Shown here one piece after another: positions 1 through 64,000 of a stretch of 64,000 bases of DNA. Numbering within the stretch: the stretch's first letter is position 1; the number at the start of each line of letters is the position of its first letter. The stretch comes from an uncultured Candidatus Cloacimonadota bacterium (GTDB taxonomy: Bacteria > Cloacimonadota > Cloacimonadia > Cloacimonadales > WRIO01). Both the position numbers and the translations under genes were made by a program. Location: assembly GCA_964573665.1 (NCBI GenBank), contig CAZNKI010000001.1:28583-92582 (forward strand), read 5' to 3'. Below the pieces are notes generated by a model. It did no database searches. It was not told where the DNA came from and saw nothing but the letters and a program-made list of their open reading frames with translations.

Positions 1-548
1 TATAAAACCACCTACTGTATCGATATAAGGTATTTCAAACAAACGATAAATCAGTGATACTATCAATAGGCTAAAGGATAAGATAATGCATACTTTTGTG
101 CAGTTCGCATCAGCAAGAATTGCTTTGGAACTTAGAATCTTTCCTACTTTTATTTTTTGAGACATTAAGAAATACATTGTCAGGATAGATATCAGTGAGA
201 TCACTATACCTGCTACTGTAGATTCTGGTTGATTATGGGTGATGAAGAAATTCAACAAGCCACTGATGATTAAACTAAGTGATAAAAGAAAGAAGGCAAA
301 GGCCGTAATTCTGAGTGCTTTTTTTTCAAAGACCGTCTTTTTTTCGATTCCTTCTTTTTTAAAATTATATAACATGTGTAAAATCCCAAGTCCAGAGATT
401 ACTTCTACAAAACTATCGATTCCAAAACCTGCTAAAGCGATTGTTTCATCTTCAATACCGAAAGAGATGGATACAAGCCCTTCAACAATATTGTAAAGTA
501 TAGTAATCCAGGCTAAAATAATAGCTGTGTTAATTGCTTTCTTGTTCA
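1..548 (-). CDS. Cation-diffusion-facilitator-like membrane transporter (N-terminal part; 3' end lies outside the window)
   Basis: Hand translation of the minus strand from ATG 548-546 stays open to position 1: MNKKAINTAIILAWITILYNIVEGLVSISFGIEDETIALAGFGIDSFVEVISG...KAILADANCTKVCIILS... It has several hydrophobic helices, and its GFGIDSFxEVISG and ADAxCTKVC blocks match a CDF-type cation transporter subfamily from memory. It is absent from the ORF track because it has no in-window stop. The + ORF 239..496 is its antisense shadow. Confidence 0.6.
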
Positions 549-549
549 T

Positions 550-1086
550 TTATTTGACCAATGCAGAGATTTGCTTAAAGTTTGGATGTTTCGCATCATT
601 TACGAGTTCGAAGAGTAACATTTCCGTATTGATCATTTCTACGCCATTTTGGATTAAACGTTTAATAGCAATTTTTTTGTTATAATCCTTACGAGAAGCC
701 ACCGCATCACAAACATAGAATACCTGAAATCCGGCTTCAATTGCATCAAGAGCAGATTGTGTCAGACAGATGTGTGCTTCAATACCATACAGTATAAGTG
801 ATTTTTTATCTAAAGATTTTAGATAATCAGAGATTTCTTTAGTAAAAATACTAAATCTAGTTTTCTCAAAATACTTGTAATGATCGGGTAGATAAATCCG
901 ATCTATCGTTTTACCTAAACCTTTAGGATATTGTTCTGTGACAAGTAGAGGGATATTCAATATTTCACTGGCTTTATTCAGCATTGATGAATGGATAACG
1001 ACATTTTCAATATCAGGAATTGCTTTTTCAAACTTTTCCTGAATATCAATCATAATAAAGAGAGATTCTTCAATTTTTAAGCGCAT
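550..1086 (-). CDS. Isochorismatase-family (cysteine) hydrolase
   Basis: 178-aa ORF with an N-terminal LFIMIDIQEKF strand and an ILYGIEAHICLTQSALDA block, typical of the isochorismatase/nicotinamidase fold. Confidence 0.7.
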   Translation of the reverse strand: MRLKIEESLFIMIDIQEKFEKAIPDIENVVIHSSMLNKASEILNIPLLVTEQYPKGLGKTIDRIYLPDHYKYFEKTRFSIFTKEISDYLKSLDKKSLILYGIEAHICLTQSALDAIEAGFQVFYVCDAVASRKDYNKKIAIKRLIQNGVEMINTEMLLFELVNDAKHPNFKQISALVK

Positions 1087-1098
1087 TATTACTCCTTT

Positions 1099-3969
1099 TT
1101 AGAACTCATTAGCACCGAATGGTAAACTGAATAGATAATATTCATTTAGTTTCTTACCTTTAAGGTCATAAGCAAAACCATATTTTGCCAAGACATTTAA
1201 TCCAAACAAATTGACTTTGCTTTTAAATTCATAACCCATCGCTTTATATTCTGTTTCTTTATTTTGCATATCGACTTTCCATAATTTTGTATAATCAAGA
1301 AATGCACTTACTGCTACATAATCAGAAATCAGGAAAGAATCAGTGAGCTTGAGACAGATTTCATTTTGATTGTTCAATAATCTTTTAGCGGTATGATTGT
1401 TTTCATAACCTCTGATAAAGAAGCGATTAAAGGCGGGTGAATCTCCTGTCTGGAAATATTCATAAGCATCTGTTCCCGGCATAAACTGAGCCAAAGGATC
1501 ACCTGTAATACATTCATAACTTGCTGTATTTCTTATGGATAATGTTTTTAGTTGTTCTGCTTTAAACAGATATAAGAAAGGCGCGTAATTATTTTGGAAG
1601 AATGTACTATGTTGCGTAAAATTCATACTCATACCCAGTTTATCAGTAGCGTTGCTTACAGAATAATTGAGTTGCATACTTCTTACAGGATGAATCTGAT
1701 AATTTTTCCAGGGCAAGCTATACTTTAATTTTATAAATGCTTCAGTGTTGGCAAATCCTTTTTCTTCAAAGAGATTAAGTTCATTGTCTTTGTCTTTTGA
1801 GATATCTGAGTAATGTAAACCGAGTCCATAAATAAAGTTGGTGTATTGAATATTAGATTCAATAGGTACTGTCGCTGTCAAACTGACTTTTTTCATATCC
1901 TGAAAATAGAGTTTATCTTTGTAGTAGCCAGCTACCCATTTACTTTGCATTGCCAGAAGACTAATGCTTGGTGTGTAGTTATTATTCATATACATCAGCA
2001 TCCAGTAAGGGTCATTATCTGATGAATAGGGGATAAGACCAGTACCTGTAAGTATATGTTTACCTAATGCTTCAGAGAGAGTGAATGTCCCAAATATATG
2101 TGTATTCGTCGGGAATGCTAATCCTTGTCTCCATTTGATATTCTTGATGGCAGAATAATCTTTTGGTTCAGATTTCGAATAAGAGGCAATTGTTGTATTC
2201 AGCATATATTGTGGTTTTGTATCAATCCATTTTGTATAGTAGTTTTGATCGACTTTTGTGTCTTCAATATTTTTTTCTTTGATCACGGCTTTACCGATAG
2301 TAAATCCTCCACGATAATATTCATTCAATGCATAAGCAAAAGTGCTGTCATTCACTGTTTCAATTTTGAATGGATTCATATTAAATGGTGGGGTTTGAAA
2401 TTCTTTTAGTGATTCCGATTTTATATTATATTGAAAAATGCTTAATTGGTAGTTTACAGCATTTTCACTGGAGATAATTATTCTATCTTCTGATTCCCAG
2501 TAGAAGTTTTGGGGCATATAAGGCAGTTCTATAGCTGATACAGCGTTGTAATTAGTAAGATTATACACGATGATATGGAATTTTTGATTTTCATCAAAAA
2601 GTGAAATGGCCAGTAGATCAGAAGAGGGAGAAAGTCTGAGATCGCCAATCTGGTTTTCTTTATTAAAGCTTGATAGAAGAGATTCATTACCTAAAGGGCA
2701 AATATAGTAAATATTATTTGCATTTCTATCCAATCTTTGATAATAAACACCTCCTGCATTATCCACCTGAACATTATTTCCTTCACCGAATTTTCTTGTT
2801 TTTTGGGTTTCAGTGGAATAAAGAAATACCTGAGGAGCGAATCTTCCTTTTTCAAAGCGGCTATATCTAGAATAGGCGACCCATTCCTGATTATTGCTGA
2901 TTGAGATTGAGGAAAAGTTCCCTGATTTTGCGATAATTTGTTCTTTCTCAAAATAGAGGTTGTTTTTTGAAATGCTATCTGATTTAACATTCGCTAACAC
3001 AAGATTGTAAAAACCTTGATTAAGTGATTTTCTGCCAACAAAGAGAAATTTATCTTTTTCCCATATCATTTGTTTAAAATCTTTCCAATTGCTTTTAAAT
3101 TCATTGAGGCTATTGATCGTCAGATTTTTTGAGAAAGGATCATCATCTTTGAGTTTAAGATTAAATGCTTGGGCATAATAGTATGTATAAATATGTCTTC
3201 GCCATTCTTCAGAAAAGTCTTTGAAACTTTTATTATAAACTTTCTTAAAGGCATCTTCAAAATTGTAAAGAGATGATTTATTTCTAAACTGTAATAATTC
3301 CATAAGTTTATCTTCACCGTATTCTACCTGTAAGTATCTTACCATGGAAAAACCAGCGCCATAGTGTAAACCGCCTGCATACATTCCTGAAGGTTCTTTT
3401 TGTTTAAAAGAAAGTACGGAGGTTCTTAAAAAACGATCACCGCGATTGTAACCCCAAGGTTCGCCACTAAAAAACTGGGCGTAGCCTTCATTCAAAGTGC
3501 CAGGGAAGGAAATTGTAGTGATCGGCAGAACAGGATATAACCAATCTTTAATTGACTGAAATACAAACCAGTGAGAAGCTTCATGTGCAATGACTTTTCT
3601 TAACCATTTGTCATTTCCTGTAAATGATTTGAGGAAATCATTTTGATTGACCCAGACAAAAATATAGTGGGTTAACACAGCGGCACCGTTAGAGATATTA
3701 TCCTGGTCAGAGATGTAAATGATCATTTTATCTTTAGGAGAGAACTTATAAGATTTAGATAATGTATTAAAACTTTCCTGTGCTATATCAGCGCTTTGTA
3801 CAGCAAACTCATGAAGCGGTTCATGATAAACGATCTGACAATTTTCTGTTTCAATTGTTTTCCAATCAAGTTCAGGATGGTTTCTTTGGTTAAACAGGTT
3901 AAACGCACCAAAGGCATTGAGTTTTATGACAATGATCGTGAATAGAATCAGGAATAGTTTATTTTTCAT
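1099..3969 (-). CDS. Secreted HExxH (gluzincin, peptidase-MA-like) domain protein with a central beta-propeller-like region and a C-terminal beta-barrel-like region
   Basis: Long ORF. I place the start at ATG 3969 (MKNKLFLILFTIIVIKLNAFG signal peptide), 7 nt downstream of GGGAGA, rather than at 4002. Motifs are VIAHEASHWF (HExxH) followed by GTLNEGYAQF (third-ligand Glu). The C-terminal third has alternating hydrophobic residues and ends ...SLPFGANEF, like an outer-membrane barrel. Confidence 0.6.
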   Translation of the reverse strand: MKNKLFLILFTIIVIKLNAFGAFNLFNQRNHPELDWKTIETENCQIVYHEPLHEFAVQSADIAQESFNTLSKSYKFSPKDKMIIYISDQDNISNGAAVLTHYIFVWVNQNDFLKSFTGNDKWLRKVIAHEASHWFVFQSIKDWLYPVLPITTISFPGTLNEGYAQFFSGEPWGYNRGDRFLRTSVLSFKQKEPSGMYAGGLHYGAGFSMVRYLQVEYGEDKLMELLQFRNKSSLYNFEDAFKKVYNKSFKDFSEEWRRHIYTYYYAQAFNLKLKDDDPFSKNLTINSLNEFKSNWKDFKQMIWEKDKFLFVGRKSLNQGFYNLVLANVKSDSISKNNLYFEKEQIIAKSGNFSSISISNNQEWVAYSRYSRFEKGRFAPQVFLYSTETQKTRKFGEGNNVQVDNAGGVYYQRLDRNANNIYYICPLGNESLLSSFNKENQIGDLRLSPSSDLLAISLFDENQKFHIIVYNLTNYNAVSAIELPYMPQNFYWESEDRIIISSENAVNYQLSIFQYNIKSESLKEFQTPPFNMNPFKIETVNDSTFAYALNEYYRGGFTIGKAVIKEKNIEDTKVDQNYYTKWIDTKPQYMLNTTIASYSKSEPKDYSAIKNIKWRQGLAFPTNTHIFGTFTLSEALGKHILTGTGLIPYSSDNDPYWMLMYMNNNYTPSISLLAMQSKWVAGYYKDKLYFQDMKKVSLTATVPIESNIQYTNFIYGLGLHYSDISKDKDNELNLFEEKGFANTEAFIKLKYSLPWKNYQIHPVRSMQLNYSVSNATDKLGMSMNFTQHSTFFQNNYAPFLYLFKAEQLKTLSIRNTASYECITGDPLAQFMPGTDAYEYFQTGDSPAFNRFFIRGYENNHTAKRLLNNQNEICLKLTDSFLISDYVAVSAFLDYTKLWKVDMQNKETEYKAMGYEFKSKVNLFGLNVLAKYGFAYDLKGKKLNEYYLFSLPFGANEF

Positions 3970-4717
3970 GAGAATCTCCCTTTTTTTTCTTTTTATCTTC
4001 ATCTTTTATCTTAAAACCGAACCCGATATTTTTGTTAATGACGTGAATTCGGTTGAAAACAGCTTTGAGTTTATAAGCTACTGGTTTTGAAATGTTTGCT
4101 CTGAACAGGATACTAGAGAATAATTGTTCTAGGTTTTCTGTACCCGCATCCTTGAAATATCCTATGTTTTGAAGTACATTTTTAATATAATTGACTGTTT
4201 CATCAATCACTTCTTTTGAAGCTGATTTTTCTCTATATTTTTTACGATAAGTATGTGCGTAAAGCTCATAAAGAGTGACAGCTACGGATTGAGAGAGATT
4301 GATCGAAGGGAAGTTCTCATTAGCAGGGATATAACATCTCAAATGACATAAGGATGCTTCTTCATCCGTCAGTCCCCAGGTTTCTCTACCAAACACCAAG
4401 GCGATTTTTAAATGTTTTGAATGATGCACATAATCAGACATTTCAATCGGATTATAGTCTATTTTCTTTTTTCTGCCATAACGTCTGGTGAGGACAATAC
4501 TGCGGTCAATATCAGCTAAAGCGCTTTTTAAATCAGGGAAAATCTGGGCATTGTTCATAATCTCTTCAGAATGTACTGCCATAATCTGATCTTCTTTTTC
4601 TGGAATTTTTCCAACAATCCGCAAATTAAAGAAAGAGAAATTATGCATAATCCTAGAAACAGCACCGATATTTCCCCGATAAACGGGTTCAACCAAGATG
4701 ATATATACGTTATTCAT
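3959..4717 (-). CDS. SpoU/TrmH-family RNA 2'-O-methyltransferase (TrmJ-like)
   Basis: VYIILVEPVYRGNIGAVSRIMHNF, ALVFGRETWGLT and PSINLSQSVAVTLYE correspond to the three SpoU motifs. Confidence 0.75.
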   Translation of the reverse strand: MNNVYIILVEPVYRGNIGAVSRIMHNFSFFNLRIVGKIPEKEDQIMAVHSEEIMNNAQIFPDLKSALADIDRSIVLTRRYGRKKKIDYNPIEMSDYVHHSKHLKIALVFGRETWGLTDEEASLCHLRCYIPANENFPSINLSQSVAVTLYELYAHTYRKKYREKSASKEVIDETVNYIKNVLQNIGYFKDAGTENLEQLFSSILFRANISKPVAYKLKAVFNRIHVINKNIGFGFKIKDEDKKKKKGDSHEK

Positions 4718-4720
4718 CGA

Positions 4721-5416
4721 TTATTGGGTATCATTCAAGAGATTAAAAATCAGTTCTAAGTTGATTTTAAAGTGAACAAGAGAACCTGATATCACTTTAT
4801 AGTCATAGATCAAAGCGTTTTTTTTCATATATTGCAGTGCTGAGAACACCTGTTCGTAATTTAAAGAATGTACTTTTGAGAATTCTGAAATTGAGATTGC
4901 GATATCATCTGGAACTGACAGGTTTTTAAGGTTATTCATAAGCAGAAGGCTGGCGATTTTCTTTAAGACGATCTTTTCATTGAGCCGACTCATTCTTTCA
5001 TTCATCATTGTTAAGTTTTGTGAGAATGAACGAAAGAGGCGGTACATGAGGTCTGGAATCTGTAAGAGCGCATTGAGAAAATCCTCATTTGAGAACTCAG
5101 CAAGGACGCCGTTTGCTGTTGATTTAACCGACGCTGTTCTTTTTTTATCCAGAAAGAGCCCCATTTCACCGAAGATATCACCTTCTTTGAGTTGTGCAAT
5201 AATCACTAAATCAGTAAGAATATCTTTTCTAAACACATCCAAAGTACCAGATAGGACGATAAATACTTTATCAGAAGGTCCGCCTTCAGTGACTATGATT
5301 TCATCTTTTCTGACGACTTTCTTCTTGCTGAATTTCATAATAAAGGAGACTGTATCGTCATATTTTTTTGATGACAGATCTCCAATAATTTCATAAAGGT
5401 TTGTGGGCATATTCAT
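4721..5416 (-). CDS. Cyclic-nucleotide-binding-domain protein (Crp/Fnr-like)
   Basis: The block EGDIFGEMGLF...RTASVKS is the canonical cNMP-binding beta-roll signature. The C-terminal part could be a wHTH, but that is not clear by eye. Confidence 0.65.
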   Translation of the reverse strand: MNMPTNLYEIIGDLSSKKYDDTVSFIMKFSKKKVVRKDEIIVTEGGPSDKVFIVLSGTLDVFRKDILTDLVIIAQLKEGDIFGEMGLFLDKKRTASVKSTANGVLAEFSNEDFLNALLQIPDLMYRLFRSFSQNLTMMNERMSRLNEKIVLKKIASLLLMNNLKNLSVPDDIAISISEFSKVHSLNYEQVFSALQYMKKNALIYDYKVISGSLVHFKINLELIFNLLNDTQ

Positions 5417-5423
5417 CCTATTG

Positions 5424-5459
5424 AAAAATTAGCGTACCGCATCAAAGATACGGTACGCA
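5424..5459 (-). terminator. Rho-independent terminator after the FTCD gene
   Basis: GCGTACCG (5433-5440) pairs with CGGTACGC (5452-5459). On the minus strand the hairpin is followed by TAATTTTTC. Confidence 0.7.
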
Positions 5460-5466
5460 GACTCAT

Positions 5467-7131
5467 TTATAATGAGATTAAAATATCATTTTCAACTTTT
5501 AAAGCTAATTGGTTTATTTGATCAATTAATGATTGAGATTTAGTGATAATATCGTTTTTAAAGGCTTCATCATTAATACTTCCCATGTTGATTTTGATGT
5601 TGAGGAAAGCGGCTTTAGCTGCAGCATTTGCTGTGATTGCGGCTACACCTGCATCTGAAAGAGCGTTTTTATTGCCGATCTTTGCAATCTTTTCAGCAAG
5701 AATCACACAATCATTTGCAATTTCCAAAGTTTTGAATGGGATGAGAATAGCATTTTTTGTTGCTTCTTCCATCTTCGTGTTTCTCAATGCTTTTTCTTCA
5801 TCAGTGCTTTTTGGCAATCTCATGGCATCCATCATTTCATAGAAAGCTTGAGTATCATCATCGATTGCTCTAAGCGCTTCTGCTTTAACTTTTTGAGCAT
5901 CTTCAGCAATTGGTTTTGCCTTTTCCCAAACATTTTCATAACCTTTTTTATTGATGGTAAGGTTTGCCACCATTGCACTAAGTCCAGCTGACATTGAAGC
6001 ACATAAAGCTGCAACACTTCCGCCACCAGGAGCAGGAGAGTCTGTTGATAATTCGTCACAGAAACCTTCAAGCGTAAGATCAACCAATCTTTTTTCAGGT
6101 TGAATTGCATATTCAATAACTTTTTTATCAATATCAAAAGGTGCAAGTTCTGCTAGCCCCATTGACTGGATCGCTGTTTCAATGATCATACGATCAGGTA
6201 AACCTGCACTTTCGCCTAAGCGATTGAGGTAATATTTTCCTGCCATGATGATCGCATCTCTCGGGATCAGTCCAACAAGTTCGCTACCTGTTACCACTAA
6301 TCCTTTTTCTATTGCAAGTTCTCTAACTTTTTCGAGAACAAGGTGAGCAGGAGTGATATTATAATTGGTCAGATTCATACTGATCTGAGCACGATTGTAT
6401 TCATCAATATACCAGCCTACAGCTTTACAATGTTTGAATAAACCATCTTCAAACAGCTTTTCGCCATTTGCATCTTTCATGATTTTTCCATCAGCATCGC
6501 GTTTGAGTTTTCCTTTTTCACGAATCAGTTCAGCGATATCTTGAGCTTTCTTTTTATCTCTTGTATTCAGATTGATATTGTAAGCAATTAAGAATTCTCT
6601 AGCGCCAATTACAGTTGCGCCTGATTTTTCATTAAATGCGAAGGGACCAAAGTCAGGTCTCCAGTATTCATCTTTCATTTTGTCTGGTAAAGCTTCATAT
6701 TCGCCTTTTCTGATTTCAGCTAAATTGACTCTTTCAGGTTTTGAAGCAGAATATTCATAAAGATAAACAGGTATATTTAATTCTTCACCTACACGTTTTG
6801 CGAGCGTTTTTGATAGTTCGATACATTCTTCCATACTAACGCCAGTCACAGGAATGAAAGGGCAAACGTCTGTAGCACCCATTCTTGCGTGAGCACCGTG
6901 ATGTTTTGACATATCGATCAGTTCAGCTGCCTTTTTGATTGCCAGAAATGCTGCATCAACAACAGCTAAAGGTTCTCCAACAAATGTGAATACTGTTCGA
7001 TTGGTATCAGCACCTGGATCGACATCAAGTAAGGTGACATTTTTTACAGATTTAACCTGAGCTGCTATTGCATCTAAAATTGAACGGTCACGTCCTTCGC
7101 TGAAATTCGGAACACATTCGATGAGTTTCAT
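5467..7131 (-). CDS. ftcD: Glutamate formimidoyltransferase / formimidoyltetrahydrofolate cyclodeaminase (bifunctional FTCD)
   Basis: The N-terminus MKLIECVPNFSEGRD is the formiminotransferase signature. The C-terminal ~200 aa is an Ala-rich helical cyclodeaminase domain (DSPAPGGGSVAAL). SD GGAGGA lies upstream of ATG 7131. Confidence 0.9.
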   Translation of the reverse strand: MKLIECVPNFSEGRDRSILDAIAAQVKSVKNVTLLDVDPGADTNRTVFTFVGEPLAVVDAAFLAIKKAAELIDMSKHHGAHARMGATDVCPFIPVTGVSMEECIELSKTLAKRVGEELNIPVYLYEYSASKPERVNLAEIRKGEYEALPDKMKDEYWRPDFGPFAFNEKSGATVIGAREFLIAYNINLNTRDKKKAQDIAELIREKGKLKRDADGKIMKDANGEKLFEDGLFKHCKAVGWYIDEYNRAQISMNLTNYNITPAHLVLEKVRELAIEKGLVVTGSELVGLIPRDAIIMAGKYYLNRLGESAGLPDRMIIETAIQSMGLAELAPFDIDKKVIEYAIQPEKRLVDLTLEGFCDELSTDSPAPGGGSVAALCASMSAGLSAMVANLTINKKGYENVWEKAKPIAEDAQKVKAEALRAIDDDTQAFYEMMDAMRLPKSTDEEKALRNTKMEEATKNAILIPFKTLEIANDCVILAEKIAKIGNKNALSDAGVAAITANAAAKAAFLNIKINMGSINDEAFKNDIITKSQSLIDQINQLALKVENDILISL

Positions 7132-7350
7132 TCTTCCTCCATTGATTCTATTAATGAAATCTATTTTCTACATTGAATAATTTTTGTCCATAGTTTTTTT
7201 AATAACAAGAGCTTTGAATTATCAACGACCTTTCTAAAATCCATCCAACACATTGATTTTAACGACCAGCTCCGTTTTTTCGTAACACAACCAACCTGGT
7301 TGTGAACCGTAACGCGAGCTACCAGCTAGCGAAATCTTCTTTCTTGTTCT

Positions 7351-7699
7351 GCGAACATCCTTGTTTGCAGTACATGGTCAATAAATGATTCCTTAACAAC
7401 CATGGCAATCTGTTAGCTTGCTTTACGCGATACACGACCATCTCAAATCACTCCGGCACAAATATTTATACGAGCAGCTCCATTCCCCTCTGTGGAGGGG
7501 TGGACGCGTTAGCGGACGGGGTGGTCATGGAAAAAGTGCATCTTTTTTTGATGCCAGTAGTTCATCAAGGAGACCCCACGCTTCACGATGTTCCGCTCTG
7601 GGTGACAGATGATCGTTTTTGTAGTTTTGCCGGAATATTCCATCTATCGAAATCTCATACATCCCAAGGAGTGCACAACGAGAGCAATCTGTTTGCTCG
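7351..7699 (+). repeat. GC-rich structured element, copy A1 (candidate ncRNA or MITE-like repeat)
   Basis: About 349 bp and roughly 93-95% identical by eye to 9174-9521. It contains the 26-nt head CACGACCATCTCAAATCACTCCGGCA (7433-7458), the 46-nt GC core (7481-7526) with hairpin CCCCTC-TGTG-GAGGGG (7485-7500), and hairpin GCATC-T7-GATGC (7538-7554). TCCGGCA (head) is complementary to TGCCGGA (about 7630-7636). The ORF-track entries 7418..7612, 7500..7790 and 7609..7794 only translate this repeat. Confidence 0.7.
7403..7418 (+). promoter_or_regulatory. Sigma-54-like -24/-12 element (TGGCAA-N5-TAGCT) just upstream of the A1 head
   Basis: GG at 7404-7405 and GC at 7416-7417 are separated by 10 nt, as in the TGGCAC-N5-TTGCW consensus, with two mismatches to that consensus. 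The equivalent sequence in the other copies has AG instead of GG, so only this copy looks functional. Confidence 0.25.
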
Positions 7700-7711
7700 C
7701 TTTACGGGATT

Positions 7712-7744
7712 GGGTAGGCAAAAACCTGTCCACACATTTTTTTT
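7712..7744 (+). terminator. Possible terminator after element A1
   Basis: GGGTAGG (7712-7718) pairs with CCTGTCC (7725-7731) with two G-U pairs. A 5-nt spacer and then T8 (7737-7744) follow. The geometry is non-canonical. Confidence 0.35.
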
Positions 7745-7806
7745 CACAACTATGCGTCTGTCAAAGATCATTTTCGAGCTGTTTTTTTGAATGATCAAAA
7801 TCGATC

Positions 7807-7840
7807 AAAAAAAAACATGCCCCTCTATATATATAGGGGA
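7807..7840 (-). terminator. Possible minus-strand terminator (GC-clamped AT hairpin plus T9)
   Basis: Minus strand reads CCCCTATATATATAGAGGGG-CATG-TTTTTTTTT. It lies about 118 nt downstream of the small minus-strand ORF 7958..8110. Confidence 0.35.
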
Positions 7841-7957
7841 TCCTTCAAGCTATAAAGTATTTTAAAAGTATGACTTTTATGCATTCTAACTAAATGTAAA
7901 ATAGTCTGATGCAAAAAAAGTAAAAAATGAAATAATGATTTTTTTTTGAATGCATAT

Positions 7958-8110
7958 TTAGGCGTTATTGTTTATGTTAAAGAAATAAAAAATGACAGTA
8001 TCGTTTATTCTGCTTATACAGCTCAAGCTTATTAATCTCTCCGTCTCTTTCTTCTTGCGGATCTGATCCTCCTCGTAGGAAGTCAGTTCAGAAGTTTCAT
8101 TGCGAAACAT
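7958..8110 (-). CDS. Unannotated 50-aa ORF between the 22-bp array and the putative terminator (hypothetical; possibly a gene remnant)
   Basis: Hand translation gives MFRNETSELTSYEEDQIRKKKETERLISLSCISRINDTVIFYFFNINNNA. The first ~30 codons have coding-like composition and the rest is AT-rich. There is no clear SD, and the ORF is below the 60-aa track cutoff. Confidence 0.2.
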   Translation of the reverse strand: MFRNETSELTSYEEDQIRKKKETERLISLSCISRINDTVIFYFFNINNNA

Positions 8111-8327
8111 GCTAATCTTGTAATTTCTCAGAGATTAAATTACACATTTATCAAAAAAACATTTTACTAAACAAACATCTTCTGAATAAAAATCAAAAAA
8201 ATCTTCTTTTAAATCATCTCTCCATCATTTCCAAAATATTGGCACTCTTTTATACGTTCATCTTCTTAATCTTATCTTCTGATCGAGAGAAGAGATCTTA
8301 TTGGTGATTGATTGATAATAAGGATTT

Positions 8328-8635
8328 GACATTTTGTCACATATGAAGTGACATTTTGTCACCTATGATTTAACATTTTGTTCAGTATGATGCGACATTT
8401 TGTCACTTATGATTTAACATTTTGTTCAGTATGATGTGACATTTTGTTCAGTATGAAGTGACATTTTGTAACCTATGATTTAACATTTTGTTCAGTATTA
8501 TGCGACATTTTGTCACCTATGATTTAACATTTTGTTCAGTATGATGCGACATTTTGTTCAGTATGATTCGACATTTTGTTCAGTATGATGCGACATTTTG
8601 TCAACTATGATTTAACATTTTGTTCAGTATGTTCA
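8328..8635. repeat. Tandem array of 14 x 22 bp (iteron- or operator-like)
   Basis: Unit starts at 8328, 8350, 8372, ... 8614 have exact 22-bp phasing. Consensus is RACATTTTGTYMASTATGATKY. Two unit types occur, GACATTTTGTCACCTATGATTT and AACATTTTGTTCAGTATGATGC, often alternating as a 44-bp super-repeat. The invariant core ACA-TTT-TGT is a dyad, extended to GTGACA-TTT-TGTCAC in type 1. Confidence 0.95.
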
Positions 8636-9105
8636 TGAAATTTATTATGATTTTTAATAAAAAAATGGGATATTCAAAGAATAAAAAATATAAAATTATT
8701 TAGTTTTACTAGAAAACTGCGTTCAATCTGATCCTGATTTTCATTTCTATCACCCCTAAAAAGGTTATGATTTCTACGTTTTAATAGAGCTTTTTATCTA
8801 TGAGTTTCATAGGAACGGTAGATGATTAACACAGGCTGTGAGGACTGTGAACATGATCTCAGAAAAAGAGCGCCATCAGTACAACACCGAAATTCAGTCA
8901 TATTTTTCGTAAATATTTTATATTTTCTGCATCAAAGAATTTATAAGATATATAAAATAAATAGCTGAACCGAGAGCAAGACGGCAGTACTAAGAGCGTA
9001 TGCCTGAGCTGAATTAGCAAAATTGGTTATTTTTTATCTCAAAATGGGTGTCTGGAGATATTTGATATCAAGTATTTTTTCTGTTTCCTGTATCTAAGAA
9101 TTTAA

Positions 9106-9179
9106 ATGTAGGGGCAGGTTTTACGCCTGCCCAATCATAAGTAGGGGCGAACCTGTGTGTTCGCCATCGTTCAGCGAAC
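9106..9179. repeat. Two GTAGGGGC-initiated GC hairpins (REP-like)
   Basis: GGGCAGG-TTTTACG-CCTGCCC spans 9112-9132 and GGCGAAC-CTGTGT-GTTCGCC spans 9146-9165. An alternative pairing is GTTCGC (9159-9164) with GCGAAC (9174-9179). Confidence 0.8.
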
Positions 9180-9521
9180 ATCTCTGTTTGCAGTACATGC
9201 CCAAGCAATGATTCATTAACAACCATAGCAATCTGCTCCCTTGCTTTACGCGATACACGACCATCTCAAATCCCTCCGGCACAAAGATTTATACGAGCAG
9301 CTCCATTCCCCTCTGTGGAGGGGTGGACGCGTCAGCGGACGGGGTGGTCATGAAAAAATTGCATTTTTTTTGATGCCAGTAGTTCATCAAGGAGACCCCA
9401 CGCTTCACGATGTTCCGCTCTGGGTGACAGATGATCGTTTTTGTAGTTTTGCCGGAATATTACATCTATCGAAATCTCATACATCCCAAGGAGTGCACAA
9501 CGAGAGCAATCTGCTTGCTCG
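9174..9521 (+). repeat. GC-rich structured element, copy A2
   Basis: Collinear with A1: head at 9256-9281 and GC core at 9304-9349. ORF 9241..9576 is a translation of the repeat (PLWRGGRVSGRGGH comes from the GC core). Confidence 0.7.
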
Positions 9522-9533
9522 TGTTAAACGATA

Positions 9534-10048
9534 CACGACCATCTCATATCACTCCGGCAAATATATTATTAACTGAATCAGTCATTCAGAGCGGAACGTA
9601 GTGTAGCGTGGAATCTCCCATAGAACATCATGCATCATGTTTTTTATTGTAATCGCAAGTTTGTGAATTTTATTATTCGTGTAAGAAAGCATCCATGAAC
9701 TGAACTTAATCGATAAATAATAGATCATCAACGAGATAACAATGACCACCCCGTCCGCAGAAGGGATTTGAGATGCTCGTAATAATTTGCTTTGTTGGAG
9801 TGATTTGAGATTGATGTATTTTATGTTTTCAGATGTACGGCACTTCGTTTCGCACATCCTTACAAGTGTTAAAAGATTGTATTGTAAGATGTTAGATTAT
9901 TGTACAAGCAGACCACCCCGTCCGCTAACGCGTCCACCCCTCCACAGAGGGGAATGAAGATTTACGGCAAATTACCAAACTGTTAATGCAATATATATGC
10001 TATGTAGCAACACAACAAACAAAAAAGTACATTCCAAAAAGTTCAGTT
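9534..10048 (-). repeat. 515-bp repeat unit B1 (holds a diverged, inverted copy of the A element plus an extra GC core)
   Basis: Head at 9534-9559, truncated core at 9744-9766, inverted head-like GGAGTGATTTGAGAT at 9797-9811, and full core (reverse orientation) at 9911-9956. The reverse complement aligns block by block with A (details in findings). Confidence 0.75.
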
Positions 10049-10525
10049 CACGACCATCTCAAATCACTCCGGCATATCTATTATTAACTGAATCAGTCAT
10101 TCAGAGCGGAACGTAGTGTAGCGTGGAATCTCCCATAGAACATCATGCATCATGTTTTTTATTGTAATCGCAAGTTTGTGAATTTTATTATTCGTGTAAG
10201 AAAGCATCCATGAACTGAACTTAATCGATAAATAATAGATCATCAACGAGATAACAATGACCACCCCGTCCGCAGAAGGGATTTGAGATGCTCGTAATAA
10301 TTTGCTTTGTTGGAGTGATTTGAGATTGATGTATTTTATGTTTTCAGATGTACGGCACTTCGTTTCGCACATCCTTACAAGTGTTAAAAGATTGTATTGT
10401 AAGATGTTAGATTATTGTACAAGCAGACCACCCCGTCCGCTAACGCGTCCACCCCTCCACAGAAGGGAATGGAGATTTACGGCAAATTACCATGCTGAAA
10501 TGCAATTTATATTGTATGTAAAGCC
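10049..10525 (-). repeat. Repeat unit B2 (tandem duplicate of B1, period 515 bp)
   Basis: Head at 10049-10074, truncated core at 10259-10281, full core at 10426-10471. ORFs 9582..9857 and 10097..10372 are 100% identical at the protein level, so the duplication is recent. Similarity fades after about 10525. Confidence 0.75.
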
Positions 10526-10578
10526 AACTGGTGGACATGCAAAACTGTTTTTATTGACACATATATTCAAACAAAGGA

Positions 10579-10608
10579 TAAAAAAAGAGACGCCGTTTAA
10601 GCGTCTCT
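10579..10608 (-). terminator. Rho-independent terminator of htpG
   Basis: Minus strand reads AGAGACGC-TTAAACG-GCGTCTCT followed by T7, immediately after the htpG stop at 10625. Confidence 0.8.
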
Positions 10609-10624
10609 TCATAATATATAATGA

Positions 10625-12436
10625 TTAAATCATTTGAAGTATTTTGTTGGCTTTTTGGATAAATGCCTGTAATTCATCGCCAGTAAATCTTTTTTGTTCC
10701 AACATAGCCAAGTCATGAATATAATTAGCAATCAGAGAAGCATCTTCAGTTTTACCTTCGGCTTGAAGTGCAGAAACTTTTTTCACAGTAGGATTTTCTA
10801 CATTGATGACCAGAGTATGGTTTTTTAGCATATCCTGACCACCGAGTCCCTGATTCATAGCATGCATTTCCTGGAAGCGTCTCATAAATTCATCATAGAT
10901 GATCATACCAGGTATATTCTCGGTTTTTAAATGTTTCGCTTCAATGGTTACAGCTTCATTATTCAGTGCCTGTACGAAGGTTTCTTTGATTTTATCAGCT
11001 TCGTTTTTAGCATTTTCATCTATGTTTTCAGATTTATCTTTATCAACGAGTGTTTCGTTAATTTCTGAGTCAATTCGAACAAATCTAACGTTTGTTTTTT
11101 TGCTTTCAAGGTGTGAAAGTAAATGAGTATCTAAGATTGAATCACAGAAGATGACTTCCATTCCTTGATCTTTGATGAGGTTGAGCAATGATACCTGAGT
11201 ATTTTCGCTGATTCCATAGTAAATCTTTTTATGTTCATCTTCCTGAGGATTTCTTTCAAGATATTGATCAACCGTGATATAGTCGCCTTTTGAAGATTTA
11301 AAGATTAAGACATCTCTGATGGCTTCTGAAAAATCATCTTCAGTTAAAACGCCATATTTCACAAACTGGTTGATATCTTCCCAGTAAGATTCGTATTTTG
11401 AGCGATCTTCAGCAAAGGTGTTTTTGAAGTGATCAGCCACTTTTCTGATAATGTATTTTTTGATTTTCTGAACTTCTTTATCATTTTGAAGGAAGCTTCT
11501 CGAGACATTTAAAGGAATATCTGGTACGTCAATACCTCCTCGGAGCATCATGAGAAATTCTGGGATGAATTCTTTTAAATTGTCAGCGACAAAGACATTG
11601 TTGCAATAGAGTTTTACAGTTCCGCGAGTGAGTTCAGCATCATTTTTAATTTTTGGGAAATAGAGAATCCCTTTTAAGTTAAAAGGATAATCCAGATTTA
11701 AATGAATTTGGAATAGAGGATCTTGCCATTCGTGGAAGATCTTTTTATAGAACTCTTTGTATTCTTCGTCAGTGACATCATTTGGTTTTCTGTTCCAAAG
11801 CGCTTCTTTCTGATTGACGATGTCTTTGCCCAACATAATCGTAAATGGCATGAAATTACAATACTTTTCGAGCAATTCTTTCATCTTGAATTCTTCTAAG
11901 TATTCATCAGCCTCTGCATTAAGATGTAAGGTAATCGTGGTACCGACTTTTTTCCTTTTGCCTTTGGAAAGCGTGTATTCAGTAGAGCCATCACATTCCC
12001 AGAATGCCGGCTCAGCGCCTTCATTCATCGATAAAGAGTCGATGGTGACTTTTTCTGAAACCATAAAGGAAGAGTAAAATCCTAAACCAAAATGACCGAT
12101 GATGTTTGATTGCTGATCTTTGAATTTTTCAACAAAGTCTTCAGCACCAGAAAAGGCGATTTGGTTGATATACTTTTCGATTTCTTCTGCAGTCATACCG
12201 ATACCATAATCGATAATTTTGATGCAACGTTTCTTTTTATCTATTTCGATCTCAATTCTCAGTTCTTCAGGTTGAACATTGGTATCGAGAATTTTTCTTT
12301 TGTTCATTGCATCAATTGCATTGGAAACTAATTCACGAATAAAGATATCATGTTCAGAATACAACCATTTTTTGATAATAGGAAAGATATTCTCAGTGTG
12401 GATACTTAAAGATCCGTTTTTCTTTTCATTCGCCAT
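10625..12436 (-). CDS. htpG: Molecular chaperone HtpG (Hsp90)
   Basis: TENIFPIIKKWLYSEHDIFIRELVSNAIDA and GHFGLGFYSSFMV are Hsp90 N-domain signatures. The start is moved to ATG 12436 (MANEKK...), 6 nt after GGAGGT; the track start 12466 is an upstream extension. Confidence 0.9.
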   Translation of the reverse strand: MANEKKNGSLSIHTENIFPIIKKWLYSEHDIFIRELVSNAIDAMNKRKILDTNVQPEELRIEIEIDKKKRCIKIIDYGIGMTAEEIEKYINQIAFSGAEDFVEKFKDQQSNIIGHFGLGFYSSFMVSEKVTIDSLSMNEGAEPAFWECDGSTEYTLSKGKRKKVGTTITLHLNAEADEYLEEFKMKELLEKYCNFMPFTIMLGKDIVNQKEALWNRKPNDVTDEEYKEFYKKIFHEWQDPLFQIHLNLDYPFNLKGILYFPKIKNDAELTRGTVKLYCNNVFVADNLKEFIPEFLMMLRGGIDVPDIPLNVSRSFLQNDKEVQKIKKYIIRKVADHFKNTFAEDRSKYESYWEDINQFVKYGVLTEDDFSEAIRDVLIFKSSKGDYITVDQYLERNPQEDEHKKIYYGISENTQVSLLNLIKDQGMEVIFCDSILDTHLLSHLESKKTNVRFVRIDSEINETLVDKDKSENIDENAKNEADKIKETFVQALNNEAVTIEAKHLKTENIPGMIIYDEFMRRFQEMHAMNQGLGGQDMLKNHTLVINVENPTVKKVSALQAEGKTEDASLIANYIHDLAMLEQKRFTGDELQAFIQKANKILQMI

Positions 12437-12528
12437 TGATGACCTCCAATAATCATTTTTAGACAAATTAATCCACTAAGATAATTTTGTCAACAAGAAT
12501 CTTAGCAGTCTTGATATTCGTTTGCTAA

Positions 12529-13785
12529 TTAATCAAGAAAGTTTACATTTTCACGCTGGATGGGCAAAGTCATACAGCGAGCACCACCACCACCACGAGA
12601 GAGTTCAGCGCCGGAAATAGCGATGGCATAGCGATCCATTTTACTGATATCGACTTTGCCACTCAGAATATCTCTGGCTTCAATGCGAGGCATATTTGCC
12701 ACTTTTTCAAGCTGATCAAAAGTTTTAAGATTGCGACCGTAACCAATTGCTTTACCTGGAGCGATGGTGAAATAATTTGCACCGCACATCCATTGTTCGC
12801 GTTCTTGTCTCAGTCTGTCGGTTCCACCGCAGAGGACAGGGATGAGCTCAATACCTACGCTTTTTAAGCCTTCAATGATGTTTGGAACATGAGTGATTTT
12901 ATTCTGTTTTTGATTGAGATCAATATGAACGACACCTAAGCGATCTTCACCTAAAATGACGGGTTCATGAACGACACAATAGTGAGTATCGACCATAGTA
13001 AAGATCATATCAAGATGGATCATAGCTCTTTCTTTGGGAAGAATCACGACAAAGATATGCTTGATTTGTCCCTTTTCTTTGAATTTTTCTATGAGCTGGT
13101 CAATTGCTTCAGAGCTGGTTCTTTCAGATAATCCAATCGCAAGCACATCTTCACGGATGACGAGGATATCACCGCCTTCAAACTTAGAATTATGATGGAA
13201 GCCATTGACATTTTCGAAATAAAAGCCATCCGAAAGAAATTCTTTGTGGTGATCGAAAATATACCGCATAATCGTTGCTTCAGCACTTCGTATCAGATTT
13301 GCCATCGACCCTGTGAGTACATATTCATTGATGATGATCGCAGAATCACGGGTATAAAGAAAGTTGGGGAGAGGGGGTAATGCGTATGGATTCGATGAGA
13401 GGAAACGCGTTAATGTGTCTTTCTTTTTTTCAACTCCAGTAATCAGTTTATGGGCAAGATCAGAAGAAGAAAGAGGCATCAAATCATCTAAAATATATTC
13501 TGATGCTTTCATTTCTTTGATAAGCGCTGTCAGCAGTTCTTCTCTTTCAGCTGGTATTTCTAAGATATCTTTCAAAAGGTCATTCACTTCATAAACATTA
13601 GAATGAAGTTTTAAAATCCCTGAAAGTTCTCTATGTTCGTTAATTGCAGTACCAAGATTGAGAATATCATCATACAGCAAGCTTTCAGATGTTTTTGGGG
13701 TCATGATTTCAATTTCAGGACCTGGTTCATGGACGATTACTTTTTTTAGTTTACCAATTTCTGACTTGATGGATAGTTTTCCCAC
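12529..13785 (-). CDS. arcA: Arginine deiminase
   Basis: SEIGKLKKVIVHEPGPE at the N-terminus, the catalytic-Cys block GGGGARCMTLP at the C-terminus, and a length of about 418 aa. The start is moved to GTG 13785, 5 nt after GGAGG. The track start 13953 reads through a REP element (peptide GAGSARAE). Confidence 0.85.
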   Translation of the reverse strand: MGKLSIKSEIGKLKKVIVHEPGPEIEIMTPKTSESLLYDDILNLGTAINEHRELSGILKLHSNVYEVNDLLKDILEIPAEREELLTALIKEMKASEYILDDLMPLSSSDLAHKLITGVEKKKDTLTRFLSSNPYALPPLPNFLYTRDSAIIINEYVLTGSMANLIRSAEATIMRYIFDHHKEFLSDGFYFENVNGFHHNSKFEGGDILVIREDVLAIGLSERTSSEAIDQLIEKFKEKGQIKHIFVVILPKERAMIHLDMIFTMVDTHYCVVHEPVILGEDRLGVVHIDLNQKQNKITHVPNIIEGLKSVGIELIPVLCGGTDRLRQEREQWMCGANYFTIAPGKAIGYGRNLKTFDQLEKVANMPRIEARDILSGKVDISKMDRYAIAISGAELSRGGGGARCMTLPIQRENVNFLD

Positions 13786-13905
13786 AAGTGCCTCCTCGAA
13801 AGATATGTTTTTTTCAAGAATTATCGAGGTGGGTATTTTGTCAAGGGGAAGGATTTGATGAAAAAGATTGTTTTGATAAGATGAGTAAAGATATTTATCG
13901 GTATT

Positions 13906-13929
13906 TTCGGCTCGAGCCGAGCCGGCTCC
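13906..13929. repeat. 24-nt GC-rich palindromic REP-like element, copy 1
   Basis: Sequence TTCGGCTCGAGCCGAGCCGGCTCC, with overlapping palindromes CGGCTCGAGCCG and GAGCCGGCTC. Confidence 0.85.
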
Positions 13930-13931
13930 AT

Positions 13932-13961
13932 AAAAAAAAGCGGAGTTTTTCAACTCCGCTT
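13932..13961 (-). terminator. Rho-independent terminator of the 13982..15310 gene
   Basis: Minus strand reads AAGCGGAGTT-GAAA-AACTCCGCTT followed by T8. Confidence 0.8.
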
Positions 13962-13981
13962 CATATCATAAAATGTCCGTC

Positions 13982-15310
13982 TTATTTGACGATCATCACT
14001 TTTTTCATTATGGTTGTTGTAGGACTGCTTAAACGATAGAAATACATACCGCTTGCGCATTTATTGTTGTTATTGTCTTTGCCATCCCAGGTTAATTCAT
14101 GTTTTCCTTGAGGAATATTGGAATAGGTTTTCACTGTTTGACCTTTGACATTGAAGATATTCAACTCAGCGGTTTCAGCTTCTTTGACTTCAAGTTCAAT
14201 TTTTTGAACATTATTTTGATTAAATGGATTTGGATAAGTTCTGATCAAACTGGTAGCTGTAGGAAGCACTTCAGGAGTTTCAGGATTTAATACGGTCACT
14301 GTGCGTGGTCCAAACCATGAACTACTTTCATTTTGTTCAAGAGAAACGATCCAGTAATAATAGGTTTGACCAGGTGTCACTTCTGTATCCTGATATTCGT
14401 AAGTATGTGCAGTGCTTGAGTTGTTTGCAGGAATTAATGAGCTGATTCTTTGCGCATTAGTTGTGCTGTTTTCAGTATTACGATAAATATAATAACCATG
14501 AATGGCTGTTTCTGTTTGAGTCACCCATTGAATATTTACCATATTAGCAGAAGTGCTGATCGCATCAAAAGTTGAGAAAGTGACTGGGAGGGTTTCAATT
14601 GGCCATGTAGTAGAGACCATGATACCATCGACGATTGAGGATGCACAGTTAGTAGAAGAGCCTTGTCTTAGTCCTACACCATTGTGATTTGCTAAATCAG
14701 TAGCAGTATCTGTTGCAGTTAATGTGGCTTGAGGTTCGGTACTTGGAGGAGCATCTGTGAAGATAAATAATGAATAAATATCATTAGATGTACCTGCAAC
14801 TATTTGTACTTTAATCATTATATTGTAAATAGTGTTGATGTTATATGTGTTTGTAGTATATACAGGAGTACCTGTCCCTTTTGAAAAACCGAATTTAAAT
14901 TCTGTAGTTGAGTTTGTAACTCTTTGAATAAAAATCCTACCTCTGTAATTATTTGTTCCTGTGTCAAGTAAAAGAAAATTATAGTCTTGAGTTCCTCGGA
15001 GTGCAGTGACTTTCATTAAAAGACTAGCATAGATGTTACCAGAAGTGGTTGAAGCGAAAGACTTATTTAAATCTTCACCATTTGGTCCAAGTGTTGCAGC
15101 ATTTCCAATTCCAGAAGCTGAATATCCAGGAAAAGTTAAGCTTGGTGTTGTTATCTGGATTGAATTTGTTCCTTCAGCATCTGTAACAGCCCATCCACCT
15201 GTTCCATTTAGATTTCCAACAGGGTAATCAAAATTTTCAGTGAGAAGATTAACTGCAAAAAGGGCAAACACGCAAAGTGTTAAGACCACAGAGATCATTA
15301 ATCGTTTCAT
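13982..15310 (-). CDS. Secreted protein with FN3-like domain and T9SS C-terminal sorting domain
   Basis: Signal peptide MKRLMISVVLTLCVFALFA. The C-terminus reads YPNPFNQNN...IFNVKGQTV...WDGKDNNNNKCASGMYFYRL...KKVMIVK. Confidence 0.75.
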   Translation of the reverse strand: MKRLMISVVLTLCVFALFAVNLLTENFDYPVGNLNGTGGWAVTDAEGTNSIQITTPSLTFPGYSASGIGNAATLGPNGEDLNKSFASTTSGNIYASLLMKVTALRGTQDYNFLLLDTGTNNYRGRIFIQRVTNSTTEFKFGFSKGTGTPVYTTNTYNINTIYNIMIKVQIVAGTSNDIYSLFIFTDAPPSTEPQATLTATDTATDLANHNGVGLRQGSSTNCASSIVDGIMVSTTWPIETLPVTFSTFDAISTSANMVNIQWVTQTETAIHGYYIYRNTENSTTNAQRISSLIPANNSSTAHTYEYQDTEVTPGQTYYYWIVSLEQNESSSWFGPRTVTVLNPETPEVLPTATSLIRTYPNPFNQNNVQKIELEVKEAETAELNIFNVKGQTVKTYSNIPQGKHELTWDGKDNNNNKCASGMYFYRLSSPTTTIMKKVMIVK

Positions 15311-15669
15311 ATATCCTCCATAATCATAATTATACTATTATATTCTTAAGACTACATTACTTGAGGGATAAAATTTTGGCAAGCTTTTTTTAATTAATTT
15401 TTGATAAAGGTTAAAAAGCAGAAATTCAGCAGACTTTTTGTCATTTCAGAAATTACACAAAAAACCAATGAAAAGATATACAGACAAAGACTTAGCGGTT
15501 TTTTACCTTTGCGGATGGGACTATAAAGCAATTTTTGCCACTATATATAAACTGCTGAAAAGAAAAGAGATAGAGATAATAAACAAAGAAAATTAAAATA
15601 AAATAAAATTTTTATTGACAAGATAATTAAAATTTAGTCAAATTGCCTAAATGAATATCGGAGGTAATT

Positions 15670-15942
15670 ATGACTCGTGAAGACTTGGTTGCTAAAATTG
15701 CAGAAGATGCAAAAATCACTAAGAAAGCTGCTGCTAATGCTCTTAATTCTGTTTTAGACGGAATCGTTGAAGCACTTCAAGCTGGAGAAAAAATCACATT
15801 TGTTGGTTTTGGAACTTTTAATGTTATCGAAAGAAAAGCAAGAAAAGGTATCAATCCAAGCACAAAACAACCTATTGACATCCCTGCTTGCAAAGCTCCT
15901 GTTTTTAAAGCTGGCAGCAAATTAAAAGAAGCAGTTAAGTAA
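15670..15942 (+). CDS. hup: DNA-binding protein HU
   Basis: 90 aa with GFGTFNVIERKARKGINPSTKQPIDIPA (the HU arm). SD GGAGGT lies upstream. Confidence 0.9.
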   Translation: MTREDLVAKIAEDAKITKKAAANALNSVLDGIVEALQAGEKITFVGFGTFNVIERKARKGINPSTKQPIDIPACKAPVFKAGSKLKEAVK

Positions 15943-15958
15943 GACATTATTATTAAAT

Positions 15959-15990
15959 AAGCGGTTGATGATCAACCGCTTATTTTTTTT
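15959..15990 (+). terminator. Rho-independent terminator of hup
   Basis: AAGCGGTTG-ATGAT-CAACCGCTT followed by a T-run (15982-15991). Confidence 0.8.
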
Positions 15991-16024
15991 TGTATAAATT
16001 TTGAGTAAGGAATTATTCAGTTAA

Positions 16025-16048
16025 TTCGGCTCGATCCGAGCCGGCTCC
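16025..16048. repeat. 24-nt REP-like element, copy 2 (variant TTCGGCTCGATCCGAGCCGGCTCC)
   Basis: Same orientation as copy 1, with one substitution. Confidence 0.85.
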
Positions 16049-16099
16049 AAGACTTGTTTAAAGCATTTGGATTGGATAATTGATCTTCAGAATAATAAT

Positions 16100-16123
16100 T
16101 TCGGCTCGAGCCGAGCCGGCTCC
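16100..16123. repeat. 24-nt REP-like element, copy 3
   Basis: Exact TTCGGCTCGAGCCGAGCCGGCTCC, 8 nt from the stop of the 16131..16790 gene. The spurious ORF 16058..16261 translates it (GAGSARAE). Confidence 0.85.
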
Positions 16124-16130
16124 AGAGATA

Positions 16131-16790
16131 TTATTTTGTTTTGATCGCTTCGACAGGGCAGCCTTTATAATTGTTTGAAGGATTCCCATTTTTACAGATA
16201 CCGCAGGAGATACATTTATCCATATCGATGACCGCTTTCCCTTTTTGCATGGAGATCGCATTCACAGGGCATTGAGAGACGCATAATCTGCATCCGATAC
16301 AGGTCTTTGATTCAACATAATAAATGACTTTCTTAACGATATTTTCTTCTTCATTTTTCAGAGAGTCAGACTGAGGTTTTGTTGTTTCCTGTTTCTTCTC
16401 AACTGCTTTTGCAGTTTCTGTTGGCTTAGCTTCTTTAACTTTATCTTTTTCCGTTACGATGGTCGTCGTATTAGAAGAAGGTTTAATTTCCTGAGTGGTG
16501 ATCTGCTTTTCTTCAATCTTAACTTGATCAATTGCCTTAGTAGGACATCCTGGATATTTTACAGAAGGGTTTTCATTTTTGCAAAGCCCACAAGCAATGC
16601 ATTTATCCATATCAATAATGGCTTTACCACTTTTCATTTGGATGGCATTTGTCGGGCATACTTTGGTTTGAACACAAAGACCACAGCCAATACACTTGTC
16701 TTTGCTTACCTGATACTTTACCACCTGTGAGGTGAGGGCAAAGACCAATAACACTAAAATTAATAGAACTGCGATTTTTTTAATAAACAT
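16131..16790 (-). CDS. Exported tandem ferredoxin-domain protein (two 2x[4Fe-4S]-type domains joined by a K/E/T-rich linker)
   Basis: Signal or anchor sequence MFIKKIAVLLILVLLVFALTSQV with no RR motif. Each half carries CIGCxLCVxxxxCPxNAI ... KCIxCGxCKN. The linker is KIEEKQITTQEIKPSSNTTTIVTEKDKVKEAKPTETAKAVEKKQETTKPQ. Confidence 0.75.
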   Translation of the reverse strand: MFIKKIAVLLILVLLVFALTSQVVKYQVSKDKCIGCGLCVQTKVCPTNAIQMKSGKAIIDMDKCIACGLCKNENPSVKYPGCPTKAIDQVKIEEKQITTQEIKPSSNTTTIVTEKDKVKEAKPTETAKAVEKKQETTKPQSDSLKNEEENIVKKVIYYVESKTCIGCRLCVSQCPVNAISMQKGKAVIDMDKCISCGICKNGNPSNNYKGCPVEAIKTK

Positions 16791-16793
16791 TAT

Positions 16794-17564
16794 TTATCCT
16801 TTCTGATTAAGAGTTCCTTTTTTAGGGCATTTTGAAACGCATCTGTAACAGCGGATACAGTTCGGATTATTGATGATCTCAGATTCAAGCAGATTGATGT
16901 TCATCGGGCAAGCTTTACAGCAAATATTGCAGTCGATGCATGTTTCTAAATTTCTATTGATTGGATGATTGCTTATTTTTAACAATCGACCTAAATATTG
17001 GGTGATATTGAGCAAAGCGCCATAAGGGCATAAAAAACGACACCAGAAACGCTCAATCAAAGCGGACAGTATAAAGATCACAAATAAAGTGATAATGCCG
17101 TAGATGGTGATATTATTAATCCATGCAAGCGCAGTGACCGGGCAGAAATTCATATAGATATATGATAAACCTAAAAAAGATAACACAATGCAAGCGGTCA
17201 GAACGATGTATTTTAAGAATCCTAATTTTTTCTCTTCAATATAATTGATTTTAACAACAGGTCTGCATTTTTTATGAAATAAGGTATAGATATACTCCTG
17301 AGCTGTGCCAAAAAAGCAGAGAAATCCACAGAAGAATCTTCCCCAAAACATCGCCAGGATGGTGAATAAGATGGAAATAATTAGAGTTAACGGATAGATG
17401 AATGTTTGAGAAGTGATGCTTAATGTTCCAAAACAAATGGAAGCATGAGGACAGAACTTATGAACGACGAGCAATATATTCTTATAGAAGAGAACAAAAA
17501 GAATGATGCTGATCATAAAAGAGACGAATTGAGTATATTTTCGAAGAAGAAGGAGCTTTTTCAT
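16794..17564 (-). CDS. NapH/MauN-type integral-membrane polyferredoxin
   Basis: Several TM helices, FFCGFLCFFG and FWCRFLCPYG (CX3C(P) motifs), and a C-terminal CIDCNICCKACP plus CIRCYRCVSKCP. The 4-nt overlap with the upstream regulator gene indicates the same operon. Confidence 0.75.
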   Translation of the reverse strand: MKKLLLLRKYTQFVSFMISIILFVLFYKNILLVVHKFCPHASICFGTLSITSQTFIYPLTLIISILFTILAMFWGRFFCGFLCFFGTAQEYIYTLFHKKCRPVVKINYIEEKKLGFLKYIVLTACIVLSFLGLSYIYMNFCPVTALAWINNITIYGIITLFVIFILSALIERFWCRFLCPYGALLNITQYLGRLLKISNHPINRNLETCIDCNICCKACPMNINLLESEIINNPNCIRCYRCVSKCPKKGTLNQKG

Positions 17565-19009
17565 ATTTCTTTTAACTTTCTTCGTATTGTGTTTCTTGAG
17601 ACATTTAGGTATTGTGCCACTTTAGATTTATTACCCTGAAACTTCTTTAAGATTTTTTTGATGAGGTATTCTTCCAACTCTTCAAGTGTAATGCCATTTT
17701 CTGGAAGATTGATCACGATGTCATTTGAGTTGAGCACTTTTTCATTTTCTATTGAGTCTTCGAGTGATTCTCCCAGGAAGTCAATATGAAATGGTTTTAA
17801 TTCTATATCATCATAAAGAACCGTTGCACGTTCAATTGTATTTTGAAGTTCACGTACATTACCTGGCCATTCATAAGATTCAAGTACATTCATCGCAGAT
17901 TTGGAAATCAGTTTAAATCGTCTTTTCTTGGTTTCAGAGAATTCTCTAAGAAACATCTGAGCTAAAGGAACGATATCTTCTTTTCTGTCTTTGAGAGAGG
18001 GGATATGTAAACTGCCAGCATTTAGGCGATAGAAAAGATCTTTTCTAAAAGTGCCTTCCTGTATCATCGTCGGAATGTCACGATTGGTTGCGCAGATAAA
18101 ACGAACATCGAGTTCAATCTTTTTTATCCCACCAACTCTGTACATTTCTTTTTGTTGAATGACTCTCAGCAGTTTGGGTTGCAGATCGAGAGGCATATCA
18201 CCGATTTCATCAAGGAAGATTGATCCACCCTGCGCCATTTCGAGTTTACCAATCGTTCCTGATTTTTTTGAGCCAGTAAAAGATCCGCCTTCGTAGCCGA
18301 AGAGTTCACTTTCGAAGAGAGAGCTGGTAATCGAAGAACAGTTGATAGTTACAAAGGGGGAGGTTTCTGTTCCATCACCATAATGAATCATACGCGCAAG
18401 GATTTCTTTGCCTGTGCCTGTATCTCCTGTAATCAGCACAGGGATTGACCGGTCTAGATAGAATCTCATCGCGAGATCTTTGATATGTTTCATTTTATCA
18501 GAGAAAACACCAATTTTGCCAATGCCGACAATTTCAGAATACGCAGAGCTGATTTTTTTTAGTTTGAGTTGAACGTCCATCGTACTGGAATTGAGTTTTT
18601 CTTCAAATTCGTTTTTAAATTCTTCATTCTCTTTTAAAAGAGAGAGATGCTCCTGGACTTTATGAATCACAGCCGCAAGTTCTTCTACATCTATTGGCTT
18701 GATCAGATAGTCCCATGCCCCAGATCTTAGCGCTTGAATAGAGGAATTGAGATCTGCATGTCCTGTAATCAGAACAACATCGGTATATTTTGACTCAGGG
18801 TTTGATTTTATGGCTTTTAGGAGCTCGATACCTGTCATACCAGGCATTTTAATATCAGAAATAACAATAGGGTGTTTTTGCTGATTCCAGCATTCCAAGG
18901 CAGATTTGGGATCAGAAAACTGATCGACGGTAAAGCCTAAATAATTGGTCAGGAAGTTATTTATTGCTTTTCTGCTCAGATCTTCATCATCAACCAACAA
19001 AATTCTCAT
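17561..19009 (-). CDS. Sigma-54-dependent response regulator (NtrC family: REC + AAA+ + Fis-type HTH)
   Basis: REC domain (LLVDDE...VISDIKMPGMTG), Walker A GDTGTGKE, a GSFTGS variant of the GAFTGA loop, WPGNVRELQN, and a C-terminal HTH (KVAQYLNVSRNTIRRKLK). Confidence 0.9.
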   Translation of the reverse strand: MRILLVDDEDLSRKAINNFLTNYLGFTVDQFSDPKSALECWNQQKHPIVISDIKMPGMTGIELLKAIKSNPESKYTDVVLITGHADLNSSIQALRSGAWDYLIKPIDVEELAAVIHKVQEHLSLLKENEEFKNEFEEKLNSSTMDVQLKLKKISSAYSEIVGIGKIGVFSDKMKHIKDLAMRFYLDRSIPVLITGDTGTGKEILARMIHYGDGTETSPFVTINCSSITSSLFESELFGYEGGSFTGSKKSGTIGKLEMAQGGSIFLDEIGDMPLDLQPKLLRVIQQKEMYRVGGIKKIELDVRFICATNRDIPTMIQEGTFRKDLFYRLNAGSLHIPSLKDRKEDIVPLAQMFLREFSETKKRRFKLISKSAMNVLESYEWPGNVRELQNTIERATVLYDDIELKPFHIDFLGESLEDSIENEKVLNSNDIVINLPENGITLEELEEYLIKKILKKFQGNKSKVAQYLNVSRNTIRRKLKEI

Positions 19010-19037
19010 TTTAATACCTCAATATTAATTAAAAAAA

Positions 19038-20687
19038 CTATACAACCAGAGGGAGCTTGATGATAATTGTCGCTCCGCCCATTTCATTGTTTTTAAATTG
19101 AATAAATCCGCTAAATCGGTCAAGGAAATTTTTCACAATCATCAATCCTAAACCCATGCCATCGAAATTTGTTTTGTTATAAGAAATAGAATCAAGCGGA
19201 TTATTGGTCGATTCGTAATAAAAACCGCTGGCATTGTCTTCGACGATGACTTGAATATCAGAGTTATCTTCCACTGTTGAGATGATAATCTGTTTATCGA
19301 TTTTTTCTACTTTGCTTAAAGCCTGAATGGCATTATTTAACAGATTGATAAAGATTTGCTCAATCAGGATAGGGTTTGCTTCTACAAGCAGTTTCTTTTC
19401 GGAAAGTTTTAACCGGATATTTATGTTTTTGTCTTTCAGATTATTTTGCATAATATTTTTTGCATTGATCACCGCATGATTGATATCTACTTTCTCAATG
19501 CTCAAATCTTTTTTTGAAGCAGACCAGAAGTTTTTCATTTGCAGGATAATTTGTTCTGTTCTGATCACTGATTCTTTAATCATTTTTACTTCTTCAAGGA
19601 AGAGACTTGGAAGAATGCCTGGTTGTCTTTTATCCCAGAAAAGGATCGAGTCCACATTGAGATGAATGGAGTGAAGATGCGGGGTGATCTCATAAATCAT
19701 ATTGTCAGCCATCAGAGAGACGGTGTTCAATCTGATTGCTTTCTCTATGATTTGCTGGTTTCTGAACTCATTTTGTTTTCTATAGTAGTATTTTTTCAGG
19801 ACTGAAAGTCTTTGATTGAAAATCGCATTATTAAACTGATTGGAGAGATTGTTATATTCTATACGATCATAATAGGCTTGTTGGAAATTCTTAACTTTTT
19901 CATTTGTAAAAGATCTGAGTTTTAGGGCGTTAACCATTATATTGTGTCTATGGTAAGATTTTGAAATATCAATTGCTTTGTTTAAATTGATTAAAGCTAA
20001 ATCAAGTTTATCTGTATTAAAAAAAACAATTCCAGAGAGAAGGAAGTAAAGAGAACTTACCAAAGATAAGCTGGGATTATAAAATTCTTTTTCAATTTCG
20101 AGGAGGATCTTTTCGGCAGAAGCATAATTTTCCTGTTGAATATATAAGTAAATCTGGATTAATGGGAGGACAATAGAAGGTAAATCAACATCTTTGCACT
20201 CTAAGAGTTCTTTGATTCTATTCATACTGCATTCAGCAAAGTCAAACTGTTTGATTTCAAGATATGCAAGGCTGATTTCGGCTAAGGCGATATGGTTGTT
20301 TGGATTAAGCTGAATAGCATTTTTGAGAATCTCTATCGCAATCGGTACATCTTCAACAATTTTGTGAATTCTTGCGATATCCATAAGCGCTCTTGATGTT
20401 TGAGAAGGATCTTTGAGTTCGTAGGTATAATCAAGGACTCTGAGCGCATAATCATAAGAGACATCAAAGTTTCTGAGCATAAAGTGGCAGTACATCATAA
20501 TCCTGAAAAGAATATACTGGTAGCTATCCTGAATCAGAGGCGAGTATTCTTTGATAATATCGTTTGTTGCATCGATACATTCCTGCCATTTATACTGATT
20601 CCAGGCTTTAAGAATAGAAGGGTATCTTTTTAAAATAGATTGTTCATAAGGCGCAAGGTATAAGATATTAAAGATGTTTGATTTCAT
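19038..20687 (-). CDS. TPR-repeat histidine-kinase paralogue: ATP-binding boxes intact, phospho-acceptor His replaced by Tyr
   Basis: N box IEQIFINLLNNAIQAL, G1-like VEDNASGF and G2 GMGLGLMIVKNF are present. The H-box position reads MIYEITPHLHSI where its neighbour has IVHEINQPLTAI. Confidence 0.75.
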   Translation of the reverse strand: MKSNIFNILYLAPYEQSILKRYPSILKAWNQYKWQECIDATNDIIKEYSPLIQDSYQYILFRIMMYCHFMLRNFDVSYDYALRVLDYTYELKDPSQTSRALMDIARIHKIVEDVPIAIEILKNAIQLNPNNHIALAEISLAYLEIKQFDFAECSMNRIKELLECKDVDLPSIVLPLIQIYLYIQQENYASAEKILLEIEKEFYNPSLSLVSSLYFLLSGIVFFNTDKLDLALINLNKAIDISKSYHRHNIMVNALKLRSFTNEKVKNFQQAYYDRIEYNNLSNQFNNAIFNQRLSVLKKYYYRKQNEFRNQQIIEKAIRLNTVSLMADNMIYEITPHLHSIHLNVDSILFWDKRQPGILPSLFLEEVKMIKESVIRTEQIILQMKNFWSASKKDLSIEKVDINHAVINAKNIMQNNLKDKNINIRLKLSEKKLLVEANPILIEQIFINLLNNAIQALSKVEKIDKQIIISTVEDNSDIQVIVEDNASGFYYESTNNPLDSISYNKTNFDGMGLGLMIVKNFLDRFSGFIQFKNNEMGGATIIIKLPLVV

Positions 20688-22345
20688 GATTTATTCTCTT
20701 TATTGCCTGGCAAAGCGATTTTAAAATGGGTATGTGGTTTATCGGCATAAGTGACATAACCATTAAATTGATTGATAAAGTACTTAGAAATTTTGAAGTC
20801 GAAGAGAATCGATTTGTTTCTCGCTGTCTCTTCAGTAGCATTTAAGAATTTTTCTAAAGGTTCGTGAAGTTTATTGTCAAAGTGAATTTTAATGATATTA
20901 AAACCGACTTCATGATCAAGATCAAGGGTTAATCTTTTTTCACAGTCATCAGGGCAGTCTTTGATAATATTAAAACTGATATTGAATAAATACATCAAGA
21001 CCTGTTCAAGAAGTGATGATTGAATCATTGAGATGTACTTATGTTTTTCTGGCTTGAAATTGATAAATATATCTTCGGATTGAAGTCTTTTTTTAATAAA
21101 ACTGAGTTTTTCATAAATAAACTGATTAAGGTCAACGCGCGCTAAAGAAGTGTTGATATCATTAGTTTTCCAGAAAGATCTGATCTGTTCGATGATGGAG
21201 CTGACATAATTGACGCTTTCGGAGATATCATTGAGTTGATTGACCAGGATATCGGGGATTGCACCACAATTTCGTCGAGACCAGTAGAGAATACTTTCAC
21301 AGGAGATTTTTATCGCAGTAAGCGGTTGATTGATTTCATGAACGATTCCACCAGAAACCACACCAACAGTAGTAATACGAGAATTTTGGTTGATCAATTG
21401 CATCATATCAAGATTTTCTGCGACGACTTCATACTTGGTTTGGATCTCAGAAAGGCGGTTAGTTTTTTCCTGAGTTCTCATAGAGTAGCTCAAGTCAGAT
21501 GAGAGGATGAGATATTTATAGGCATTTTCGAAATCATTATCTTGTTCATAAATCTTTGAAAGCATCAGCCAGGCTTTTGAGAGAAGGGCATTACTCGAAT
21601 AGCGATTAGCGACAGAAACTGCTTCGTTTAAATTTTTTAGTGCTTCATCTTTTTGATTGAGTTCATTATAAATGGCAGCTTTTTCAATAAGGATAGAGAT
21701 TTTTAAATAGGTATCTGCGATAGTGTCAATAGCTCGCCAGGCTTGATTGAGATCTTCCAGAGCATCTGCTAATTCGTTATTACAGTGTTTTAAGAGTGCT
21801 TTGTAGTAAATGCCCATCCCCGTAATCGCTCGATTATGCTGTTTTTTTGATTTGATTAAGCCTTGATCGAGATAAAAAAGCGACTTTTCAATATCACCTC
21901 TTTCATAATACAAAAGACCCAGATTACAGTAAACATTTGGGAAGTCTGAATTGTATTGAACAGATTTCAGAAAGTACTTTTCTGCCAGATCAAGATTGTC
22001 CATTCGATAATAAATTAAACCGATCATGTGCAGATTGACAGAAGCGAGATAATAATCAAGATGTTTTTCACTGATTTCAAGTGATTTAAAACCATACTCA
22101 AGGCTATTGTCATATTGATCTTTATAAAAATAAATTGCGCCTAAGGCATCATAAGCATAAGCTGAGAGGATATCTTCATTGAGTTCGATCGATATATCAA
22201 TGAGTTGATGAGCAAGGGGCTCCATATCTAAAAAATCCTGACTGTATCTTTTCGCTTTAAGCTGATCAATGATCAGTTTCGCTTTATCTTCATTATCAGG
22301 GATTGTTGAGAGCTTCTTTGCTAAATCATCAACAGAATAATTCAT
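20684..22345 (-). CDS. TPR-repeat histidine-kinase paralogue: H box intact, catalytic ATP-lid boxes degenerate
   Basis: The H box GGIVHEINQPLTAIKIS is intact. The C-terminal region aligns with the neighbour but reads LEQVLMYLFNISFNII, HFDNKLHEP and SILFDFKISKYFI in place of the N, G1 and G2 boxes. It overlaps the downstream paralogue by 4 nt. Confidence 0.75.
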   Translation of the reverse strand: MNYSVDDLAKKLSTIPDNEDKAKLIIDQLKAKRYSQDFLDMEPLAHQLIDISIELNEDILSAYAYDALGAIYFYKDQYDNSLEYGFKSLEISEKHLDYYLASVNLHMIGLIYYRMDNLDLAEKYFLKSVQYNSDFPNVYCNLGLLYYERGDIEKSLFYLDQGLIKSKKQHNRAITGMGIYYKALLKHCNNELADALEDLNQAWRAIDTIADTYLKISILIEKAAIYNELNQKDEALKNLNEAVSVANRYSSNALLSKAWLMLSKIYEQDNDFENAYKYLILSSDLSYSMRTQEKTNRLSEIQTKYEVVAENLDMMQLINQNSRITTVGVVSGGIVHEINQPLTAIKISCESILYWSRRNCGAIPDILVNQLNDISESVNYVSSIIEQIRSFWKTNDINTSLARVDLNQFIYEKLSFIKKRLQSEDIFINFKPEKHKYISMIQSSLLEQVLMYLFNISFNIIKDCPDDCEKRLTLDLDHEVGFNIIKIHFDNKLHEPLEKFLNATEETARNKSILFDFKISKYFINQFNGYVTYADKPHTHFKIALPGNKENKS

Positions 22346-23310
22346 TATATTTTCCAGTATATTTTTTTGTCTTCAGAAACTTTAAAGCTGGTGTTTCTTA
22401 TGAAATCAGAGAGTTGTTGAGGCATAGTTGTGCGACTAAGTCGAAGGATATTATATTTTAATGAATCTGACATCAAAGGGATGTCTTCATTGATAATATA
22501 AATAAAAGCAGGATTTAACTGATCTGATTGAAGTATCGTTGAGTTTGCTATCTCAAATTGATCCGCATAAATAGATTTTAAAGAATCAGAGAAAGCCTGA
22601 GTCTCTTGCTGATTAAGATCTGAAGTCACATAAACTACTTTAGTATTGGGTTGTGTGAGTTCAATTATTTGACTGTTTTCACTGGTTTTGTAGTGTGAAA
22701 AAGTATGATTGAGATTGATAATTCCCTGGTATAAAAACCAAATTGCCACTAAAACAGAAGAGTAACGGGCGATGAGCTTGATGGTAGGCAATGAAGTAAA
22801 TAAACTGGTAAAGGCAAGAGGAACCAGAAATGCAGTTGTTCCAACGAAAAAGCCAGTAAACAGGAGGATACCGCTGGAGACACCTGCGAGTTCAATGGAT
22901 TTTGATAAGGCAATTAAGAAAGAAGGGCAAAAGTTTATGCCTGTTATTAAGCCAAGAATCAAGGCGCTGGATGATAATTTAGTCCATTTTGGGATCATAC
23001 ATTTCTTTTCATGTTTTTGCGTTCTAAAGGCGTTGATTATCAAGAAAACAGAAAGAAATATATAAGAGATACCCGTAAACCATTCACGGTTGATCTGGCT
23101 GATTTTTCCGCCAAAGTACCCGGCAACAGCACCAAACAAAATATAGGAGATGAAACGGCCAATAGAAATTTCTCCTACTTTGATTAAACTGTTTTTTAAT
23201 GATCGGTTTTCAGAGATCAACCAGGGAAGATAAATAGGGGAGCAGGTTGCAAGGCAGGTTGTGCCTGTCGTTAATCCTAAAACTAATCCTTCAATAAGTG
23301 TTTTTATCAT
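22345..23310 (-). CDS. DsbD_2/TauE-like polytopic membrane protein with a CxxxC(S)P motif and a C-terminal soluble domain
   Basis: TM1 GLTTGTTCLATCSPIYLP resembles the HCxxMCGP motif of the DsbD_2 family. There are about 6 TM helices and a second Cys in GINFCPSF. A ~115-aa hydrophilic tail has unknown fold. Confidence 0.55.
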   Translation of the reverse strand: MIKTLIEGLVLGLTTGTTCLATCSPIYLPWLISENRSLKNSLIKVGEISIGRFISYILFGAVAGYFGGKISQINREWFTGISYIFLSVFLIINAFRTQKHEKKCMIPKWTKLSSSALILGLITGINFCPSFLIALSKSIELAGVSSGILLFTGFFVGTTAFLVPLAFTSLFTSLPTIKLIARYSSVLVAIWFLYQGIINLNHTFSHYKTSENSQIIELTQPNTKVVYVTSDLNQQETQAFSDSLKSIYADQFEIANSTILQSDQLNPAFIYIINEDIPLMSDSLKYNILRLSRTTMPQQLSDFIRNTSFKVSEDKKIYWKI

Positions 23311-23323
23311 TTTTCCTCAATTA

Positions 23324-24499
23324 TTAAAAATGTAGTGTTGCGCCTGTAGTTAATAAGTTAGATTTTGATTCTGCGGTTTTATCATTAAATAGTTCATAAG
23401 CAGTGTAGAAGTAGGATTGTGGCATAAAGTACCAAAGTGCTTTAACCTTGTTTTGCATACTTTTATCCTGATAGTACTGAATATGATAAGAAAGATAAAC
23501 ATTCGAAAGGGCCAGCATGTTAATCGTAGTGAAGAAAGCATTCGCTTCATTTTCTTCACTATATTTTGCGCCAAGAATGAAATAAGATTCAGCTTTTGTA
23601 TCATAATCGAAAGCATACTTTGCCTGAGCTCTCAAGTAATTTGAGATCAAAAGGAATTCCTGATTTGAAGAATCATATACTGATCGGTTAGTGTATGTAA
23701 GAAAGGTGTTAATGTTATGAGTAAAACGATGCTGATAGGTGATATACTGGGTGAGGACTTTGTCATAAAGCAAATAATCAGAATCCCGCCAGGTCATCGT
23801 TGATTGAAGTTCAATATTCTTATACATATCAAAACGATGATTGAAGTTGAAGCCTGTAGTAAGGAACTGCATGGAGTAGTTTTTGTTATCAGAGATATCT
23901 TTTTTTAGGTCGTAAAGAGTGATAATGCTTAATTTATTGTAAACAGGGATGTTAAGCGATGCTGAGTAATAAATATTCTGATCTTTTTCATCGAAATAAT
24001 TTGTCACACCTGATATTTTTTTTCGACGAGTATAATCCATACTTGAGTATCTAATTGCCTGATCAATATAGAAGTAGTCATTTTGAAGGTCAAGAGAGTA
24101 GGTGAATTGATGTTTCACATTTCTTTTTGAAGGTCCGTTCACTTCTTCAGGGAAGAGTCCTTTGAAATTCTGATGATCGAAATATCTGATGTCGTAAGCT
24201 AAATTAGTATTAATGATATTATTTTTATAATCAAGTTTCGTAGATAGATAATTGTTTAATCTTTCGGGATCCTCATTATTCAAATAATCTGCATCATGAA
24301 ACTGATTTAAGAGATAAAAGGAAAAGTATTGATTCAGATCTTTATCAACAGTAATCAAGCTTTCGTAAAACTTATTGTCAGTATCGTTATCTGTATCTGC
24401 ATTCTGAAATTCAAAAGAGAAGTAATAATCGTCTATAGAAAAAACGTTTAAGATCAAACAGGAAAACAAGAGAATTAATATATAGCGTTTTGTGGACAT
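23324..24499 (-). CDS. Putative outer-membrane beta-barrel protein
   Basis: Signal peptide MSTKRYILILLFSCLILNVFS (start taken at ATG 24499). The protein is Tyr/Asn/Asp-rich with alternating strands and a C-terminal ...TGATLHF. Confidence 0.5.
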   Translation of the reverse strand: MSTKRYILILLFSCLILNVFSIDDYYFSFEFQNADTDNDTDNKFYESLITVDKDLNQYFSFYLLNQFHDADYLNNEDPERLNNYLSTKLDYKNNIINTNLAYDIRYFDHQNFKGLFPEEVNGPSKRNVKHQFTYSLDLQNDYFYIDQAIRYSSMDYTRRKKISGVTNYFDEKDQNIYYSASLNIPVYNKLSIITLYDLKKDISDNKNYSMQFLTTGFNFNHRFDMYKNIELQSTMTWRDSDYLLYDKVLTQYITYQHRFTHNINTFLTYTNRSVYDSSNQEFLLISNYLRAQAKYAFDYDTKAESYFILGAKYSEENEANAFFTTINMLALSNVYLSYHIQYYQDKSMQNKVKALWYFMPQSYFYTAYELFNDKTAESKSNLLTTGATLHF

Positions 24500-24720
24500 G
24501 CTTTCACACACTTTCCGCACTGAGTGCATTTACTTAAATCAATGAGGGCTTTACCGTTAGTATCATATTCGATTGCCTCAGCTGGGCAAACAGTAATGCA
24601 ATTGCCGCAACTATTACATGCTTGAGTATCTACATTATATTCAGATTCAGTGACTTTTTTACAATTTAAGAGGATCAGGCATAAGCCTGCCAGCAAAAGG
24701 ATAATCAGTGCTTTTTTCAT
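24475..24720 (-). CDS. Lipoprotein-signal ferredoxin-domain protein (2x[4Fe-4S] type)
   Basis: The start is taken at ATG 24720 (MKKALIILLLAGLCLILLNC lipobox), which forms ATGA with the upstream stop. Cys motifs are CNSCGNCITVCP and CTQCGKCVKACP. Confidence 0.75.
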   Translation of the reverse strand: MKKALIILLLAGLCLILLNCKKVTESEYNVDTQACNSCGNCITVCPAEAIEYDTNGKALIDLSKCTQCGKCVKACPQNAIY

Positions 24721-24962
24721 TTTGACACCTTTATTGCATTGAAGGTACATGCTTTGACGCAGAGATTGCAACGAATACATTTACTCATATCAATGCAGGC
24801 TTTGTTGTTTTCTATCGTAATTGCTTTGACAGGGCAAGTGTTGATACAGTCCTGACAGGAGACACATTTCGATTTTTCTACATAAACTTTAGATAGAGCT
24901 GTTGCAGAGAGTAAAATGCAGAAAATCAGAAAAAAAATCAGTCCAACAATTTTGCTTTTCAT
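24717..24962 (-). CDS. Signal-peptide ferredoxin-domain protein (2x[4Fe-4S] type)
   Basis: Signal peptide MKSKIVGLIFFLIFCILLSATALS. Cys motifs are CVSCQDCINTCP and CIRCNLCVKAC. Its start overlaps the upstream stop (TAATG). Confidence 0.75.
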   Translation of the reverse strand: MKSKIVGLIFFLIFCILLSATALSKVYVEKSKCVSCQDCINTCPVKAITIENNKACIDMSKCIRCNLCVKACTFNAIKVSK

Positions 24963-25501
24963 TATTCAATGACCATTATTTTTTTTGTAAGTCTTTCTTT
25001 ACCTGAGATCATTTGTGCAAAGTAAACACCAGAAGGCTGGTCTGAGCGATTCCAGGTAATCTGACCAGAAGATTGACTCACAGCAAACTGATCAATCACT
25101 TTACCTTTAACATTGACGATACGAATAATCGCATTTTTCTGATTAATAGGTAAGCGGTATTCAATTTTTGATTCAGTTTTTACAGGGTTTGGATAAGCAG
25201 AAAGTTTAATCAGTGAATTTGGAGTGACTACATCATTTGATAATACTGTTTCATAAATTGCATTTCTGTTGCAATAATCGACACAATCACCACAACCTTC
25301 GCAGAGATCTGGGTTGATAACACATTTATGCGTGGAAGAATTGTAAGTGATCGCATTTGCATCGCAAGCATAAAGGCAATTTCTGCAACCATTACAACGT
25401 GAAGGATTGATTTGATATATTGTTGAATTTATGGCAAATAGAGCGCCAACAATTAAGACTACGATGATTAAGCTAACTATCTTTTCTTTTTTATTGATCA
25501 T
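24962..25501 (-). CDS. Ferredoxin-domain protein fused to a T9SS C-terminal sorting domain
   Basis: The start is taken at ATG 25501 (MINKKEKIVSLIIVVLIVGALFA), 4 nt after GGAGGA. Cys motifs are CNGCRNCLYAC and CEGCGDCVDYC. The C-terminus YPNPVKTESKIEYRL...IVNVKGKVI...WNRSDQPSGVYFAQM...KKIMVIE matches the CTD of the three other T9SS cargo proteins in the window. Confidence 0.75.
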   Translation of the reverse strand: MINKKEKIVSLIIVVLIVGALFAINSTIYQINPSRCNGCRNCLYACDANAITYNSSTHKCVINPDLCEGCGDCVDYCNRNAIYETVLSNDVVTPNSLIKLSAYPNPVKTESKIEYRLPINQKNAIIRIVNVKGKVIDQFAVSQSSGQITWNRSDQPSGVYFAQMISGKERLTKKIMVIE

Positions 25502-25530
25502 AATATCCTCCATTATAATTAATAGAGTAA

Positions 25531-25560
25531 ACTATATTTTTTAAATAATAAAAGCGTCAA
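25531..25560 (-). promoter_or_regulatory. Sigma-70-like promoter of the ferredoxin cluster
   Basis: Minus strand reads TTGACG (25560-25555), an 18-nt spacer, then TATAGT (25536-25531), about 30 nt upstream of the start codon. Confidence 0.4.
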
Positions 25561-25732
25561 GCCCTTTTTCTGAGTTTTTCTTAATTTTAACAGGCATGTA
25601 GTACCTATTAATTAAAGAGTGTGGAAGGCATGTTTACCATTCATATTTAAAAAAATGCCTTATTTCAGCGATCTTTCTGGTTTAAGCCTCATTTGCCTCC
25701 TCTTTCTATCCTGTAGAAAACTATTTTTAAAC

Positions 25733-25763
25733 AAATAAAAAACCAGGAATTTTAATCCTGGTT
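25733..25763 (-). terminator. Rho-independent terminator of hydF
   Basis: Minus strand reads AACCAGGA-loop-TCCTGGTT followed by TTTTATTT. Confidence 0.7.
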
Positions 25764-25788
25764 TTTAGTATTTCTAATGAATGATTTT

Positions 25789-26979
25789 TTATTTAAACAC
25801 TTTAATCACTCGATCAAAGACACCTTGAGTTTTGCTGATAATTAAGCCGTAATTTGTAATTGGAATTCCCAATCTTGTACATTCATTCATTCTTCGGCTC
25901 ATTTCACGGGATGAAATCATGCAAGCACCGCAGTGAATGACCAGTTTGAATTTATTAAGATCTTCAGGGAAGTCATAAGCATTTACAAATTCAAAGTTTA
26001 AGTCTTTATCCGTAAACTCCTTGAGGAATTTTGGGATTTTAAACCTGCCAATGTCATCACATTGAACGTGGTGCGAGCAGGCTTCTGCAATCAAAATTTG
26101 ATCTCCGTCTTGAAGGGTCTCAAGTTGTTTCATTCCTTCGATAAATGTTTTTAGTTCGCCTTTATAATTCGCCATAATCACAGAGAAAGTTGTCAGAGGA
26201 ATACGTTCTGGTATCATCGCATTTAATTCTTTGATTGCCTGAGAATCAGTGATCACTAGTTTGATCATGTCAGGATATTTATTAATAAGATCTGGGATTT
26301 CAGAAGGTTGTGCACTTATAGCAACAGCGTTTTGATCGAGAATTTCTCTAATGACCTGAACCTGAGGAAGGATGATTCGCCCTTTTGGCGCTGAAAGATC
26401 GATGGGAATGCTCAACAGGATTATATCATTTTTGTTGATCAGTCCATCGGTCATAGTGGATTTTTGTTCATATAGAATCTTTATCAGATCAATAAGCGCA
26501 TCTTTAACTTTTTCAGTATGTTCTGTATTTACAGAAGAAACATTAATAATGTTTAAATTCCATTTATCCAAGGCTTTTTTCATTTCAGTGGTATCATAAT
26601 TCAGATCAGATTTATTGAAAACAATAATCAGTGGTACTTTTTTATCAGTAATTTGTTGAATGAGATTTAGGTCAGTTTCATTGATCCCATTCTCATCAAA
26701 AAGAATGATAACAATGTCAGATTTCCACAGTTTTCTTTCAGTAGCTTTAATTCTTTGCAAACCGAGTTGAGTCGGATCATCATAACCTGCTGTATCATAA
26801 AAGGAAACTGGTCCGACAGGGATTAATTCGTAAACTTTTCCAACAGCATCCGTCGTCGTACCTGCCTGATCTGAGACGATAGAAATCGACTGTCCGATTA
26901 AAGCGTTAATGAATGAAGACTTACCAGTGTTAGTTTTGCCGATGATACTTACAATTGCTCTTTCACCTTTATGTGACAT
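25789..26979 (-). CDS. hydF: [FeFe]-hydrogenase maturation GTPase HydF
   Basis: G1 motif GKTNTGKSSFINALIG, plus the C-terminal cluster motif CSHH...(about 50 aa)...HCGAC. Confidence 0.85.
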   Translation of the reverse strand: MSHKGERAIVSIIGKTNTGKSSFINALIGQSISIVSDQAGTTTDAVGKVYELIPVGPVSFYDTAGYDDPTQLGLQRIKATERKLWKSDIVIILFDENGINETDLNLIQQITDKKVPLIIVFNKSDLNYDTTEMKKALDKWNLNIINVSSVNTEHTEKVKDALIDLIKILYEQKSTMTDGLINKNDIILLSIPIDLSAPKGRIILPQVQVIREILDQNAVAISAQPSEIPDLINKYPDMIKLVITDSQAIKELNAMIPERIPLTTFSVIMANYKGELKTFIEGMKQLETLQDGDQILIAEACSHHVQCDDIGRFKIPKFLKEFTDKDLNFEFVNAYDFPEDLNKFKLVIHCGACMISSREMSRRMNECTRLGIPITNYGLIISKTQGVFDRVIKVFK

Positions 26980-27029
26980 AATGACTCCTAAATGAATATT
27001 GCAATAGTTTTAAAAAAGAAAAAAATCAT

Positions 27030-27047
27030 ATGAATTTGTCAATTCAT
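27030..27047. promoter_or_regulatory. 18-bp palindrome ATGAATT-TGTC-AATTCAT in the hydF/hydA divergent region (candidate operator)
   Basis: A perfect 7-bp inverted repeat about 50 bp upstream of the hydF start. I could not assign a matching known consensus with confidence. Confidence 0.25.
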
Positions 27048-27564
27048 TTTTCAAGTATTATGTTTAATATAGTACTTTTCGAATCAAATGATTTTTATGA
27101 ATTAGATTCAAAAAAATATATATTTAAAAATTATTCATGTATTTCAAAAGAGTTAAATTTAAGAATATTAGATGCTATATTTTTCGATATGTATAAATAA
27201 AGAAAATTTTGACAAAACAAAAAAAGTGCTTTACAAAAAAATGCAAATAATGAAAAAAAGTGTTATCTCTGAAGTTTATAAAGTCTAAGGTGATAAACTA
27301 TGACTCATAAACCAATGGGCTAAATCCGAAAAGATTTAACCTCCCGTCGATGGAAAGGAGTAAACATGAATGCAGTAAACTCGGTAGATAAGCCGATTAG
27401 TGATTCAATAGTAAAGCACATCAAAGGCTATCAAAAAAACAGTATTTGTAAATTATGCTATTTATTCAATGATCAACGATAATGAATTTTGTCAAAATAA
27501 AGCAAAAATTTATGTTATCAGCCATCATCAATCATTTTTATGTATATTCAATTGAAGAAAAAAA

Positions 27565-27846
27565 ATGAACAATTTAGCAATTGAATGTGCATTGACGGCT
27601 AAAGAAAAATGTAAGACCTTATCATGGTTTGATAGAGTATTTCATTATACGAAGATTGCTGATTTTTTTGATTTTAAATCTCTTATCCAGAAACGAGATG
27701 ATTATATACAATTTCTAAGATCGAGAGTATTAGGAACTGATAAAGAAAAAAGCGGTTTTATAAATTTGATTCGATGGACAAATCCTCGAACCATCAAGGA
27801 AAATTTTTATGCTAATATAGAATGGTCTTATGATTATATGAAATAA
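27565..27846 (+). CDS. Hypothetical 93-aa protein upstream of hydA
   Basis: The ORF ends 20 nt before hydA. I found no recognisable motif. Confidence 0.4.
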   Translation: MNNLAIECALTAKEKCKTLSWFDRVFHYTKIADFFDFKSLIQKRDDYIQFLRSRVLGTDKEKSGFINLIRWTNPRTIKENFYANIEWSYDYMK

Positions 27847-27866
27847 AAAAATACATTGGAGAGAAC

Positions 27867-29648
27867 ATGAGTGACATGATTACAATTACAATTGATGGGA
27901 AAGTTATTGAGACTAAGTCAAGTAACACAATATTGCAAGCGGCAAAAGAGCATGGGATTTATATTCCTACGCTATGTTGGCATGAAGATTTAGCGCCAAC
28001 GTCAAACTGTGGGATTTGTGTAGTGTATGTGGACAAAAACACACAACCGAAGAGAGCATGCAGTACCCCAGTTTATCCAGGAATGAGTATTGTAAGCAAT
28101 AGCAAGGAATTACGATTATTCAGAAAAACATTACTTCAATTGTTTTTAGCGAATCATGACATTGATTGTCCTTCATGTAATGCAAATAATAAATGTGAAC
28201 TTCAAGAGTTATGCAACAATATGGGTGTAAAAATATTAGATGCGCCTGCCATTTATAAGAAAAAAGATTTAGATGAGAGTAGTATCGCTATAACAAGAGA
28301 TCCAAATAAATGTATCTCATGTGGACGCTGTGTAACCGTATGTAATGATGTGCAGGGAGTATCTGCTTTAACATTTGTTAATAGAGGTTTTGACGGTCAA
28401 GTGGATGTTGCTTTTTTAAATGGGTTAGGAAACAGTGCATGTATCAATTGTGGTCAATGTATCGTCTATTGCCCAACAGGTGCATTAAGTGAGCGTTCAC
28501 ATATTGATGAAGTATGGGAAGCCATTTATAATAATGACAAATATGTCATTGTTCAGGAAGCTCCAGCAATTCGTGCATCATTAGCCGATGAATTTGGCAT
28601 GAATATGGAAGACGTGACACCTGGAAAAATGTATGCAGCATTGAGAACCATAGGATTTGACGCTGTAATGGATACCAATTTTACAGCCGATTTAACGATT
28701 ATGGAAGAAGGAACTGAGCTTGTTGACCGAGTAAAGAAAAATCTGCCATTACCATTAATCACATCATGTTCACCAGGCTGGATCAAATATATGGAAACAT
28801 TCTATCCAGATTTAGCTCCTTACGTATCAACTGCAAAATCACCCATGTCCATGTTTGGCGTATTAAGTAAAACATATTATGCTCAGAAGAATAATATTGA
28901 TCCCGCAAAAATCGTATCTGTAGCGATCATGCCATGTACAGCGAAAAAATTTGAAGCGAATCGACCAGAATTAAGAGATTCTGGTTTTCAAGATACAGAC
29001 TATGTATTAACGACACGTGAGTTTATCAAATTAATCAAAGAAGCTGGTATTGATTTCAAGAATATTCAAGAGGAGCAAGCAGATCAAGGTATGAGTTTTT
29101 ATACTGGAGCTGGAACAATTTTTGGAGCTACAGGCGGGGTAATGGAAGCTGCAATTCGTTCAGCATTTACACTAATCACTGGAGATGAATTACAAGAAGT
29201 TGACATTAAAGTTGTCAGAGGGTTGGAAGGCATCAAAGAAGGAACTGTTGATATCCCAGGATTTGGATTGTTAAAAGTTGCTGTTGCGCACGGAACAAGT
29301 AATGCTCAGAAATTGATGGATAAAGTCAGAGCACAAATCAGTGAAACAGGTAAGTCAGAATATCATTTTATTGAGGTCATGGCATGTCCTGGCGGATGTG
29401 TGGGCGGAGGTGGCCAACCTTATGGTAACAGCTTAAGTAAGAGAGTAAAACGTGCTAATGCATTATATAAAGAAGATCAAAATATGAAGATCAGAAAATC
29501 ACATCACAATCCAGAAGTAGTAAAGATATATGAAGAATTTTTAGGTTCACCGAATTCACCATTAGCTCAGAAATTGTTACATACACATTATTTTGAGCGA
29601 TCACAGATTAATGGTCAAGTGGTGAAGGAAGTGACCCATAAGCATTAA
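27867..29648 (+). CDS. hydA: Monomeric [FeFe]-hydrogenase (clostridial-type, with N-terminal 2Fe-2S and accessory 4Fe-4S domains)
   Basis: H-cluster motifs TSCSPGW, MPCTAKKFE and EVMACPGGCVGGGGQP. The N-terminal region has CGICVV, HDIDCPSCNANNKC, CISCGRCVTVC and CINCGQCIVYCP. SD GGAGAG lies upstream. Confidence 0.9.
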   Translation: MSDMITITIDGKVIETKSSNTILQAAKEHGIYIPTLCWHEDLAPTSNCGICVVYVDKNTQPKRACSTPVYPGMSIVSNSKELRLFRKTLLQLFLANHDIDCPSCNANNKCELQELCNNMGVKILDAPAIYKKKDLDESSIAITRDPNKCISCGRCVTVCNDVQGVSALTFVNRGFDGQVDVAFLNGLGNSACINCGQCIVYCPTGALSERSHIDEVWEAIYNNDKYVIVQEAPAIRASLADEFGMNMEDVTPGKMYAALRTIGFDAVMDTNFTADLTIMEEGTELVDRVKKNLPLPLITSCSPGWIKYMETFYPDLAPYVSTAKSPMSMFGVLSKTYYAQKNNIDPAKIVSVAIMPCTAKKFEANRPELRDSGFQDTDYVLTTREFIKLIKEAGIDFKNIQEEQADQGMSFYTGAGTIFGATGGVMEAAIRSAFTLITGDELQEVDIKVVRGLEGIKEGTVDIPGFGLLKVAVAHGTSNAQKLMDKVRAQISETGKSEYHFIEVMACPGGCVGGGGQPYGNSLSKRVKRANALYKEDQNMKIRKSHHNPEVVKIYEEFLGSPNSPLAQKLLHTHYFERSQINGQVVKEVTHKH

Positions 29649-29680
29649 AAATGGTGTGTAAATCACCATGTATCCTCAAA

Positions 29681-29710
29681 GGGGAGTGGAACAGCCACTC
29701 CCTTTTTTTT
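29681..29710 (+). terminator. Rho-independent terminator of hydA
   Basis: GGGAGTGG (29682-29689) pairs with CCACTCCC (29695-29702), followed by T8. Confidence 0.8.
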
Positions 29711-29760
29711 CTTGACACAATTTTATGTATTTGATAATTTTGTAAACAATAGGAGGACTT

Positions 29761-30036
29761 ATGAGTTTTTCATTTGTAAAGTTGATTCCATTTCTCACCA
29801 CAATCGTTGGTAGTTGGATGAAGAATAAAGATCATGATACACGAATTAAGAAATTTGATAATACAGCAGACAAAATTAATACGATTGAGAATTTAATCGT
29901 ACGATTAGAAAGAAAATTAAAAGAAACCCGCGAAGATCTTAGCGAACTTCATAAGCAGGTTCTCATCAGCCGAACAATAAATATTGTTTTAAGCAGTATC
30001 ATTATCATAGGTATGTTTTTGATGTATTACAAATAA
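29761..30036 (+). CDS. Small membrane-anchored coiled-coil protein (hypothetical)
   Basis: SD AGGAGG lies upstream. The protein has a hydrophobic N-terminus, a charged helical middle and a C-terminal TM (IVLSSIIIIGMFLMYY). Confidence 0.5.
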   Translation: MSFSFVKLIPFLTTIVGSWMKNKDHDTRIKKFDNTADKINTIENLIVRLERKLKETREDLSELHKQVLISRTINIVLSSIIIIGMFLMYYK

Positions 30037-30155
30037 TAAGACCAATTTTCGATTAAGACACAGGAGATGATCTCTTGTGTCTTTTCTTTTTTTAAAATAT
30101 TGATTTACTTTTTCCAAAAATTAGTGTATATATTATCTAAATAATAGGAGGAAGT

Positions 30156-31238
30156 ATGAGTAATCACCATAAAACAATTATAAAATTGATTTTTCTAATT
30201 TGCCTGATTGTACTTAACTCATGTTATAAAAAAGAAAAAGTAAAAATTGCAATTATGACCAAACTTGATTCTGGATCAATTGTCGGTACAAGTGAAGTGA
30301 ATGCCTCACGAATTTTTTTAAGTAATCATCCCGATCATAATATAGAAATTGTTGTATATGATGATCAGTGGAAAGCGGATCAAGCCGTAAAACAATTTGC
30401 CAAAATGAGAAAAGATGGGGTTGATCTTCTGATCACGAGTCATGTTTCCACATGTCTTGTCGCAATAAAAGATCAAATTAACGATGAAAAAGTTTTTACG
30501 ATGGTTACTGGCGCTGCCACAAATGAAATTACAAGACAAGATGATTATATTTTTAGAAATATTCTTGATGTAGCACAGGAACAAAAATATATAGCAAAAT
30601 ATATGAAGGAGAAATTTAAACAATTACTCATCATCAGAGATACAGATAATCCTGCTTATACAGAGCCTGCATTGAAATATTTCCTTGAAGAGTACGGTGC
30701 TGATCAAGTAGATGTTTATAATGTCAGTATTGATCATCTGAATATTGATCGGTTAAAAGAGGAAATTAAAGAGTATCATTATGAAAGTTTGTATCTTTTA
30801 GTTGGTGGTTATAAAGTAAAAGCAGGTGCAATTGCTCAATTAATCAGTCAGGTAAAGGGAGAACTTCCAATAATGTATACTCCTTGGATGAAATCACCCA
30901 CCTTATTAGAAACAGCAGGAAAAAGTATAGAACACAGCATTATTCCTTCTCCATATCCTCCAAATGGAATCAATAAAGCTATTGATGAATATGTCGCCTC
31001 CTATATCAAACTTTATGGCAATGCTCCTACTTATATAAGTCTTAATGTTTATCGAGCTTTAGAGGTATTTAATGAGTGTATTCGAAATAAGAAAACAAGT
31101 CCAGATCAGATCAAAAACTATATAAAAGAAAAGAAAGTATTTGAATCAGATTATGGAACAACACGTTTTGATGAATTTGGTGATACACAGTCTGAATTAT
31201 ATTTTATCACAGATATTCGAAAAGAGTTTAATAAATGA
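30156..31238 (+). CDS. Periplasmic-binding-protein lipoprotein (LivJ / Peripla_BP_6-like)
   Basis: Lipobox LNSC. KIAIMTKLDSGSIVG...IVVYDDQWKADQAV...YIFR follows the type-I PBP pattern. It overlaps the sensor kinase gene by 4 nt. Confidence 0.6.
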   Translation: MSNHHKTIIKLIFLICLIVLNSCYKKEKVKIAIMTKLDSGSIVGTSEVNASRIFLSNHPDHNIEIVVYDDQWKADQAVKQFAKMRKDGVDLLITSHVSTCLVAIKDQINDEKVFTMVTGAATNEITRQDDYIFRNILDVAQEQKYIAKYMKEKFKQLLIIRDTDNPAYTEPALKYFLEEYGADQVDVYNVSIDHLNIDRLKEEIKEYHYESLYLLVGGYKVKAGAIAQLISQVKGELPIMYTPWMKSPTLLETAGKSIEHSIIPSPYPPNGINKAIDEYVASYIKLYGNAPTYISLNVYRALEVFNECIRNKKTSPDQIKNYIKEKKVFESDYGTTRFDEFGDTQSELYFITDIRKEFNK

Positions 31239-33781
31239 GTTCTGCAAAACATGCTTTTATAAGGTTTGATATTTTATCTTTCTTTCTGATTATCTCGATT
31301 TTATTCTTTATTCTATATTATTTGCAAATAAATATAAAAAATGGTTTTATTCAAAGTCAGAAGATGGAGGTTAGAAAAATTGATACAATTTTTCAAAGTA
31401 TCTTAAATGAAAGAAACAGTGAGTTCAATTATTTTATCAGTAATGAGTCTGACCGACAAAATTTGTCATCATTTATGGATAATTTTTCTGATTTATACAT
31501 CATCAATGAGGAATATAAAATCAAAAAAATATTTAAGAAAGATGAAAATAGCCAGCTGTTCATTGGTTATGATTTTAGTAATAGTCAGTTGTTTTCATTT
31601 TTTAGAAATATATGGACTTTTACTCCGACATTTTCACCATTATATATGTCTGCAGAGAATGAGGGATTGAGTATCTATATTTCAGCAAAGTTAAAAAATG
31701 AGACTTATGTTGGAAGAATTGGCATAGATAAAATTAACCGGATCGTAAAATCTATTTCAGAATATGGCAATAATATAATAATTTTAGCCACCAAAGATGG
31801 ATATATAGTCAGTAGTACAAGTATCAATATCCCTTTTAGTATATTACCAGATTATGACCAGAATGAGATATTATTGGATCAACCTTATCTTTACACGCGT
31901 TTTAGATCTAACTTTTTGTCTAATGATATCGTGATGTTAACACCCATGTCAAAAGTATATTCGATTATTAAATCAATTCGAGACATTTATCCATTATTTT
32001 TTACATTAATTTTATTAATTTTTGCAATCAAGTTTATTGTTCAGTATGCTTTTATTTTTAAGCCCTTGAGTCGGTTTTATGACAAAATCAGGATGTGGGA
32101 TTCTACCAATTTTGCTGAAGTATCATTAAAAGAAGAAAGTAAAATTCTTGAGATAGAACTTCTTCAGGAAGTATTTCATCAAAAAGCGAGTCAAATCAGC
32201 CAATACATCAATGATGTTAATGAGAAGACAGAAGAGATTTTACATATTAAGCAATATTTAAAAAATATTATTGATTCGATGCCCTCAATTTTAATAACAA
32301 TCAGCTCTGAAGGAGTCATTCATGAGTGGAACGAAGCAGCAATTAAGTATTATAATATAAATGCTCAAGAAGCAATTGGTCAGGTGATATGGGATTTTTT
32401 ACCTTTATACAGGAAATATAAAGATATTGCAAGTCAGGTTTTAATCAACAAGCAATCAATTGAGTACAAAAAAGAGATATTTAGAATGAACGAGGATCGC
32501 TATATGAATGTGACATTGTTTCCTTTAGCAGAGAATGGTAACAGAGGAATCGCATTGCGTCTTGAGGATGTCACTCAGCTGGAAAAAGCAGAAAGTATGC
32601 TTCGTCAATCTCAAAAAATGGATTCCTTAGGAATGCTCGCAGGGGGTATTTCTCATGATTTTAATAATATTCTTGGTGGAATTATTGGAACCATCTCTAT
32701 GTTAAAAGTAAAAATGAAAAATACTGACGATCTCAATCGCTTAAGTGATACACTAAATGAATACATTCAGATGATCGATGATGCTTCTCATCGTGCATCA
32801 GAATTAGTAACACAATTATTAACAATTTCACGAAAACAAGAGCCGAGTAAAACATATTTTGATTTAAGAGAAGTTTTAATAAGGATAGAGAAGATATGCC
32901 GTAATACTTTTGACAAATCAATTGAAATTCAATTTGAAGTTCCAGAAACATTGTGTTTGGTTTATGCTGATGGTGGACAAATTGATCAGGTTCTATTAAA
33001 TGTATGCATCAATGCTAATCATGCGATGACGATTATGAAAAAAAATCAAGAGAGAAATGGAGGTTTGCTCAGAGTTCAATTAGATAAGACCTTAGCAGAT
33101 AAATCATTTCTCAAAAATCATTTGAAAGCTGAAGAACATACTTCCTATTGGAAGTTGAGTATTTTAGATACAGGAGTTGGTATATCTTCTGAGATTCTCA
33201 GTAAGATATTTGACCCATTCTTTACGACGAAAACAAAAGATAAGGGTAACGGATTAGGCTTGTCTATGGTATATAGTATTATAGAACAGCATAATGGATT
33301 TATTGATGTATATTCAGAAATAGATCAGGGAACATCAATAAACATTTATTTACCTGTACCCGTTAATCATGTATTAGATCATGAACAGATTACCGAGTCT
33401 GAAATTATTAAAGGTACAGGGATGATTTTAGTTGTGGATGATGAGCTGATGATCAGGCATACATACAAAGAAATGTTAGAGGAATGCGGATATCAGGTGA
33501 TATTGGCAGAAAATGGTTTTGAAGGGATAGATCAGTATGTAAAACACAAAGATGAAATTGTTTTAACTATATTAGATATGTCTATGCCAAGAAAGTCAGG
33601 GATGGAAACTTTTAGTGAGTTGAAACTGATAAAGTCAGATATCAAAGTATTAATGGCTTCAGGCTTCAGGCAGGATGAAAGAGTTATGTTGTCATTAACA
33701 TTAGGCGTGAGTGATTTTTTACAAAAACCCTTTACCATCAATCAGTTAAGCAAAATTGTCAGTGAAATAATCAATAGTTAA
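31235..33781 (+). CDS. Hybrid sensor histidine kinase (TM sensor region, PAS, HisKA, HATPase, C-terminal REC)
   Basis: H box GGISHDFNNILGGI, N box LLNVCINANHAM, G boxes DTGVGI and GNGLGLSMV, and REC ILVVDDE...LDMSMPRKSG. Confidence 0.85.
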   Translation: MSSAKHAFIRFDILSFFLIISILFFILYYLQINIKNGFIQSQKMEVRKIDTIFQSILNERNSEFNYFISNESDRQNLSSFMDNFSDLYIINEEYKIKKIFKKDENSQLFIGYDFSNSQLFSFFRNIWTFTPTFSPLYMSAENEGLSIYISAKLKNETYVGRIGIDKINRIVKSISEYGNNIIILATKDGYIVSSTSINIPFSILPDYDQNEILLDQPYLYTRFRSNFLSNDIVMLTPMSKVYSIIKSIRDIYPLFFTLILLIFAIKFIVQYAFIFKPLSRFYDKIRMWDSTNFAEVSLKEESKILEIELLQEVFHQKASQISQYINDVNEKTEEILHIKQYLKNIIDSMPSILITISSEGVIHEWNEAAIKYYNINAQEAIGQVIWDFLPLYRKYKDIASQVLINKQSIEYKKEIFRMNEDRYMNVTLFPLAENGNRGIALRLEDVTQLEKAESMLRQSQKMDSLGMLAGGISHDFNNILGGIIGTISMLKVKMKNTDDLNRLSDTLNEYIQMIDDASHRASELVTQLLTISRKQEPSKTYFDLREVLIRIEKICRNTFDKSIEIQFEVPETLCLVYADGGQIDQVLLNVCINANHAMTIMKKNQERNGGLLRVQLDKTLADKSFLKNHLKAEEHTSYWKLSILDTGVGISSEILSKIFDPFFTTKTKDKGNGLGLSMVYSIIEQHNGFIDVYSEIDQGTSINIYLPVPVNHVLDHEQITESEIIKGTGMILVVDDELMIRHTYKEMLEECGYQVILAENGFEGIDQYVKHKDEIVLTILDMSMPRKSGMETFSELKLIKSDIKVLMASGFRQDERVMLSLTLGVSDFLQKPFTINQLSKIVSEIINS

Positions 33782-34917
33782 TATTGCTCCAAAATTTCCA
33801 TATATATTTTCTGATTGAAGAAGAGGACTTCTTCAAGTGTAGGATTTGAAATATTTTGATAACGATCAATCGCTTTTTTAACAATATCATTAATTTGAGT
33901 ATAGTGAATCTGTTGATTTAAAAGAAGAGAGAGCGCCGCTTCATTAGCAGCATTGCAAATTGTAGGATAAATTCCACCGTGTTTGGATGCTTCCAGCGCC
34001 GTAAAGAAAAGAGGATATCTTTTGGGGCAGATTTCTTCAAAAGTAAGTGCAGAAAGATTTAAGAGGTTTGTTTTCACATTGTTTGAAGGAATATGTTTTG
34101 GATAAGAAAGCGCATAGAGAATGGGCAATTCCATACTTGGTGTACTTAACTGAGCTAAAATTGAACCATCAACAAATTCAATCATTGAATGAATGACCGA
34201 TTGTGGATGAATAATTGCATGAATTCTGTCATAATCGAGATTAAACAGCCAATGAGCTTCTATAACTTCTAATGCCTTGTTAAACATTGTCGAAGAATCA
34301 AGTGTGACCTTGGTTCCCATAGACCAAGTAGGATGTTTTAATGCATTCTCTAAAGTAATGCTTTTAAAATCTTCTAAAGGAAGACAACGAAATGGACCAC
34401 CTGATGCTGTTATATGAATACTTTTAATCTCCTCTGATGAGTGTCCGTACATACATTGAAAAATAGCACTATGTTCGCTATCTACAGGTAATATCATACT
34501 CTTTGATTTATCACAAATACTTTTAACAATATGACCTGCCATAACTAAAGATTCTTTATTGGCTAAAGCGAGAGATTTACCTCTTTTTATAATTTCAATC
34601 GTGTAGGGGAGACCAGCTGAACCACTTACAGCATTTAGGGCAATGTCATAATTTTCATTTCTGATCAGAGAAAGCAGTGATTCCTGACCAAAGAAAAACC
34701 GTATAGAAGGAAAATCATTAAGGTTGATGTTTGATGGAATTTTTCCTGTAATACAGACGATCGGAATCTTTAACTGAATAATCTCATTAATGCATAATTC
34801 AATGTTGTTGTGAACTGAAGCAAAGACAATTTTAAAATCATTCTGGTGATTCTTTACAATATTTATCGTTGACTGACCTATAGAACCGCTCAGTCCAAGT
34901 AATGCTATATTTTTCAA
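33778..34917 (-). CDS. dxr: 1-deoxy-D-xylulose-5-phosphate reductoisomerase
   Basis: N-terminal LGLSGSIGQST, LANKESLV, and ILPVDSEHSAIFQC. Confidence 0.9.
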   Translation of the reverse strand: MKNIALLGLSGSIGQSTINIVKNHQNDFKIVFASVHNNIELCINEIIQLKIPIVCITGKIPSNINLNDFPSIRFFFGQESLLSLIRNENYDIALNAVSGSAGLPYTIEIIKRGKSLALANKESLVMAGHIVKSICDKSKSMILPVDSEHSAIFQCMYGHSSEEIKSIHITASGGPFRCLPLEDFKSITLENALKHPTWSMGTKVTLDSSTMFNKALEVIEAHWLFNLDYDRIHAIIHPQSVIHSMIEFVDGSILAQLSTPSMELPILYALSYPKHIPSNNVKTNLLNLSALTFEEICPKRYPLFFTALEASKHGGIYPTICNAANEAALSLLLNQQIHYTQINDIVKKAIDRYQNISNPTLEEVLFFNQKIYMEILEQY

Positions 34918-34931
34918 AGTAACTCCGTTTA

Positions 34932-35912
34932 TTATAGATTTAAACCTACTGAGATTCGATGAGAATTATCTAATTCAGTATTTTTTTCAAAAGCATAATT
35001 TAACACAAACTTTTTAATGTTCACGGAAATTCCTGCATTAATTTTATCAATATCATAACCTGTATATAGATTAACATTATTAAAAGCTTCGATTTCAGCG
35101 CCTACATGCCAATCAAAGCTTAAAATACCCAAGGATGTCGTTGCACTCTCTTTCATTGATTCACTGTTGATTTCTGTATTGATGAAGAGATTGATATTTT
35201 TATTAATTTTTGGAATATTCAGTGAATAGAATGTTTCTAAATCCAGACCTGGATTAACTGTTTGATGAGTGCCGTTTTCATAGAAGATTTGTGTTGAAAA
35301 AAAATCTCTTAACCTACCTGCAATTCTAAACTTTTCACTATGCAGATAAGTTGCACTTAAATCAGCACCAAATCCATAAGCTGATTCTTCTGCGATATTT
35401 CTGAAAAGAATTTTCGGTGAAATTCCGATTAAGAAATGTTGATTTATTGACCTTCCAATGCCAAAGTACGCGATATAATCTGCATTATTTATGGTTTTAT
35501 ATGAAAACGGTCGATTATCGTTTGAAGGAATGGAGTCCGGATTGATAACTTTAGTTAAATGTATGTCATCAATGCCAATTCGTGTGATCACAAATCCAAT
35601 ATTGTTTTGATTACCAATATTAGATGAAAATATATCATATTGTAAGTTGCCACTGTACTCTTCTGCATGCATTAGTTCAAACTGATAATTTTTTTGAATT
35701 GCCAGTAATGATGCATTCCAATAAGCTTTTGAAGAGGATTCCAAATCAGTAAGTCCAGATCTTCCTAAAGCCATATTTCTCACTGAAGCTCCCATTTTGA
35801 AGATTTCACCAGCATATTTCTCAGCATTCAGTTGAGTCATAAAAAAAATCGTAAAGAATAATAATAGTGTAGTCTTTCTAAAAAAGTTAATAATTTTCAT
35901 CGTTTTTTTCAT
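34932..35912 (-). CDS. Putative outer-membrane beta-barrel protein (PorV/PorQ-like N-terminal motif)
   Basis: It has a signal peptide. GEIFKMGASVRNMALGRSGLTDLESSSKAYWNASLLA resembles the N-terminal motif of the PorV/PorQ/UPF0164 barrel family. The family assignment is uncertain. Confidence 0.45.
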   Translation of the reverse strand: MKKTMKIINFFRKTTLLLFFTIFFMTQLNAEKYAGEIFKMGASVRNMALGRSGLTDLESSSKAYWNASLLAIQKNYQFELMHAEEYSGNLQYDIFSSNIGNQNNIGFVITRIGIDDIHLTKVINPDSIPSNDNRPFSYKTINNADYIAYFGIGRSINQHFLIGISPKILFRNIAEESAYGFGADLSATYLHSEKFRIAGRLRDFFSTQIFYENGTHQTVNPGLDLETFYSLNIPKINKNINLFINTEINSESMKESATTSLGILSFDWHVGAEIEAFNNVNLYTGYDIDKINAGISVNIKKFVLNYAFEKNTELDNSHRISVGLNL

Positions 35913-38121
35913 TTGCTATCTCCACCCATGTTCCTATTATTTTTTTCATTGACCCTGAATTGAAAGAGATTGTTAGTTTTGCGTCTCTTCCAAGTCCATC
36001 AACATTTAATATAACTCCGCTACCAAATTCTTGATGCGTTATTTTTTGACCAATTTTAAAAAATTTCTGAGATTCTGTGATGATTTTTGTTTCATTATCA
36101 ATTTTTGGTTTATAATTCTGCTTTTGTGGCGCATGAAATTCCCAGAAGGAAGCTTTAATTTCCTCAAGTAAGCCATGTTTAATCTCACCTAAAAACTGAC
36201 TTGGTCTGCTTGCTTGGTAAGACTCACCCATTCTACGAGTATGTGCGTAATTTAAAAATAGTTTTTTCTTCGCACGTGTAACTGCGACATAAAACAATCT
36301 TCTTTCTTCTTCGATTTCGTCTTCATTGTTTTGAGAAAATGTATGCGGAAGTAAACCCTGTTCAAGTCCTGCAATAAAAACATTATCAAATTCAAGCCCT
36401 TTTGCATTGTGCATAGTCATCAAGCGAACTGCTTCTTGTTGATTCCTATGATCAGACAAATCAAGGTCGGTCTGGAGACTTAAGAATTGTAGAAATTCTG
36501 AAACACCAGCCTGATCTTTATTATTCTGATAAGATTGTTCGATAAACTCTGTTGCAGAAGATATAAATTCGTGAATATTTTCTACTTTGGTATTTTCTTT
36601 CCCCTCATCTGTGTTTTGATAGTATTGTTCAAGTTCATATATTGAAATTATTTCTTTGATGAGTTCAAGTAGATTGACAGTATTAATGTTTTTTTGCCAT
36701 TTTGAAAGATTTTGAGCCAGATCAGTGATTGATGCAAGAGTTTTTTTTGGAAGATGTTTGATAAACTCTTGATTTGATATTACTTTAAAGATACTTTGCT
36801 GGTGTTCAATCGCAATTTCGATTAATTTACTAATGGTGGTTTTTCCAATATTTCTTGGAGGAGTATTAATTATTCTGAGTAAACTTTCATTATCAGATGG
36901 GTTTGAAATAATTCTCAGCCAGGCAATCATGTCTTTAACTTCAGCTCGTTGATAGAAATTGATGCCTCCAACAACTGTATATGGAATTTGATTCTTTGTA
37001 AAGCTTTGCTCTAATACTCTTGATTGAGCATTAGTTCTGTAAAGAACAACACATTCATTGATTGAGCTTCCTTTTGAAATCAGGTCAGTGATTTCCTCAG
37101 AAATGTAACGTGCTTCTTCATATTCATTGTCATGAGAAATTAACTTTGGTAAATCATTTGACTCTATATTAGTCCAGAGTGATTTTGTGTGTCTGTTTTT
37201 GTTGTTTTTAATAATTGAATTTGCAAGTTCTAAGACAGGCATCGGCGATCGATAATTTTGTTCAAGTTTGATTACTTGAACCTTATTGTAGTCTTTTTCA
37301 AAACACAGAATATTTTGAACATTCGCTCCTCTCCATCCATAAATTGACTGATCATCATCACCCACAACACAAAGATTCTGATGAATTTTTGCTAAGTTGT
37401 GTATTATATTGAATTGTACCAAATTTGTATCCTGATATTCATCAATCATAATATATTGAAGTTGAGCTCTGTACTTATCCCGAATGGATTTGTTTTCTTC
37501 TAATAATTGTGCTGTATTTAGCAGAATATCATCAAAATCCATTGCATTATTTTGTTTTAAATAGTTAGAATAAGCTAAATAAATTTTGTGAAAAAGGATG
37601 TTAATTTTACTTTCATTATTGAAATCAAAAAAATTATCTGGATTAATCATTTGAGACTTGTATTTTGATATAATACTGAGAATTTTATTAATAGGATAAA
37701 CACTTTTATCGATATTCTCTGAATGATATACTTTTTTTAATACGGATAACTGATCGTCTCTATCGTAAACTGAAAAGTCAGAATTGTAGTTAACTAAAGA
37801 ATGATGCTCATATCTGAGTATTCGAAGGCAAACTGAATGGAAGGTGCCAATCCAAACTGATTGAGAAGTATCTCCAATAAGATCAATCAAACGATCTTTT
37901 AACTCTCTTGCTGCTTTATTTGTAAAAGTAACTACAAGGATATTCCATGGCTTTATATTTTTTTGTTTGATCATCCAAGCTACACGAAAAATTACTGAAC
38001 GTGTTTTGCCACTTCCTGCGCCTGCTAAAACGAGCAAGGGTCCATCAACACACTGAACTACTTTTCTTTGTTCTTCATTTAAGTGGATTAACATCGAATC
38101 ATTGTGATAATTGTTTTTCAT
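35887..38121 (-). CDS. uvrD: ATP-dependent DNA helicase, UvrD/PcrA family
   Basis: Walker A AGAGSGKT, MIDEYQDTN, VGDDDQSIYGWRGA and TMHNAKGLEF. The start is taken at ATG 38121, because the track start 38142 is a TTG. Confidence 0.85.
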   Translation of the reverse strand: MKNNYHNDSMLIHLNEEQRKVVQCVDGPLLVLAGAGSGKTRSVIFRVAWMIKQKNIKPWNILVVTFTNKAARELKDRLIDLIGDTSQSVWIGTFHSVCLRILRYEHHSLVNYNSDFSVYDRDDQLSVLKKVYHSENIDKSVYPINKILSIISKYKSQMINPDNFFDFNNESKINILFHKIYLAYSNYLKQNNAMDFDDILLNTAQLLEENKSIRDKYRAQLQYIMIDEYQDTNLVQFNIIHNLAKIHQNLCVVGDDDQSIYGWRGANVQNILCFEKDYNKVQVIKLEQNYRSPMPVLELANSIIKNNKNRHTKSLWTNIESNDLPKLISHDNEYEEARYISEEITDLISKGSSINECVVLYRTNAQSRVLEQSFTKNQIPYTVVGGINFYQRAEVKDMIAWLRIISNPSDNESLLRIINTPPRNIGKTTISKLIEIAIEHQQSIFKVISNQEFIKHLPKKTLASITDLAQNLSKWQKNINTVNLLELIKEIISIYELEQYYQNTDEGKENTKVENIHEFISSATEFIEQSYQNNKDQAGVSEFLQFLSLQTDLDLSDHRNQQEAVRLMTMHNAKGLEFDNVFIAGLEQGLLPHTFSQNNEDEIEEERRLFYVAVTRAKKKLFLNYAHTRRMGESYQASRPSQFLGEIKHGLLEEIKASFWEFHAPQKQNYKPKIDNETKIITESQKFFKIGQKITHQEFGSGVILNVDGLGRDAKLTISFNSGSMKKIIGTWVEIANEKNDENY

Positions 38122-38504
38122 TTTACCTTTACCGATTTCCAATTCGAAATGTGTCCTTCAAGCCCCTGAATATTTACTGAAGACAATTTGTAAAAATAAG
38201 TTGAGTTTATAACGACATCATTATCAATATAAGTGACAAAATTTCCTGTTTGAGGATTAAAGGTCTCTGCGATTTTTATATATTGACCATTATAAGATAA
38301 TGATCTGTAAATGTAGTATTTATGGACATTGTCCAATCTTGTCCATTGAATGTTTACTTTACCATTAGATGAAGAAAGGGTAATATTGCTAAGCATTTGA
38401 GGAACTACAATTCCTGAATTAGATAGAGGATCTAAAGGATTGTTTCTCTCGAGTGAGCACCCAGTCAGTAAAAATATCAATATTATTAAAACATATGTTT
38501 TCAT
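38118..38504 (-). CDS. Lipoprotein with FN3-like domain
   Basis: Lipobox LTGC, plus VNIQWTRL...YYIYRS...YFYKLSSVN. Confidence 0.5.
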   Translation of the reverse strand: MKTYVLIILIFLLTGCSLERNNPLDPLSNSGIVVPQMLSNITLSSSNGKVNIQWTRLDNVHKYYIYRSLSYNGQYIKIAETFNPQTGNFVTYIDNDVVINSTYFYKLSSVNIQGLEGHISNWKSVKVK

Positions 38505-38510
38505 TTTACC

Positions 38511-39092
38511 TCAAAACTTGATTTGAAACCCATGGGGGTGGATGATTACTTTTTTATTTTTTTCCTTCAATATTAAATCATTCCATAATTGTTCATTGTA
38601 TTGTTCACTCACTTTATATGTGTCATAAATGTTATAAATCCACACTATTACAAACATAAAGCCACAAATACTCGCCTGTTTATAAGCGCTATTTGCTTCA
38701 CTATAGTACTGATTTATATTGTCAATTTGAGTTGAAGAATTATATAAGTCGTATTTATCCATTGCTTTATTATACATAAATATACTTGCACTTGCTAAGA
38801 TTATCTCTGAACTCAAGATGATCTGACCACGAAGATAATTCTTGCTTTGAAAATGTCCCCAACCAGGCAATATCATTGAACGGCTCATATTGTTCGGTAT
38901 GTTTATCTTTTTTAAATTATATTCTTCAATAAGAGATTTTTTAAAATTATGATTTTCTCTAAAAGAATACCGTTCTTCAGGGCTATTCCAATTATATTTT
39001 AATGTGTCAGCTAATTCAATAATGTTTATAGAATTATCACAGAAAACAGACGAAATACTTAAGAGAAAAATGATGATCATATAGTATTTCAT
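38511..39092 (-). CDS. Hypothetical membrane protein (DUF5683-like)
   Basis: Signal peptide, plus an ILPGWGHFQSKNYLRG motif followed by two hydrophobic helices. Confidence 0.45.
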   Translation of the reverse strand: MKYYMIIIFLLSISSVFCDNSINIIELADTLKYNWNSPEERYSFRENHNFKKSLIEEYNLKKINIPNNMSRSMILPGWGHFQSKNYLRGQIILSSEIILASASIFMYNKAMDKYDLYNSSTQIDNINQYYSEANSAYKQASICGFMFVIVWIYNIYDTYKVSEQYNEQLWNDLILKEKNKKVIIHPHGFQIKF

Positions 39093-40516
39093 TATTCCCT
39101 CATTATCCTTTCACTAAGTTTATTTAAAGGTGTAATTGTTTTTTCCTTTAAGTTGACTTGCCATGAATAAAAATAATTTTCTGAAGGAGTAATAAAATCA
39201 TATCTTACTTCTACTTTAAATCGTGTAGGTGAACCAATAACCTTCCATCCAGAATCTTTCAAATCTTTATCCCATTTAATTTTCAAATCCTTTTGAATTT
39301 CTGCAATTTTGTTGACTAACATCCCTTTCTTAAATTCTTTAATTACCTGCATCGCAAATGCTTTTGGATCTGCTTCTAATTGAATAATATTCTTTAGTTC
39401 AAAAATTTTTTGATTTATCAAATCGCTTTTTCTTAAAGCACTCGCATTCTCATAATAGTGTAAGGCTTCCTGAAACTTATTTTTTCTTTCAGATTGAAGT
39501 CCTAAATTGAATAATTCTTCTGATTTTTTAATATCAGATCTAAACTTTTCAGCAAAAGCAATTCTCTCTGTTGCTGGTGGATAGCCTTTAATAATCTGAA
39601 AAGATTTTTTAAATTCATCAATTGCAAGATCAATTTCTTCTCTGCTGAGTAATTCATTCCCCTTATTAATGATTTGTAAGCATAGTTTTTCTAATTTCAG
39701 ATTTACAATTTCCTCCATCTGTTTATAATGATTGATTGCTTCTTGATAGTATTGAAGCGCTTGATTTAATTGATTTTCATTTAATTGATTATCTGCTAAT
39801 TCAAGATAGAGATTTGCGATTTCCTGGTCTAATCTTGGGTGATATGTATTGGGAAAACTTTTTATGAATTTTAGCTCTTCAATTATTAAAAATAATGAGG
39901 AATAGGTGTTTTTGTTAACTACAATTGAATTAATTTTTTTTTCAATAAATTGATTGATAATTAGTTCAGACTTTTTTGTATATTCACTTTCAGGGAAGAG
40001 TTTCACCATTTGACAATAATATTCCCAAGCTTTATCTTCATTATTTTCCCATTCAATGATAGATTTGATTCTTAAGTATGAGAACTCTTCTGTTTTTTCA
40101 GATAAATAAAAGTATTGAATTAGATAGTCATAGCAAGCTAAGATTCTTTGTTTTTCATTTCGTTCAAGATATTGATTGATTAAGATTTCATAGGAATTTA
40201 CGATCATAATATCTGCTTTATCAGTATTTGATAAATAAAATAATCGAACGGCTAAATTATAATTATTTTTTTCAAAAGCGATTAATCCTAATTGATAATA
40301 GGCTTCTGCCCTCATTTCTTCAGCTTCTAATGTTTCAAATCTGTCATTAGATTTTTTTAGGAAGATATCAAATTCTTCTATTGCAGGAACATAGTTTTTT
40401 TGAATAAAGAGTTTTTTTGCATTCTCATACTGGTTGTTTGTACAGGAAACACAAAAAATCAGGAATAAACTAAAGCTGAATAAACAGGTTTTCTTGAGCA
40501 TATTCAAATATTTCAA
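39092..40516 (-). CDS. TPR-repeat lipoprotein
   Basis: Lipobox FCVSC and repeated A..YY..G/A helical TPR-like units. Confidence 0.5.
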   Translation of the reverse strand: MKYLNMLKKTCLFSFSLFLIFCVSCTNNQYENAKKLFIQKNYVPAIEEFDIFLKKSNDRFETLEAEEMRAEAYYQLGLIAFEKNNYNLAVRLFYLSNTDKADIMIVNSYEILINQYLERNEKQRILACYDYLIQYFYLSEKTEEFSYLRIKSIIEWENNEDKAWEYYCQMVKLFPESEYTKKSELIINQFIEKKINSIVVNKNTYSSLFLIIEELKFIKSFPNTYHPRLDQEIANLYLELADNQLNENQLNQALQYYQEAINHYKQMEEIVNLKLEKLCLQIINKGNELLSREEIDLAIDEFKKSFQIIKGYPPATERIAFAEKFRSDIKKSEELFNLGLQSERKNKFQEALHYYENASALRKSDLINQKIFELKNIIQLEADPKAFAMQVIKEFKKGMLVNKIAEIQKDLKIKWDKDLKDSGWKVIGSPTRFKVEVRYDFITPSENYFYSWQVNLKEKTITPLNKLSERIMRE

Positions 40517-41201
40517 TTCCTTTTATCATGTCATGAAGTTCAGGACTGAATCCATGTGTCAAATAAATTTTTTCATTGATAACATCTTTTAGTGCATTGA
40601 TATCAGAAGGATTTGGATGAATCGTATCAATGATACAAATCTGCAAATTTTGGAACATATTATTAATAGATTTTGTGCTGTTTATATCGGAAGTATAAAG
40701 TAATGACTTTTGATTTTCATTGAATCTTATCGAATAGGATTTCATTTCATTTTTTAAGGAATTTTCTTCAATATATGATTCATAGTTTTGTAAATGATCA
40801 TTTCTTGATATATCAATGAAGAAAAAATCCTTGCTCAAGTCAGAAAAAGGCTTAAAAATGAGTTCAAAGCTTAATCTGCCTCGAAAAGTATAAAAAAGAT
40901 CAAGGATGTTTGTAAAATCATCAATTCTTTCAGGTAGATAAACATGAAGTTTTTTATTTCTTTTTTGCAAATACAAGGTTTGAATTAACATAAAAAAGCC
41001 ACTGATATGATCTGGGTGAAAATGAGTGATTGCAACAATATCAAGTTCATTGTGATCTAAAGATAATTCTTGAATTCGATGAGCCACACCTTCACCACAA
41101 TCAATCAAAAATTGAATGGAGTGACATTCTACAAAAATTGAAGATAAATTTTTATTTTTTTCTGGAAGTCCTGATGAAGATCCTAAAATATTAAAGCGCA
41201 T
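40470..41201 (-). CDS. MBL-fold metallo-hydrolase (RNase Z-like)
   Basis: IDCGEG and ITHFHPDHISG are metallo-beta-lactamase motifs. Confidence 0.7.
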   Translation of the reverse strand: MRFNILGSSSGLPEKNKNLSSIFVECHSIQFLIDCGEGVAHRIQELSLDHNELDIVAITHFHPDHISGFFMLIQTLYLQKRNKKLHVYLPERIDDFTNILDLFYTFRGRLSFELIFKPFSDLSKDFFFIDISRNDHLQNYESYIEENSLKNEMKSYSIRFNENQKSLLYTSDINSTKSINNMFQNLQICIIDTIHPNPSDINALKDVINEKIYLTHGFSPELHDMIKGIEIFEYAQENLFIQL

Positions 41202-41210
41202 AATATCCTT

Positions 41211-42305
41211 CTAAATATCTTTTTGTTCTTTCAGTTGATTTTTTGGAATAACGATAGGTATTTGATCTAATTTTCTTCCAAAAAATAAAAATGCTACAAC
41301 ATAGATTATTGTTGAAATAATAAGCACAGGTAGTGAATGTAACTTGAGCACGATCACTGCAGTCAAAGCAATAATTGTATTAATTAGATAGACAATAATA
41401 GCTGTAACTTTTGTAGATCCTACGGCTGTACCGATTCTGTGAGTGGAATGATCTTTTCCCCCTTGAGAAATTCTACGACCATCTCTTTTCCTTGTATAAC
41501 TGACTAAAGAGATGTCAAAAATCGCATAGCTTAACATAAGAATAGGGAGCAGGTAATACAAGTTGTTCTGCATCGTGTTTGCGGCCATCTTTCCCGTTAA
41601 AATGCCCATTGTAGAAAGAAAATAACCAATAAACATCGACCCTGCGTCACCCATAAACAATTTTGCCGGATTGAAATTGTGAGGAAGAAATCCCAGGACA
41701 GCACCTGAAAAACTAAGTGCTAATAATGCTACAAAGTTATTGAAATATTGAACAGATGATGTTTTTGTCATTATGCTCACTGCATAAAAACCAAGCGCAA
41801 GAATTCCTGACATTCCTGCCAAGATCCCATCCATATTATCTAAAAAGTTGAAAGCATTCATTAGCCCAATCATCCATAGACAAAGAACAGGTAATGTAAT
41901 CCACCATTCACCTAATAAATAAAATAAATTGTTTGTATATAAAAACATCAAACAGACAATCACTTGCCAGATTAACTTGATACTCGGTCTTATAAAAAAT
42001 TTATCATCAAACAATCCAACCATCATTACCAAAAAACCAGCACCTAAATATCCAATTAAGCCTAAATCGAAATTTTGGTATGCATGAATGCTTGTTTCAA
42101 ATATTACAACGAAGAAAAAGCCAATAAAAACACTAATTCCTCCCATAAGAGGGACGACTTTTTTGTGCATTTTTCGTGCACTTGGGTTATCAACAAAATT
42201 TAATTTTAAAGCTAATTTTATAATAAAAGGAGTCAGATTGTAAACTAATAAAAAGCTAATTGCGAAAACGATTAAAAACTCGTAAATCAAAATATTTCCT
42301 AACAT
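41211..42305 (-). CDS. Glycosyltransferase family 4 (WecA/MraY-type polyprenyl-phosphate sugar-1-phosphate transferase)
   Basis: About 10 TM helices, with NAFNFLDNMDG and MGDAGSMFIG motifs. Confidence 0.8.
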   Translation of the reverse strand: MLGNILIYEFLIVFAISFLLVYNLTPFIIKLALKLNFVDNPSARKMHKKVVPLMGGISVFIGFFFVVIFETSIHAYQNFDLGLIGYLGAGFLVMMVGLFDDKFFIRPSIKLIWQVIVCLMFLYTNNLFYLLGEWWITLPVLCLWMIGLMNAFNFLDNMDGILAGMSGILALGFYAVSIMTKTSSVQYFNNFVALLALSFSGAVLGFLPHNFNPAKLFMGDAGSMFIGYFLSTMGILTGKMAANTMQNNLYYLLPILMLSYAIFDISLVSYTRKRDGRRISQGGKDHSTHRIGTAVGSTKVTAIIVYLINTIIALTAVIVLKLHSLPVLIISTIIYVVAFLFFGRKLDQIPIVIPKNQLKEQKDI

Positions 42306-42523
42306 TTATTTGCCTCAGTTATCTAGTTTTTATTTATTTGACTAAGTATATTCAGTTAAGAATATTGTCAAGGAATTCTAATTTTGAAATTTCTTTTTTT
42401 AAAATTATTGACAATAATTGCCGATACTTAATAAATTGGCACATTGAGTTAAAAATAGTTGTGTATAAAACTTGAGTGGTTATTCAATTCGAAAGTCTGG
42501 GTTTGATTTCATGAGGGGGGGAT

Positions 42524-43600
42524 ATGAATGATAATATGATTGAAAGTTTAAAAAACTTTATTTCAAAAGATTTAAATGTTATCTCGGTGAAAAAAGTAAA
42601 GGAGCCATTTCAATTTGTCCGATATGGTCGTAAAAAGTTTGAACGTATAACAGTATGTTATGAATTGAATCAACAGGAACATATTATTACATTGATTAAG
42701 AAAAAGTATCCTGTGATGGATATGATCATGATGATGTTTAAAGATGAGAATTACCGTGAAATAAAGTTTTTTAATTCACCAATAAAAAAGACCTTTGCCC
42801 GATTTTATGATGTACCTATACTTTTTGTTGATGAAGCCAAAAAAGAAATTTATTTAAAGGATTGCAGTTGTGAATTAAAAAGATTTGGACCACCCGCTTT
42901 GCCAACAGAAATACAGATGAAGAATTTAATTACCCGTACAGCAATAAAGGATGCAAAATTTCTTAATCAACAATGGGAATATGCTAATCAATTTCATGAT
43001 TCATTCGAATTTATGTATCGAGCTTTAAATAATGAATTTACTGAGAAAGAATTGAGATACATTGGTCTTGAATGGCCATGGTTTATCAAAGGGTTTGAAA
43101 ATTTAAAAAAGAGTATTGGCAATATTCGTTTTGAGAAGTTAAAAACTTTTTTCAGTTCAGAAAAAATCAAATCAACCTTTTCAAAGGTACCATTTACATT
43201 GCATCATGGTGATTTATTCTTTGCCAATATTGGATTTAATGATGAGAATAAGCCCTTAGTTATCGATTGGGAACTTGTAACTTATGCACCCATTGGATAT
43301 GATTATATGGTTCTAATTAATGGTATTCCACCTCTTCAATTTACTGAGTTGTATGAAGAATGGTATATTAATGCATTTAATAATGCATGTGATGTTCCAT
43401 TAAATGAAAAACAATTTGTAAAAATTATTGAGAATTTGAAAGACTATTATTTTCTTCTAACAGAAACAATTGAATATATTCGATTTAGTTTTTCAGAAAC
43501 TGAACAAGAATTTTCTGAAAAAGAAGCGAAGCAATCAAGTTATATAAAACGATTGGATTTGATTCTCAAACTCAGTGCAAAAAAAGTGCAAATTGGGTAG
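42524..43600 (+). CDS. APH/ChoK-fold phosphotransferase-family protein
   Basis: LHHGDLFFANIG (the Brenner HxDxxxxN motif) and VIDWE. SD GAGGGGGG lies upstream. Confidence 0.6.
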   Translation: MNDNMIESLKNFISKDLNVISVKKVKEPFQFVRYGRKKFERITVCYELNQQEHIITLIKKKYPVMDMIMMMFKDENYREIKFFNSPIKKTFARFYDVPILFVDEAKKEIYLKDCSCELKRFGPPALPTEIQMKNLITRTAIKDAKFLNQQWEYANQFHDSFEFMYRALNNEFTEKELRYIGLEWPWFIKGFENLKKSIGNIRFEKLKTFFSSEKIKSTFSKVPFTLHHGDLFFANIGFNDENKPLVIDWELVTYAPIGYDYMVLINGIPPLQFTELYEEWYINAFNNACDVPLNEKQFVKIIENLKDYYFLLTETIEYIRFSFSETEQEFSEKEAKQSSYIKRLDLILKLSAKKVQIG

Positions 43601-43620
43601 GAGAAATTTAGGAGTGTTCT

Positions 43621-45054
43621 ATGGATATTCTTTTAGTAGATGATGAAGAGTTAAGCAGGACGGCAATAAAAGAATTTATAACAGAACAATTAGGTCATAC
43701 AGTATATGATTTTGCAAATGGTGTAGATGCCTTTGAATACTGGCAAGATCATCATCAGACATTGATTATATCTGATATTCGTATGCCTTTTATGACCGGC
43801 AATCAGTTGCTTGAAAAAGTTAAAAAAGATCCATTCGGAAAAACAACAGACTTTATTTTAATTACAGGATATGCTGATATAAACAGTGCCATCCAAGCCC
43901 TTAGAAATGGTGCTTATGATTATTTGCAGAAGCCTGTGGATATTGAGGAGCTGTCTGTAATCATAGAAAGAATTGAAGAGAGACAAACACTTGTTAAAGA
44001 AAACAAAGAATTAAAAAATGAATTTGATAAAACTTTAGATAAAGCGACAAATGAGATAAAACATAAGCTGTCATATTATCAGTCAGTTTATGCTCAAGTG
44101 GTGGGAATTGGTAATGTAGGCATTTTCTCAGAAACAATGCATTCCATAATGACCGTATGTGAAAAGCTAAATAAGGATCGTTCGATACCTGTGTTGATTG
44201 AAGGAGCCACAGGTACAGGTAAAGAAATTATTGCCAGAAAAGTGCATTTTGGTAATGATAATTCAACCTTACCATTTGTTTCTATTAACTGTGCTGCAAT
44301 TTCACCCTCATTATTTGAAAGTGAACTTTTTGGCTATGAAGAAGGCGCATTTACAGGTGCAAAGCGACGGGGAAATATTGGAAAAATGGAAATGGCTCAT
44401 CAAGGAACTATCTTTTTGGATGAGATTGGCGAAATGCCATTAGACTTACAACCAAAACTTCTTCGTGCAATACAACAGCAGGAAATATACAGAGTTGGAA
44501 GTTCCAAAAAAATTAAATTAGATGTTCGATTCATTTGTGCTACAAATAGAAATTTGCTTGAACAGGTTCAGGAAGGGAAATTCAGAGCAGATTTGTATTA
44601 TCGGCTAAATGTTGCAAAGATATTTATACCCCCATTAAGCGAAAGAAAGAATGAAATTGTTCCATTAGCACAAATGTTTTTATTACAACATGCAGAAGCC
44701 AAACAAAAAAAATTCAGAATGATTCATAAAGAAGCAGCTAAAATATTAGAAAACTATAACTGGCCTGGAAATGTAAGAGAACTACAAAATACAATAGAAC
44801 GCGTTATTTTGCTTTATGATGATATAGAACTTAAGGCAAAGCATCTGCAATTCATCGAAAATGATCTGTATTATCCAGTTGACGGTCAATCAGTTTTAAG
44901 TCCTGGTAAAATTATTCTTCCAGATGATCCATTTGATCTTGATATGCTTGAAAAAGAAATTGTTCAAAAAGCACTTCAGAAATTTAATGGAAATAAATCA
45001 AAAACTGCTGATTATTTAAAAATTACAAGAAGTGCTTTGCGCTCAAGAATGTAA
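43621..45054 (+). CDS. Sigma-54-dependent response regulator (NtrC family), paralogue of 17561..19009
   Basis: REC domain (IISDIRMPFMTG), Walker A GATGTGKE, canonical GAFTGA, WPGNVRELQN, and a C-terminal HTH. Confidence 0.9.
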   Translation: MDILLVDDEELSRTAIKEFITEQLGHTVYDFANGVDAFEYWQDHHQTLIISDIRMPFMTGNQLLEKVKKDPFGKTTDFILITGYADINSAIQALRNGAYDYLQKPVDIEELSVIIERIEERQTLVKENKELKNEFDKTLDKATNEIKHKLSYYQSVYAQVVGIGNVGIFSETMHSIMTVCEKLNKDRSIPVLIEGATGTGKEIIARKVHFGNDNSTLPFVSINCAAISPSLFESELFGYEEGAFTGAKRRGNIGKMEMAHQGTIFLDEIGEMPLDLQPKLLRAIQQQEIYRVGSSKKIKLDVRFICATNRNLLEQVQEGKFRADLYYRLNVAKIFIPPLSERKNEIVPLAQMFLLQHAEAKQKKFRMIHKEAAKILENYNWPGNVRELQNTIERVILLYDDIELKAKHLQFIENDLYYPVDGQSVLSPGKIILPDDPFDLDMLEKEIVQKALQKFNGNKSKTADYLKITRSALRSRM

Positions 45055-45067
45055 TAAACGAGGGGAC

Positions 45068-46141
45068 ATGAAAAGGGTAGAAAAAAAAGTTATATGTGTT
45101 GGCAATGTAAAAATTGGAGGACAATATCCTGTTTCTATTCAATCTATGTGTAATACAGACACCAAAGATATTCAAAACACTGTAAATCAAATTAATCAGT
45201 TAAGTAAAGCCGGATGCCAGATTATCCGATGTGCTGTGCCTGATATTCAATCAGCAGAAGCCATCAAGTTAATTAAGTCTGAAATTACAATTCCTCTAAT
45301 TGCAGATATCCATTTTGACTACAAATTAGCTATTGCTTCAATCGCATCTGGCGTTGATGGACTCCGATTAAATCCAGGAAATATTGGCTCAGAGTTAAAC
45401 ATAATGAAAGTGATTGATCATGCCAGAGAAAGAAGAATCCCAATAAGAATCGGTGTTAACAGCGGATCATTACAAAAAGATAAATTGAAGAAATATGGTG
45501 TAAGTGCAGAAGCTATTGTCGAAAGCGCATTAGAACATGTAGCAATCCTTGAAAAGCTTCATTATGATGAAATCAAAATATCTGTAAAAGCATCATCAGT
45601 CCCATTAACTATCGAATCATACCGCTTACTATCAGAAAAATGTGCTTATCCTCTTCATCTTGGTGTGACAGAGTCTGGAACTGAATTTGCAGGGACTATT
45701 AAATCATCAATTGGAATTGGGACATTACTTGCAGAAGGTATTGGTGATACAATCAGAGTATCTCTAACTGAAGATCCTCTAAAAGAAATATATGTAGCTA
45801 AAGAAATATTAAAATCATTAGGTCTAAGAAAAGGATTAGAATTTATCTCATGCCCAACTTGTGGTCGTACTCAAATCCCATTAATAGAGTTAGCAAAAAG
45901 AGTTGAGAAAGAATTATCTCAATTTGAACACATACCTCTAACAATAGCTGTAATGGGGTGCGAAGTCAACGGACCAGGCGAAGCAAAAGAAGCCGATTTT
46001 GGGATAGCTGGTGGTAAAAATGTGGGTTTAATCTTTAAAAAAGGTGAAATAATCAAAAAAGTACCAGAAGATAAATTATTAAATGAGTTAATTAATTTTA
46101 TTAAAGAGTATATTGATCAAAACCATCTAAATAATGAGTAG
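45068..46141 (+). CDS. ispG: 4-hydroxy-3-methylbut-2-en-1-yl diphosphate synthase
   Basis: IQSMCNTDT, ADIHFDY, RLNPGNIG and ISCPTCGRT. The start is taken at ATG 45068 after GAGGGG; the track start 45032 overlaps the previous gene. Confidence 0.9.
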   Translation: MKRVEKKVICVGNVKIGGQYPVSIQSMCNTDTKDIQNTVNQINQLSKAGCQIIRCAVPDIQSAEAIKLIKSEITIPLIADIHFDYKLAIASIASGVDGLRLNPGNIGSELNIMKVIDHARERRIPIRIGVNSGSLQKDKLKKYGVSAEAIVESALEHVAILEKLHYDEIKISVKASSVPLTIESYRLLSEKCAYPLHLGVTESGTEFAGTIKSSIGIGTLLAEGIGDTIRVSLTEDPLKEIYVAKEILKSLGLRKGLEFISCPTCGRTQIPLIELAKRVEKELSQFEHIPLTIAVMGCEVNGPGEAKEADFGIAGGKNVGLIFKKGEIIKKVPEDKLLNELINFIKEYIDQNHLNNE

Positions 46142-47816
46142 TAAATGCCTGTTTGTTTTGTTTATATTATTTTCATCCCTCTTTGCAGATGATTTCATAG
46201 TTAAAGAAATTGATTTTACTGGTAATAAAAGTTTTTCTAAAGAAATTCTAATCCAACAACTAAAAACAAAAACAAACATGCCTTTTGAGAATGATCTTAT
46301 TCAAGAAGATGTTGTTCGCCTCAATCAATTTTATCGGACAAATCATTTCGATTTTACAAAAATCCCTTTTCCTGAAAAGATACCAATTGATCATCAGAAT
46401 GTTCGATTAGTCTTTCATATAGAGGAACAAAAACTATTTGAAATTAAAAGTGTTGTTTTTAAAAACTCTCGTTACTTTAGCAGTAATAAATTGAATGAGT
46501 TAATCGATCGTAAAAGATATAAGATAGATTCGATCGAACAAATAAAAATTGATGTTTTAGATTTATATTTATCCAGAGCCTATCTATTTACGCAAATTCG
46601 TCTTGACTCATTATCTATTTCTAATGATTCATTAAGAGCTTACTTTTTTATTGATGAAGGGAAGCAATGTTTTTTTAATACTTCTATATTCAAAGGAAAT
46701 CAAGTTTCTAAAAGTGAATCATTGTTAAAGATTTCAAAGCTAAAAAAATCTCAATTAGTCACATATCAATCAATAAAAGATGCAGAAACACTGTTAAAAG
46801 AAAAGGAATATATTCAGCATTGTAGCATTACTCCTGTCAATCATGAAACCTTACTTTTCGATATTAAAGAAGGGAAGATGTCTCGTTTAGAAGGGATTTT
46901 TGGATATAACAATCAGAATAAAAACTCTCTGACAGGATTTGTTAAACTTGATTTTCTAAATTTGTTTGGATATGACCGACACTTTAATTTTTCGTGGCAA
47001 TCACTTCAAAATAAGCAAAAATTTATAAAAATGTTTTATCAGGATCCAGGCTTTCAGTATTTTCCTTTAAATTTCAATTTTTCTTTTTCGAGAAGAGAAG
47101 TTGATTCTACTTATATTCAGATTAATTTTCAATCAGAAGTTTTTAAAACGGTTCAGAATAATAGTTTTGGTATAATATTTGGAATGTCAGATATAAACCC
47201 AGGTGATAGAAAATTGAACACAATCAATAAGAGTAAACAGAGAAATGTTGGCGCATTTTGGATATATAAAACTTTTGATTACCCAAAGAATCCAACTAAA
47301 GGGACTATGCTAAGTTATAATACAATAATATCTTTTATTGAGAAAAAAGAAGAACAAGATAATTTAAATATCAAAAGAAACTCAAATGAGTTTCAATTTC
47401 AAGCAGTTATCCCTATAAAGCGCAATATTGTATGGTATAATTCTCTGTCTTGTAAGTTAATGCAAAATAAGTCATTGGCTTTTTATGATTTGTATTCAAT
47501 AGGAGGGCCATATAATTTGAGAGGATATTCAGATGATTTCTTTATGGGAAATAATTTGGCATATTTAAATAGTGAATTAAGACTGTTAACTTCTAAAGAT
47601 TCACGATTCTTTCTGTTTTTTGATTATGGACTTATTCAGGACCAAAGAGAAGGTATAAATTTATTGATTGATGATGCGATTTCATACGGAATCGGCTTAA
47701 GATATCCTACACGTTTAGGGATCGTTATGATGGACTATGCATTGCATTATTATGAACAAAAATTTTTACATCCAATGGATGCATATATACATTTAGGAAT
47801 TCAGACTAATTTTTAG
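46134..47816 (+). CDS. Omp85/BamA-family outer-membrane protein (POTRA + surface-antigen barrel)
   Basis: It has a signal peptide and a POTRA-like IVKEIDFTGNKSFSKEILIQQLKTK. The C-terminal barrel contains GGPYNLRGY and ends in F. Confidence 0.7.
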   Translation: MSSKCLFVLFILFSSLFADDFIVKEIDFTGNKSFSKEILIQQLKTKTNMPFENDLIQEDVVRLNQFYRTNHFDFTKIPFPEKIPIDHQNVRLVFHIEEQKLFEIKSVVFKNSRYFSSNKLNELIDRKRYKIDSIEQIKIDVLDLYLSRAYLFTQIRLDSLSISNDSLRAYFFIDEGKQCFFNTSIFKGNQVSKSESLLKISKLKKSQLVTYQSIKDAETLLKEKEYIQHCSITPVNHETLLFDIKEGKMSRLEGIFGYNNQNKNSLTGFVKLDFLNLFGYDRHFNFSWQSLQNKQKFIKMFYQDPGFQYFPLNFNFSFSRREVDSTYIQINFQSEVFKTVQNNSFGIIFGMSDINPGDRKLNTINKSKQRNVGAFWIYKTFDYPKNPTKGTMLSYNTIISFIEKKEEQDNLNIKRNSNEFQFQAVIPIKRNIVWYNSLSCKLMQNKSLAFYDLYSIGGPYNLRGYSDDFFMGNNLAYLNSELRLLTSKDSRFFLFFDYGLIQDQREGINLLIDDAISYGIGLRYPTRLGIVMMDYALHYYEQKFLHPMDAYIHLGIQTNF

Positions 47817-47891
47817 AAATAAGTAATTTATAAATTTGGAACAAATAATGCTATATACTTAATCTAAATAAATTATTGTTTGGAGGATAAA

Positions 47892-50030
47892 ATGAAACAT
47901 GTTACTATTTTTATCATTTTTATTAGTTTACTTCTCACACTTAATGCGATAACTGATAACTTAATGAAGTTTTCTACTGGTGCTCCTACAACAGAGATTA
48001 CAGTTAATAATCAAAGAATTGTATTTGCAAGCTCAATGGGTATTGTTTTTAAACAGAATTATTTATCAAATGATTATATCTTATATGATATACCTGGCAT
48101 CGATTCAAGGTCTATAACAGCAGTATGGACATCAAATCAAGAGAGAGTTTTTTTTACTTATTATGATTATCAATTATCTGATTATAAATTAGTTAAGTTT
48201 TTTAATAATCAATTAATCGAATTTGATTTTCCTTCAGATTATTCATTTATCAGAAAATCCTTTCAAGATTCATCTGATCGCTTATGGTTTTTATGTCAAG
48301 ACATCGTTTGTGTGTTTGATTTGAATAATTTTCAATGGCAAACTTATACAGATGATAATACAGGTGTAAATATTAGTGACATTACAGATATTTGTGAAGA
48401 TTATAATCAAAGTATTTGGTTTTCAACTCGTAAGTCGAATATTATAAAATATCATGATAATCAATGGCAGTCAAATTCGATTAATGTCGAATCCCAAGAT
48501 TTCATTGGTTTTTATCATATCGCAGTTAGTAGTAATGATGAGATTGTATTAAGTGATTTCCATAGCTTATATCTGCTTCAGAATTATGAAATAGTTGAAA
48601 CAATTGAAGAAACTAATATATCAGACATTAAAGTAATTGGCAACTATTTCTATTATGTAAACAGATTATCAGAAGTATTTCTATATATGCCTAGCAGTAA
48701 TTATCATTTTATTCTTGGAAATCAACTTTCAGATGGAATTGCTGTAACAAACTCTCATCTTATTATGTATCATAAAGAACATCAAGATGATGTTAAATAT
48801 ATTTCTTATGATTTTTGTTCTCCTGTGAGTACTTTAAAAACAGGAAATTTCAAATATAATTTACCCAATAATAGTTATGATGAAAATATTCACTTGAAGT
48901 TTCAACCTGAATCTCAGAGATTATGGTATAAAACAATAGAAGGGCTTGCCAGCATGAATAGTCAATATCAATGGGAGTATTTTGATATTGAAACCACAGG
49001 TATTGATTTTACAAAACTAACCGATATAAGTATTATATCTGAACAACAATTGATCGGATTTCTTAATTTAGGCAATAATTCTCGTTTTATTCGTTTTAAT
49101 GGGACACAATGGCTTATGGATCCCCCTTTAAACGATTCTTCATCTAATATTCACAGAATTATTTACGACCAGAATAATGTATTATGGGCTTTAAGTAATG
49201 ACAAATTAGTATATTTGAAAGAAGATAATACATTTTATTACGTGAACCCCAATTTACAAATTCATCAAGTCATATCTCAACTCCATAAAGTTGGAACAGA
49301 TGAGTTATGGTTTTCCATGAGTAATGGTAAATTATACGCTGAAAACATAAATACAAAAACGTATCGTTTAATCTTTGATTTGACTACATCGCAAGATTTG
49401 AATATATTGAAAATTAACAATCCAAATGATTATTGGTTGTTTACTCCAACACATTTTATTCATGTTTTAAATGGTCAGTCTCAGAGTTATTCATTACCCG
49501 ATCCGACGCATCACATAGTAGATTGTGAGTTTGATAATAACGGGAAGTTATGGATTAAAACATCATATAACCTGTATTCATGGGAAAATAATGAGTTTAC
49601 AAATCATTGGTATGGGAATGTCAAAGATCATAAGTTTTATTCTGAGAGCTTAGCAATAGGGCATAATAACAATATATGTTTCTTTAATGATAATGTATTC
49701 TATGTTTATAATCAAAACTCATTATCCGTAACAGAGGAAATTATTCAAACACAAGATCAACTTAAAATTTCAATTTATCCGAATCCTTTCAATCCTACAA
49801 CGAATATTGCCTTCAATCTTCATGAGAATTCTTCAGTAAGTATCAAGATTTATAACATAAAAGGTCAGTTGGTTAAAAACTATGGTACACAAACTTTTTC
49901 AAAAGGTGCTCATACTATTATTTGGGATGGTAAAGATGAAAGTAATCATTCACAATCCAGTGGTATTTACTTTGTAAAAATACAGACTTCAGACTATACT
50001 GCTACACAAAAGATGATGATGATAAAGTAA
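47892..50030 (+). CDS. Beta-propeller-repeat protein with T9SS C-terminal sorting domain
   Basis: Start at ATG 47892 after GGAGGA. The body has repeated W/F-containing propeller-like units (IWFSTRKSNIIKY...). The C-terminus reads IYPNPFNPTTNIAFNL...IYNIKGQLV...WDGKDES...SGIYFVKI...KMMMIK. Confidence 0.75.
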   Translation: MKHVTIFIIFISLLLTLNAITDNLMKFSTGAPTTEITVNNQRIVFASSMGIVFKQNYLSNDYILYDIPGIDSRSITAVWTSNQERVFFTYYDYQLSDYKLVKFFNNQLIEFDFPSDYSFIRKSFQDSSDRLWFLCQDIVCVFDLNNFQWQTYTDDNTGVNISDITDICEDYNQSIWFSTRKSNIIKYHDNQWQSNSINVESQDFIGFYHIAVSSNDEIVLSDFHSLYLLQNYEIVETIEETNISDIKVIGNYFYYVNRLSEVFLYMPSSNYHFILGNQLSDGIAVTNSHLIMYHKEHQDDVKYISYDFCSPVSTLKTGNFKYNLPNNSYDENIHLKFQPESQRLWYKTIEGLASMNSQYQWEYFDIETTGIDFTKLTDISIISEQQLIGFLNLGNNSRFIRFNGTQWLMDPPLNDSSSNIHRIIYDQNNVLWALSNDKLVYLKEDNTFYYVNPNLQIHQVISQLHKVGTDELWFSMSNGKLYAENINTKTYRLIFDLTTSQDLNILKINNPNDYWLFTPTHFIHVLNGQSQSYSLPDPTHHIVDCEFDNNGKLWIKTSYNLYSWENNEFTNHWYGNVKDHKFYSESLAIGHNNNICFFNDNVFYVYNQNSLSVTEEIIQTQDQLKISIYPNPFNPTTNIAFNLHENSSVSIKIYNIKGQLVKNYGTQTFSKGAHTIIWDGKDESNHSQSSGIYFVKIQTSDYTATQKMMMIK

Positions 50031-50160
50031 TAGAAGTTAAAAATAATTATTCGAATAGGCAAACTATGTTTTGCCTATTCGTTTATTTTTTAGGTCTGAT
50101 AAAAAATAGTTTGACACAAAATCATAATAAATTAGTTTATGTATTAGATAAGGAGGCCTT

Positions 50161-50616
50161 ATGAAAAAAGTCATCTTAATGAGTTTGATTATTGTAAGCA
50201 TTTCATTAGTATTTGCTGATTTTACAACTCCTGCAAATTTTGGTTATTTTAACCCAAATTATCAATTAGAATCTTTACTCAATCCAAATAAAGTAAAAAT
50301 GTCTCACACAATGTCTTTTTCATCAGGTGTATCTTCGAGTGGACAGGGTTTTTATCAATCTGCATACACCAATCATTTGAAGTTTGATTTAAAAGAGAAT
50401 TTAAAGCTAAATTTAGATTTGAGTTTTGTGAACCAAGGTACAATGACTCATAATAACAATTTCAATATCAAAGGGAATAATGATAATCAAAATCTTGTGA
50501 TTCCTTCATTTTCAATGGAATATCAGCCATTTGAAAATACTAAGATCTATTTTGAATACAGACAGGTTAATGGCTCGCCATTTCAAAGTCAAAGAAGAAA
50601 TGATTTTCCCTGGTAG
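50161..50616 (+). CDS. Small secreted beta-rich protein (hypothetical)
   Basis: SD AAGGAGG lies upstream, and there is a signal peptide. I found no known motif. Confidence 0.5.
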   Translation: MKKVILMSLIIVSISLVFADFTTPANFGYFNPNYQLESLLNPNKVKMSHTMSFSSGVSSSGQGFYQSAYTNHLKFDLKENLKLNLDLSFVNQGTMTHNNNFNIKGNNDNQNLVIPSFSMEYQPFENTKIYFEYRQVNGSPFQSQRRNDFPW

Positions 50617-50633
50617 TTAAGAATAATTAATGT

Positions 50634-51443
50634 ATGGAGCTTATCTCACAGTTACTTGTATTTGAAACAAGTCTTTCAAGATTTTTAGCAAGTTTTTTTA
50701 TTCTATTATTTTCTGCGAGCATTGGCAGTTTTTTAAATGTTTGTATTTATCGAATTCCCAACGGAAAATCAATTGTTACTCCTGGATCATATTGTCCTAA
50801 GTGTCTGAAGCCAATAAGATTTTATCATAATATTCCTATCTTATCATATTTTATCCTTCAAGGGAAATGTCATGATTGTCATCAAGCGTTTTCTTTCAGA
50901 TACTGCTTTGTCGAATTCCTATGTGCATTTTTAGCTATCTTGTTTTTTGTAAAAAATAATTATACTTTAGATTTAAATTACTTAAAATTCTTTATCTTTA
51001 TGAGTTTTGGTCTAATGATCATCTATATCGACTTAGATCATAGATTAATTCTTGATGTTCACAATTATTCTTTGATGGTCATTGGTTTTATCTTTGCATT
51101 GCTGAAAACAATACCTCTCTGGAATGCTGTACTTGGAGGATTAACAGGTTTTGTTATATTCTATGTCATTGCATTACTCTATTATCTTTCAAAGAAGCAG
51201 CATGGATTAGGTGGAGGAGATATCAAGTATATCACAGCAGTAGGTCTTTTTACTGGTATTGCAGGTGTAATATTTGTGATATTTTTTTCTTCATTTATCG
51301 CATTGATCGTGAATATCAATGCCAGAGGAAAGATGAAAGAAATAGCATTTGGACCATATCTTGTGATCGCAAGTTTTTGCTACTACTACTTCGGAGATGT
51401 GATAATCAAATGGTATCTTAATTTCTTTATAAATATTATTTAA
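50634..51443 (+). CDS. Prepilin peptidase (A24 family)
   Basis: N-terminal Zn-finger-like CPKC...CHDC, multiple TM helices, and the catalytic-Asp block GLGGGDIKY. Confidence 0.8.
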   Translation: MELISQLLVFETSLSRFLASFFILLFSASIGSFLNVCIYRIPNGKSIVTPGSYCPKCLKPIRFYHNIPILSYFILQGKCHDCHQAFSFRYCFVEFLCAFLAILFFVKNNYTLDLNYLKFFIFMSFGLMIIYIDLDHRLILDVHNYSLMVIGFIFALLKTIPLWNAVLGGLTGFVIFYVIALLYYLSKKQHGLGGGDIKYITAVGLFTGIAGVIFVIFFSSFIALIVNINARGKMKEIAFGPYLVIASFCYYYFGDVIIKWYLNFFINII

Positions 51444-52534
51444 TGAAACCTCTGCAAATATTTATCCCTACAGCGCCAGGCCTACAAAAATATACACTAT
51501 CAGAAATAGAAGAATTATCTATAAAAATTAACGAAGTAAGCAAAGAAGGTCTGCTGATACTTGGACATTGGAATGCAGTTTATAAATTGAATCTCTATTT
51601 AAAAACTATATCAAGAATCTATATAAGATTGAGTGCATTCAATGTCAGGCATTTTTCTGAGTTAGTAGATGGACTCAAAAGCATTGATTTTTCGCCATAC
51701 ATGACTTCGGAGAATATTTGCATCAAAGTAAATTCATATCGTTCAAGACTTTTCCATGAAAAAGCAATAAAAGATATCATACAAAAACATCTATCTGATT
51801 GTTTCTCAGATCAAATACTAACATTTGTCGGATCAGCAGATGAAATAAATACTCAAACCTTTTTGTTTAATCTTACTAATAATCAACTCCAAGTTAGTGT
51901 TGATACAACAGGACAAGCTTTGTATAAGCGAGGATATCAGATTTTAAGATCTGAAGCACCTATCAGAGAAAGTCTTATAGCTTCGGCATATTTAAGTTTA
52001 AAAACAAAGATGTTCAAGAAGATCATTGATCCTTTTTGTGGTTCATCAACAATTCCTTTGGAATGGATGATGTTGAATCAGGGATTGAGTAATAATAGTT
52101 TCAGAGATTTTGCATTTATGCGCTTTAAAGATTTCAATCAGAGTTTATATCAATCACAGTTAACTGACAAAAAAGAGCTAACGAAAATTGAGTATGAAGC
52201 GTATGATATTGATGAAAAATGCATACATATTTCAATCGAAAATTTTAAAAAACTTGGGATAAAAGACAAAATTCAGTTCGCATGCATTGACTTTCTAAAA
52301 CTTGAATTAGATAATCAGCAAGATTCAGCTTTGATTAGCAATCCTCCCTGGGGTAAAAGAATTGATCCAAAATCTTTGTATTTGCTTTACAATAAATTAC
52401 AGAAATTTGCTCAATTAATGCCAGTATATTGTTTTCTTCCTAAAGAAAATATCCGATATTTCAAAAAGCATCGGATTATCTTTTATGCAAAATCCGGCTC
52501 GATCGATATCTGTTTTGCAGAAATTATAAGTTAA
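51443..52534 (+). CDS. THUMP-domain class I SAM-dependent methyltransferase (RlmL/YpsC-like)
   Basis: DPFCGSSTI (SAM motif I) and LISNPPWGKR (NPPW motif IV). Confidence 0.7.
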   Translation: MKPLQIFIPTAPGLQKYTLSEIEELSIKINEVSKEGLLILGHWNAVYKLNLYLKTISRIYIRLSAFNVRHFSELVDGLKSIDFSPYMTSENICIKVNSYRSRLFHEKAIKDIIQKHLSDCFSDQILTFVGSADEINTQTFLFNLTNNQLQVSVDTTGQALYKRGYQILRSEAPIRESLIASAYLSLKTKMFKKIIDPFCGSSTIPLEWMMLNQGLSNNSFRDFAFMRFKDFNQSLYQSQLTDKKELTKIEYEAYDIDEKCIHISIENFKKLGIKDKIQFACIDFLKLELDNQQDSALISNPPWGKRIDPKSLYLLYNKLQKFAQLMPVYCFLPKENIRYFKKHRIIFYAKSGSIDICFAEIIS

Positions 52535-52818
52535 AACAAACATTCATTAATCAATTTAATCATAAATATCAGTTAAAATACCAGAAGTGTAGCATCATAT
52601 TACAAATTAGTCTCAAACAATCTGATTAAAGGCATTGTAACCGTTTACGTGCTATTCCTCACCTTCTTCTATCCTGTAGAAAAGTAAAAATATATTATAG
52701 AAAATCTAATAAAAATATATAGTGATAATCAAATTGAATTTTGATAAGCTTGATTATCAATAAAAAAAATATTGACTTTTATTAGTGCTCGTGATAGTTT
52801 AAATCTATGGAGGAAATT

Positions 52819-53922
52819 ATGAAAAGAATTATGTTAATCATATTGATTGCAATAAGCTTGTCAACCGTATTTGCACAAAATCAATTGAATCTTAATGTCA
52901 CAGGGCGGAGTTTTTATAATAGTATCAAAGCATCATCTTTTGATATTGAAAATCCTGCCAATCAACCAATTATGTTTACTGTAAACATTACAAAAGAACC
53001 TAATTTTCAACCTGTTCAAGACCTTTCAATGAAAATAAGTCTTAATTGGAATGGAAGTACTTTGATTAACAATGTCAATGTTCCTTTTTCTGAAAATGCT
53101 ATTAATGCTCTAAATAGTCCTGGAGGTTTACCTCCATTTACCAATCGAGATGTATTAATAGAAAACGGAAATAATTTTTTTAATGAACCCGATAGTGAAA
53201 TTTCTTTAGATCAGCTAACGAGTAATAATGCATTCAAAGATGCGTTGTTGAATACAGGTTATTTACCCGATGGGACTTATGAATTTATACTTCAAATAGT
53301 AAGACCAACAAATGCAGTGAGTAATCAAGCGACATTTTCGTTTACAGTTCAAAATGTAAATAATATTTCATTAATTGGCCCCGGAGCTCCAGCAGGACAG
53401 AACATCGTAGAAGCTTTTGGTCAATCCATCATTTATAGCTGGATAACGAATTCTATCAATTCAAGTAATACTTATATGATAGAAATTAGAGAGTATATGC
53501 AACCCCAAACAATGGATATGACGAATTTAGCTTATACAGGACGAGCTTTCTATTCGCAATCAGATATCACAATTCCAATTTTTAATCAGAATCTACCATA
53601 TATTGAGAATAACTACTATGCATGGAGAGTAAAATTGCCTTTAATCACCAACCTAACTGATAACAGTGTAAATACTTTTGTTGAAAGTCAGTGGTTTGTG
53701 TTTAAATATGTCAGTTCTCCATCTGCTCCTAATGCATATCAAGAAATTATTAATATTCTTCAGAATATTCAAAATCCTCTTTTAATGGATATAGTAGCTC
53801 AAGGATATTTACCAACAGGTAATTTCTGGTTTAATGGAAATGAAATAACTCCTGATCAACTTCAGGAGATATTGCTTCAAATATTGAATTCACAAAACTA
53901 TTCAGTAGAAATTATAGATTGA
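52819..53922 (+). CDS. Secreted hypothetical protein (first gene of the FecR/CHASE2-cyclase operon)
   Basis: Start at ATG 52819 (MKRIMLIILIAISLSTVFA), 4 nt after GGAGGA. I found no known motif. Confidence 0.55.
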   Translation: MKRIMLIILIAISLSTVFAQNQLNLNVTGRSFYNSIKASSFDIENPANQPIMFTVNITKEPNFQPVQDLSMKISLNWNGSTLINNVNVPFSENAINALNSPGGLPPFTNRDVLIENGNNFFNEPDSEISLDQLTSNNAFKDALLNTGYLPDGTYEFILQIVRPTNAVSNQATFSFTVQNVNNISLIGPGAPAGQNIVEAFGQSIIYSWITNSINSSNTYMIEIREYMQPQTMDMTNLAYTGRAFYSQSDITIPIFNQNLPYIENNYYAWRVKLPLITNLTDNSVNTFVESQWFVFKYVSSPSAPNAYQEIINILQNIQNPLLMDIVAQGYLPTGNFWFNGNEITPDQLQEILLQILNSQNYSVEIID

Positions 53923-53929
53923 GGTGATC

Positions 53930-54601
53930 ATGAAAAGATATATATTAACACTCATTATCTGTTTTAGCCTTTTTTTGGTTTATGCACAAAATGTTGCAGT
54001 ACTTGCTGGTATGAAAGGTGATATTTCTGTTGTTCGTGATGGCAAAGCCATTAAGATAAAAAACAACGAATTGTTAAAGAACTTTGATGAAATCAGATCA
54101 GGAGAAGAATCATTTGCAGCCATTCGTTTTATAGATAACGGTGCAACCACGAAATTATTCCCTAACTCTGTTTTGGTCATTAGTGCAGAGAAGAGTGGAA
54201 AAAACTTGAATAAGCATAATAACTTAAGCAAAGGGATGATCCAAACCAAAGTGACACCAAAAAGTGGCCAATTTGTTGTTGAAACACCCAATACTGTGGC
54301 GTCTGTAAAAGGTACTGACTTTATAACACAGTATCAGCTAAGAAAAACAACCATTGGCGTGATCGAAGGTGAAGTAGAGATCAGAAACAAGGTGAGCAAC
54401 CGATCAATAAGTTCTGGTGAAAATGATGTGTACAGCAGTGATGATGAAGGTAATATCAATGAAGAAGAGGATGATTCTTTCTTACAGAATGATGAAAATT
54501 ACCAATCAGAAAATGTAGCTCCACAACAAGGAAATAATCTTGAAATAGAAATAAGAAAAGAAGATGGAACCACAAAGAAAGTGAGAATACACTATGAGTA
54601 A
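53930..54601 (+). CDS. FecR-domain protein
   Basis: It has a signal peptide, a VASVKGTDF...GVIEGEVEI pattern typical of the FecR fold, and an acidic tail. Confidence 0.6.
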   Translation: MKRYILTLIICFSLFLVYAQNVAVLAGMKGDISVVRDGKAIKIKNNELLKNFDEIRSGEESFAAIRFIDNGATTKLFPNSVLVISAEKSGKNLNKHNNLSKGMIQTKVTPKSGQFVVETPNTVASVKGTDFITQYQLRKTTIGVIEGEVEIRNKVSNRSISSGENDVYSSDDEGNINEEEDDSFLQNDENYQSENVAPQQGNNLEIEIRKEDGTTKKVRIHYE

Positions 54602-56936
54602 TGCAATAAAACTGACTTTAGTATTATTACTGCTTATGGTCGGTTCTTTTGTTTTTGCTATAAGTGCAGTACATAATCCTGTGAATATTATGGAAGATAC
54701 AGATACACGACTTGATATTAATATTCTCGAAACAGATTCTGATATTTCAAATATCACTTTGTATTATCGAGCAAATGGGCAATCACAATACAGTTCGATA
54801 GAATTACTCAGTAATACATCATCATTATCATCTTTTTCATTTTCAATTCAGTTTGCAATTAATGAGTTAAAAGCAATTAATGCTGAATTTATTGAGTATT
54901 ATTTAAGTATCAGTAATACAAATCAGATAACAGCTTTTTTACCTGCGATGAATCCTGAATTCAATCCATACCAAACACGAATCTTAAATATGAATTATTC
55001 AGATTCATTCGTGATTATTGCTCCAGAAAGCTTGGATAATATTCCTGAAGGTGAGAGTATTGTTATTTCATATTTTGCAATCAAAGATGAGCTTGATCCA
55101 AACTCAATTAAGATAAGTATGAATAATCGAACAATCAAATCTGATGTCACTGTTGAAGATGGAATTGTTTTGATAAAAATGCCACAAACGACAAATAAAG
55201 GACAACTTGCCATAACAGCAAAATTGAGAAATGGTGAAAAAATCAGCTCTCCTGTTTGGTCACTTTCGGGCATAAATAAAGTTAGAAATTTAGCTTATAA
55301 CGGTAATTTGACATTTATATCGAATACAAACTCATATTCAAGCGATTCAGATGATTCTAATCTTGAATCATTTGACGAGCAAGCACTTTTGTTTAATTTT
55401 TCTGCATTTTATAAAAAACTGATAGTAAGGAATAACATTTACATAAGTTCTTTAGAAGATAAAGAAAAACAAAGAATCAACAATTACTATTTAGGATTTA
55501 TAAGCCCTTATTTTGATGCACATTTTGGTGATTATAGTCCCAACTACTCAGAATTTACAGTAAGTAATAAGAAAATATTTGGTTTTACAGCGAAAGCAAA
55601 ATCACCATATACTTCACTTTCATTTTCTTTAGGAGAAATCAATCGTGCAATTGAAGCGAAGGAGGATGTGCAGGCATCTTTTAAAAGAAAACATATGTCC
55701 ACTAAATTAACATTTGGCAATAGCAATTCCTTTGCTTTGTCAATCAATGTAGCAAAAAATAAAGATGTAGTCAACTCACTGGATGAGACTGATTACATTC
55801 AAAATCCTACAGACGAAACACCCATTTACTCAATTGAAGCTAAAGACAATGTAGTGTTTGGATCTGATTTAGAATGGAATCTTTTTTCAAGAAAAGTTTA
55901 TTTGTTTGCAGAATATGCGATGAGTATATACAACAGCAATATTATTCCTGGGGTTATTTCTAAAGATTCACTCGAAAACTTTCTTGATGCAGACATCCCA
56001 TTTGACCCAGAATCATTTGAATCAATTATTATCATCAATAAAAACCTTGAACCCTATAATATCGGGATGAACAATTCAGCATTAAAAGCAGGCATTCGCT
56101 TGAATTTTCTCAGAAATACATTAAGCTTTAGTTTTCTTCAAACTGGTCCTTCATTTTATTCATTGAGTTCTTCAGGGATCAACCAAGATAAGCGATATAT
56201 AAGAATCAGTGATAATTATATTCACTCAAGCAATTTATTTTTTAGTGGTGGATTAGAACTAAGTAATGATAATGTCGTTGATCAAAAACAACAAACACTG
56301 TCGAACTTGAATTTTTATTTAAACGCCAATTATTCTCCGAATAATCTACCATTTTTTGGATTAAGTTTTATTACCAATCGATCTGGTAATGACTCTGATA
56401 ATGATCTAATGAAAATAGACAATCAATCTAATTATTTCCAGATATCATCAGGATATTCATATCAATATTTTTCATTTGCATATACAACTTCAAATTTAAC
56501 GTTTGGATTTGGATCTGATAAAGATAATACTTCCAAAAAATTATTCGATAATTCAAAAAATGATATTGGAATGAATACAATTTTCAGATTTAATGAATTT
56601 CCTTTAATATCTAAAGTTGGATTAAGTTTTTCTACAAATAAGGATAAAGCAGGAGAAACTTTATCAACAAATTTCACATCATTATATCTGAATAACGAAT
56701 ACTCTTTCTATGAAAATAAAGTTATCCCATATTTTAACTTAAAAGCTAATTTTAATGGTGGTGATAACAATGAAACTTCTTCAACAATATTCAATTTTGG
56801 CACAAAATATTATCCGATAAAGAATACCTGGATTACTGCAGATTTGAATTACAAAATATTTAATGATGAACGCAATAATTCTGACAATAGTTATAATATG
56901 TTTGCGACTAAATTAATCTTATCAACTTCGTTTTAA
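54594..56936 (+). CDS. Large secreted or outer-membrane protein (hypothetical)
   Basis: It has a signal peptide. The C-terminal half is Asn/Ser/Tyr-rich and beta-strand-like, ending in ...ILSTSF. It overlaps the FecR gene by 8 nt. Confidence 0.55.
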   Translation: MSNAIKLTLVLLLLMVGSFVFAISAVHNPVNIMEDTDTRLDINILETDSDISNITLYYRANGQSQYSSIELLSNTSSLSSFSFSIQFAINELKAINAEFIEYYLSISNTNQITAFLPAMNPEFNPYQTRILNMNYSDSFVIIAPESLDNIPEGESIVISYFAIKDELDPNSIKISMNNRTIKSDVTVEDGIVLIKMPQTTNKGQLAITAKLRNGEKISSPVWSLSGINKVRNLAYNGNLTFISNTNSYSSDSDDSNLESFDEQALLFNFSAFYKKLIVRNNIYISSLEDKEKQRINNYYLGFISPYFDAHFGDYSPNYSEFTVSNKKIFGFTAKAKSPYTSLSFSLGEINRAIEAKEDVQASFKRKHMSTKLTFGNSNSFALSINVAKNKDVVNSLDETDYIQNPTDETPIYSIEAKDNVVFGSDLEWNLFSRKVYLFAEYAMSIYNSNIIPGVISKDSLENFLDADIPFDPESFESIIIINKNLEPYNIGMNNSALKAGIRLNFLRNTLSFSFLQTGPSFYSLSSSGINQDKRYIRISDNYIHSSNLFFSGGLELSNDNVVDQKQQTLSNLNFYLNANYSPNNLPFFGLSFITNRSGNDSDNDLMKIDNQSNYFQISSGYSYQYFSFAYTTSNLTFGFGSDKDNTSKKLFDNSKNDIGMNTIFRFNEFPLISKVGLSFSTNKDKAGETLSTNFTSLYLNNEYSFYENKVIPYFNLKANFNGGDNNETSSTIFNFGTKYYPIKNTWITADLNYKIFNDERNNSDNSYNMFATKLILSTSF

Positions 56937-56939
56937 TTA

Positions 56940-58820
56940 ATGTTTAGTATCAAAAAGATAATCATAATAATTATTGGGGCGCTGGTAGTTTTTTTGGCTA
57001 CCGGTGCCTTTTTTTATACTGCCTATGGACAGCATCTGGAGTTTAAGGCATACGATTATCTTCAGCAAAAAAGCATTAAAAACAAAATCCAGTCAGATCA
57101 AATTGTAATTGTAGCAATCGATGATGAAACTTTTCAATCATTTGACATTCAATGGCCATTTCCACGTTCATATCATATCAAATTAATCGATAATTTAAAG
57201 AAGCTTGGTGCAAAACAAGTTATTTTTGATATAGAATTCGCTGAATCGCATCATCCACAGATAGATTACCAATTAGGTAAATCAGCAAAAGATCACTCAA
57301 ATGTTGTTTTAGCTGGAAAAATCTATCAAAACAGAGAAAATGATTATGTTTTAACGACTGTTCTTCCACCTGTTAAAGAAATCAGAGCATCAAAAATACC
57401 ATGGGGAATCGTCAATATGTCTACAGATCTTGATGGCTTTGTGCGACGTTATCCTCTTTTTCATCATGTGAATAATAAAATATTTTATTCATTAGCACTT
57501 CAATCTTATCTAATGTTAAATCATCAGGCAATAGTAGACTCTACAAATCTTTCACCGTTTGCAGAAACAATTATTCAATCTCTCCCATTAGTTTCATTAA
57601 ATGAGTTGCTTATCAACTATTATGGACCCCCAAAAAACTTTAAATATATTTCATATTCAAGTGTCGTTGATGATAGCAGTTTTAAAATGCCAATCGAAGA
57701 GTTTTTTGAAATTAATGATTTTTATTTTTTAAAAGAGACAGAAGTTTTCAAGGATAAAATTGTTTTTATAGGAGCCAGTGTTGATGAATTGAAAGATAAT
57801 TTTAATACACCCGTAAATCCAAAAAATCAATTAATGCCTGGAGTTGAAATTCATGCAAACATGATGCAAATGTTATTAGATCAAAATTATCTGTTTAAAG
57901 TCCCTGAAAAATTAATCAATGTATTTTATGTTTTATTATTAATAGTATTTTCTTTTATTTTTTATACATTCAAACCTCATCTGTCCTTAATCTTTGTTTT
58001 TGTTTCAATAATCGTTTATCTGGCTATAGTTTATATGTGTTTTTACTATCTTCATTGGGTTTTGCCAATTTTGATTTTTCCTGTAACTCTCGGATTTTTA
58101 TATATTGTTTATTTAGTATATCACTATTTAAAAGAAAACAAAGAGAAAAAGAATATTAAAAAAACTTTTCAGCACTATATGGCTCCAGCTCTTGTTAAAG
58201 AATTGTTAAAATCACCTGACAAACTTAAATATGGTGGCACACTTACAGAAATAACAGTTTTATTTTCAGATATTCGATCATTTACTACTTATACCGAATC
58301 TCATGCTGTAGAGGATACAGTTTCAATGCTAAGAGAGTATCTAACTGAAATGGTTAATATTATCATTAGCAACCAAGGAATATTGGATAAGTTTGTCGGT
58401 GATGAAGTGATGGCATTATTTAACACCCCTGTTCCTATAGAAAATCATGCTTTAAAGGCATGTGTTTGTGCTGTACAGATGATAGATAAATTGAGACAGC
58501 TACAAAAAAAATGGATATCAGAAGGTAAAGAAGCCATTGATATTGGTGTAGGAGTAAATACTGGTATGGCACTTGTTGGTAATCTTGGATCTGAACAAAT
58601 ATTTGATTATACAGCAATCGGTGATACAGTTAATCTTGGTGCAAGACTCGAAGCATTGAATAAAAATTATAAAACAAAGAATAACATAATTATCAGTGAG
58701 TTTACTCTAGAACATGTTAAAGATTATATTGAGTATGAATATTTAGATGAAGTTATTGTAAAAGGTAAAACTAAATCAATAAAAATTTATCAGTTAGTTT
58801 CTTTAAAGATTATTGAATAA
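56940..58820 (+). CDS. CHASE2-sensor class III adenylate/guanylate cyclase
   Basis: An N-terminal TM is followed by a periplasmic CHASE2-like region (IVIVAIDDETF...WPFPR) and 3 TM helices. The cyclase domain has VLFSDIRSFT, FVGDEVMALF and GDTVNLGARLE. Confidence 0.8.
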   Translation: MFSIKKIIIIIIGALVVFLATGAFFYTAYGQHLEFKAYDYLQQKSIKNKIQSDQIVIVAIDDETFQSFDIQWPFPRSYHIKLIDNLKKLGAKQVIFDIEFAESHHPQIDYQLGKSAKDHSNVVLAGKIYQNRENDYVLTTVLPPVKEIRASKIPWGIVNMSTDLDGFVRRYPLFHHVNNKIFYSLALQSYLMLNHQAIVDSTNLSPFAETIIQSLPLVSLNELLINYYGPPKNFKYISYSSVVDDSSFKMPIEEFFEINDFYFLKETEVFKDKIVFIGASVDELKDNFNTPVNPKNQLMPGVEIHANMMQMLLDQNYLFKVPEKLINVFYVLLLIVFSFIFYTFKPHLSLIFVFVSIIVYLAIVYMCFYYLHWVLPILIFPVTLGFLYIVYLVYHYLKENKEKKNIKKTFQHYMAPALVKELLKSPDKLKYGGTLTEITVLFSDIRSFTTYTESHAVEDTVSMLREYLTEMVNIIISNQGILDKFVGDEVMALFNTPVPIENHALKACVCAVQMIDKLRQLQKKWISEGKEAIDIGVGVNTGMALVGNLGSEQIFDYTAIGDTVNLGARLEALNKNYKTKNNIIISEFTLEHVKDYIEYEYLDEVIVKGKTKSIKIYQLVSLKIIE

Positions 58821-58832
58821 AATGAGGGAATT

Positions 58833-59771
58833 ATGACAGCAAAAATTATCGTATTATGTGGAGGCTTCTCAGAAGAAAAAGAAGTTTCAAAAAAATCAGC
58901 AACTGCAATAATCAATGCTTTGACTGATTTAACGTATCAAATTGAACGAGTAGATCCAGTAAATTATACTAACTACGGTGAATTAATCACTTATATTAAA
59001 TCTCAAAAACCACTTATTGTATTTAATGCTTTGCATGGCGCAGAGGGAGAAAATGGTCAGTTACAGGCACTTTTTGAACTTGAGAAAATACCCTATACTG
59101 GGTCAAATCATACATCGAGTGCTATTGCAATGAATAAGTATATTTCAACGCTTTTAGCACATTCTATTGGCATCCCTATTCCCAGACAAATTTTATTGAA
59201 GAAAGGAGAATCTCTTTCTAAACAGACGTTTGAGTATTTAGGATTTCCTTTTATAATAAAACCTAATGCAAATGGATCATCTGTTGGAGTACATATAGTT
59301 AAATCCGAAGATCAATTTGAAACGTCTATTAGTGATGCTTTTTTATATGACAATCAGGTGCTCTGTCAGCAGTTTATTCCAGGTCGCGAACTTACAGTAA
59401 GTATTCTTGGAGAAAGCACCCTTCCGATTGTCGAAATCAAGCCATTAGAGGGTTTTTATGATTATGAGAATAAATATACTAAAGGGAAAACAGAATATAT
59501 TTGTCCTGCACATTTTTCTCATGATCAAACAAATAAAGTCCAAGAATTTGCACTAAGAATCTTCAAGACTTGTGATTGCTCTGTATATGGTCGTGTAGAT
59601 TTTCGATTTGATGGAAATGATTTCTATTTTTTGGAAATAAATACCTTGCCAGGTATGACAGAATTAAGTTTAACTCCAATGGCTGCTAAAGCAGAAGAGA
59701 TCAGTTTTAATGAACTTATAAACAGTATAATTCATTCATCTTTAGAAAGAATTAAAAAAGAAATAATATAA
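58833..59771 (+). CDS. ddl: D-alanine--D-alanine ligase
   Basis: VLCGGFSEEKEVS, the ATP-grasp block IIKPNANGSSVGV, and LEINTLPGMT. Confidence 0.9.
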   Translation: MTAKIIVLCGGFSEEKEVSKKSATAIINALTDLTYQIERVDPVNYTNYGELITYIKSQKPLIVFNALHGAEGENGQLQALFELEKIPYTGSNHTSSAIAMNKYISTLLAHSIGIPIPRQILLKKGESLSKQTFEYLGFPFIIKPNANGSSVGVHIVKSEDQFETSISDAFLYDNQVLCQQFIPGRELTVSILGESTLPIVEIKPLEGFYDYENKYTKGKTEYICPAHFSHDQTNKVQEFALRIFKTCDCSVYGRVDFRFDGNDFYFLEINTLPGMTELSLTPMAAKAEEISFNELINSIIHSSLERIKKEII

Positions 59772-59867
59772 TGATGTTTATGTTTTTAATTATTTATTTA
59801 CTCTAAGAATACTTGATAATGGAACATTTTTTGCGTAAAAAAATAAAAAATACAATTAGGGGATGAT

Positions 59868-62800
59868 ATGAAAAAAGTAACATTTTTGACTTTAATGTTA
59901 TTTATTGTACTTTCATTATCTGCTGTAATAACTGAAACTGCTTCATTAAAAGCATTTTTATATGGTTCAGCACCGCAATGTCAGTATGATAACTGGTTAA
60001 GCCATGTTTCTGAAGGAATCGCTTTGGCCAACTATAATCTTTATGCACCATACGATGTTCAAACAAATGGGTTTGGAGATTATATAACTCCAACAGCTGC
60101 TCAGTTGACAGCCTGGGATACAATTGTCACTCTATTTATGCAAGGTGATTTTACAACAGCTGAGATTATTATCAGTGACAATGGATTTCCATATCAGATT
60201 GTAATTTTTAATGATACAGATACAAATCGTCAGTATCATATGCTTAGAGAGACACTTAATATGTCATATACTGACAATAATGGAACTCCTGATGATCCAA
60301 GTGATGATGAAATAGGCAGTTTTTCAAATGGCTGGGGGCTATATATAATTTCAACAACATCAAACAATCCAATAATTGTTAATGTTGTCCATCCTAATGA
60401 TGATTTTATGGTTACTCCTGTTGCATTAAAAGCATTTATTGACTGGGATGCCAAGTATTTTATGGTAGCAGGTGCGGGCAGAGAAGTAAAATGGACAAAT
60501 GTTACTCCATATACAAACTCAAAATCATTGAGTGATCCATCTCGAGTATCTGCTCATCCGTTTAATACTGTTTATAGAAAATTTTGTGATCAAATACGTA
60601 CGCAATATGGCAGACGAGAGTTTTCTGCACAAATTCATAGTTATGACTGGAATCGTCATGAAGGATATCCTAGTTTACAATTATCAGCTGGATATAACAA
60701 CCCCAATCCAAATTTGCCTATAAGAGATTTATCATCTTTAAAACTTGATGTAATCAATGCATCAGATTATGTTATTTTTCCAAGAAACAGTATAGGAATA
60801 CATTCTGAAGTTGATCTATTTGATTATTACGGTGTGCATTATTACAACAATCCTTTCACATATCAACTGGGAGACTCATTAATAGTGGTAAGTAACAATA
60901 TTGATCTTCCAGGATTTTCTCAGAATATTCAACAAAATTATACCTTAAGTGGTCTTACTGATAATGATGTTTATGACCCATTCTTTCATATAGAATTTGA
61001 TGAGCTTCCTAATTGTTATCCACAAAATGTTAATAATTATCATTGGTTTTATGCTTATGATGTTAGCTCTGGATCATTTAACCGAAATGCTCTTTTTGAA
61101 AGAGGTATTGAATTTTACTCAAAGTGGTTGGATGCCATGACAGAAATACTTCCATATACACTGCAACTTAATGATAATCTAATCCCAAGTACACCTCAGA
61201 ATCTTTCTTATGTCAATTCAGGTCAAACTTATATTCGATTATCATGGGAATCAATCGATTGTTTTGATTTTAAAACATATCAAATTCTTTATTCAACCTC
61301 ACCAATTACGGGAGATAATTATCAAATTTTCGATAGAACAAACAATACAGCTTTAGCTGATCCCAATTGTAATAAGATTAGCATTACCGGTTTACAAGCT
61401 GGACAGAACTATTATTTCAAAATTAGAGCACTCGATTATAATAATAATTATTCACAGGCATCTCAAGAACTCAATGCAAATACAGGATCAGCCGTTTTAG
61501 ATAATGTTACAGCATTTGCTGACTATGGAAAAATCGTTCTTAAATGGAGAGCCGTCAGCCAAATCAACAATCAAGGATTTAGGGTATATCGGAAAACTGA
61601 TGTGAGTGATTATGTTCAAATAGCTGATTGGAATTCACATTCATCTTTAGCTCCCAACACTGCAAGTTATGTCAATTACACCTTTGAGGATACTAATGTA
61701 ACAAATTACCTTACTTATACATATAAAATAGCTTATGTACATACTAACGGGAATGTGTTTTATCATTATGAAACACCTCTTGCACAATTACAACCTATAC
61801 ATACTCTTTATGTTAGAAACCAAAATGGTTCAATTGTTGATTCACTCCATTTTTCTAAGAATCCATTTGCAACTGATGGAAAAGATGCAAATTTTGATGT
61901 TGCAAAACCAACAACAACTTCTGGGAATTATATATGGGCAGGTCTTTATGAACAATACTGGTCATCAAATGGTGATTATCTTGGTAGAGAAGTATTTGGT
62001 GATTATGATGTAACAGAAAGTTATAAAATTTTCAGAGTTCTTATTAAATCAAATCAGTTAAGCGTTCCATTAGTAATTTCTGCATCAAATTCATTTAGCA
62101 GGAACTCGGAAAAATTATACATTAGAGAAATGTCTAATAATACCTACACTAATTTATTGAGTAATAATGCTCAGTTTACTGTAGCTAATACTAATTACAA
62201 AGAATTTTATCTTTATTGGGGAAATTTAAATCCATCTGTTAACGTTAATAATTCTCAGAATGTACTATATCAAGCTGGAGCTAATGCAACATTCTATTTT
62301 TCAACTACTTTCAACTTTTTAGTACAAAGCCATACTGTCTATATTAAAAACGAAACAGATAGTATTATTGTTGCTTCAAATTTGCCATTTAATGCCACTT
62401 CAGCATCATTTGTTATTCCAAACAATATCAATATGCCATATGCTAAAGTATATGTTAAAACGGTAGCTCTTGATGGTCAGATATATATAAAAGGATCATC
62501 TTACAATATTGGAATAGTACCATCAGTTTTGTCATTTTCTATTCCTGAGGGAAATTCTTTTGTGGCAAATCCATTTAACACATATCCAATAGAATTATCC
62601 TCTTTACCAGGCCAAAGTCTGTTATATACTTATGATAATCATCAATATACACAGAGTAATTCGATGATTTTTAATAAAGGCTATTTTGTTCATACAACAG
62701 ACTCATATACACAAAACTTTAATCAAAGTGTTTTGGCGTTTGCACAAAATCAAGTTGTAGTATCAGGATGGAATTTATTAGGAAATCCTCATTATTCAAC

Positions 62801-63779
62801 ATATAATACTAAAGATTTGCAATTCTATTATAATAATTCTATCTATAGTTTTGGTGAATTGGTTCAACAGAAAGTAATTTCTCCAGTTGTATATGTATGC
62901 AGAAATAATTCATACATTGTATCAGATTTTATCAATCCTCATGAATCATTTCTAATTTATACAAATTTAAATCCATCTCATACAATAAGTTGCTATTTTG
63001 TACCTTTCTATGACAAAGGTTTGCCAGTTGTAAGTAGCGAGATTGATTGGATTTCTTCAATATCAGCAACCCAAATTGATACAGATGAAATAAGATTTGG
63101 AATTTGTAATGTTAAAGATACTCCATTTTCATTTTACACTGATCTCCCAGAACCTCCTGTAAAGCCTGTAGAAAATCCATTATCTATGTATTTTTCAACA
63201 AATGAAGATTTTCTCTATGAAAAGATCAATCAATTATTGAAAACTCCTTTTAATAACGATATTGCTGAATTAAAGTCATGGGATTTTAATATGTCTGTTA
63301 ATTCTTTAACTCCAATAACATTCACAACAAATTTTGATGGATTACCTGAAAATTACAAATTGAAAATCATTATTGATGATATTGATTATTTATTCACTCC
63401 ATCAAATCCAAGTGTTACTTTTACTCCTCAGAATATTGGAGTTTTGTCTGGTGTTATTCAAGTCGGCAATCAACATGTTTCTAATGATAACCAAGTACAA
63501 AAACCATTTAGCGTTTCAATTTATCCAAATCCTTTTAATCCAACAACAAATATATCGTTTAATCTTCCTAAAGCTTCAGATGTTGAAATCAGCTTGTACA
63601 ATATAAAAGGCCAAAAAGTTAAAACGATAATCAATGATCATGTCAAGGCAGGTAATCACACATTTCAATGGAATGGTAGAGACTCAAAAGGAAATAACTG
63701 CTCTTCAGCAATTTATTTCTCAGTCATCAAGATAGATAATTCAGTTATAAGTGTAAAAAAGATTACATTGTTGAAATAA
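59868..63779 (+). CDS. Very large (1303-aa) surface protein with FN3-like repeats and T9SS C-terminal sorting domain
   Basis: It has a signal peptide and FN3-like segments (PQNLSYVNSGQTYIRLSWES...YYFKIRALD). The C-terminus reads IYPNPFNPTTNISFNL...LYNIKGQKV...WNGRDSKGNNCSSAIYF...KKITLLK. Confidence 0.8.
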   Translation: MKKVTFLTLMLFIVLSLSAVITETASLKAFLYGSAPQCQYDNWLSHVSEGIALANYNLYAPYDVQTNGFGDYITPTAAQLTAWDTIVTLFMQGDFTTAEIIISDNGFPYQIVIFNDTDTNRQYHMLRETLNMSYTDNNGTPDDPSDDEIGSFSNGWGLYIISTTSNNPIIVNVVHPNDDFMVTPVALKAFIDWDAKYFMVAGAGREVKWTNVTPYTNSKSLSDPSRVSAHPFNTVYRKFCDQIRTQYGRREFSAQIHSYDWNRHEGYPSLQLSAGYNNPNPNLPIRDLSSLKLDVINASDYVIFPRNSIGIHSEVDLFDYYGVHYYNNPFTYQLGDSLIVVSNNIDLPGFSQNIQQNYTLSGLTDNDVYDPFFHIEFDELPNCYPQNVNNYHWFYAYDVSSGSFNRNALFERGIEFYSKWLDAMTEILPYTLQLNDNLIPSTPQNLSYVNSGQTYIRLSWESIDCFDFKTYQILYSTSPITGDNYQIFDRTNNTALADPNCNKISITGLQAGQNYYFKIRALDYNNNYSQASQELNANTGSAVLDNVTAFADYGKIVLKWRAVSQINNQGFRVYRKTDVSDYVQIADWNSHSSLAPNTASYVNYTFEDTNVTNYLTYTYKIAYVHTNGNVFYHYETPLAQLQPIHTLYVRNQNGSIVDSLHFSKNPFATDGKDANFDVAKPTTTSGNYIWAGLYEQYWSSNGDYLGREVFGDYDVTESYKIFRVLIKSNQLSVPLVISASNSFSRNSEKLYIREMSNNTYTNLLSNNAQFTVANTNYKEFYLYWGNLNPSVNVNNSQNVLYQAGANATFYFSTTFNFLVQSHTVYIKNETDSIIVASNLPFNATSASFVIPNNINMPYAKVYVKTVALDGQIYIKGSSYNIGIVPSVLSFSIPEGNSFVANPFNTYPIELSSLPGQSLLYTYDNHQYTQSNSMIFNKGYFVHTTDSYTQNFNQSVLAFAQNQVVVSGWNLLGNPHYSTYNTKDLQFYYNNSIYSFGELVQQKVISPVVYVCRNNSYIVSDFINPHESFLIYTNLNPSHTISCYFVPFYDKGLPVVSSEIDWISSISATQIDTDEIRFGICNVKDTPFSFYTDLPEPPVKPVENPLSMYFSTNEDFLYEKINQLLKTPFNNDIAELKSWDFNMSVNSLTPITFTTNFDGLPENYKLKIIIDDIDYLFTPSNPSVTFTPQNIGVLSGVIQVGNQHVSNDNQVQKPFSVSIYPNPFNPTTNISFNLPKASDVEISLYNIKGQKVKTIINDHVKAGNHTFQWNGRDSKGNNCSSAIYFSVIKIDNSVISVKKITLLK

Positions 63780-63787
63780 AATTATAA

Positions 63788-63812
63788 AAGCCCTCAGAAA
63801 TGAGGGCTTTTT
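63788..63812 (+). terminator. Rho-independent terminator
   Basis: AAGCCCTCA-GAAA-TGAGGGCTT followed by a T-run. Confidence 0.8.
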
Positions 63813-63936
63813 CATTTTTGCTTGACAGAAAAATGATCTTCCCTTATATTTGAATAATAAATGGAGGTGAATTATCAGGTCTACTAAACAAAAAACAAAA
63901 AAGAAATTAAACAAATATTTAGGATTATCTATAAAT

Positions 63937-64000
63937 TTGATATCAAAACGCTCAATATTCTTCCTTCTATTGATCTTCTATACTTTTTCATTAAGCTGCC
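63937..64000 (+). CDS. Start of a putative lipoprotein gene (runs off the window)
   Basis: The frame is open from 63871 to the window end. A TTG at 63937 would give MISKRSIFFLLLIFYTFSLSC (signal peptide plus lipobox). The start codon is uncertain because there is no in-frame ATG. Confidence 0.3.
   Translation, partial: MISKRSIFFLLLIFYTFSLSC

Follow-up and report, generated by a model that had tools for sequence, protein, structure and literature searches.

Introduction

The described systems closest to the locus reported here are the REP and BIME repeats, the REPIN/RAYT systems, the Rickettsia palindromic elements (RPEs) and the iterons of theta-type plasmid origins, for example the 22-bp repeats of the R6K gamma ori or of pPS10. 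REPINs reportedly occur together with RAYT transposases. RPEs, too, have reportedly been described before; they are small palindromic elements of 100–150 nt, confined to Rickettsia, and their in-frame insertions into protein-coding genes do not destroy these genes.

REPs are defined as high-copy, genome-dispersed repeats, and large clusters of them that take in flanking DNA are described (PMC3733652). In the GTAG-tagged class, a terminal GTAG is followed by a stem of 6–13 bp with a short loop, while in CGTC-tagged REPs a stem-loop stands between the CGTC head and a short CCA tail, with stems of 8–9 bp that start with A/T pairs, loops of 4–5 nt and a unit of 20–40 bp; RPE-4 and RPE-6 are classed in this second group (PMC3733652). 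CGTC REPs have no dedicated transposase (Di Nocera et al. 2013, PMC3733652).

Here, we describe an island between ftcD and htpG in a 64-kb stretch of DNA, the window of this study. In our best reading, the island is not a gene, and it does not count as a demonstrated structured RNA either. We consider it probable, at roughly 65%, that it is a lineage-specific, noncoding, BIME-like mosaic of REP-like DNA hairpin repeats, which has been enlarged by local duplication.

Results

The initial annotation described a 3.5-kb gap between ftcD and htpG with no credible protein gene, and a greedy ORF map agrees, since 7132–10624 is by far the longest stretch without a long ORF in the window. The other gaps above 300 nt measure 820 nt (with an HU gene inside), 887 nt (with a Moco riboswitch inside) and 507 nt. 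The ORFs of the island score like chance ORFs: their codon log-odds are −0.16 to +0.18, while shadow ORFs have a mean of −0.03 and a 95th percentile of 0.19, and real genes have a mean of 0.27 and a 5th percentile of 0.10. There is no Pfam match for the island ORFs at E ≤ 1, a 111-aa ORF has zero homologues among 5.8 billion proteins, none of ten island ORFs is present in a 15-billion-protein collection, and the 91-aa ORF is not on record. The two identical 91-aa ORFs that had been pointed out are indeed present on the minus strand, 515 nt apart (9582–9857 and 10097–10372), and PLWRGGRVSGRGGH is found in ORFs 7418–7612 and 9241–9576, translated from the GC module. The reported alternation of AT-rich and GC-rich DNA is also seen in the GC content, which reaches 48–50% in the A blocks and is 24–30% in the AT-rich spacers, with 32.6% for the whole window. 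Repeats make up about 60% of the island (about 2.07 of 3.49 kb) and comprise two copies of a unit A, two tandem copies of a unit B, two GTAG-headed hairpins and an array of 14 × 22 bp (Table 1). The rest of the window has no sequence in common with the island.

Table 1. Features of the ftcD–htpG island (positions in the window).
Feature	Coordinates	Strand	Characteristics
ftcD upstream region (promoter and leader), unique	7132–7345	−	No repeat partner; outside repeats
Repeat A1	7346–7704	+	About 360 nt; families D3 and D4, 91–94% identity to A2; layout: stem-loop, D5/M motif, GC core, 42-nt 'd' module, truncated second D5
Core copy 1	7479–7530	+	Covariance model R1, 63.0 bits, E 2e-21
Weak hairpin and T-run after A1	7711–7745	+	Consensus scan; −7.9 kcal/mol, z = −0.7; unconvincing
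CCCCTATATATATAGAGGGG hairpin, then T9	7805–7846	−	Read from sequence; z = −0.09; unconvincing
22-bp tandem array	8323–8631		14 units of two types, GATGYGACATTTTGTCACYTAT and GATTTAACATTTTGTTCAGTAT; short palindrome in each
Two tandem GTAG-headed REP-like hairpins	9108–9166	+	−15.8 and −11.4 kcal/mol; z = −4.2 (9108) and −2.8 (9141)
Repeat A2	9169–9526	+	Runs directly into B1; 91–94% identity to A1
Core copy 2	9302–9353	+	R1, 63.5 bits, E 1e-21
Repeat B1	9534–10048	−	First unit of 515-nt tandem duplication; family D2, 99% over 300 nt; minus-strand order: core, two M-like motifs, deleted core, d module, inverted M
Internally deleted core copy	9742–9768	−	CCCTTCTG/CGGACGGGGTGGTCAT; about 20 nt gone between two GGGGTGG repeats; I20, I21
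Core copy 3	9907–9958	−	R1, 61.6 bits
Repeat B2	10049–10520	−	Second tandem unit; decays past about 10490
Second internally deleted core copy	10257–10283	−	B2 counterpart of 9742–9768; I21 and 515-nt register
Core copy 4	10422–10473	−	R1, 58.8 bits
htpG intrinsic terminator	10584–10610	−	11-bp stem and T-run; −15.7 kcal/mol, z = −6.1

The four related elements noted at the outset are A1 and A2, and B1 and B2, the latter two being 99% identical. A 49-nt GC module is common to A, in plus orientation, and B, in minus orientation, with arms that are 96–98% complementary (I1–I4), and a 30-nt piece of it has four matches in the window, where zero are expected. The flanks of this module in A and B have no relatives in any search, including those of viral contigs and, via their ORFs, of the protein collection. 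The GC content of A and B, 45–50% in a window of 32.6%, fits import better than local growth, and in this it counts against the explanation that we prefer. A MITE identity for A, B or the core was considered and rejected, as terminal inverted repeats and target-site duplications are missing at their ends: A1 and A2 share neither at their ends, the different ends of the core (ATT and KTT) make it asymmetric, and the M-motif inverted repeats in B (I18) do not match the unit ends.

The core is a two-hairpin module of about 45–50 nt, with the architecture ATT-CCCCTCC-loop-GGAGGGGTG-[variable hairpin]-CGGGGTGG-KTT; copy 1 reads ATT-CCCCTC-TGTG-GAGGGGTG-G-ACGC-GTTA-GCGG-A-CGGGGTGG-TC. Four full copies lie in the island, together with two that carry an internal deletion; of the latter, the one in B1 was identified from the inverted pairs I20/I21 and by comparison with the full core. 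When the 64 kb were scanned with the R1 covariance model, core copies were found in the island only; this clustering is unlike a typical dispersed REP family and speaks against a REP reading.

The core alone among the island modules has relatives elsewhere. The exact core 28-mer occurs at 22 loci in three MAGs, labelled Bacillota, Oscillospiraceae and Endomicrobium (phylum labels that depend on MAG binning), and at four metagenome loci, and only 43–54 nt are common to the island and the loci that share it. A generalised core pattern gave 111 copies in 76 viral loci with a GC content of 0.34–0.71, and the covariance model gave 129 matches. Helix 1 (CCCCTCC/GGAGGGG) and the flanks are invariant, while helix 2 covaries, with 94 cells changed on both sides and 96.7% of cells paired, a level reached by 0 of 500 shuffles, and slid controls are far lower. 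The edges of conservation are sharp (start −3, end +2/+3). The core family is missing from Rfam, and five core-rich viral loci have no relevant Rfam 15 match at E ≤ 1.

The core behaves as a DNA-level element, mostly intergenic and occasionally in frame in genes, in several phyla and in phage contigs. It shows no orientation preference towards transcription: relative to co-directional flanking genes, 18 copies are in the same and 11 in the opposite orientation in the Bacillota MAG and 20 and 21 in the viral loci (38 vs. 32 in total), and crude ORF maps place 22 sense and 30 antisense copies inside long ORFs. With no fixed orientation to the flanking genes, a role of the core as a strand-specific cis-regulatory RNA was rejected. 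Core dimers are mostly inverted (16 vs. 2, and 6 vs. 3). Furthermore, in DNA that can otherwise be aligned, the core may be there or missing, as seen from a filled and an empty site in one alignable pair. In L027, one copy lies within a 62-residue in-frame insertion that a TatD ORF has relative to solved TatD structures. This in-gene copy resembles the behaviour of RPEs, although the core is far shorter than these and taxonomically broad.

How does the island compare with REPs? The REP-like hairpins of the initial annotation hold up, since both fold better than shuffled sequence (Table 1). Their arms are GTAGGGGCAGG..CCTGCCC at 9108 and GTAGGGGCGAAC..GTTCGCC at 9141, and they have the GTAG-REP structure, GTAG-GGGCAGG-TTTTACG-CCTGCCC and GTAG-GGGCGAAC-CTGTGT-GTTCGCC, respectively. 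The dispersal expected of a REP is not seen, as the only two hairpin-forming GTAGGGG sites in 64 kb are adjacent to each other. Similar GTAG-type hairpins adjoin the core in three loci of the Oscillospiraceae MAG (L007, L018 and L028). On the minus strand, the variable hairpin of the core itself is framed by the CGTC head and CCA tail: the window copies read CCCCGTC-[stem-loop]-(T)CCACCCC, as do most variants from the Bacillota-labelled MAG Th196P3bin37 and from the viral contigs. The likeness to REP and BIME repeats extends to short GC-rich hairpins with compensatory stem variants, the predominance of inverted dimers, a mostly intergenic location with some in-gene copies, and large clusters that repeat units together with flanking DNA. 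However, the core stems are 3–6 bp and GC-rich, whereas CGTC REPs have 8–9 bp starting with AT, and the core is a two-hairpin unit of 45–50 nt with an extra invariant helix, rather than one of 20–40 bp. It also differs from REPs in being near-identical across several phyla and phage contigs.

With REPIN/RAYT systems the core shares the inverted doublets of hairpin repeats, and a relative with 82% HtpG identity has a RAYT-like gene near htpG, flanked by its own REPIN pair; these REPINs, of the GCTTCGCTGCGGGT type, are unrelated to the core. The window and 1.4 Mb of core-bearing loci were searched by tblastn with the L033 RAYT-like ORF and with E. coli RAYT and IS200 TnpA, and no Y1/RAYT/IS200-like ORF was found apart from L033–L036, where the repeats differ from the core. 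This negative is soft, because the two E. coli queries are approximate sequences. A REPIN/RAYT system is not supported, as a cognate Y1 transposase flanked by the repeats was not encountered in the window or in the 1.4 Mb of loci.

What is the 22-bp array? TRF gives a period of 22, 14.0 copies and a score of 337, and the units are in exact register, with zero indels and with invariant ACATTTTGT and TATGA. The core motif of the array has 13 matches where 1.3 are expected, all within the array. In form, the array deserves the name iteron-like that it had been given, as it consists of phased direct repeats in exact helical phase beside AT-rich DNA, as in theta-plasmid origins. The remainder of that comparison fails: 14 units are unusually many, there is no adjacent rep gene, and no TTATCCACA-like site (≤ 1 mismatch) that could be a DnaA box lies in 7132–10624. 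No relatives of the array were found, including in searches of plasmids, phages and viral contigs. The perfectly phased units with their palindromic cores look more like a protein-binding array than junk, an observation at odds with the explanation that we prefer.

The ftcD upstream region is 99.5% identical to that of the sister-strain locus L038, while the third codon positions of ftcD are just 87% identical, and the htpG terminator forms the right-hand boundary. Possible terminators had been proposed on both strands; the htpG terminator stands, while the other two candidates (Table 1) have shuffle-like folds.

Presence or absence in relatives had been put up for checking in the initial annotation; the island is kept in sister populations and missing from a congener. 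A1 is present at the same site in L038. In four other runs, sister populations have A1 upstream of ftcD (95% identity, to 7493) and the end of B2 downstream of htpG (contigs L042–L045, 98.5% identity, to 10432–10487). The nearest congener, at 85–87% nucleotide identity, lacks the island and differs in gene order at the site, with a DUF1003 gene 26 nt after htpG; homology upstream of ftcD ends at 7205 (L040) and synteny ends at 10582 (L031). The congener site holds a core variant, GGGGTGG-CAGC-GACA-GCTG-ACGGGGTGGTC, in the opposite orientation.

Discussion

It is very improbable that the island is an assembly artefact, that is, a collapsed or chimeric repeat. It is repeat-rich, and short-read contigs do break in it: Logan contigs from the same population match at 100% and stop at 7446 and 10434. 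However, these stops lie within repeats, as true repeats predict, and the repeat copies differ by 1–9%, unlike a collapse. Because independent short-read assemblies reproduce both edges, with the junctions to unique DNA at 100% identity in two runs and at 95–98.5% in the four more, and break inside the repeats, we conclude that the island is not an artefact; the reach of these assemblies is the edges rather than the interior order. Of the initial proposal, structured RNAs or mobile noncoding elements, the structured-RNA half is not supported. A and B as genes for structured ncRNAs of about 200–500 nt, with the GC blocks as RNA domains in an AT-rich genome, would fit the GC contrast, the plus-strand hairpin and T-run after A1, and the approximately 97% identity of A1 and A2 over positions 82–359. 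Furthermore, a 4-bp helix in the 42-nt d module survives two double changes (CC/GG to UU/AA) between A and reverse-complemented B, and the minus-strand fold of B2 has z = −2.45. Nevertheless, the folding advantage of A and B over shuffled sequence is marginal, with similar values for the two strands (z −1.6 to −2.5), 0 of 101 predicted pairs are compensatory between A1 and A2, and shuffled sequence folds as well as the putative terminator after A1. The Infernal/Rfam check that had been suggested gave no relevant Rfam 15 match in 7000–10700 even at E ≤ 10, nor at gathering scores for the island in a scan of the window. A and B also lack relatives in viral contigs or the protein collection, and the core, the sole module with relatives, is orientation-independent and found inside ORFs. 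Thus, we regard such ncRNA genes as unlikely, while the mobile-repeat half is borne out by the dispersed core, its filled and empty sites, the TatD copy and the GTAG hairpins.

In a further explanation, the island would derive from an integrated replicon or partition site of plasmid or phage type, either as its remnant or as a form that has no genes and depends on a helper. The 22-bp units would then serve as iterons or as centromere repeats flanked by AT-rich sequence, and the protein that binds them would be provided in trans. The exact phasing, invariant cores and internal dyad symmetry of the units, the 24–30% GC of the array flanks, the frequency of the core family in phage contigs and the congener without the island are all compatible with this, as are the 49-nt inverted cores near both island ends, which are 98% complementary and 2899 nt apart. 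Against it, neither the island nor the DNA beside it contains a mobile-element gene, be it rep, par, an integrase or another, or a pseudogene that can be recognised, the DnaA box is missing, and comparisons with 72 556 plasmids, 50 697 phages and viral contigs showed no similarity to the island. In addition, the congener boundaries do not match the positions of the inverted cores. We consider a replicon origin quite unlikely.

For the BIME-like mosaic that we prefer, the following mechanism may be proposed. The longer units A and B, which are specific to the window, enclose the cores and GTAG hairpins and were multiplied locally, A by dispersed duplication, 1.8 kb apart, and B by a tandem duplication of 515 nt that is recent. 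The hairpins would spread as single-stranded DNA structures that are processed in trans, possibly by an HUH/Y1-type (RAYT-like) factor or by another host or phage enzyme, and the cluster would then grow by recombination or slippage between repeat copies. Beyond harbouring the promoter of ftcD and the terminator of htpG, the island probably has no dedicated cellular function. The 22-bp array belongs to the same gene-free patch and may be a minisatellite or a protein-binding array.

A bolder view, which we hold only tentatively and judge doubtful as a whole, is that the core represents a class of selfish DNA element that is very small and so far undescribed and, additionally, that the orphan array is a functional protein-binding site and not a minisatellite. 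Such an element may be defined by a length of about 45 nt, an invariant first helix (CCCCTCC/GGAGGGG), a pair of GGGGTG boxes and a second hairpin that covaries freely. If this is true, the core would circulate among bacteria of different phyla and the phages of these bacteria with no transposase of its own, tolerating in-frame insertion into genes, and would seed large gene-free repeat islands like that between ftcD and htpG, in which the 22-bp array would act, for example, as a decoy, as a site resembling a centromere or as an origin that depends on a helper.

Gene content and anatomy of the island

In a greedy ORF map, the genes of the 64-kb window (GC 32.6%) are tightly packed with a single exception, the 7132-10624 island, where the largest leftovers from the ftcD start at 7131 to the htpG stop at 10625 are ORFs of 111 and 108 aa. 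The initial annotation had described this gap as unusual and free of any credible gene, and that observation is confirmed, since codon scores, Pfam and protein-collection searches all concur. The codon log-odds of the island ORFs, -0.16 to +0.18, are at the level of shadow ORFs and below those of real genes, and no island ORF matched Pfam at E ≤ 1. The 111-aa ORF has no homologue in 5.8 billion proteins, and none of ten island ORFs was found in a 15-billion-protein collection that holds both neighbours, FtcD and HtpG. The 91-aa ORFs are an identical pair spaced 515 nt apart, and the peptide PLWRGGRVSGRGGH is present as the translation of a GC-rich hairpin, both as first noticed. Protein-coding A or B repeats were rejected because they have no homologues, no Pfam match and poor codon scores, and are off record.

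The anatomy of the island is given in the table. The four related elements, the iteron-like array and the REP-like hairpins, which are GTAG-headed, were all located, and blocks of 45-50% GC alternate with spacers of 24-30% GC, as had been described. Of the terminators claimed on both strands, only that of htpG convinces (z = -6.1); two internal hairpin/T-run sites do not fold better than shuffled sequences. Common to A and B are a GC core of 49 nt (+ orientation in A, - orientation in B), a 42-nt 'd' module and a 24-nt 'M' motif, the last in several copies and both orientations. Every B unit carries an additional core copy, with 20 nt deleted internally between two GGGGTGG boxes. Repeats make up about 59% of the island, which has no similarity to the remainder of the window, and a covariance model of the core found four matches over the 64 kb, all within the island. 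No tRNA, tmRNA or Rfam family was found within it.

Features of the island and of the rest of the window
Feature	Position	Strand	Remarks
Unique ftcD upstream DNA	7132-7345		
A1	7346-7704		
AT-rich spacer	7705-8322		
22-bp array	8323-8631		14 tandem units
AT-rich spacer	8632-9107		
Two GTAG hairpins	9108-9166		
A2	9169-9526		91-94% identity to A1
B1	9534-10048		
B2	10049 to ~10520		tandem duplicate of B1, 99%, period 515 nt
htpG terminator	10584-10610		
TCGGCTCGAnCCGAGCCGGCTCC palindrome copies	13907-13929, 16026-16048, 16101-16123		23 nt
HU-type DNA-binding protein gene	15670-15942	+	90 aa, Bac_DNA_binding E 3e-31
Moco/tungsten riboswitch aptamer	27255-27376	+	50.1 bits, E 5e-9
[FeFe]-hydrogenase-type gene	27867-29648	+	large-subunit, small-subunit and ferredoxin domains

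Outside the island, a third and unrelated repeat family, the TCGGCTCGAnCCGAGCCGGCTCC palindrome, occurs three times against none expected; its first copy falls at the 5' end of the arginine deiminase ORF, within an extension that looks spurious (TTG start at 13953). An apparent 820-nt gap at 15311-16130 is mostly explained by the HU-type gene. The riboswitch aptamer lies about 490 nt upstream of the [FeFe]-hydrogenase-type gene, an unusual partner for a Moco/tungsten riboswitch.

Independent assemblies and relatives

The named best hits of HtpG and FtcD place the host in Cloacimonadota. Runs SRR10083293/4 and SRR29554093/6 come from samples that contain this organism, and no paper was found to mention SRR10083293. 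Short-read assemblies from two runs contain both junctions at 100% identity and end at 7446 and 10434, within the repeats. In a sister population of the same species, assembled from four other runs, the ftcD contigs (95% identity) cross into A1 up to 7493, and the htpG contigs (98.5% identity) enter the end of B2 at 10432-10487. The edges of the island are therefore real and conserved within the species, and an assembly artefact, which had been considered as an origin of the island, is effectively excluded for them. The repeat cluster accounts for the breaks of short-read assemblies between ftcD and htpG in this Cloacimonadota lineage. The ftcD upstream DNA is 99.5% identical to that of a sister strain (L038), whereas ftcD third codon positions are just 87% identical; this contrast suggests either that a boundary of recombination coincides with the start of ftcD or that the leader is under strong constraint.

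Conservation does not extend in the same form to a congener at 85-87% nucleotide identity. There, a convergent DUF1003 gene that is missing from the window follows htpG after 26 nt, and homology upstream of ftcD stops at 7205; neither the DUF1003 gene nor its neighbouring ORF is hidden in the island by tblastn. Hence the island is young and lies at a synteny break. Upstream of ftcD, at its contig end, the congener has a core variant in the opposite orientation, with a different hairpin in which pairing is compensated. A composite transposon between inverted 49-nt cores was rejected, as the boundaries with the congener do not match.

More distant relatives have different mobile DNA around htpG, and the htpG neighbourhood draws in mobile DNA in this lineage. 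One of them (L033, 82% HtpG identity) has a RAYT-like ORF of 216 aa at 1372-2022, 1.3 kb upstream of htpG; its match to Y1_Tnp falls a little short of the cut-off (E 2e-4), and tblastn with E. coli RAYT gives 2e-9. The ORF is bordered, at 960-1240 and 2080-2190, by inverted REPIN-like repeats of its own, which are of the GCTTCGCTGCGGGT type. Another (L030, 78% HtpG identity, on a 1.84-Mb contig) has a group II intron reverse transcriptase, together with IS66- and IS256-type transposases, upstream of htpG at 1774-6943.

The core family

Of all the parts of the island, only the core has relatives elsewhere. When one genome per species was scanned for an exact 28-mer, 22 loci emerged: the Bacillota-labelled MAG Th196P3bin37 has at least 20 copies, an Oscillospiraceae MAG has two and an Endomicrobium MAG one. 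Metagenomes contributed four more loci. By blastn, the stretch shared between the island and core-bearing loci is merely 43-54 nt. A generalised pattern found 111 copies in 76 viral loci, on contigs with a GC content of 0.34-0.71 and with up to five copies per contig, and a covariance model gave 129 matches in the core-bearing sources. Motifs of A, B and the array gave nothing in viral contigs in two scans and single chance matches in coding DNA in others.

The family has the consensus ATT-CCCCTCC-loop-GGAGGGGTG-[hairpin]-CGGGGTGG-KTT, and conservation runs from three bases before the unit to two or three bases after it. There is practically no variation in helix 1 or in either of the GGGGTG boxes. 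Helix 2 varies in sequence and length while its pairing is kept: 96.7% of cells are paired and 94 are altered on both sides, a value equalled in none of 500 shuffles and far above slid controls. The alignment used here was fitted to the model, and the raw copy list agrees with it. The core matches no Rfam entry. We found no description of it in the searchable literature, where searches with sequence strings returned chance primer matches, and one may exist elsewhere.

Nature and mobility of the core

The evidence favours a DNA element over an RNA element. Where the flanking genes are co-directional, same and opposite orientations of the core are balanced, at 18:11 in the Bacillota MAG and 20:21 in the viral loci, and copies occur in both senses within long ORFs, although these counts rest on crude ORF maps and part of the copies 'inside ORFs' are read-through between genes. 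Neighbouring cores are inverted in most pairs. A TatD-family ORF of 339 aa (locus L027, 5308-6327, - strand) has a 62-residue in-frame insertion relative to solved TatD structures, to which both of its halves align; the insertion consists of the core and two further GC hairpins. One alignable pair has the core present in one member and absent from the other, amid a mosaic of other repeats. It is the only filled and empty pair found, and it shows no clear target duplication. Its members are L108 (5550-5770) and L146 (2280-2450), and the mosaic consists of TTGTAACTTGTA runs and an opposite-strand GTAG-type hairpin. Finally, neither the window nor viral loci rich in the core gave a relevant Rfam family. 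In one viral locus with three core copies (L082), positions 1-28 are the 3' terminus of a tmRNA gene, which suggests a prophage integrated at ssrA.

On the - strand, CGTC and CCA frame the variable hairpin of the core, the same head and tail as are described for REPs with a CGTC tag; this class 'apparently lacks a dedicated transposase' (PMC3733652). RAYT or IS200 genes as neighbours of the core were sought and none was found: there are no Y1/RAYT/IS200-like ORFs in 1.4 Mb of core-bearing loci, a soft negative, since the E. coli RAYT and IS200 TnpA queries may be inexact. This is consistent with the apparent lack of a dedicated transposase in CGTC REPs. REPs also occur inside genes, and large REP clusters reiterate units together with flanking DNA (PMC3733652).

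Origin of the island

The best reading of the island is a BIME-like cluster of REP-like DNA hairpins that is specific to this lineage and was enlarged by local duplication, a repeat cluster of a kind already known. We propose that the core would have spread as single-strand hairpins recognised by an enzyme acting in trans. The initial interpretation had offered structured RNAs or mobile non-coding elements, and it is the second that is supported. That A and B are ncRNA genes would fit their GC-rich blocks and the one small helix of the d module that survives two double changes, but fold z-scores are marginal and alike on both strands, A1 and A2 differ without compensatory change, and Rfam gives no match.

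The form of the 22-bp array could instead recall a replicon or partition remnant, yet the island lacks rep and par genes, DnaA boxes and any homologue. A plasmid or phage remnant was also rejected by homology, as blastn in distant mode gave no match. So was a chromosomal origin: the island is without a DnaA box, GC skew does not clearly switch, and the flanking genes share a single strand. A Crp/Fnr-type regulator of the array is speculation, and was set aside because the neighbouring cNMP-binding protein has no detectable Pfam HTH domain.

For annotation, repeat cluster is the proper label for the REP-like island, and its 91-, 108- and 111-aa ORFs should not become hypothetical genes. Among the by-products of the analysis, the core family is of most interest. 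At 45-50 nt it is compact and easy to search, as the yield of a single pattern scan in viral loci attests, and MAGs from three or four phyla carry it as well. If the absence of a transposase holds, the core would be a tractable case for two questions: how REP-like hairpins that lack a dedicated enzyme spread, by way of phages and into coding DNA as well, and how large non-coding islands nucleate from them in otherwise compact genomes.

Follow-up and report, generated by a model that had tools for sequence, protein, structure and literature searches.

Several described systems come close to the repeats that we report here. REP/BIME elements and REPINs are repetitive extragenic palindromes with RAYT transposases acting in trans (PMC3116915, PMC3337134). 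The palindromic elements of Rickettsia insert in frame inside genes (PMC10969869), and MITEs are treated in the same review. In programmed inversions, both orientations of a segment occur within one population and a recombinase is usually nearby (PMC9881135). We compared these systems with a repeat cluster in a Cloacimonadota chromosome, located in a 3.5-kb gap without ORFs that separates FTCD from htpG; the window, i.e., the whole stretch of DNA that was analysed, is 64 kb long. On balance, we consider it probable that the cluster arose when parts of a nest of miniature palindromic elements were duplicated and inverted locally, and that its two longest direct repeats, A1 and A2, are paralogous, lineage-specific non-coding units that serve as recombination substrates only.

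A1 (7346-7710) and A2 (9169-9531) are both located on the + strand and are 94% identical. In blastn, 7346-7699 aligned to 9169-9521 with 94.4% identity over 354 nt (E = 5.6e-158), which is far beyond chance and confirms the two direct copies that a first-pass annotation had described around a 22-bp array. The homology limits are slightly wider than first noted (about 7340/7346-7710 and 9163/9169-9531). Within 7346-7704, the copies show 22 differences, which involve all four bases. These had been described as clustering in the 5' third, and 12 of them indeed fall into the first 85 nt (86% identity), compared to 10 in the remaining 274 nt (96.4%). The higher conservation of the A core (7431-7704) over the leader fits gene conversion and equally selection. 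A diversity-generating retroelement was considered as the source of the differences and rejected, since they are not adenine-specific and no reverse transcriptase gene was found among the ORFs scanned.

The 1.46-kb spacer between the copies (spacer S, 7711-9168) is AT-rich and ORF-free, and contains 14 contiguous 22-bp repeats (GTGACATTTTGTCAC) at 8323-8631. A cNMP-binding regulator is encoded in the vicinity (4721-5416). The G+C content is 46-47% in A, 30.6% in the spacer and 32.6% in the window. The description of A as GC-rich and hairpin-dense thus holds for its composition but not for its hairpins, as A1 contains 2 inverted 7-mers vs. 3.2 +/- 2.2 in shuffled sequences, a density not above chance. 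Two individual hairpins pointed out earlier are present: CCCCTC-TGTG-GAGGGG at 7485-7500, and GCATC-T7-GATGC at 7538-7554, which is one pair shorter in A2 as stated and has a weak terminator-like score on the minus strand. Terminator-like hairpins were also found in the spacer at 7711-7745 (+) and 7840-7806 (-). The former has a T8 run and lies 3' of A1, outside the repeat, and A1 alone among the units is followed by such a hairpin.

A1 and A2 belong to one family of four units, together with B1 and B2, and fragments of the unit are found in the same gap. A unit of about 279 bp is built from a boundary motif (h), an inverted repeat (X), an interior and a second inverted repeat (X'). Motif h, GCAATCTG..GCTTTACG, is located at 7405-7427 (+) and recurs at 7684-7706, 9228-9250 and 9506-9528. 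Its head and tail regions in A1 (7396-7431 and 7675-7710) are 83% identical over 36 nt in blastn, and the heads are spaced 279 bp apart in A1 (278 bp in A2). In A1, a leader (7346-7404) precedes one 279-bp unit, which is followed by a truncated next boundary motif; the tail of A2 passes directly into unit B1. This spacing and the passage into B1 agree with the earlier suggestion that the motif of about 24 nt marks a unit boundary. The same motif had been compared to an att-like duplication, for which we see no support: the repeat is as long as 365 bp and its copies have diverged by 6%, the spacer is ORF-free, a search of the window found neither tRNA nor tmRNA, and the ORFs of >=150 aa scanned in 0.5-54.6 kb include no integrase, transposase, recombinase or rep gene.

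Module X, ACGACCATCTCAAATCACTCCGGCA (7434-7458, +), forms the left inverted repeat and has further copies in the same orientation at 9257, 9535 and 10050. Its pattern matched four times in the window with 0 matches expected, always within 7.4-10.3 kb, and gave 0 matches in IMG/VR, 185,579 species genomes and JGI metagenomes. In A-type units, the right inverted repeat X' is present as a degenerate remnant, TGCCGGA (7628-7634, +). This heptamer and TCCGGCA (7452) had been proposed to pair over a long range; both sequences exist, but the helix is absent from the RNAalifold prediction for A vs. B.

The units B1 and B2, which are related to A1 and A2, were overlooked in the first-pass annotation. 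They are arranged in tandem with a period of 515 bp and are 97.5% identical to each other. B1 (9534-10006, +) comprises X (9535-9559), Q' (9577-9618), a truncated P' (9742-9761) and X' (9782-9811), along with an AT-rich insert with a sigma-70-like TTGTAA-18-TATTAT site (9647-9676); a full inverted P follows X' at 9911-9959. B2 (10049-10520, +) is the tandem copy of B1; its full inverted P is located at 10426-10474, and the htpG terminator follows 50 bp after the end of the unit. X and X' of both B units form a perfect 15-bp inverted repeat, ATCTCAAATCACTCC, which reaches about 27 bp if mismatches are allowed. In A1, A2 and B1, h+X is repeated in direct orientation (71 nt, 80-92%), and the blocks X-P and Q are reversed in B relative to A (blastn HSPs of 79% and 81%). 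The identity between A and B interiors is patchy and amounts to about 62% overall.

The CCCCTC/GAGGGG hairpin of A is part of a two-hairpin element of about 48 nt, P. The copy in A1 (7478-7526, +) consists of hairpin 1 (CCCCTC-TGTG-GAGGGG), a GGGGTGG box, hairpin 2 (CGC-GTTA-GCG) and a ACGGGGTGGT box, and the copy in A2 (9301-9349) has the same parts. We defined the P family as AATTCCCCTCC-loop-GGAGGGGTGG, followed by a covarying stem of 3-6 bp with a short loop and then by ACGGGGTGGT. Full matches were found at 7494-7525 (+), 9317-9348 (+), 9943-9912 (-) and 10458-10427 (-), in addition to two truncated ones. P is also present in 11 viral contigs and, across many phyla, in at least 119 genome stretches, and is nearly sequence-identical across Cyanobacteria, Acidobacteriota, Proteobacteria, Clostridia, CPR bacteria and phages. 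Covariation is strong in hairpin 2, which occurs with 33 distinct stems and is 91% paired vs. 56% in shuffled sequences, with 174 double-change cells; the short CGC-GTTA-GCG variant of this locus is shared with two others (L003 and L086). Like the palindromic elements of Rickettsia, P is sometimes found in frame within genes, namely a uvrA-like gene (L061), hsdR (L049) and a phage portal ORF (L003).

A targeted search showed that 6 of 130 loci have DUF559 ORFs at distances of 0-257 bp from P, and that these ORFs are bracketed by inverted P copies. P-bracketed DUF559 proteins are found, e.g., in L049 and L100. The single close DUF559 relative that was fetched independently is bracketed by P as well. 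All-against-all clustering of the ORFs beside P revealed no dominant family, and literature searches with the P sequence strings and with DUF559 plus repeat returned no description of P. Tentatively, and with more doubt than confidence, we suggest that P could form the inverted ends of undescribed tiny selfish elements with a DUF559 (Vsr-like) nuclease as their sole gene. Solitary P copies and P pairs would then be non-autonomous derivatives that are able to land in frame, and the A/B cluster would be a landing pad and recombination playground for them. On this reading, these derivatives would act as ssDNA hairpins because the loops of P are mostly GNA triloops. If the link between P and DUF559 is true, P provides a concrete candidate DNA substrate to assay for DUF559 nucleases, and spurious peptides of a kind that recurs in the annotation of metagenomes would be explained.

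The Q module (7569-7610, +; A2 copy at 9391-9432) has an ACCC/GGGT stem around the core CCACGCT.CAC...GTTCCGCTCTG. It is the 3' part of a hairpin element of about 95 nt that was seen in 15 metagenome contigs, and its flanking stem covaries (ATTC:GAAT, ATCC:GGAT, ACCC:GGGT). P and Q are therefore parts of wider families, and both may have been mobilised. Two GTAG-headed REP-like hairpins, R, abut the left end of A2 (9110-9166, +; GTAGGGGCAGG..CCTGCCC and GTAGGGGCGAAC..GTTCGCC), and a degenerate third copy is located at the start of the A leader. The R motif is carried by 36 viral contigs. Elsewhere, P, Q and R usually do not co-occur, so that their clustering here is unaccounted for, which counts against our best explanation.

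P and similar elements resemble REP/BIME in that they are short G+C-rich intergenic hairpins, often found in inverted pairs and arrays, that the copies within a genome have one master sequence in common, and that a nuclease-type gene is bracketed by the repeats. The REP layout itself, a GTAG head with an imperfect palindrome, was found in the two hairpins at 9110-9166, but not in P, Q or the whole A unit. P instead has two hairpins and two conserved G-rich boxes and lacks a GTAG head. Its sequence is nearly constant across phyla, whereas REPs are lineage-specific, and it brackets DUF559 (a Vsr-like PD-(D/E)XK nuclease) rather than an IS200-like tyrosine transposase. Neither a RAYT nor a reverse transcriptase gene was found among the ORFs scanned in 0.5-54.6 kb. 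A1/A2 represent a segmental duplication of 365 bp that contains such elements and is itself no REP. With MITEs (PMC10969869), the B units have in common a length of about 280 bp, the absence of coding sequence and terminal inverted repeats (X/X'), of which the right one has decayed to TGCCGGA in A. In contrast to MITEs, no target-site duplications were seen, and neither in the 64 kb nor in any collection did we find dispersed copies of the unit. Since the flanks, too, are common to A1/A2 and to B1/B2, these pairs point to segmental duplication, not to transposition.

To place the cluster among its relatives, we compared loci by the identity of FTCD. Strains at 99% FTCD identity share the beginning of A1 with the window, and their contigs end within A1. 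In a strain at 97%, unrelated DNA begins about 75 bp upstream of FTCD, and relatives at 78-87% have other genes directly upstream of it. The repeat architecture is thus confined to this lineage. When the 3.5-kb gap was compared by blastn with the loci collected until then, P was the only match; the Q pattern scan came later. Occurrence only at this locus had been named in advance as a finding that would speak against the element. This is what we found for the whole unit, but its sub-modules P and Q are widespread, with compensatory changes in their own short hairpins. In one strain related at 99% (L004), the A1 copy carries A2 alleles at 7361, 7404 and 7413-7416 and is hence a gene-conversion mosaic. 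Together with the longest identical run between A1 and A2 (97 nt), this mosaic makes the recombination between the copies that was suggested before plausible.

A1 and A2 are probably not a gene. Pfam gave no matches for eight ORFs, and tblastx gave none against the window and all fetched loci. No ORF is conserved in the A units, where a T7/T8 indel breaks the only long frame. As the ORF lists and six-frame translations gave nothing either, and tblastn detected no DUF559 remnant, we rejected a coding or pseudogene origin. An HNH_4 match (E = 0.17) was judged to be chance, and neither of the junction/spacer ORFs of 91 aa and 50 aa is on record in public contigs.

One rival explanation takes A and B to be small-RNA genes, with A expressed from the + strand and complementary B transcripts starting at the promoter-like site inside B, which would form a multicopy sense/antisense pair (sponge- or toxin-antitoxin-like). 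Such a pair is conceivable because B1 folds far better than its shuffles (z-score of -3.5), each B unit has the sigma-70-like TTGTAA-18-TATTAT match, and B is 96-98% complementary to A in the P blocks (49 nt) and 81% complementary in the Q blocks (42 nt). Along with the T8 hairpin after A1, these signals count against our best explanation, and the conservation of the A core over the leader would also suit an RNA gene. The complementarity is, however, a trivial consequence of A and B containing inverted copies of the same DNA. Further, A2, B1 and B2 have no terminator, promoter-like sites are rarer in the region than in shuffles (10 vs. 13.7), none of the ORFs seen was a plausible candidate for a small toxin gene with a ribosome-binding site, and the unit is missing at 97% FTCD identity. 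Folding of A1 and A2 was no better than that of shuffled sequences (z-scores of -0.22 for A1+, -1.24 for A1- and 0.04 for A2+). Rfam searches over A and B gave no match at the gathering score or at E <= 10, and no family was matched for loci with canonical P and Q copies. RNAalifold on A vs. B yielded only -14.8 kcal/mol, one compensatory pair and no TCCGGCA/TGCCGGA helix; covariation was limited to the short hairpins within P and Q. The absence of an Rfam match, the shuffle-like folding and the weak A/B consensus fold argue against the multi-stem RNA domain envisaged in the first-pass annotation. We thus see no support for a structured RNA gene in A1/A2 and regard small-RNA genes as unlikely.

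Two other scenarios invoke DNA rearrangement, and one denies the duplication itself. The units could be invertons or their relics, in which the X-X' segment of about 280 bp flips site-specifically and reorients the promoter-like element in B. The direct orientation of h+X in A1, A2 and B1 next to inverted interior blocks in B is what such flipping would produce, X/X' in B1 and B2 provide the flanking inverted repeats (15 bp without mismatch, about 27 bp if mismatches are allowed), the sizes of the segment and of its repeats match programmed inversions (PMC9881135), and the promoter-like site lies within the segment. However, at an identity of only about 62% between the A and B interiors, the flip must be old, not ongoing, so that the two orientations represent old diverged paralogues instead of alleles. 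The right repeat of the A units is decayed, the ORFs scanned in 0.5-54.6 kb include no recombinase gene, and there is no gene to regulate downstream in either direction, as htpG is convergent and has its own terminator. Invertons are in our view quite unlikely. Equally, we see little probability in A1-spacer-A2 being the trace of a small iteron-bearing circle that carried one A copy, entered by a single Campbell-type crossover at a chromosomal A and could be re-excised via A1 x A2. As in Campbell-type or amplification repeats, long direct repeats (365 bp) bracket a distinct segment, here 1.46 kb of AT-rich DNA that is unlike A in composition (30.6% G+C) and holds an iteron- or centromere-like array of 14 x 22 bp, and the copies exchange sequence. 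Yet the bracketed segment is gene-less, without rep, par or any other ORF and without DnaA boxes, there is no evidence of a free circle, and a gene-less circle of 1.8 kb would need all functions in trans. The copies differ by 6%, and any integration event would therefore be old. Blastn in "distant" mode returned nothing meaningful for A or the spacer among plasmids and phages, and the array pattern was absent from IMG/VR, for which reason a plasmid or phage origin was rejected. That the duplication is an assembly artefact, with a single repeat placed twice in a metagenome-assembled contig, is very improbable. The source is probably metagenome-assembled and every short-read contig of the locus breaks in the repeats, but A1 and A2 are distinct at 22 positions and have different flanks. 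Moreover, independent contigs from two runs end exactly where the 31-mers of A1/A2 or B1/B2 become shared (L001 at window position 7446, L010 at 10434), and both copies must therefore be present in those samples.

For the scenario that we prefer, i.e., local duplication and inversion, we infer the following order of events. An ancestral unit would have been duplicated in tandem, after which recombination between X and X' could have flipped the interior of one copy, giving rise to the B type; a later tandem duplication of the B unit would have produced B1 and B2. The 365-bp A segment may have been copied across the array-bearing spacer, or the spacer may have come between two A copies. At present, A1 and A2 are most likely inert, merely 365 bp of homology that exchanges sequence by gene conversion. 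RecA-type recombination between them could delete or tandemly amplify the 1.8-kb module of A plus spacer.

The cluster calls for caution in reading such loci: a conspicuous G+C-rich hairpin repeat in an AT-rich chromosome is here probably neither an RNA gene nor the boundary of a mobile element. It appears to be a nest of repeats that evolves fast, differs between strains, disrupts short-read assembly and is able to rearrange by homologous recombination. As a by-product of the analysis, parts of the repeat were found to belong to miniature hairpin elements common to very distant bacteria and phages. We also considered a chromosomal origin at this site, which was rejected as no DnaA-box cluster was found within 7.1-10.6 kb. 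A shallow minimum of the cumulative GC skew occurs near 12-13 kb, but the genes on either side are located on the minus strand.

The window (32.6% G+C) is a chromosome segment of a Candidatus Cloacimonadota member. It encodes T9SS sorting domain proteins, and its formiminotransferase-cyclodeaminase (FTCD; 5467-7131, minus strand) has proteins of 'Candidatus Cloacimonetes' MAGs as nearest named relatives. A scan of ORFs of at least 150 aa from 0.5 to 54.6 kb showed genes for housekeeping proteins; it revealed no integrase, transposase, rep or reverse transcriptase. Between the FTCD start and the terminator of htpG (10625-12436, minus strand) lies a 3.5-kb gap without credible ORFs (7132-10624), occupied by four related units, A1, A2, B1 and B2.

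The two direct copies A1 and A2 reported in the first-pass annotation were recovered by blastn (7346-7699 versus 9169-9521, 94.4% identity over 354 nt, E = 5.6e-158), and MAFFT extended the homology to 7340/7346-7710 and 9163/9169-9531. Differences cluster at the 5' end as described, where the first 85 nt hold 12 of the 22 (86% identity); the following 274 nt hold the other 10 (96.4%). The named hairpins and the TCCGGCA/TGCCGGA pair (7452, 7628) are all present, the boundary motif was found at both head (7405-7427) and tail (7684-7706), and A is G+C-rich for this genome (46-47% versus 30.6% in the spacer). The description as hairpin-dense did not survive a shuffling control, as A1 contains 2 inverted 7-mers versus 3.2 +/- 2.2 in shuffles.

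B1 (9534-10006) and B2 (10049-10520) form a tandem with a 515-bp period and are 97.5% identical. A 26-nt module, X (ACGACCATCTCAAATCACTCCGGCA), occurs at 7434, 9257, 9535 and 10050, always in direct orientation (four occurrences versus none expected by chance), and, joined to the boundary motif h, makes up a 71-nt direct repeat common to A1, A2 and B1. The interior blocks are reversed in B: A 7440-7503 corresponds to 9811-9746 (79%), A 7569-7610 to 9618-9577 in opposite orientation (81%), and 9911-9959 and 10426-10474 show 96-98% complementarity to a 49-nt block of A, P. Compared with the reverse complement of B, A is colinear through X, P, Q and TGCCGGA, with patchy identity (62% overall), and the B series runs on beyond TGCCGGA into a full inverted copy of X (X'). 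Therefore, we conclude that B is the same unit, h-X-interior-X' (about 279 bp head to head), with the interior inverted between X and X'; GCAATCTG... had correctly been named as the unit boundary marker. B additionally shows a deletion between the two GGGGTGG direct repeats of P and an AT-rich insert of about 120 bp. Closure by X and X' lets B1 fold much better than its shuffles (z = -3.5); the A units, in which only TGCCGGA is left of the right repeat, show no such gain over shuffled sequence.

The proposed structured RNA found no support. RNA folding energies were ordinary for A1 (z = -0.22 on the plus and -1.24 on the minus strand) and A2 (z = 0.04), and RNAalifold of A1, A2 and the reverse-complemented B1 and B2 gave -14.8 kcal/mol, found only one compensatory pair and did not predict the TCCGGCA/TGCCGGA helix that was to enclose a multi-stem domain. 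Rfam returned nothing for A or B, neither at the gathering score nor at E <= 10, and A1/A2 are thus not a known Rfam RNA; tested as a template/variable pair of a DGR, they did not qualify either. A1 and A2 share no conserved frame (a T7/T8 indel breaks the 111-aa frame of A2), Pfam and tblastx gave no matches, and consensus promoter matches in the region were fewer than in shuffles. A terminator-like hairpin follows A1 only (7711-7745, plus strand; TGGGTAGG..CCTGTCCA plus T8), in the spacer and outside the repeat. It faces a second one just right of A1 (7840-7806, minus strand; CCCCTATATATATAGAGGGG plus T9), and, should this DNA be transcribed, the two would terminate convergent transcription units.

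The whole unit is confined to this lineage: the X pattern had zero exact matches in IMG/VR, in 185,579 species (one genome each) and in JGI metagenomes. In strains with 99% identical FTCD, the start of A1 is present and the contigs terminate within A1. In a strain with 97% identical FTCD, the DNA upstream of the gene is unrelated from about 75 bp on and has a different P copy at its end, and relatives at 78-87% FTCD identity have other genes about 90-130 bp from FTCD and no A-like DNA. This absence of the unit from the 97% and 78-87% relatives marks the gap as a young, quickly turning-over region. The upstream side of FTCD is itself a rearrangement hot spot (window 7132-7345 versus the relatives' loci L008:1-435, L011, L012 and L013), with synteny lost about 75 bp from the FTCD start codon in the 97% strain and three different genes adjoining FTCD in three more distant relatives.

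In one strain (L004), an otherwise A1-type copy carries A2 alleles at 7361, 7404, 7413, 7415 and 7416, and the A1-type and A2-type allele blocks are separated by too little identical sequence for a k = 31 assembly to build a chimeric path. This mosaic indicates that A1 and A2 still interact and undergo gene conversion, which, with their longest identical run of 97 nt, bears out the suggested recombination potential. On balance, we favor A1/A2 as inert homology with gene conversion, which could delete or amplify the 1.8-kb module of A plus spacer. An ancestral unit already holding P and Q fragments would have been duplicated in tandem, and one interior flipped through X x X' recombination; tandem duplication of the B unit would have followed (B1 and B2 diverge by 1-2.5%), and a 365-bp A segment would have ended up on both sides of the AT-rich, array-bearing spacer (A1 and A2 diverge by about 6%). 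The observation of A1/A2 is confirmed and its interpretation partly supported: unit boundaries and recombination potential stand, structured RNA and att site do not.

Among the alternatives, small-RNA genes forming sense/antisense pairs would fit the A-B complementarity, a promoter-like site in B, the terminator-like site after A1 and the better conserved A core, but we regard them as unlikely: structure and an Rfam match are lacking, no terminator follows the other units, and conservation does not reach beyond strains. An inverton, active or relic, has a matching layout (PMC9881135); its two orientations are, however, old paralogues, the right repeat is lost in A, and there is neither a recombinase nearby among the scanned ORFs nor a gene to drive, which makes it a rather improbable reading. 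We give equally little credence to a Campbell-type integrated, iteron-bearing circle. Its layout would be right, but the bracketed DNA is devoid of genes and DnaA boxes, and no search turned up a relative of it. The att-like duplication proposed earlier likewise failed the comparison with att repeats, with no integrase among the scanned ORFs. An assembly artefact can be ruled out for practical purposes, since independently assembled contigs from two sequencing runs end exactly where A1/A2 or B1/B2 start sharing 31-mers; both copies were therefore present in those samples.

In the collections searched, only sub-modules of the unit have relatives. Q (7569-7610 and 9391-9432, plus; 9577-9618 and 10092-10133, minus) has a core, CCACGCT.CAC...GTTCCGCTCTG, that is kept between A and B and was found in 15 metagenome contigs (L143-L157), mostly of 33-37% G+C. 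In these contigs it makes up the 3' part of an element of about 95 nt closed by TTTGTCATTC/GAATGACAAA; the window holds this 3' part only. The short stem flanking the core covaries (ATTC:GAAT, ATCC:GGAT and ACCC:GGGT, the last being that of A). Directly adjoining A2 on the left are two GTAG-headed REP-like hairpins, R (9110-9133, GTAGGGGCAGG..CCTGCCC; 9141-9166, GTAGGGGCGAAC..GTTCGCC), the second of which recurs in 36 IMG/VR viral contigs (L158-L193), often as a perfect palindrome and in five tandem copies in L192. As a rule, the three families P, Q and R are not found together elsewhere, and the rest of the gap had no further match to the fetched loci. The 22-bp array (8323-8631; 14 copies, 78% matches, 66-bp super-period) alternates units with a palindromic core, GTGACATTTTGTCAC, and units with TTAACATTTTGTTCA, and had no match in IMG/VR, plasmids or phages. 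With a gene for a cNMP-binding (Crp/Fnr-like) protein 3 kb away (4721-5416), it might be a protein-binding array.

The main lead, a by-product of the A1/A2 analysis, is the link between P and DUF559. The CCCCTC-TGTG-GAGGGG hairpin of A, followed by GGGGTGG...ACGGGGTGGT, belongs to an element of about 48 nt, P, laid out as AATTCCCCTCC-loop-GGAGGGGTGG, a short stem-loop and ACGGGGTGGT. Within the 64-kb window it occurs in this gap only (7478-7526, 9301-9349, 9911-9959, 10426-10474). A search pattern that left the stem-loop unspecified matched, at loci L003 and L014-L142, 11 viral contigs and at least 119 genome stretches. Among the matches listed, hosts are Cyanobacteria, Acidobacteriota, Planctomycetota, Beta- and Gammaproteobacteria, Clostridia, Bacteroidota, Chlorobi, Fibrobacterota, Actinobacteria, a CPR bacterium and a Cloacimonadales genome, and the sequence is almost unchanged across these many phyla. 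In 135 distinct copies, the unspecified stem was 91% paired (versus 56% in shuffles and 20-41% in slid controls), with 174 double-change cells; it comes in 33 versions, and most of its loops are GAA, GTA or GCA triloops. Very stable DNA mini-hairpins typically have GNA triloops closed by C-G, a hint that P may act on single-stranded DNA.

P often occurs in inverted pairs or arrays. Among the matches listed, 6 of 130 P loci have a DUF559 ORF (PF04480, a Vsr-like nuclease family) at a distance of 0-257 bp from P, and these six ORFs are flanked by P copies in inverted orientation. P-bracketed modules are located at L049:1915-2607, L100:1125-2379, L067:2230-3108, L118:537-625, L048:6652-7635 and L194:61-499; in L049, a Cloacimonadales genome, a type I restriction hsdR gene encloses the whole module. 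Of DUF559 relatives fetched independently of P, the one close relative (59% identity) is bracketed by inverted P and three distant ones are not. The window contains no DUF559 gene or remnant. P-bracketed DUF559 resembles a tiny selfish element that encodes a nuclease and has P at its ends, and we tentatively raise the possibility of a pan-bacterial P element bracketing DUF559 nuclease genes.

The nearest known kinds are REP/BIME clusters and REPINs (PMC3116915, PMC3337134) and bacterial MITEs, including the in-frame Rickettsia palindromic elements (PMC10969869). The A1/A2 repeat is a member of neither, but a segmental duplication with such elements inside it. In its behaviour P resembles a REP or REPIN; it is set apart by its two-hairpin architecture with G-rich boxes, its conservation across phyla and its associated gene, DUF559 instead of RAYT. 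Like Rickettsia palindromic elements, some copies lie in long ORFs with the frame kept (a phage portal ORF, L003:1549-1604; hsdR, L049; a uvrA-like ORF, L061), yielding peptides such as TTPSAKASTPP and NSPPAEGW, and probably account for odd stretches in predicted proteins. Canonical copies of P or Q match no Rfam family, and the literature searched contained no description of P, which may nonetheless already have been described.

Outside the gap, cumulative GC skew (window 1-34000) has a shallow minimum at about 12-13 kb and rises steadily thereafter, despite the minus-strand orientation of the genes at 14-27 kb; no DnaA-box cluster lies near the repeat region. A molybdenum-cofactor riboswitch (27255-27376, plus strand; RF01055, 50.1 bits, E = 5e-9) sits upstream of an [FeFe]-hydrogenase-like gene (27867-29648).

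Follow-up and report, generated by a model that had tools for sequence, protein, structure and literature searches.

Many plasmid centromeres are repeat arrays. Repeats also serve in copy control: P1 incA and F incC are auxiliary iteron clusters that do not fire as origins and that titrate or handcuff the initiator. Among the close described counterparts of the locus reported here are the origins of plasmids that encode Rep_3 initiators. In class A theta replicons, a rep gene is accompanied by an AT-rich region and by ∼3.5 iterons of 22 bp (PMC4490491), and pUCL287-type plasmids carry five repeats of 22 bp (PMC5702455). Working origins have three to seven iterons, whose helical phasing underlies the cooperative binding of Rep; a single winged-helix domain contacts ∼3 nucleotides, and WH2 of RepE contacts GTG/GtCA (PMC4980987). 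How does a long array of 22-bp repeats on the chromosome of a Cloacimonadota bacterium compare with these systems? We analyzed the 64-kb stretch of DNA that contains it (the window), searched the window for a partner gene, and surveyed other genomes for arrays built on the same core.

Fourteen units carry a bipartite, directional site

Tandem Repeats Finder reported positions 8323 to 8631 as a repeat with a period of 22 bp and 14.0 copies (78% matches, score 337). The spacing of the cores resolved this region into 14 direct units that follow one another at exact 22-bp steps, which confirms the phasing claimed in an earlier, sequence-only reading of this DNA. The features of the array are as follows.

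8328 to 8635, + strand: 22-bp array (Tandem Repeats Finder, exact core spacing, per-position table with unit typing)
8329 to 8623, + strand: invariant core ACATTTTGT, unit positions 2 to 10, in 14 of 14 units
8635 to 8715, no strand: very AT-rich flank immediately 3' of the array, 12% GC (nearest-neighbor stability scan)

Two types of unit make up the array. Type A (n = 6) reads GACATTTTGTCACCTATGATTT, and type B (n = 8) reads AACATTTTGTTCAGTATGATGC, with three of the eight type B units beginning with G. The types had been described as frequently alternating, with a 44-bp superperiod. Their order is instead AABABBABABBBAB, and Tandem Repeats Finder detected a higher-order period of 66 bp (4.6 copies, 82% matches, score 392). 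Expansion of the array is indicated by this period and by the recurring A-B and A-B-B' blocks.

The core ACATTTTGT occurs 16 times in the window versus 1.8 times expected (shuffle maximum, 6), and 14 of these 16 copies sit at exact 22-bp steps from 8329 to 8615. A second conserved block, TATGA, occupies unit positions 15 to 19 and is intact in 12 of the 14 units; T15, A16, and T17 are invariant as well. Since the centers of the core and the TATGA block lie 11 bp apart, the unit is bipartite and directional. The dyad symmetry noted previously does exist in the form of the full 15-bp GTGACATTTTGTCAC, but this sequence is present once only (8348 to 8362). With TATGA on one side only, the emphasis on a dyad site was overstated. 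The 13-mer GACATTTTGTCAC is found in four exact copies and in two more with one mismatch. Taking a turn of 10.5 bp, 22 bp would correspond to ∼2.1 helical turns, so that adjacent sites would lie on nearly the same face of the DNA. The proposed same-face presentation would thus hold for neighboring units but not along the whole array, where the register is expected to drift by ∼34 degrees per unit.

Only three 80-bp stretches of the window are less stable than the AT-rich flank. Its side, relative to the orientation of the core, is the one on which the Rep_3 plasmids of lactic acid bacteria have their AT-rich leader between iterons and rep. Because the other intergenic regions of the window are similarly AT rich, the flank counts as weak evidence. 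No repeated 13-mers were identified in it.

According to the ORF maps, no ORF of at least 50 amino acids crosses the array. All six frames are closed by stops across it, and the only ORF on its 3' side is 27 amino acids long. The stops in the array are a mixture of TGA, TAG, and TAA, and an alternative genetic code was ruled out by inspection. A structured RNA gene was ruled out as well: no Rfam family matched the array at the gathering threshold or at an E value of ≤1, and its single-strand fold is not unusually stable (z-score, 0.11). Nor is the locus a CRISPR array, since the units are contiguous and have no unique spacers between them.

Substitutions spare the core

The units of the array differ by 21 distinct substitution events, none of which falls within positions 2 to 10. 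An invariant run of at least nine positions would arise by chance with a probability of 3 × 10−4, or 0.025 if just 12 events are independent, and this statistic rests on few truly independent mutations. The substitutions are not evenly spread over the unit, contrary to the expectation for a neutral minisatellite or VNTR. Neutral decay combined with the homogenization of whole units should not shield sub-blocks; on this reasoning, the invariant core argues against a purely neutral minisatellite.

The array lies in a lineage-specific island without genes

The array is located in the sole long noncoding stretch of the window, which has housekeeping genes on both sides and contains several families of repeats.

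7132 to 10624, no strand: gene-free, repeat-ridden island (ORF maps, Pfam, Rfam)
5467 to 7131, − strand: formiminotransferase-cyclodeaminase (FTCD) gene, island neighbor
10625 to 12436/12466, − strand: htpG, island neighbor
4721 to 5416: gene for a Crp-family regulator, near the island
7346 to 7704, + strand: R360 direct repeat, left copy (repeat families D3 and D4)
9169 to 9526, + strand: R360 direct repeat, right copy (repeat families D3 and D4)
9534 to 10563, + strand: R515, two tandem 515-bp copies (repeat family D2 and alignment)
7478 to 7526, + strand: 49-nt GC-rich module CTCCATTCCCCTCTGTGGAGGGGTGGACGCGTTAGCGGACGGGGTGGTC (repeat search)
9301 to 9349 (+ strand), 9911 to 9959 (− strand), and 10426 to 10474 (− strand): further 49-nt GC-rich modules

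The two copies of R360 (∼360 bp; 91 to 94% identity; start-to-start distances of 1,823 and 1,822 bp for D3 and D4, respectively) flank a 1.46-kb segment that contains the array. Over the 300 nt that were aligned, the copies of R515 are 99% identical, and both contain an inverted 49-nt GC-rich module; viral contigs contained no exact match to this module. The three small island ORFs used as look-up queries returned no match, and no Rfam family was accepted over the island. The sole Rfam CRISPR match in the gap, a weak one, lies at 7770 to 7801, outside the array (E value of 0.6; 20.6 bits versus a 50-bit threshold).

Relatives whose FTCD proteins are 87%, 79%, and 78% identical have a different gene 90 to 130 bp upstream of FTCD and lack the array. 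By this comparison the island is specific to this lineage, which fits acquired DNA. The integrated element suggested in the sequence-only reading found no backing, since mobile-element genes of any kind are absent from the 64 kb and no such element with recognizable genes is present. Short-read contigs of close strains end in or beside the island repeats, before reaching the array (L001, L100, and L233), and the contigs that stop in the flanking repeats carry FTCD, HtpG, and T9SS proteins that are identical or 97 to 99% identical. Cumulative GC skew was flat or lowest at ∼6 to 14 kb and rose thereafter, a signal that is weak and noisy within 64 kb.

The window contains no partner gene

That no rep, par, or recognizable DNA-binding gene adjoins the array was borne out by our searches, and the result extends to remnants of initiators and ATPases in the whole 64 kb: no homologue or remnant of Rep_3, O-like, HTH_36, or AAA_14/DUF4143 proteins was detected in the window. 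A tblastn search of the window with all ORFs that neighbor arrays elsewhere gave nothing at an E value of <1e-3. The six-frame translation of 7700 to 9170 had no match in PHROGs, and when Rep_3 and ATPase profile HMMs were run with --max against ORF fragments from 7100 to 10700, the best match had an E value of 0.49 (2.9 bits). The sole matches in the partner-gene searches were translations of one array against another.

The exact unit was not found outside the array. The pattern core-N4-TATGA-N4-core had no match in viral contigs and one in metagenomes, a two-unit chance match on an AT-rich contig. BLAST searches with the island returned one weak 100-bp match alone among PLSDB plasmids and no match among INPHARED phages, and units found elsewhere share at most 8 of the 13 noncore positions with the unit of this array. 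Within the 64 kb, the dispersed bipartite motif gave two matches, each with two mismatches, versus 2.9 expected; this absence of dispersed single sites counts against a regulon. Among the papers listed by a literature search with the core string, the matches were unrelated eukaryotic ones only.

The same core recurs next to initiator and ATPase genes

With three cores in 22-bp phase as the criterion, we obtained 95 loci from 185,579 species genomes and 14 from viral contigs. The search pattern required the core, so its presence in all of these arrays is partly a search artifact. The loci that could be interpreted lie beside Rep_3 initiator genes, inside lambda-O-like initiator genes, or just before Bacteroidales genes for AAA_14/DUF4143 ATPases, and a few are orphans. 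At 34 genome loci the neighbor belongs to one protein cluster, with the array 24 to 119 bp from the gene; the assignment of this cluster to Rep_3 is based on the two representatives scanned, both of which have Rep3_N and Rep3_C. Rep_3-linked arrays with the same 9-bp core are found in plasmids of lactic acid bacteria and streptococci, and 275 plasmid records matching the lactic-acid-bacteria version carry the annotation "replication initiation protein." At at least 6 further genome loci and at 6 of the 14 viral loci, the array lies inside or beside HTH_36, DnaD_N, or Phg_2220_C proteins, and all seven of those tested match PHROG "replication initiation (O-like)" families. The iteron-like anatomy proposed from the sequence is therefore strengthened by the occurrence of the same core, in the same 22-bp phase, by Rep_3 genes and inside phage O-like genes.

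Twenty loci in Bacteroidales have 3 to 10 units of AACATTTTGTAAnGGAGATTTG by AAA_14/DUF4143 ATPase genes. These arrays end 1 to 160 bp before the ATPase start (1 to 44 bp at 18 loci); the exception is L072, in which the ATPase ORF ends 107 bp upstream of the array. At the loci read, the last unit has TAnnTTTG, and two unit types alternate in some of the arrays (L051, L060, and L064). We found no published description of 22-bp arrays before AAA_14/DUF4143 genes in Bacteroidales. One array with the same core, from Chlamydiae (L004), lies 200 bp from a putative ParA-like ORF, an assignment made by visual inspection of its sequence.

With its 14 units, the array in the window is the longest of the ∼110 retrieved, the next longest having 10 and 8. 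A second conserved patch past the core is also present in the arrays linked to O-like initiators and to ATPase genes. In viral contigs, permuted cores in 22-bp phase gave 4 and 0 stretches versus 14 for the true core. The true core was also found in 21-bp and 23-bp viral arrays (60 and 51 stretches, respectively, dominated by a few virus lineages), and we therefore do not claim that it is exclusive to 22-bp iterons. The recurrence of one 9-bp core in 22-bp phase across three contexts may reflect a shared mode of recognition by winged-helix proteins.

A model for the origin and activity of the array

We read the array as orphaned because no initiator gene lies near it. Our leading explanation, which is tentative and to which we assign somewhat less than an even chance, is that it is an iteron-type array for a winged-helix initiator-type protein encoded elsewhere, that it grew by unequal crossing-over, and that it now persists as a relic or a titration site. 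The array would offer 14 head-to-tail, nearly in-phase sites to a winged-helix initiator of the Rep_3/lambda-O-like class. One protein molecule would read ACATTTTGT and then, one helical turn on, TATGA. The model for such a two-block reading is the Rep_3 monomer, in which each of two heads binds one half of the 22-bp iteron. Neighboring molecules would, we propose, bind cooperatively, given the two-turn distance from site to site. The array would most likely have started as the three to six iterons of a phage or plasmid origin that became stranded in a lineage-specific junk island of the Cloacimonadota chromosome, and unequal crossing-over, in blocks of one, two, or three units, could then have brought it to 14 copies. 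Since no gene for the cognate protein occurs in the window, the array could not act as an origin alone. If the cognate replicon were present in the cell, the array would be expected to soak up its initiator, as in classical iteron incompatibility in trans; if it were not, the array would be a young relic. Several findings weigh against this model: the window has no initiator gene and no mobile-element gene, the full unit has no relative elsewhere, the core also occurs before Bacteroidales ATPase genes and in arrays with periods of 21 and 23 bp, and both the 14 copies and the mixture of unit types are unusual for a working origin.

A long shot that builds on the same sites is a chromosomal "iteron decoy," in which the host would keep and expand high-affinity initiator sites so as to titrate the initiator of a particular invading plasmid or phage. 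Such a decoy would confer incompatibility-style immunity without a protein-coding defense gene, and selection for binding would hold the core and TATGA in place. The orphan arrays L016 and L076 from Clostridia could be further cases.

Alternative explanations

The main rival to an orphaned iteron-type array is a plain minisatellite, that is, a neutral repeat propagated by slippage or unequal crossing-over, with no specific binder and with a likeness to iterons that comes from the coincidence of an AT-rich 9-mer. We regard this as a real possibility, if an unlikely one. A minisatellite would suit an island that is specific to this lineage, has no genes, and is full of other repeats, and the 66-bp higher-order structure would represent block duplications. 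Both the partner gene and its remnant are absent, the unit has no relatives elsewhere, verified iteron sets have far fewer copies, and the core forms arrays of other periods, also in nonreplication contexts. The substitutions speak against it, as all 21 miss the 9-bp block and largely miss the 5-bp block, a statistical case that becomes weaker if few of the mutations are independent. In addition, the protected block is the motif common to arrays by initiator genes, and viral contigs contain fewer stretches of permuted cores in 22-bp phase than of the true core. A constrained core would suit any sequence-specific binder, and the array could in principle be a platform for a host-encoded factor outside replication, such as an operator- or promoter-like array or a nucleoid-organizing site. 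Cloacimonadota are usually placed with Bacteroidota in the FCB group, and the 20 Bacteroidales arrays by AAA_14/DUF4143 ATPases, some of which alternate unit types, lend this explanation some appeal. We nevertheless consider it improbable: no gene follows the array, the closest start codon, that of FTCD, lies at a distance of 1.2 kb, the window has neither an ATPase homologue nor a remnant of one, and dispersed bipartite sites do not exceed the number expected by chance. As for the nearby Crp-family regulator, it found no support as the binder; its gene is syntenic in relatives that lack the array, and the dyad of the array core is one base too long for CRP- or PrfA-type boxes.

A partition centromere (parC/parS/tubC-like) of an integrated or former plasmid, which the sequence-only reading had entertained, is very improbable. 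The direct repeats in helical phase and the putative ParA-like ORF near the Chlamydiae array would agree with it, but the window has no par operon to sustain such a function (parA/parB, parM/parR, and tubZ/tubR were not found), and the ∼110 related arrays overwhelmingly adjoin initiators or ATPases, not partition operons. We give still less credence to an assembly artifact, in which the length or arrangement of the array would result from misassembly of repeats in this metagenome-assembled genome. The island repeats do break every short-read contig of the close strains, and the tandem R515 copies are 99% identical; however, the irregular order of the units and the substitutions private to single units are unlike collapsed or looped assemblies, and the unique flanking sequence is continuous, although the copy number could still be imprecise. 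Last, a chromosomal oriC or another conserved chromosome-maintenance site is scarcely credible. GC skew is flat or lowest in this region, and an AT-rich stretch abuts the array. Yet DnaA boxes (≤1 mismatch) number 28 in the window versus 23 expected, with none in 7132 to 10624, and neither dnaA nor another replication gene was found nearby. At the syntenic position, relatives have neither the island nor the array, and an essential site would be conserved. We reject the idea of an origin in the sense of oriC on the basis of the missing DnaA-box cluster and the lack of conservation, the latter of which largely refutes any conserved maintenance site.

Significance of the locus

If initiator-type binding persists, the locus would be a rare iteron cluster apart from any replicon, on the chromosome of a member of an uncultured phylum. 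The bipartite site ACATTTTGT-N4-TATGA would then provide a handle for finding the plasmids and phages of this phylum, and it would raise the testable idea of chromosomal iteron banks that interfere with mobile replicons. If the array is a relic or a minisatellite only, it would be commonplace debris of the genome, of some use as a strain marker. Independent of this locus, our survey shows one core in Rep_3, phage O-like, and Bacteroidales ATPase contexts.

Comparison with known systems

The iterons of Rep_3 class A theta plasmids (pUCL287/pCI305-type, F RepE, R6K pi, and pPS10 RepA) resemble the array in being exact 22-bp direct repeats. The Rep_3 arrays of lactic acid bacteria and streptococci also have the same ACATTTTGT core, a likeness that the search pattern partly imposed, and the AT-rich leader in plasmids of lactic acid bacteria may correspond to the AT-rich flank of the array. 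The F ori2 iterons contain, in the form printed in one vector sequence, GTGACAAA; its reverse complement, TTTGTCAC, is part of the type A unit. The bipartite conservation of the unit would fit a Rep_3 monomer with two winged-helix domains. Unlike Rep_3 plasmid origins, the array in the window has no adjacent Rep3_N/Rep3_C gene or remnant, has 14 copies rather than 3 to 7, intersperses two unit types, lies on a chromosome in a junk island, and lacks a DnaA box. The noncore half of its unit matches none of the known iterons.

Lambda-O-like origins inside phage genes have GACATTTTGTC(N11) three to four times in 22-bp phase, and some units of the phage O-like arrays L105 and L115 share the 13-mer GACATTTTGTCAC with type A. 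In such phages the initiator ORF reads through the array on the opposite strand (DKMS/QNV/TKC in three frames), whereas the array in the window has no open frame and no flanking N- or C-terminal initiator domain. The Bacteroidales ATPase arrays are similar in core, in 22-bp phase, in copy number (up to 10), in chromosomal location, and, in some cases, in the alternation of unit types. They differ in that 19 of the 20 end at an ATPase promoter and start codon, in contrast to the window, which has no ATPase gene or remnant. The orphan arrays of Clostridia metagenome-assembled genomes (L016 and L076) consist of four to six units of TGACATTTTGTCA(G/C)...; housekeeping genes lie on both sides, an AT-rich stretch precedes the array, and no initiator is within reach. 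They have fewer copies, a different noncore half, and the AT-rich flank on the other side. Bacterial minisatellites (VNTRs) are likewise intergenic tandem repeats with higher-order duplication, but in the array analyzed here two sub-blocks of the unit exclude substitutions. Finally, the activity of P1 incA and F incC is what would be expected of an orphan array if an initiator were present; those clusters adjoin rep within their replicon, whereas this array belongs to no identifiable replicon.

Structure of the array and evidence for constraint on its core

Analysis of the array with Tandem Repeats Finder revealed 22-bp units arranged head to tail (period 22, 14.0 copies, 78% matches, score 337) and a higher-order period of 66 bp (score 392). 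The 9-mer core ACATTTTGT is present in 16 copies in the window versus 1.8 expected, and exact 22-bp steps hold for 14 of them.

8328-8635, array of 14 units, type order AABABBABABBBAB
Type A unit, GACATTTTGTCACCTATGATTT
Type B unit, AACATTTTGTTCAGTATGATGC

Alignment of the units showed no variation at positions 2-10 in any of the 14. T15, A16 and T17 were likewise invariant, TATGA (positions 15-19) was intact in 12 of 14 units, and variation was confined to positions 1, 11-14 and 18-22. On this basis, the array description in the sequence-only reading was correct apart from minor corrections. The full 15-bp dyad that it reported is present, but only once; conservation defines a bipartite, directional unit and not a dyad-symmetric one. 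Two unit types do exist, although their alternation is not strict. As for presentation on one face of the helix, 22 bp would correspond to ∼2.1 turns, so that sites should shift slowly around it.

The two core copies outside the array (53980-53994 and 61016-61030, both minus strand) overlap plus-strand DnaA-box-like 9-mers, TTATGCACA and TTATCCACA, giving TTAT(G/C)CACAAAATGT; this overlap may be due to chance.

Relative to the two type consensuses, we counted 7 fixed differences between A and B and 14 further distinct substitutions. None of these 21 fell in positions 2-10, and only two fell in positions 15-19. When 21 events were placed randomly on a circular 22-bp unit, with any offset permitted, the probability of an invariant run of at least 9 positions was 3e-4, or 0.025 if just 12 events were independent. 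Because homogenization of whole units cannot shield sub-blocks, the core has likely been under some selection, past or present. The centers of the two protected blocks lie 11 bp apart, that is, one helical turn. We infer that this is the geometry to expect from a protein that, like a Rep_3 monomer, has both reading heads on the same face. Arrays tied to O-like initiators and ATPases (see below) also have a second conserved patch past the core, at somewhat different positions.

An 80-bp stretch of 12% GC adjoins the array at its 3' end and ranks within the four lowest of the window in stability. In Rep_3 loci of lactic acid bacteria, the AT-rich leader occupies the corresponding side. This support is weak, as other intergenic regions are equally AT-rich. 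The array single strand folded no better than shuffles, the Rfam search over the array region returned nothing, and no open reading frame (ORF) of at least 50 aa crosses the array; small ORFs nearby had no family matches.

The array lies in a lineage-specific island

Homologues of formiminotransferase-cyclodeaminase (FTCD) assign the window to Candidatus Cloacimonadota. Gene density in the window is high, and the genes are of ordinary chromosomal kinds, including those for an isochorismatase-family protein, an MA-type peptidase, a SpoU methylase, a Crp-family protein, FTCD and HtpG, as well as arginine deiminase, two-component systems, hydrogenase maturation, UvrD, IspC/IspG and T9SS cargo proteins. 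Genes for integrases or transposases were not found among them, nor were rep or par genes, and the window has no tRNA genes. Its sole long noncoding stretch contains the array and is a mosaic of further repeats, which had no Rfam, Pfam or viral-contig match.

7132-10624, gene-free island between the FTCD gene and htpG
7346-7704 and 9169-9526, direct repeat of ∼360 bp flanking both sides of the 1.46-kb segment that bears the array
9534-10563, tandem duplication of a 515-bp element (99% identity)
7478-7526 (+), 9301-9349 (+), 9911-9959 (-) and 10426-10474 (-), four copies of a 49-nt GC-rich module, two per orientation

The 49-nt module contains the hairpin CCCCTC-TGTG-GAGGGG. Inverted module pairs delimit segments of ∼660 bp to 2.5 kb, resembling the terminal inverted repeats of a nonautonomous element, and a variant of the module's 3' end is found at the end of L098, one of the loci retrieved from public sequences.

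For strains whose FTCD is 97-100% identical, or whose HtpG is identical, the short-read contigs all terminate in the repeats flanking the array. These breaks in or beside the island repeats suggest that the repeats are multicopy in the genome. Farther relatives (87%, 79% and 78% FTCD identity) keep the FTCD-Crp-SpoU-peptidase block. The gene upstream of FTCD differs in each of the three, the intergenic region is just 90-130 bp, and both the array and the GC-rich module are absent from this locus. The island is thus lineage specific.

Cumulative GC skew over 1-64000 is flat or lowest at ∼6-14 kb and then rises, despite the minus-strand orientation of the genes as far as 27 kb; a longer stretch would be needed to tell whether a turning point lies near the island. 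Two further features were observed elsewhere in the window.

13888-13930, 16007-16049 and 16082-16124, GC-rich palindromic element, each copy ending in TTCGGCTCGAGCCGAGCCGGCTCCA
27255-27376 (+), Moco (molybdenum cofactor) riboswitch (Rfam RF01055, 50.1 bits, E=5e-9)

The palindromic element may be a REP-like or terminator element. One copy falls inside the called arginine deiminase ORF, at its 5' end; the other two are in, or border on, the gap that precedes a ferredoxin-like gene (16131-16790). Downstream of the riboswitch come a 93-aa ORF and an [FeFe]-hydrogenase-like gene (27867-29648), a setting that differs from the usual context of molybdenum cofactor biosynthesis or transport.

Similar arrays adjoin initiator and ATPase genes

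A search of 185,579 species, each represented by one genome, for three cores in 22-bp phase yielded 95 loci. Most arrays had 3-5 units and the longest others 10 and 8, making the 14 of the window the maximum. The sharing of the core is partly imposed by the query pattern; the nontrivial result of the survey is the neighbors of the arrays. The adjoining ORFs cluster into two large families. In the Rep_3 group (34 loci), an ORF of 262-350 aa lies 24-119 bp from the array, mostly on small high-coverage contigs of Lactobacillaceae, Streptococcus and relatives. Both representatives scanned contain Rep3_N and Rep3_C; for the version from lactic acid bacteria, the matches comprise 275 plasmid records with the annotation replication initiation protein.

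In the ATPase group (20 loci), found mostly in Bacteroidales and Prevotella and otherwise in unclassified or differently labeled metagenome-assembled genomes (MAGs), the majority on long chromosomal contigs, AACATTTTGTAAnGGAGATTTG is repeated 3-10 times beside a gene for a ∼397-aa AAA_14 and DUF4143 ATPase.

ATPase-group loci: L007, L017, L023-L025, L027, L030, L032, L036, L038, L052, L054, L060, L063, L072, L074, L080, L082, L087, L091

The array ends 1-160 bp upstream of the ATPase start in 19 of the 20 loci (1-44 bp in 18). In the loci read, either TAnnTTTG is present in the final unit or this unit overlaps the ATG. Two unit types alternate in several of the arrays. This looks like a conserved, undescribed upstream array of a very common ATPase family.

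The O-like group comprises Clostridia, Verrucomicrobiota and Prevotella MAGs and 6 of 14 viral contigs. Here, GACATTTTGTC(N11) is repeated 3-4 times within a 248-304-aa ORF of the opposite strand, and because 22 mod 3 = 1, this ORF reads successive units in three frames (DKMS, QNV and TKC, recurring peptide motifs in the protein's linker). All seven such proteins tested matched PHROG replication initiation (O-like) families; the Pfam domains of the group are HTH_36, DnaD_N and Phg_2220_C.

Phage or prophage loci with iterons inside the coding sequence: L049, L081, L085, L105, L107, L113-L115, L117

A few surveyed arrays are orphans with housekeeping genes on either side, as in two Clostridia MAGs (L016:2676-2790 and L076:3215-3345; 4-6 units of the 13-bp palindrome TGACATTTTGTCA, period 20-23 bp). 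Both follow a similar AT-rich stretch, TATATATTTATTAT...CTTTATTAT, and no initiator gene was found in either 8-kb locus. One Flavobacteriaceae MAG has AACATTTTGTTTATAA(C/T)GCTAA arrays on three separate contigs (L021, L043 and L094), indicating dispersal in that genome; the array in L021 lies 154 bp from a 143-aa ORF whose HVHLIF motif is reminiscent of IS200/REP-associated tyrosine transposases.

The viral-contig controls were clean only in part. In 22-bp phase, permuted cores gave 4 and 0 stretches versus 14 for the true core, which also forms arrays of 21 bp (60 stretches) and 23 bp (51 stretches), most of them from giant-virus bins and one phage lineage (viral loci L123-L182 and L183-L232). 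Many 21-bp arrays of ACATTTTGT lie in giant-virus bins, often several per contig ∼1 kb apart, and 23-bp arrays occur in a family of ∼45-kb phages from one sample, usually as two arrays ∼780 bp apart. At noncore positions, no unit elsewhere matches type A or B at more than 8 of 13. The pattern core-N4-TATGA-N4-core was absent from viral contigs, and metagenome contigs gave only a two-unit chance match.

An orphan iteron-type array as the best-supported reading

The sequence-only reading had noted the lack of an adjacent partner gene, and this was borne out: no rep or par gene was found, and the 64-kb window contains no homologue of Rep_3, O-like, HTH_36 or AAA_14/DUF4143 proteins. A six-frame PHROG scan detected no remnants of such genes in the island, where the best match in unfiltered profile searches had E=0.49 (2.9 bits). 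Because an adjacent initiator gene, the defining feature of every replicon-origin family, is missing here, we describe the array as working like an iteron array, without assigning it to any known origin family.

Our best-supported reading, held tentatively, is an orphan iteron-type array. Its repeats may be initiator-binding sites derived from a plasmid or phage origin, now residing in a lineage-specific junk island without their initiator gene. Expansion to 14 copies would have occurred through unequal crossing-over, as the 66-bp period and the A-B and A-B-B' blocks indicate. The main rival, a neutral minisatellite, would account for the location, the absent partner and the absent relatives; it leaves the protected blocks unexplained, and we consider it somewhat less likely. 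A platform for a host factor, of the kind seen in Bacteroidales, appears improbable: the bipartite motif was not found as dispersed single sites elsewhere in the window, which argues against the regulon of a host transcription factor. We give little credence to a centromere and still less to an assembly artifact. Lowest of all we place oriC, since a lineage-specific island argues against such a conserved chromosomal role, as does the lack of DnaA boxes in the 7132-10624 gap.

As an orphan iteron-type array, the repeats would be unable to act as an origin alone. If a co-resident replicon made the initiator, the array might titrate it; otherwise, it may be a young relic. Much less probably, the array may serve as a chromosomal iteron decoy, interfering with a mobile replicon.

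Among known systems, the Rep_3-group loci have the layout of the textbook class A theta replicon, which combines an AT-rich region with several iterons of 22 bp and a rep gene (PMC4490491; PMC5702455). The O-like group corresponds to the lambda-O arrangement, in which the origin lies within the initiator gene, and some phage O-like iterons have GACATTTTGTCAC in common with type A. Reverse complementation of TTTGTCAC of type A gives GTGACAAA, which is found in the F ori2 iterons (as printed in PMC10706280), and that part of the F iteron is contacted by RepE WH2 (reviewed in PMC4980987).
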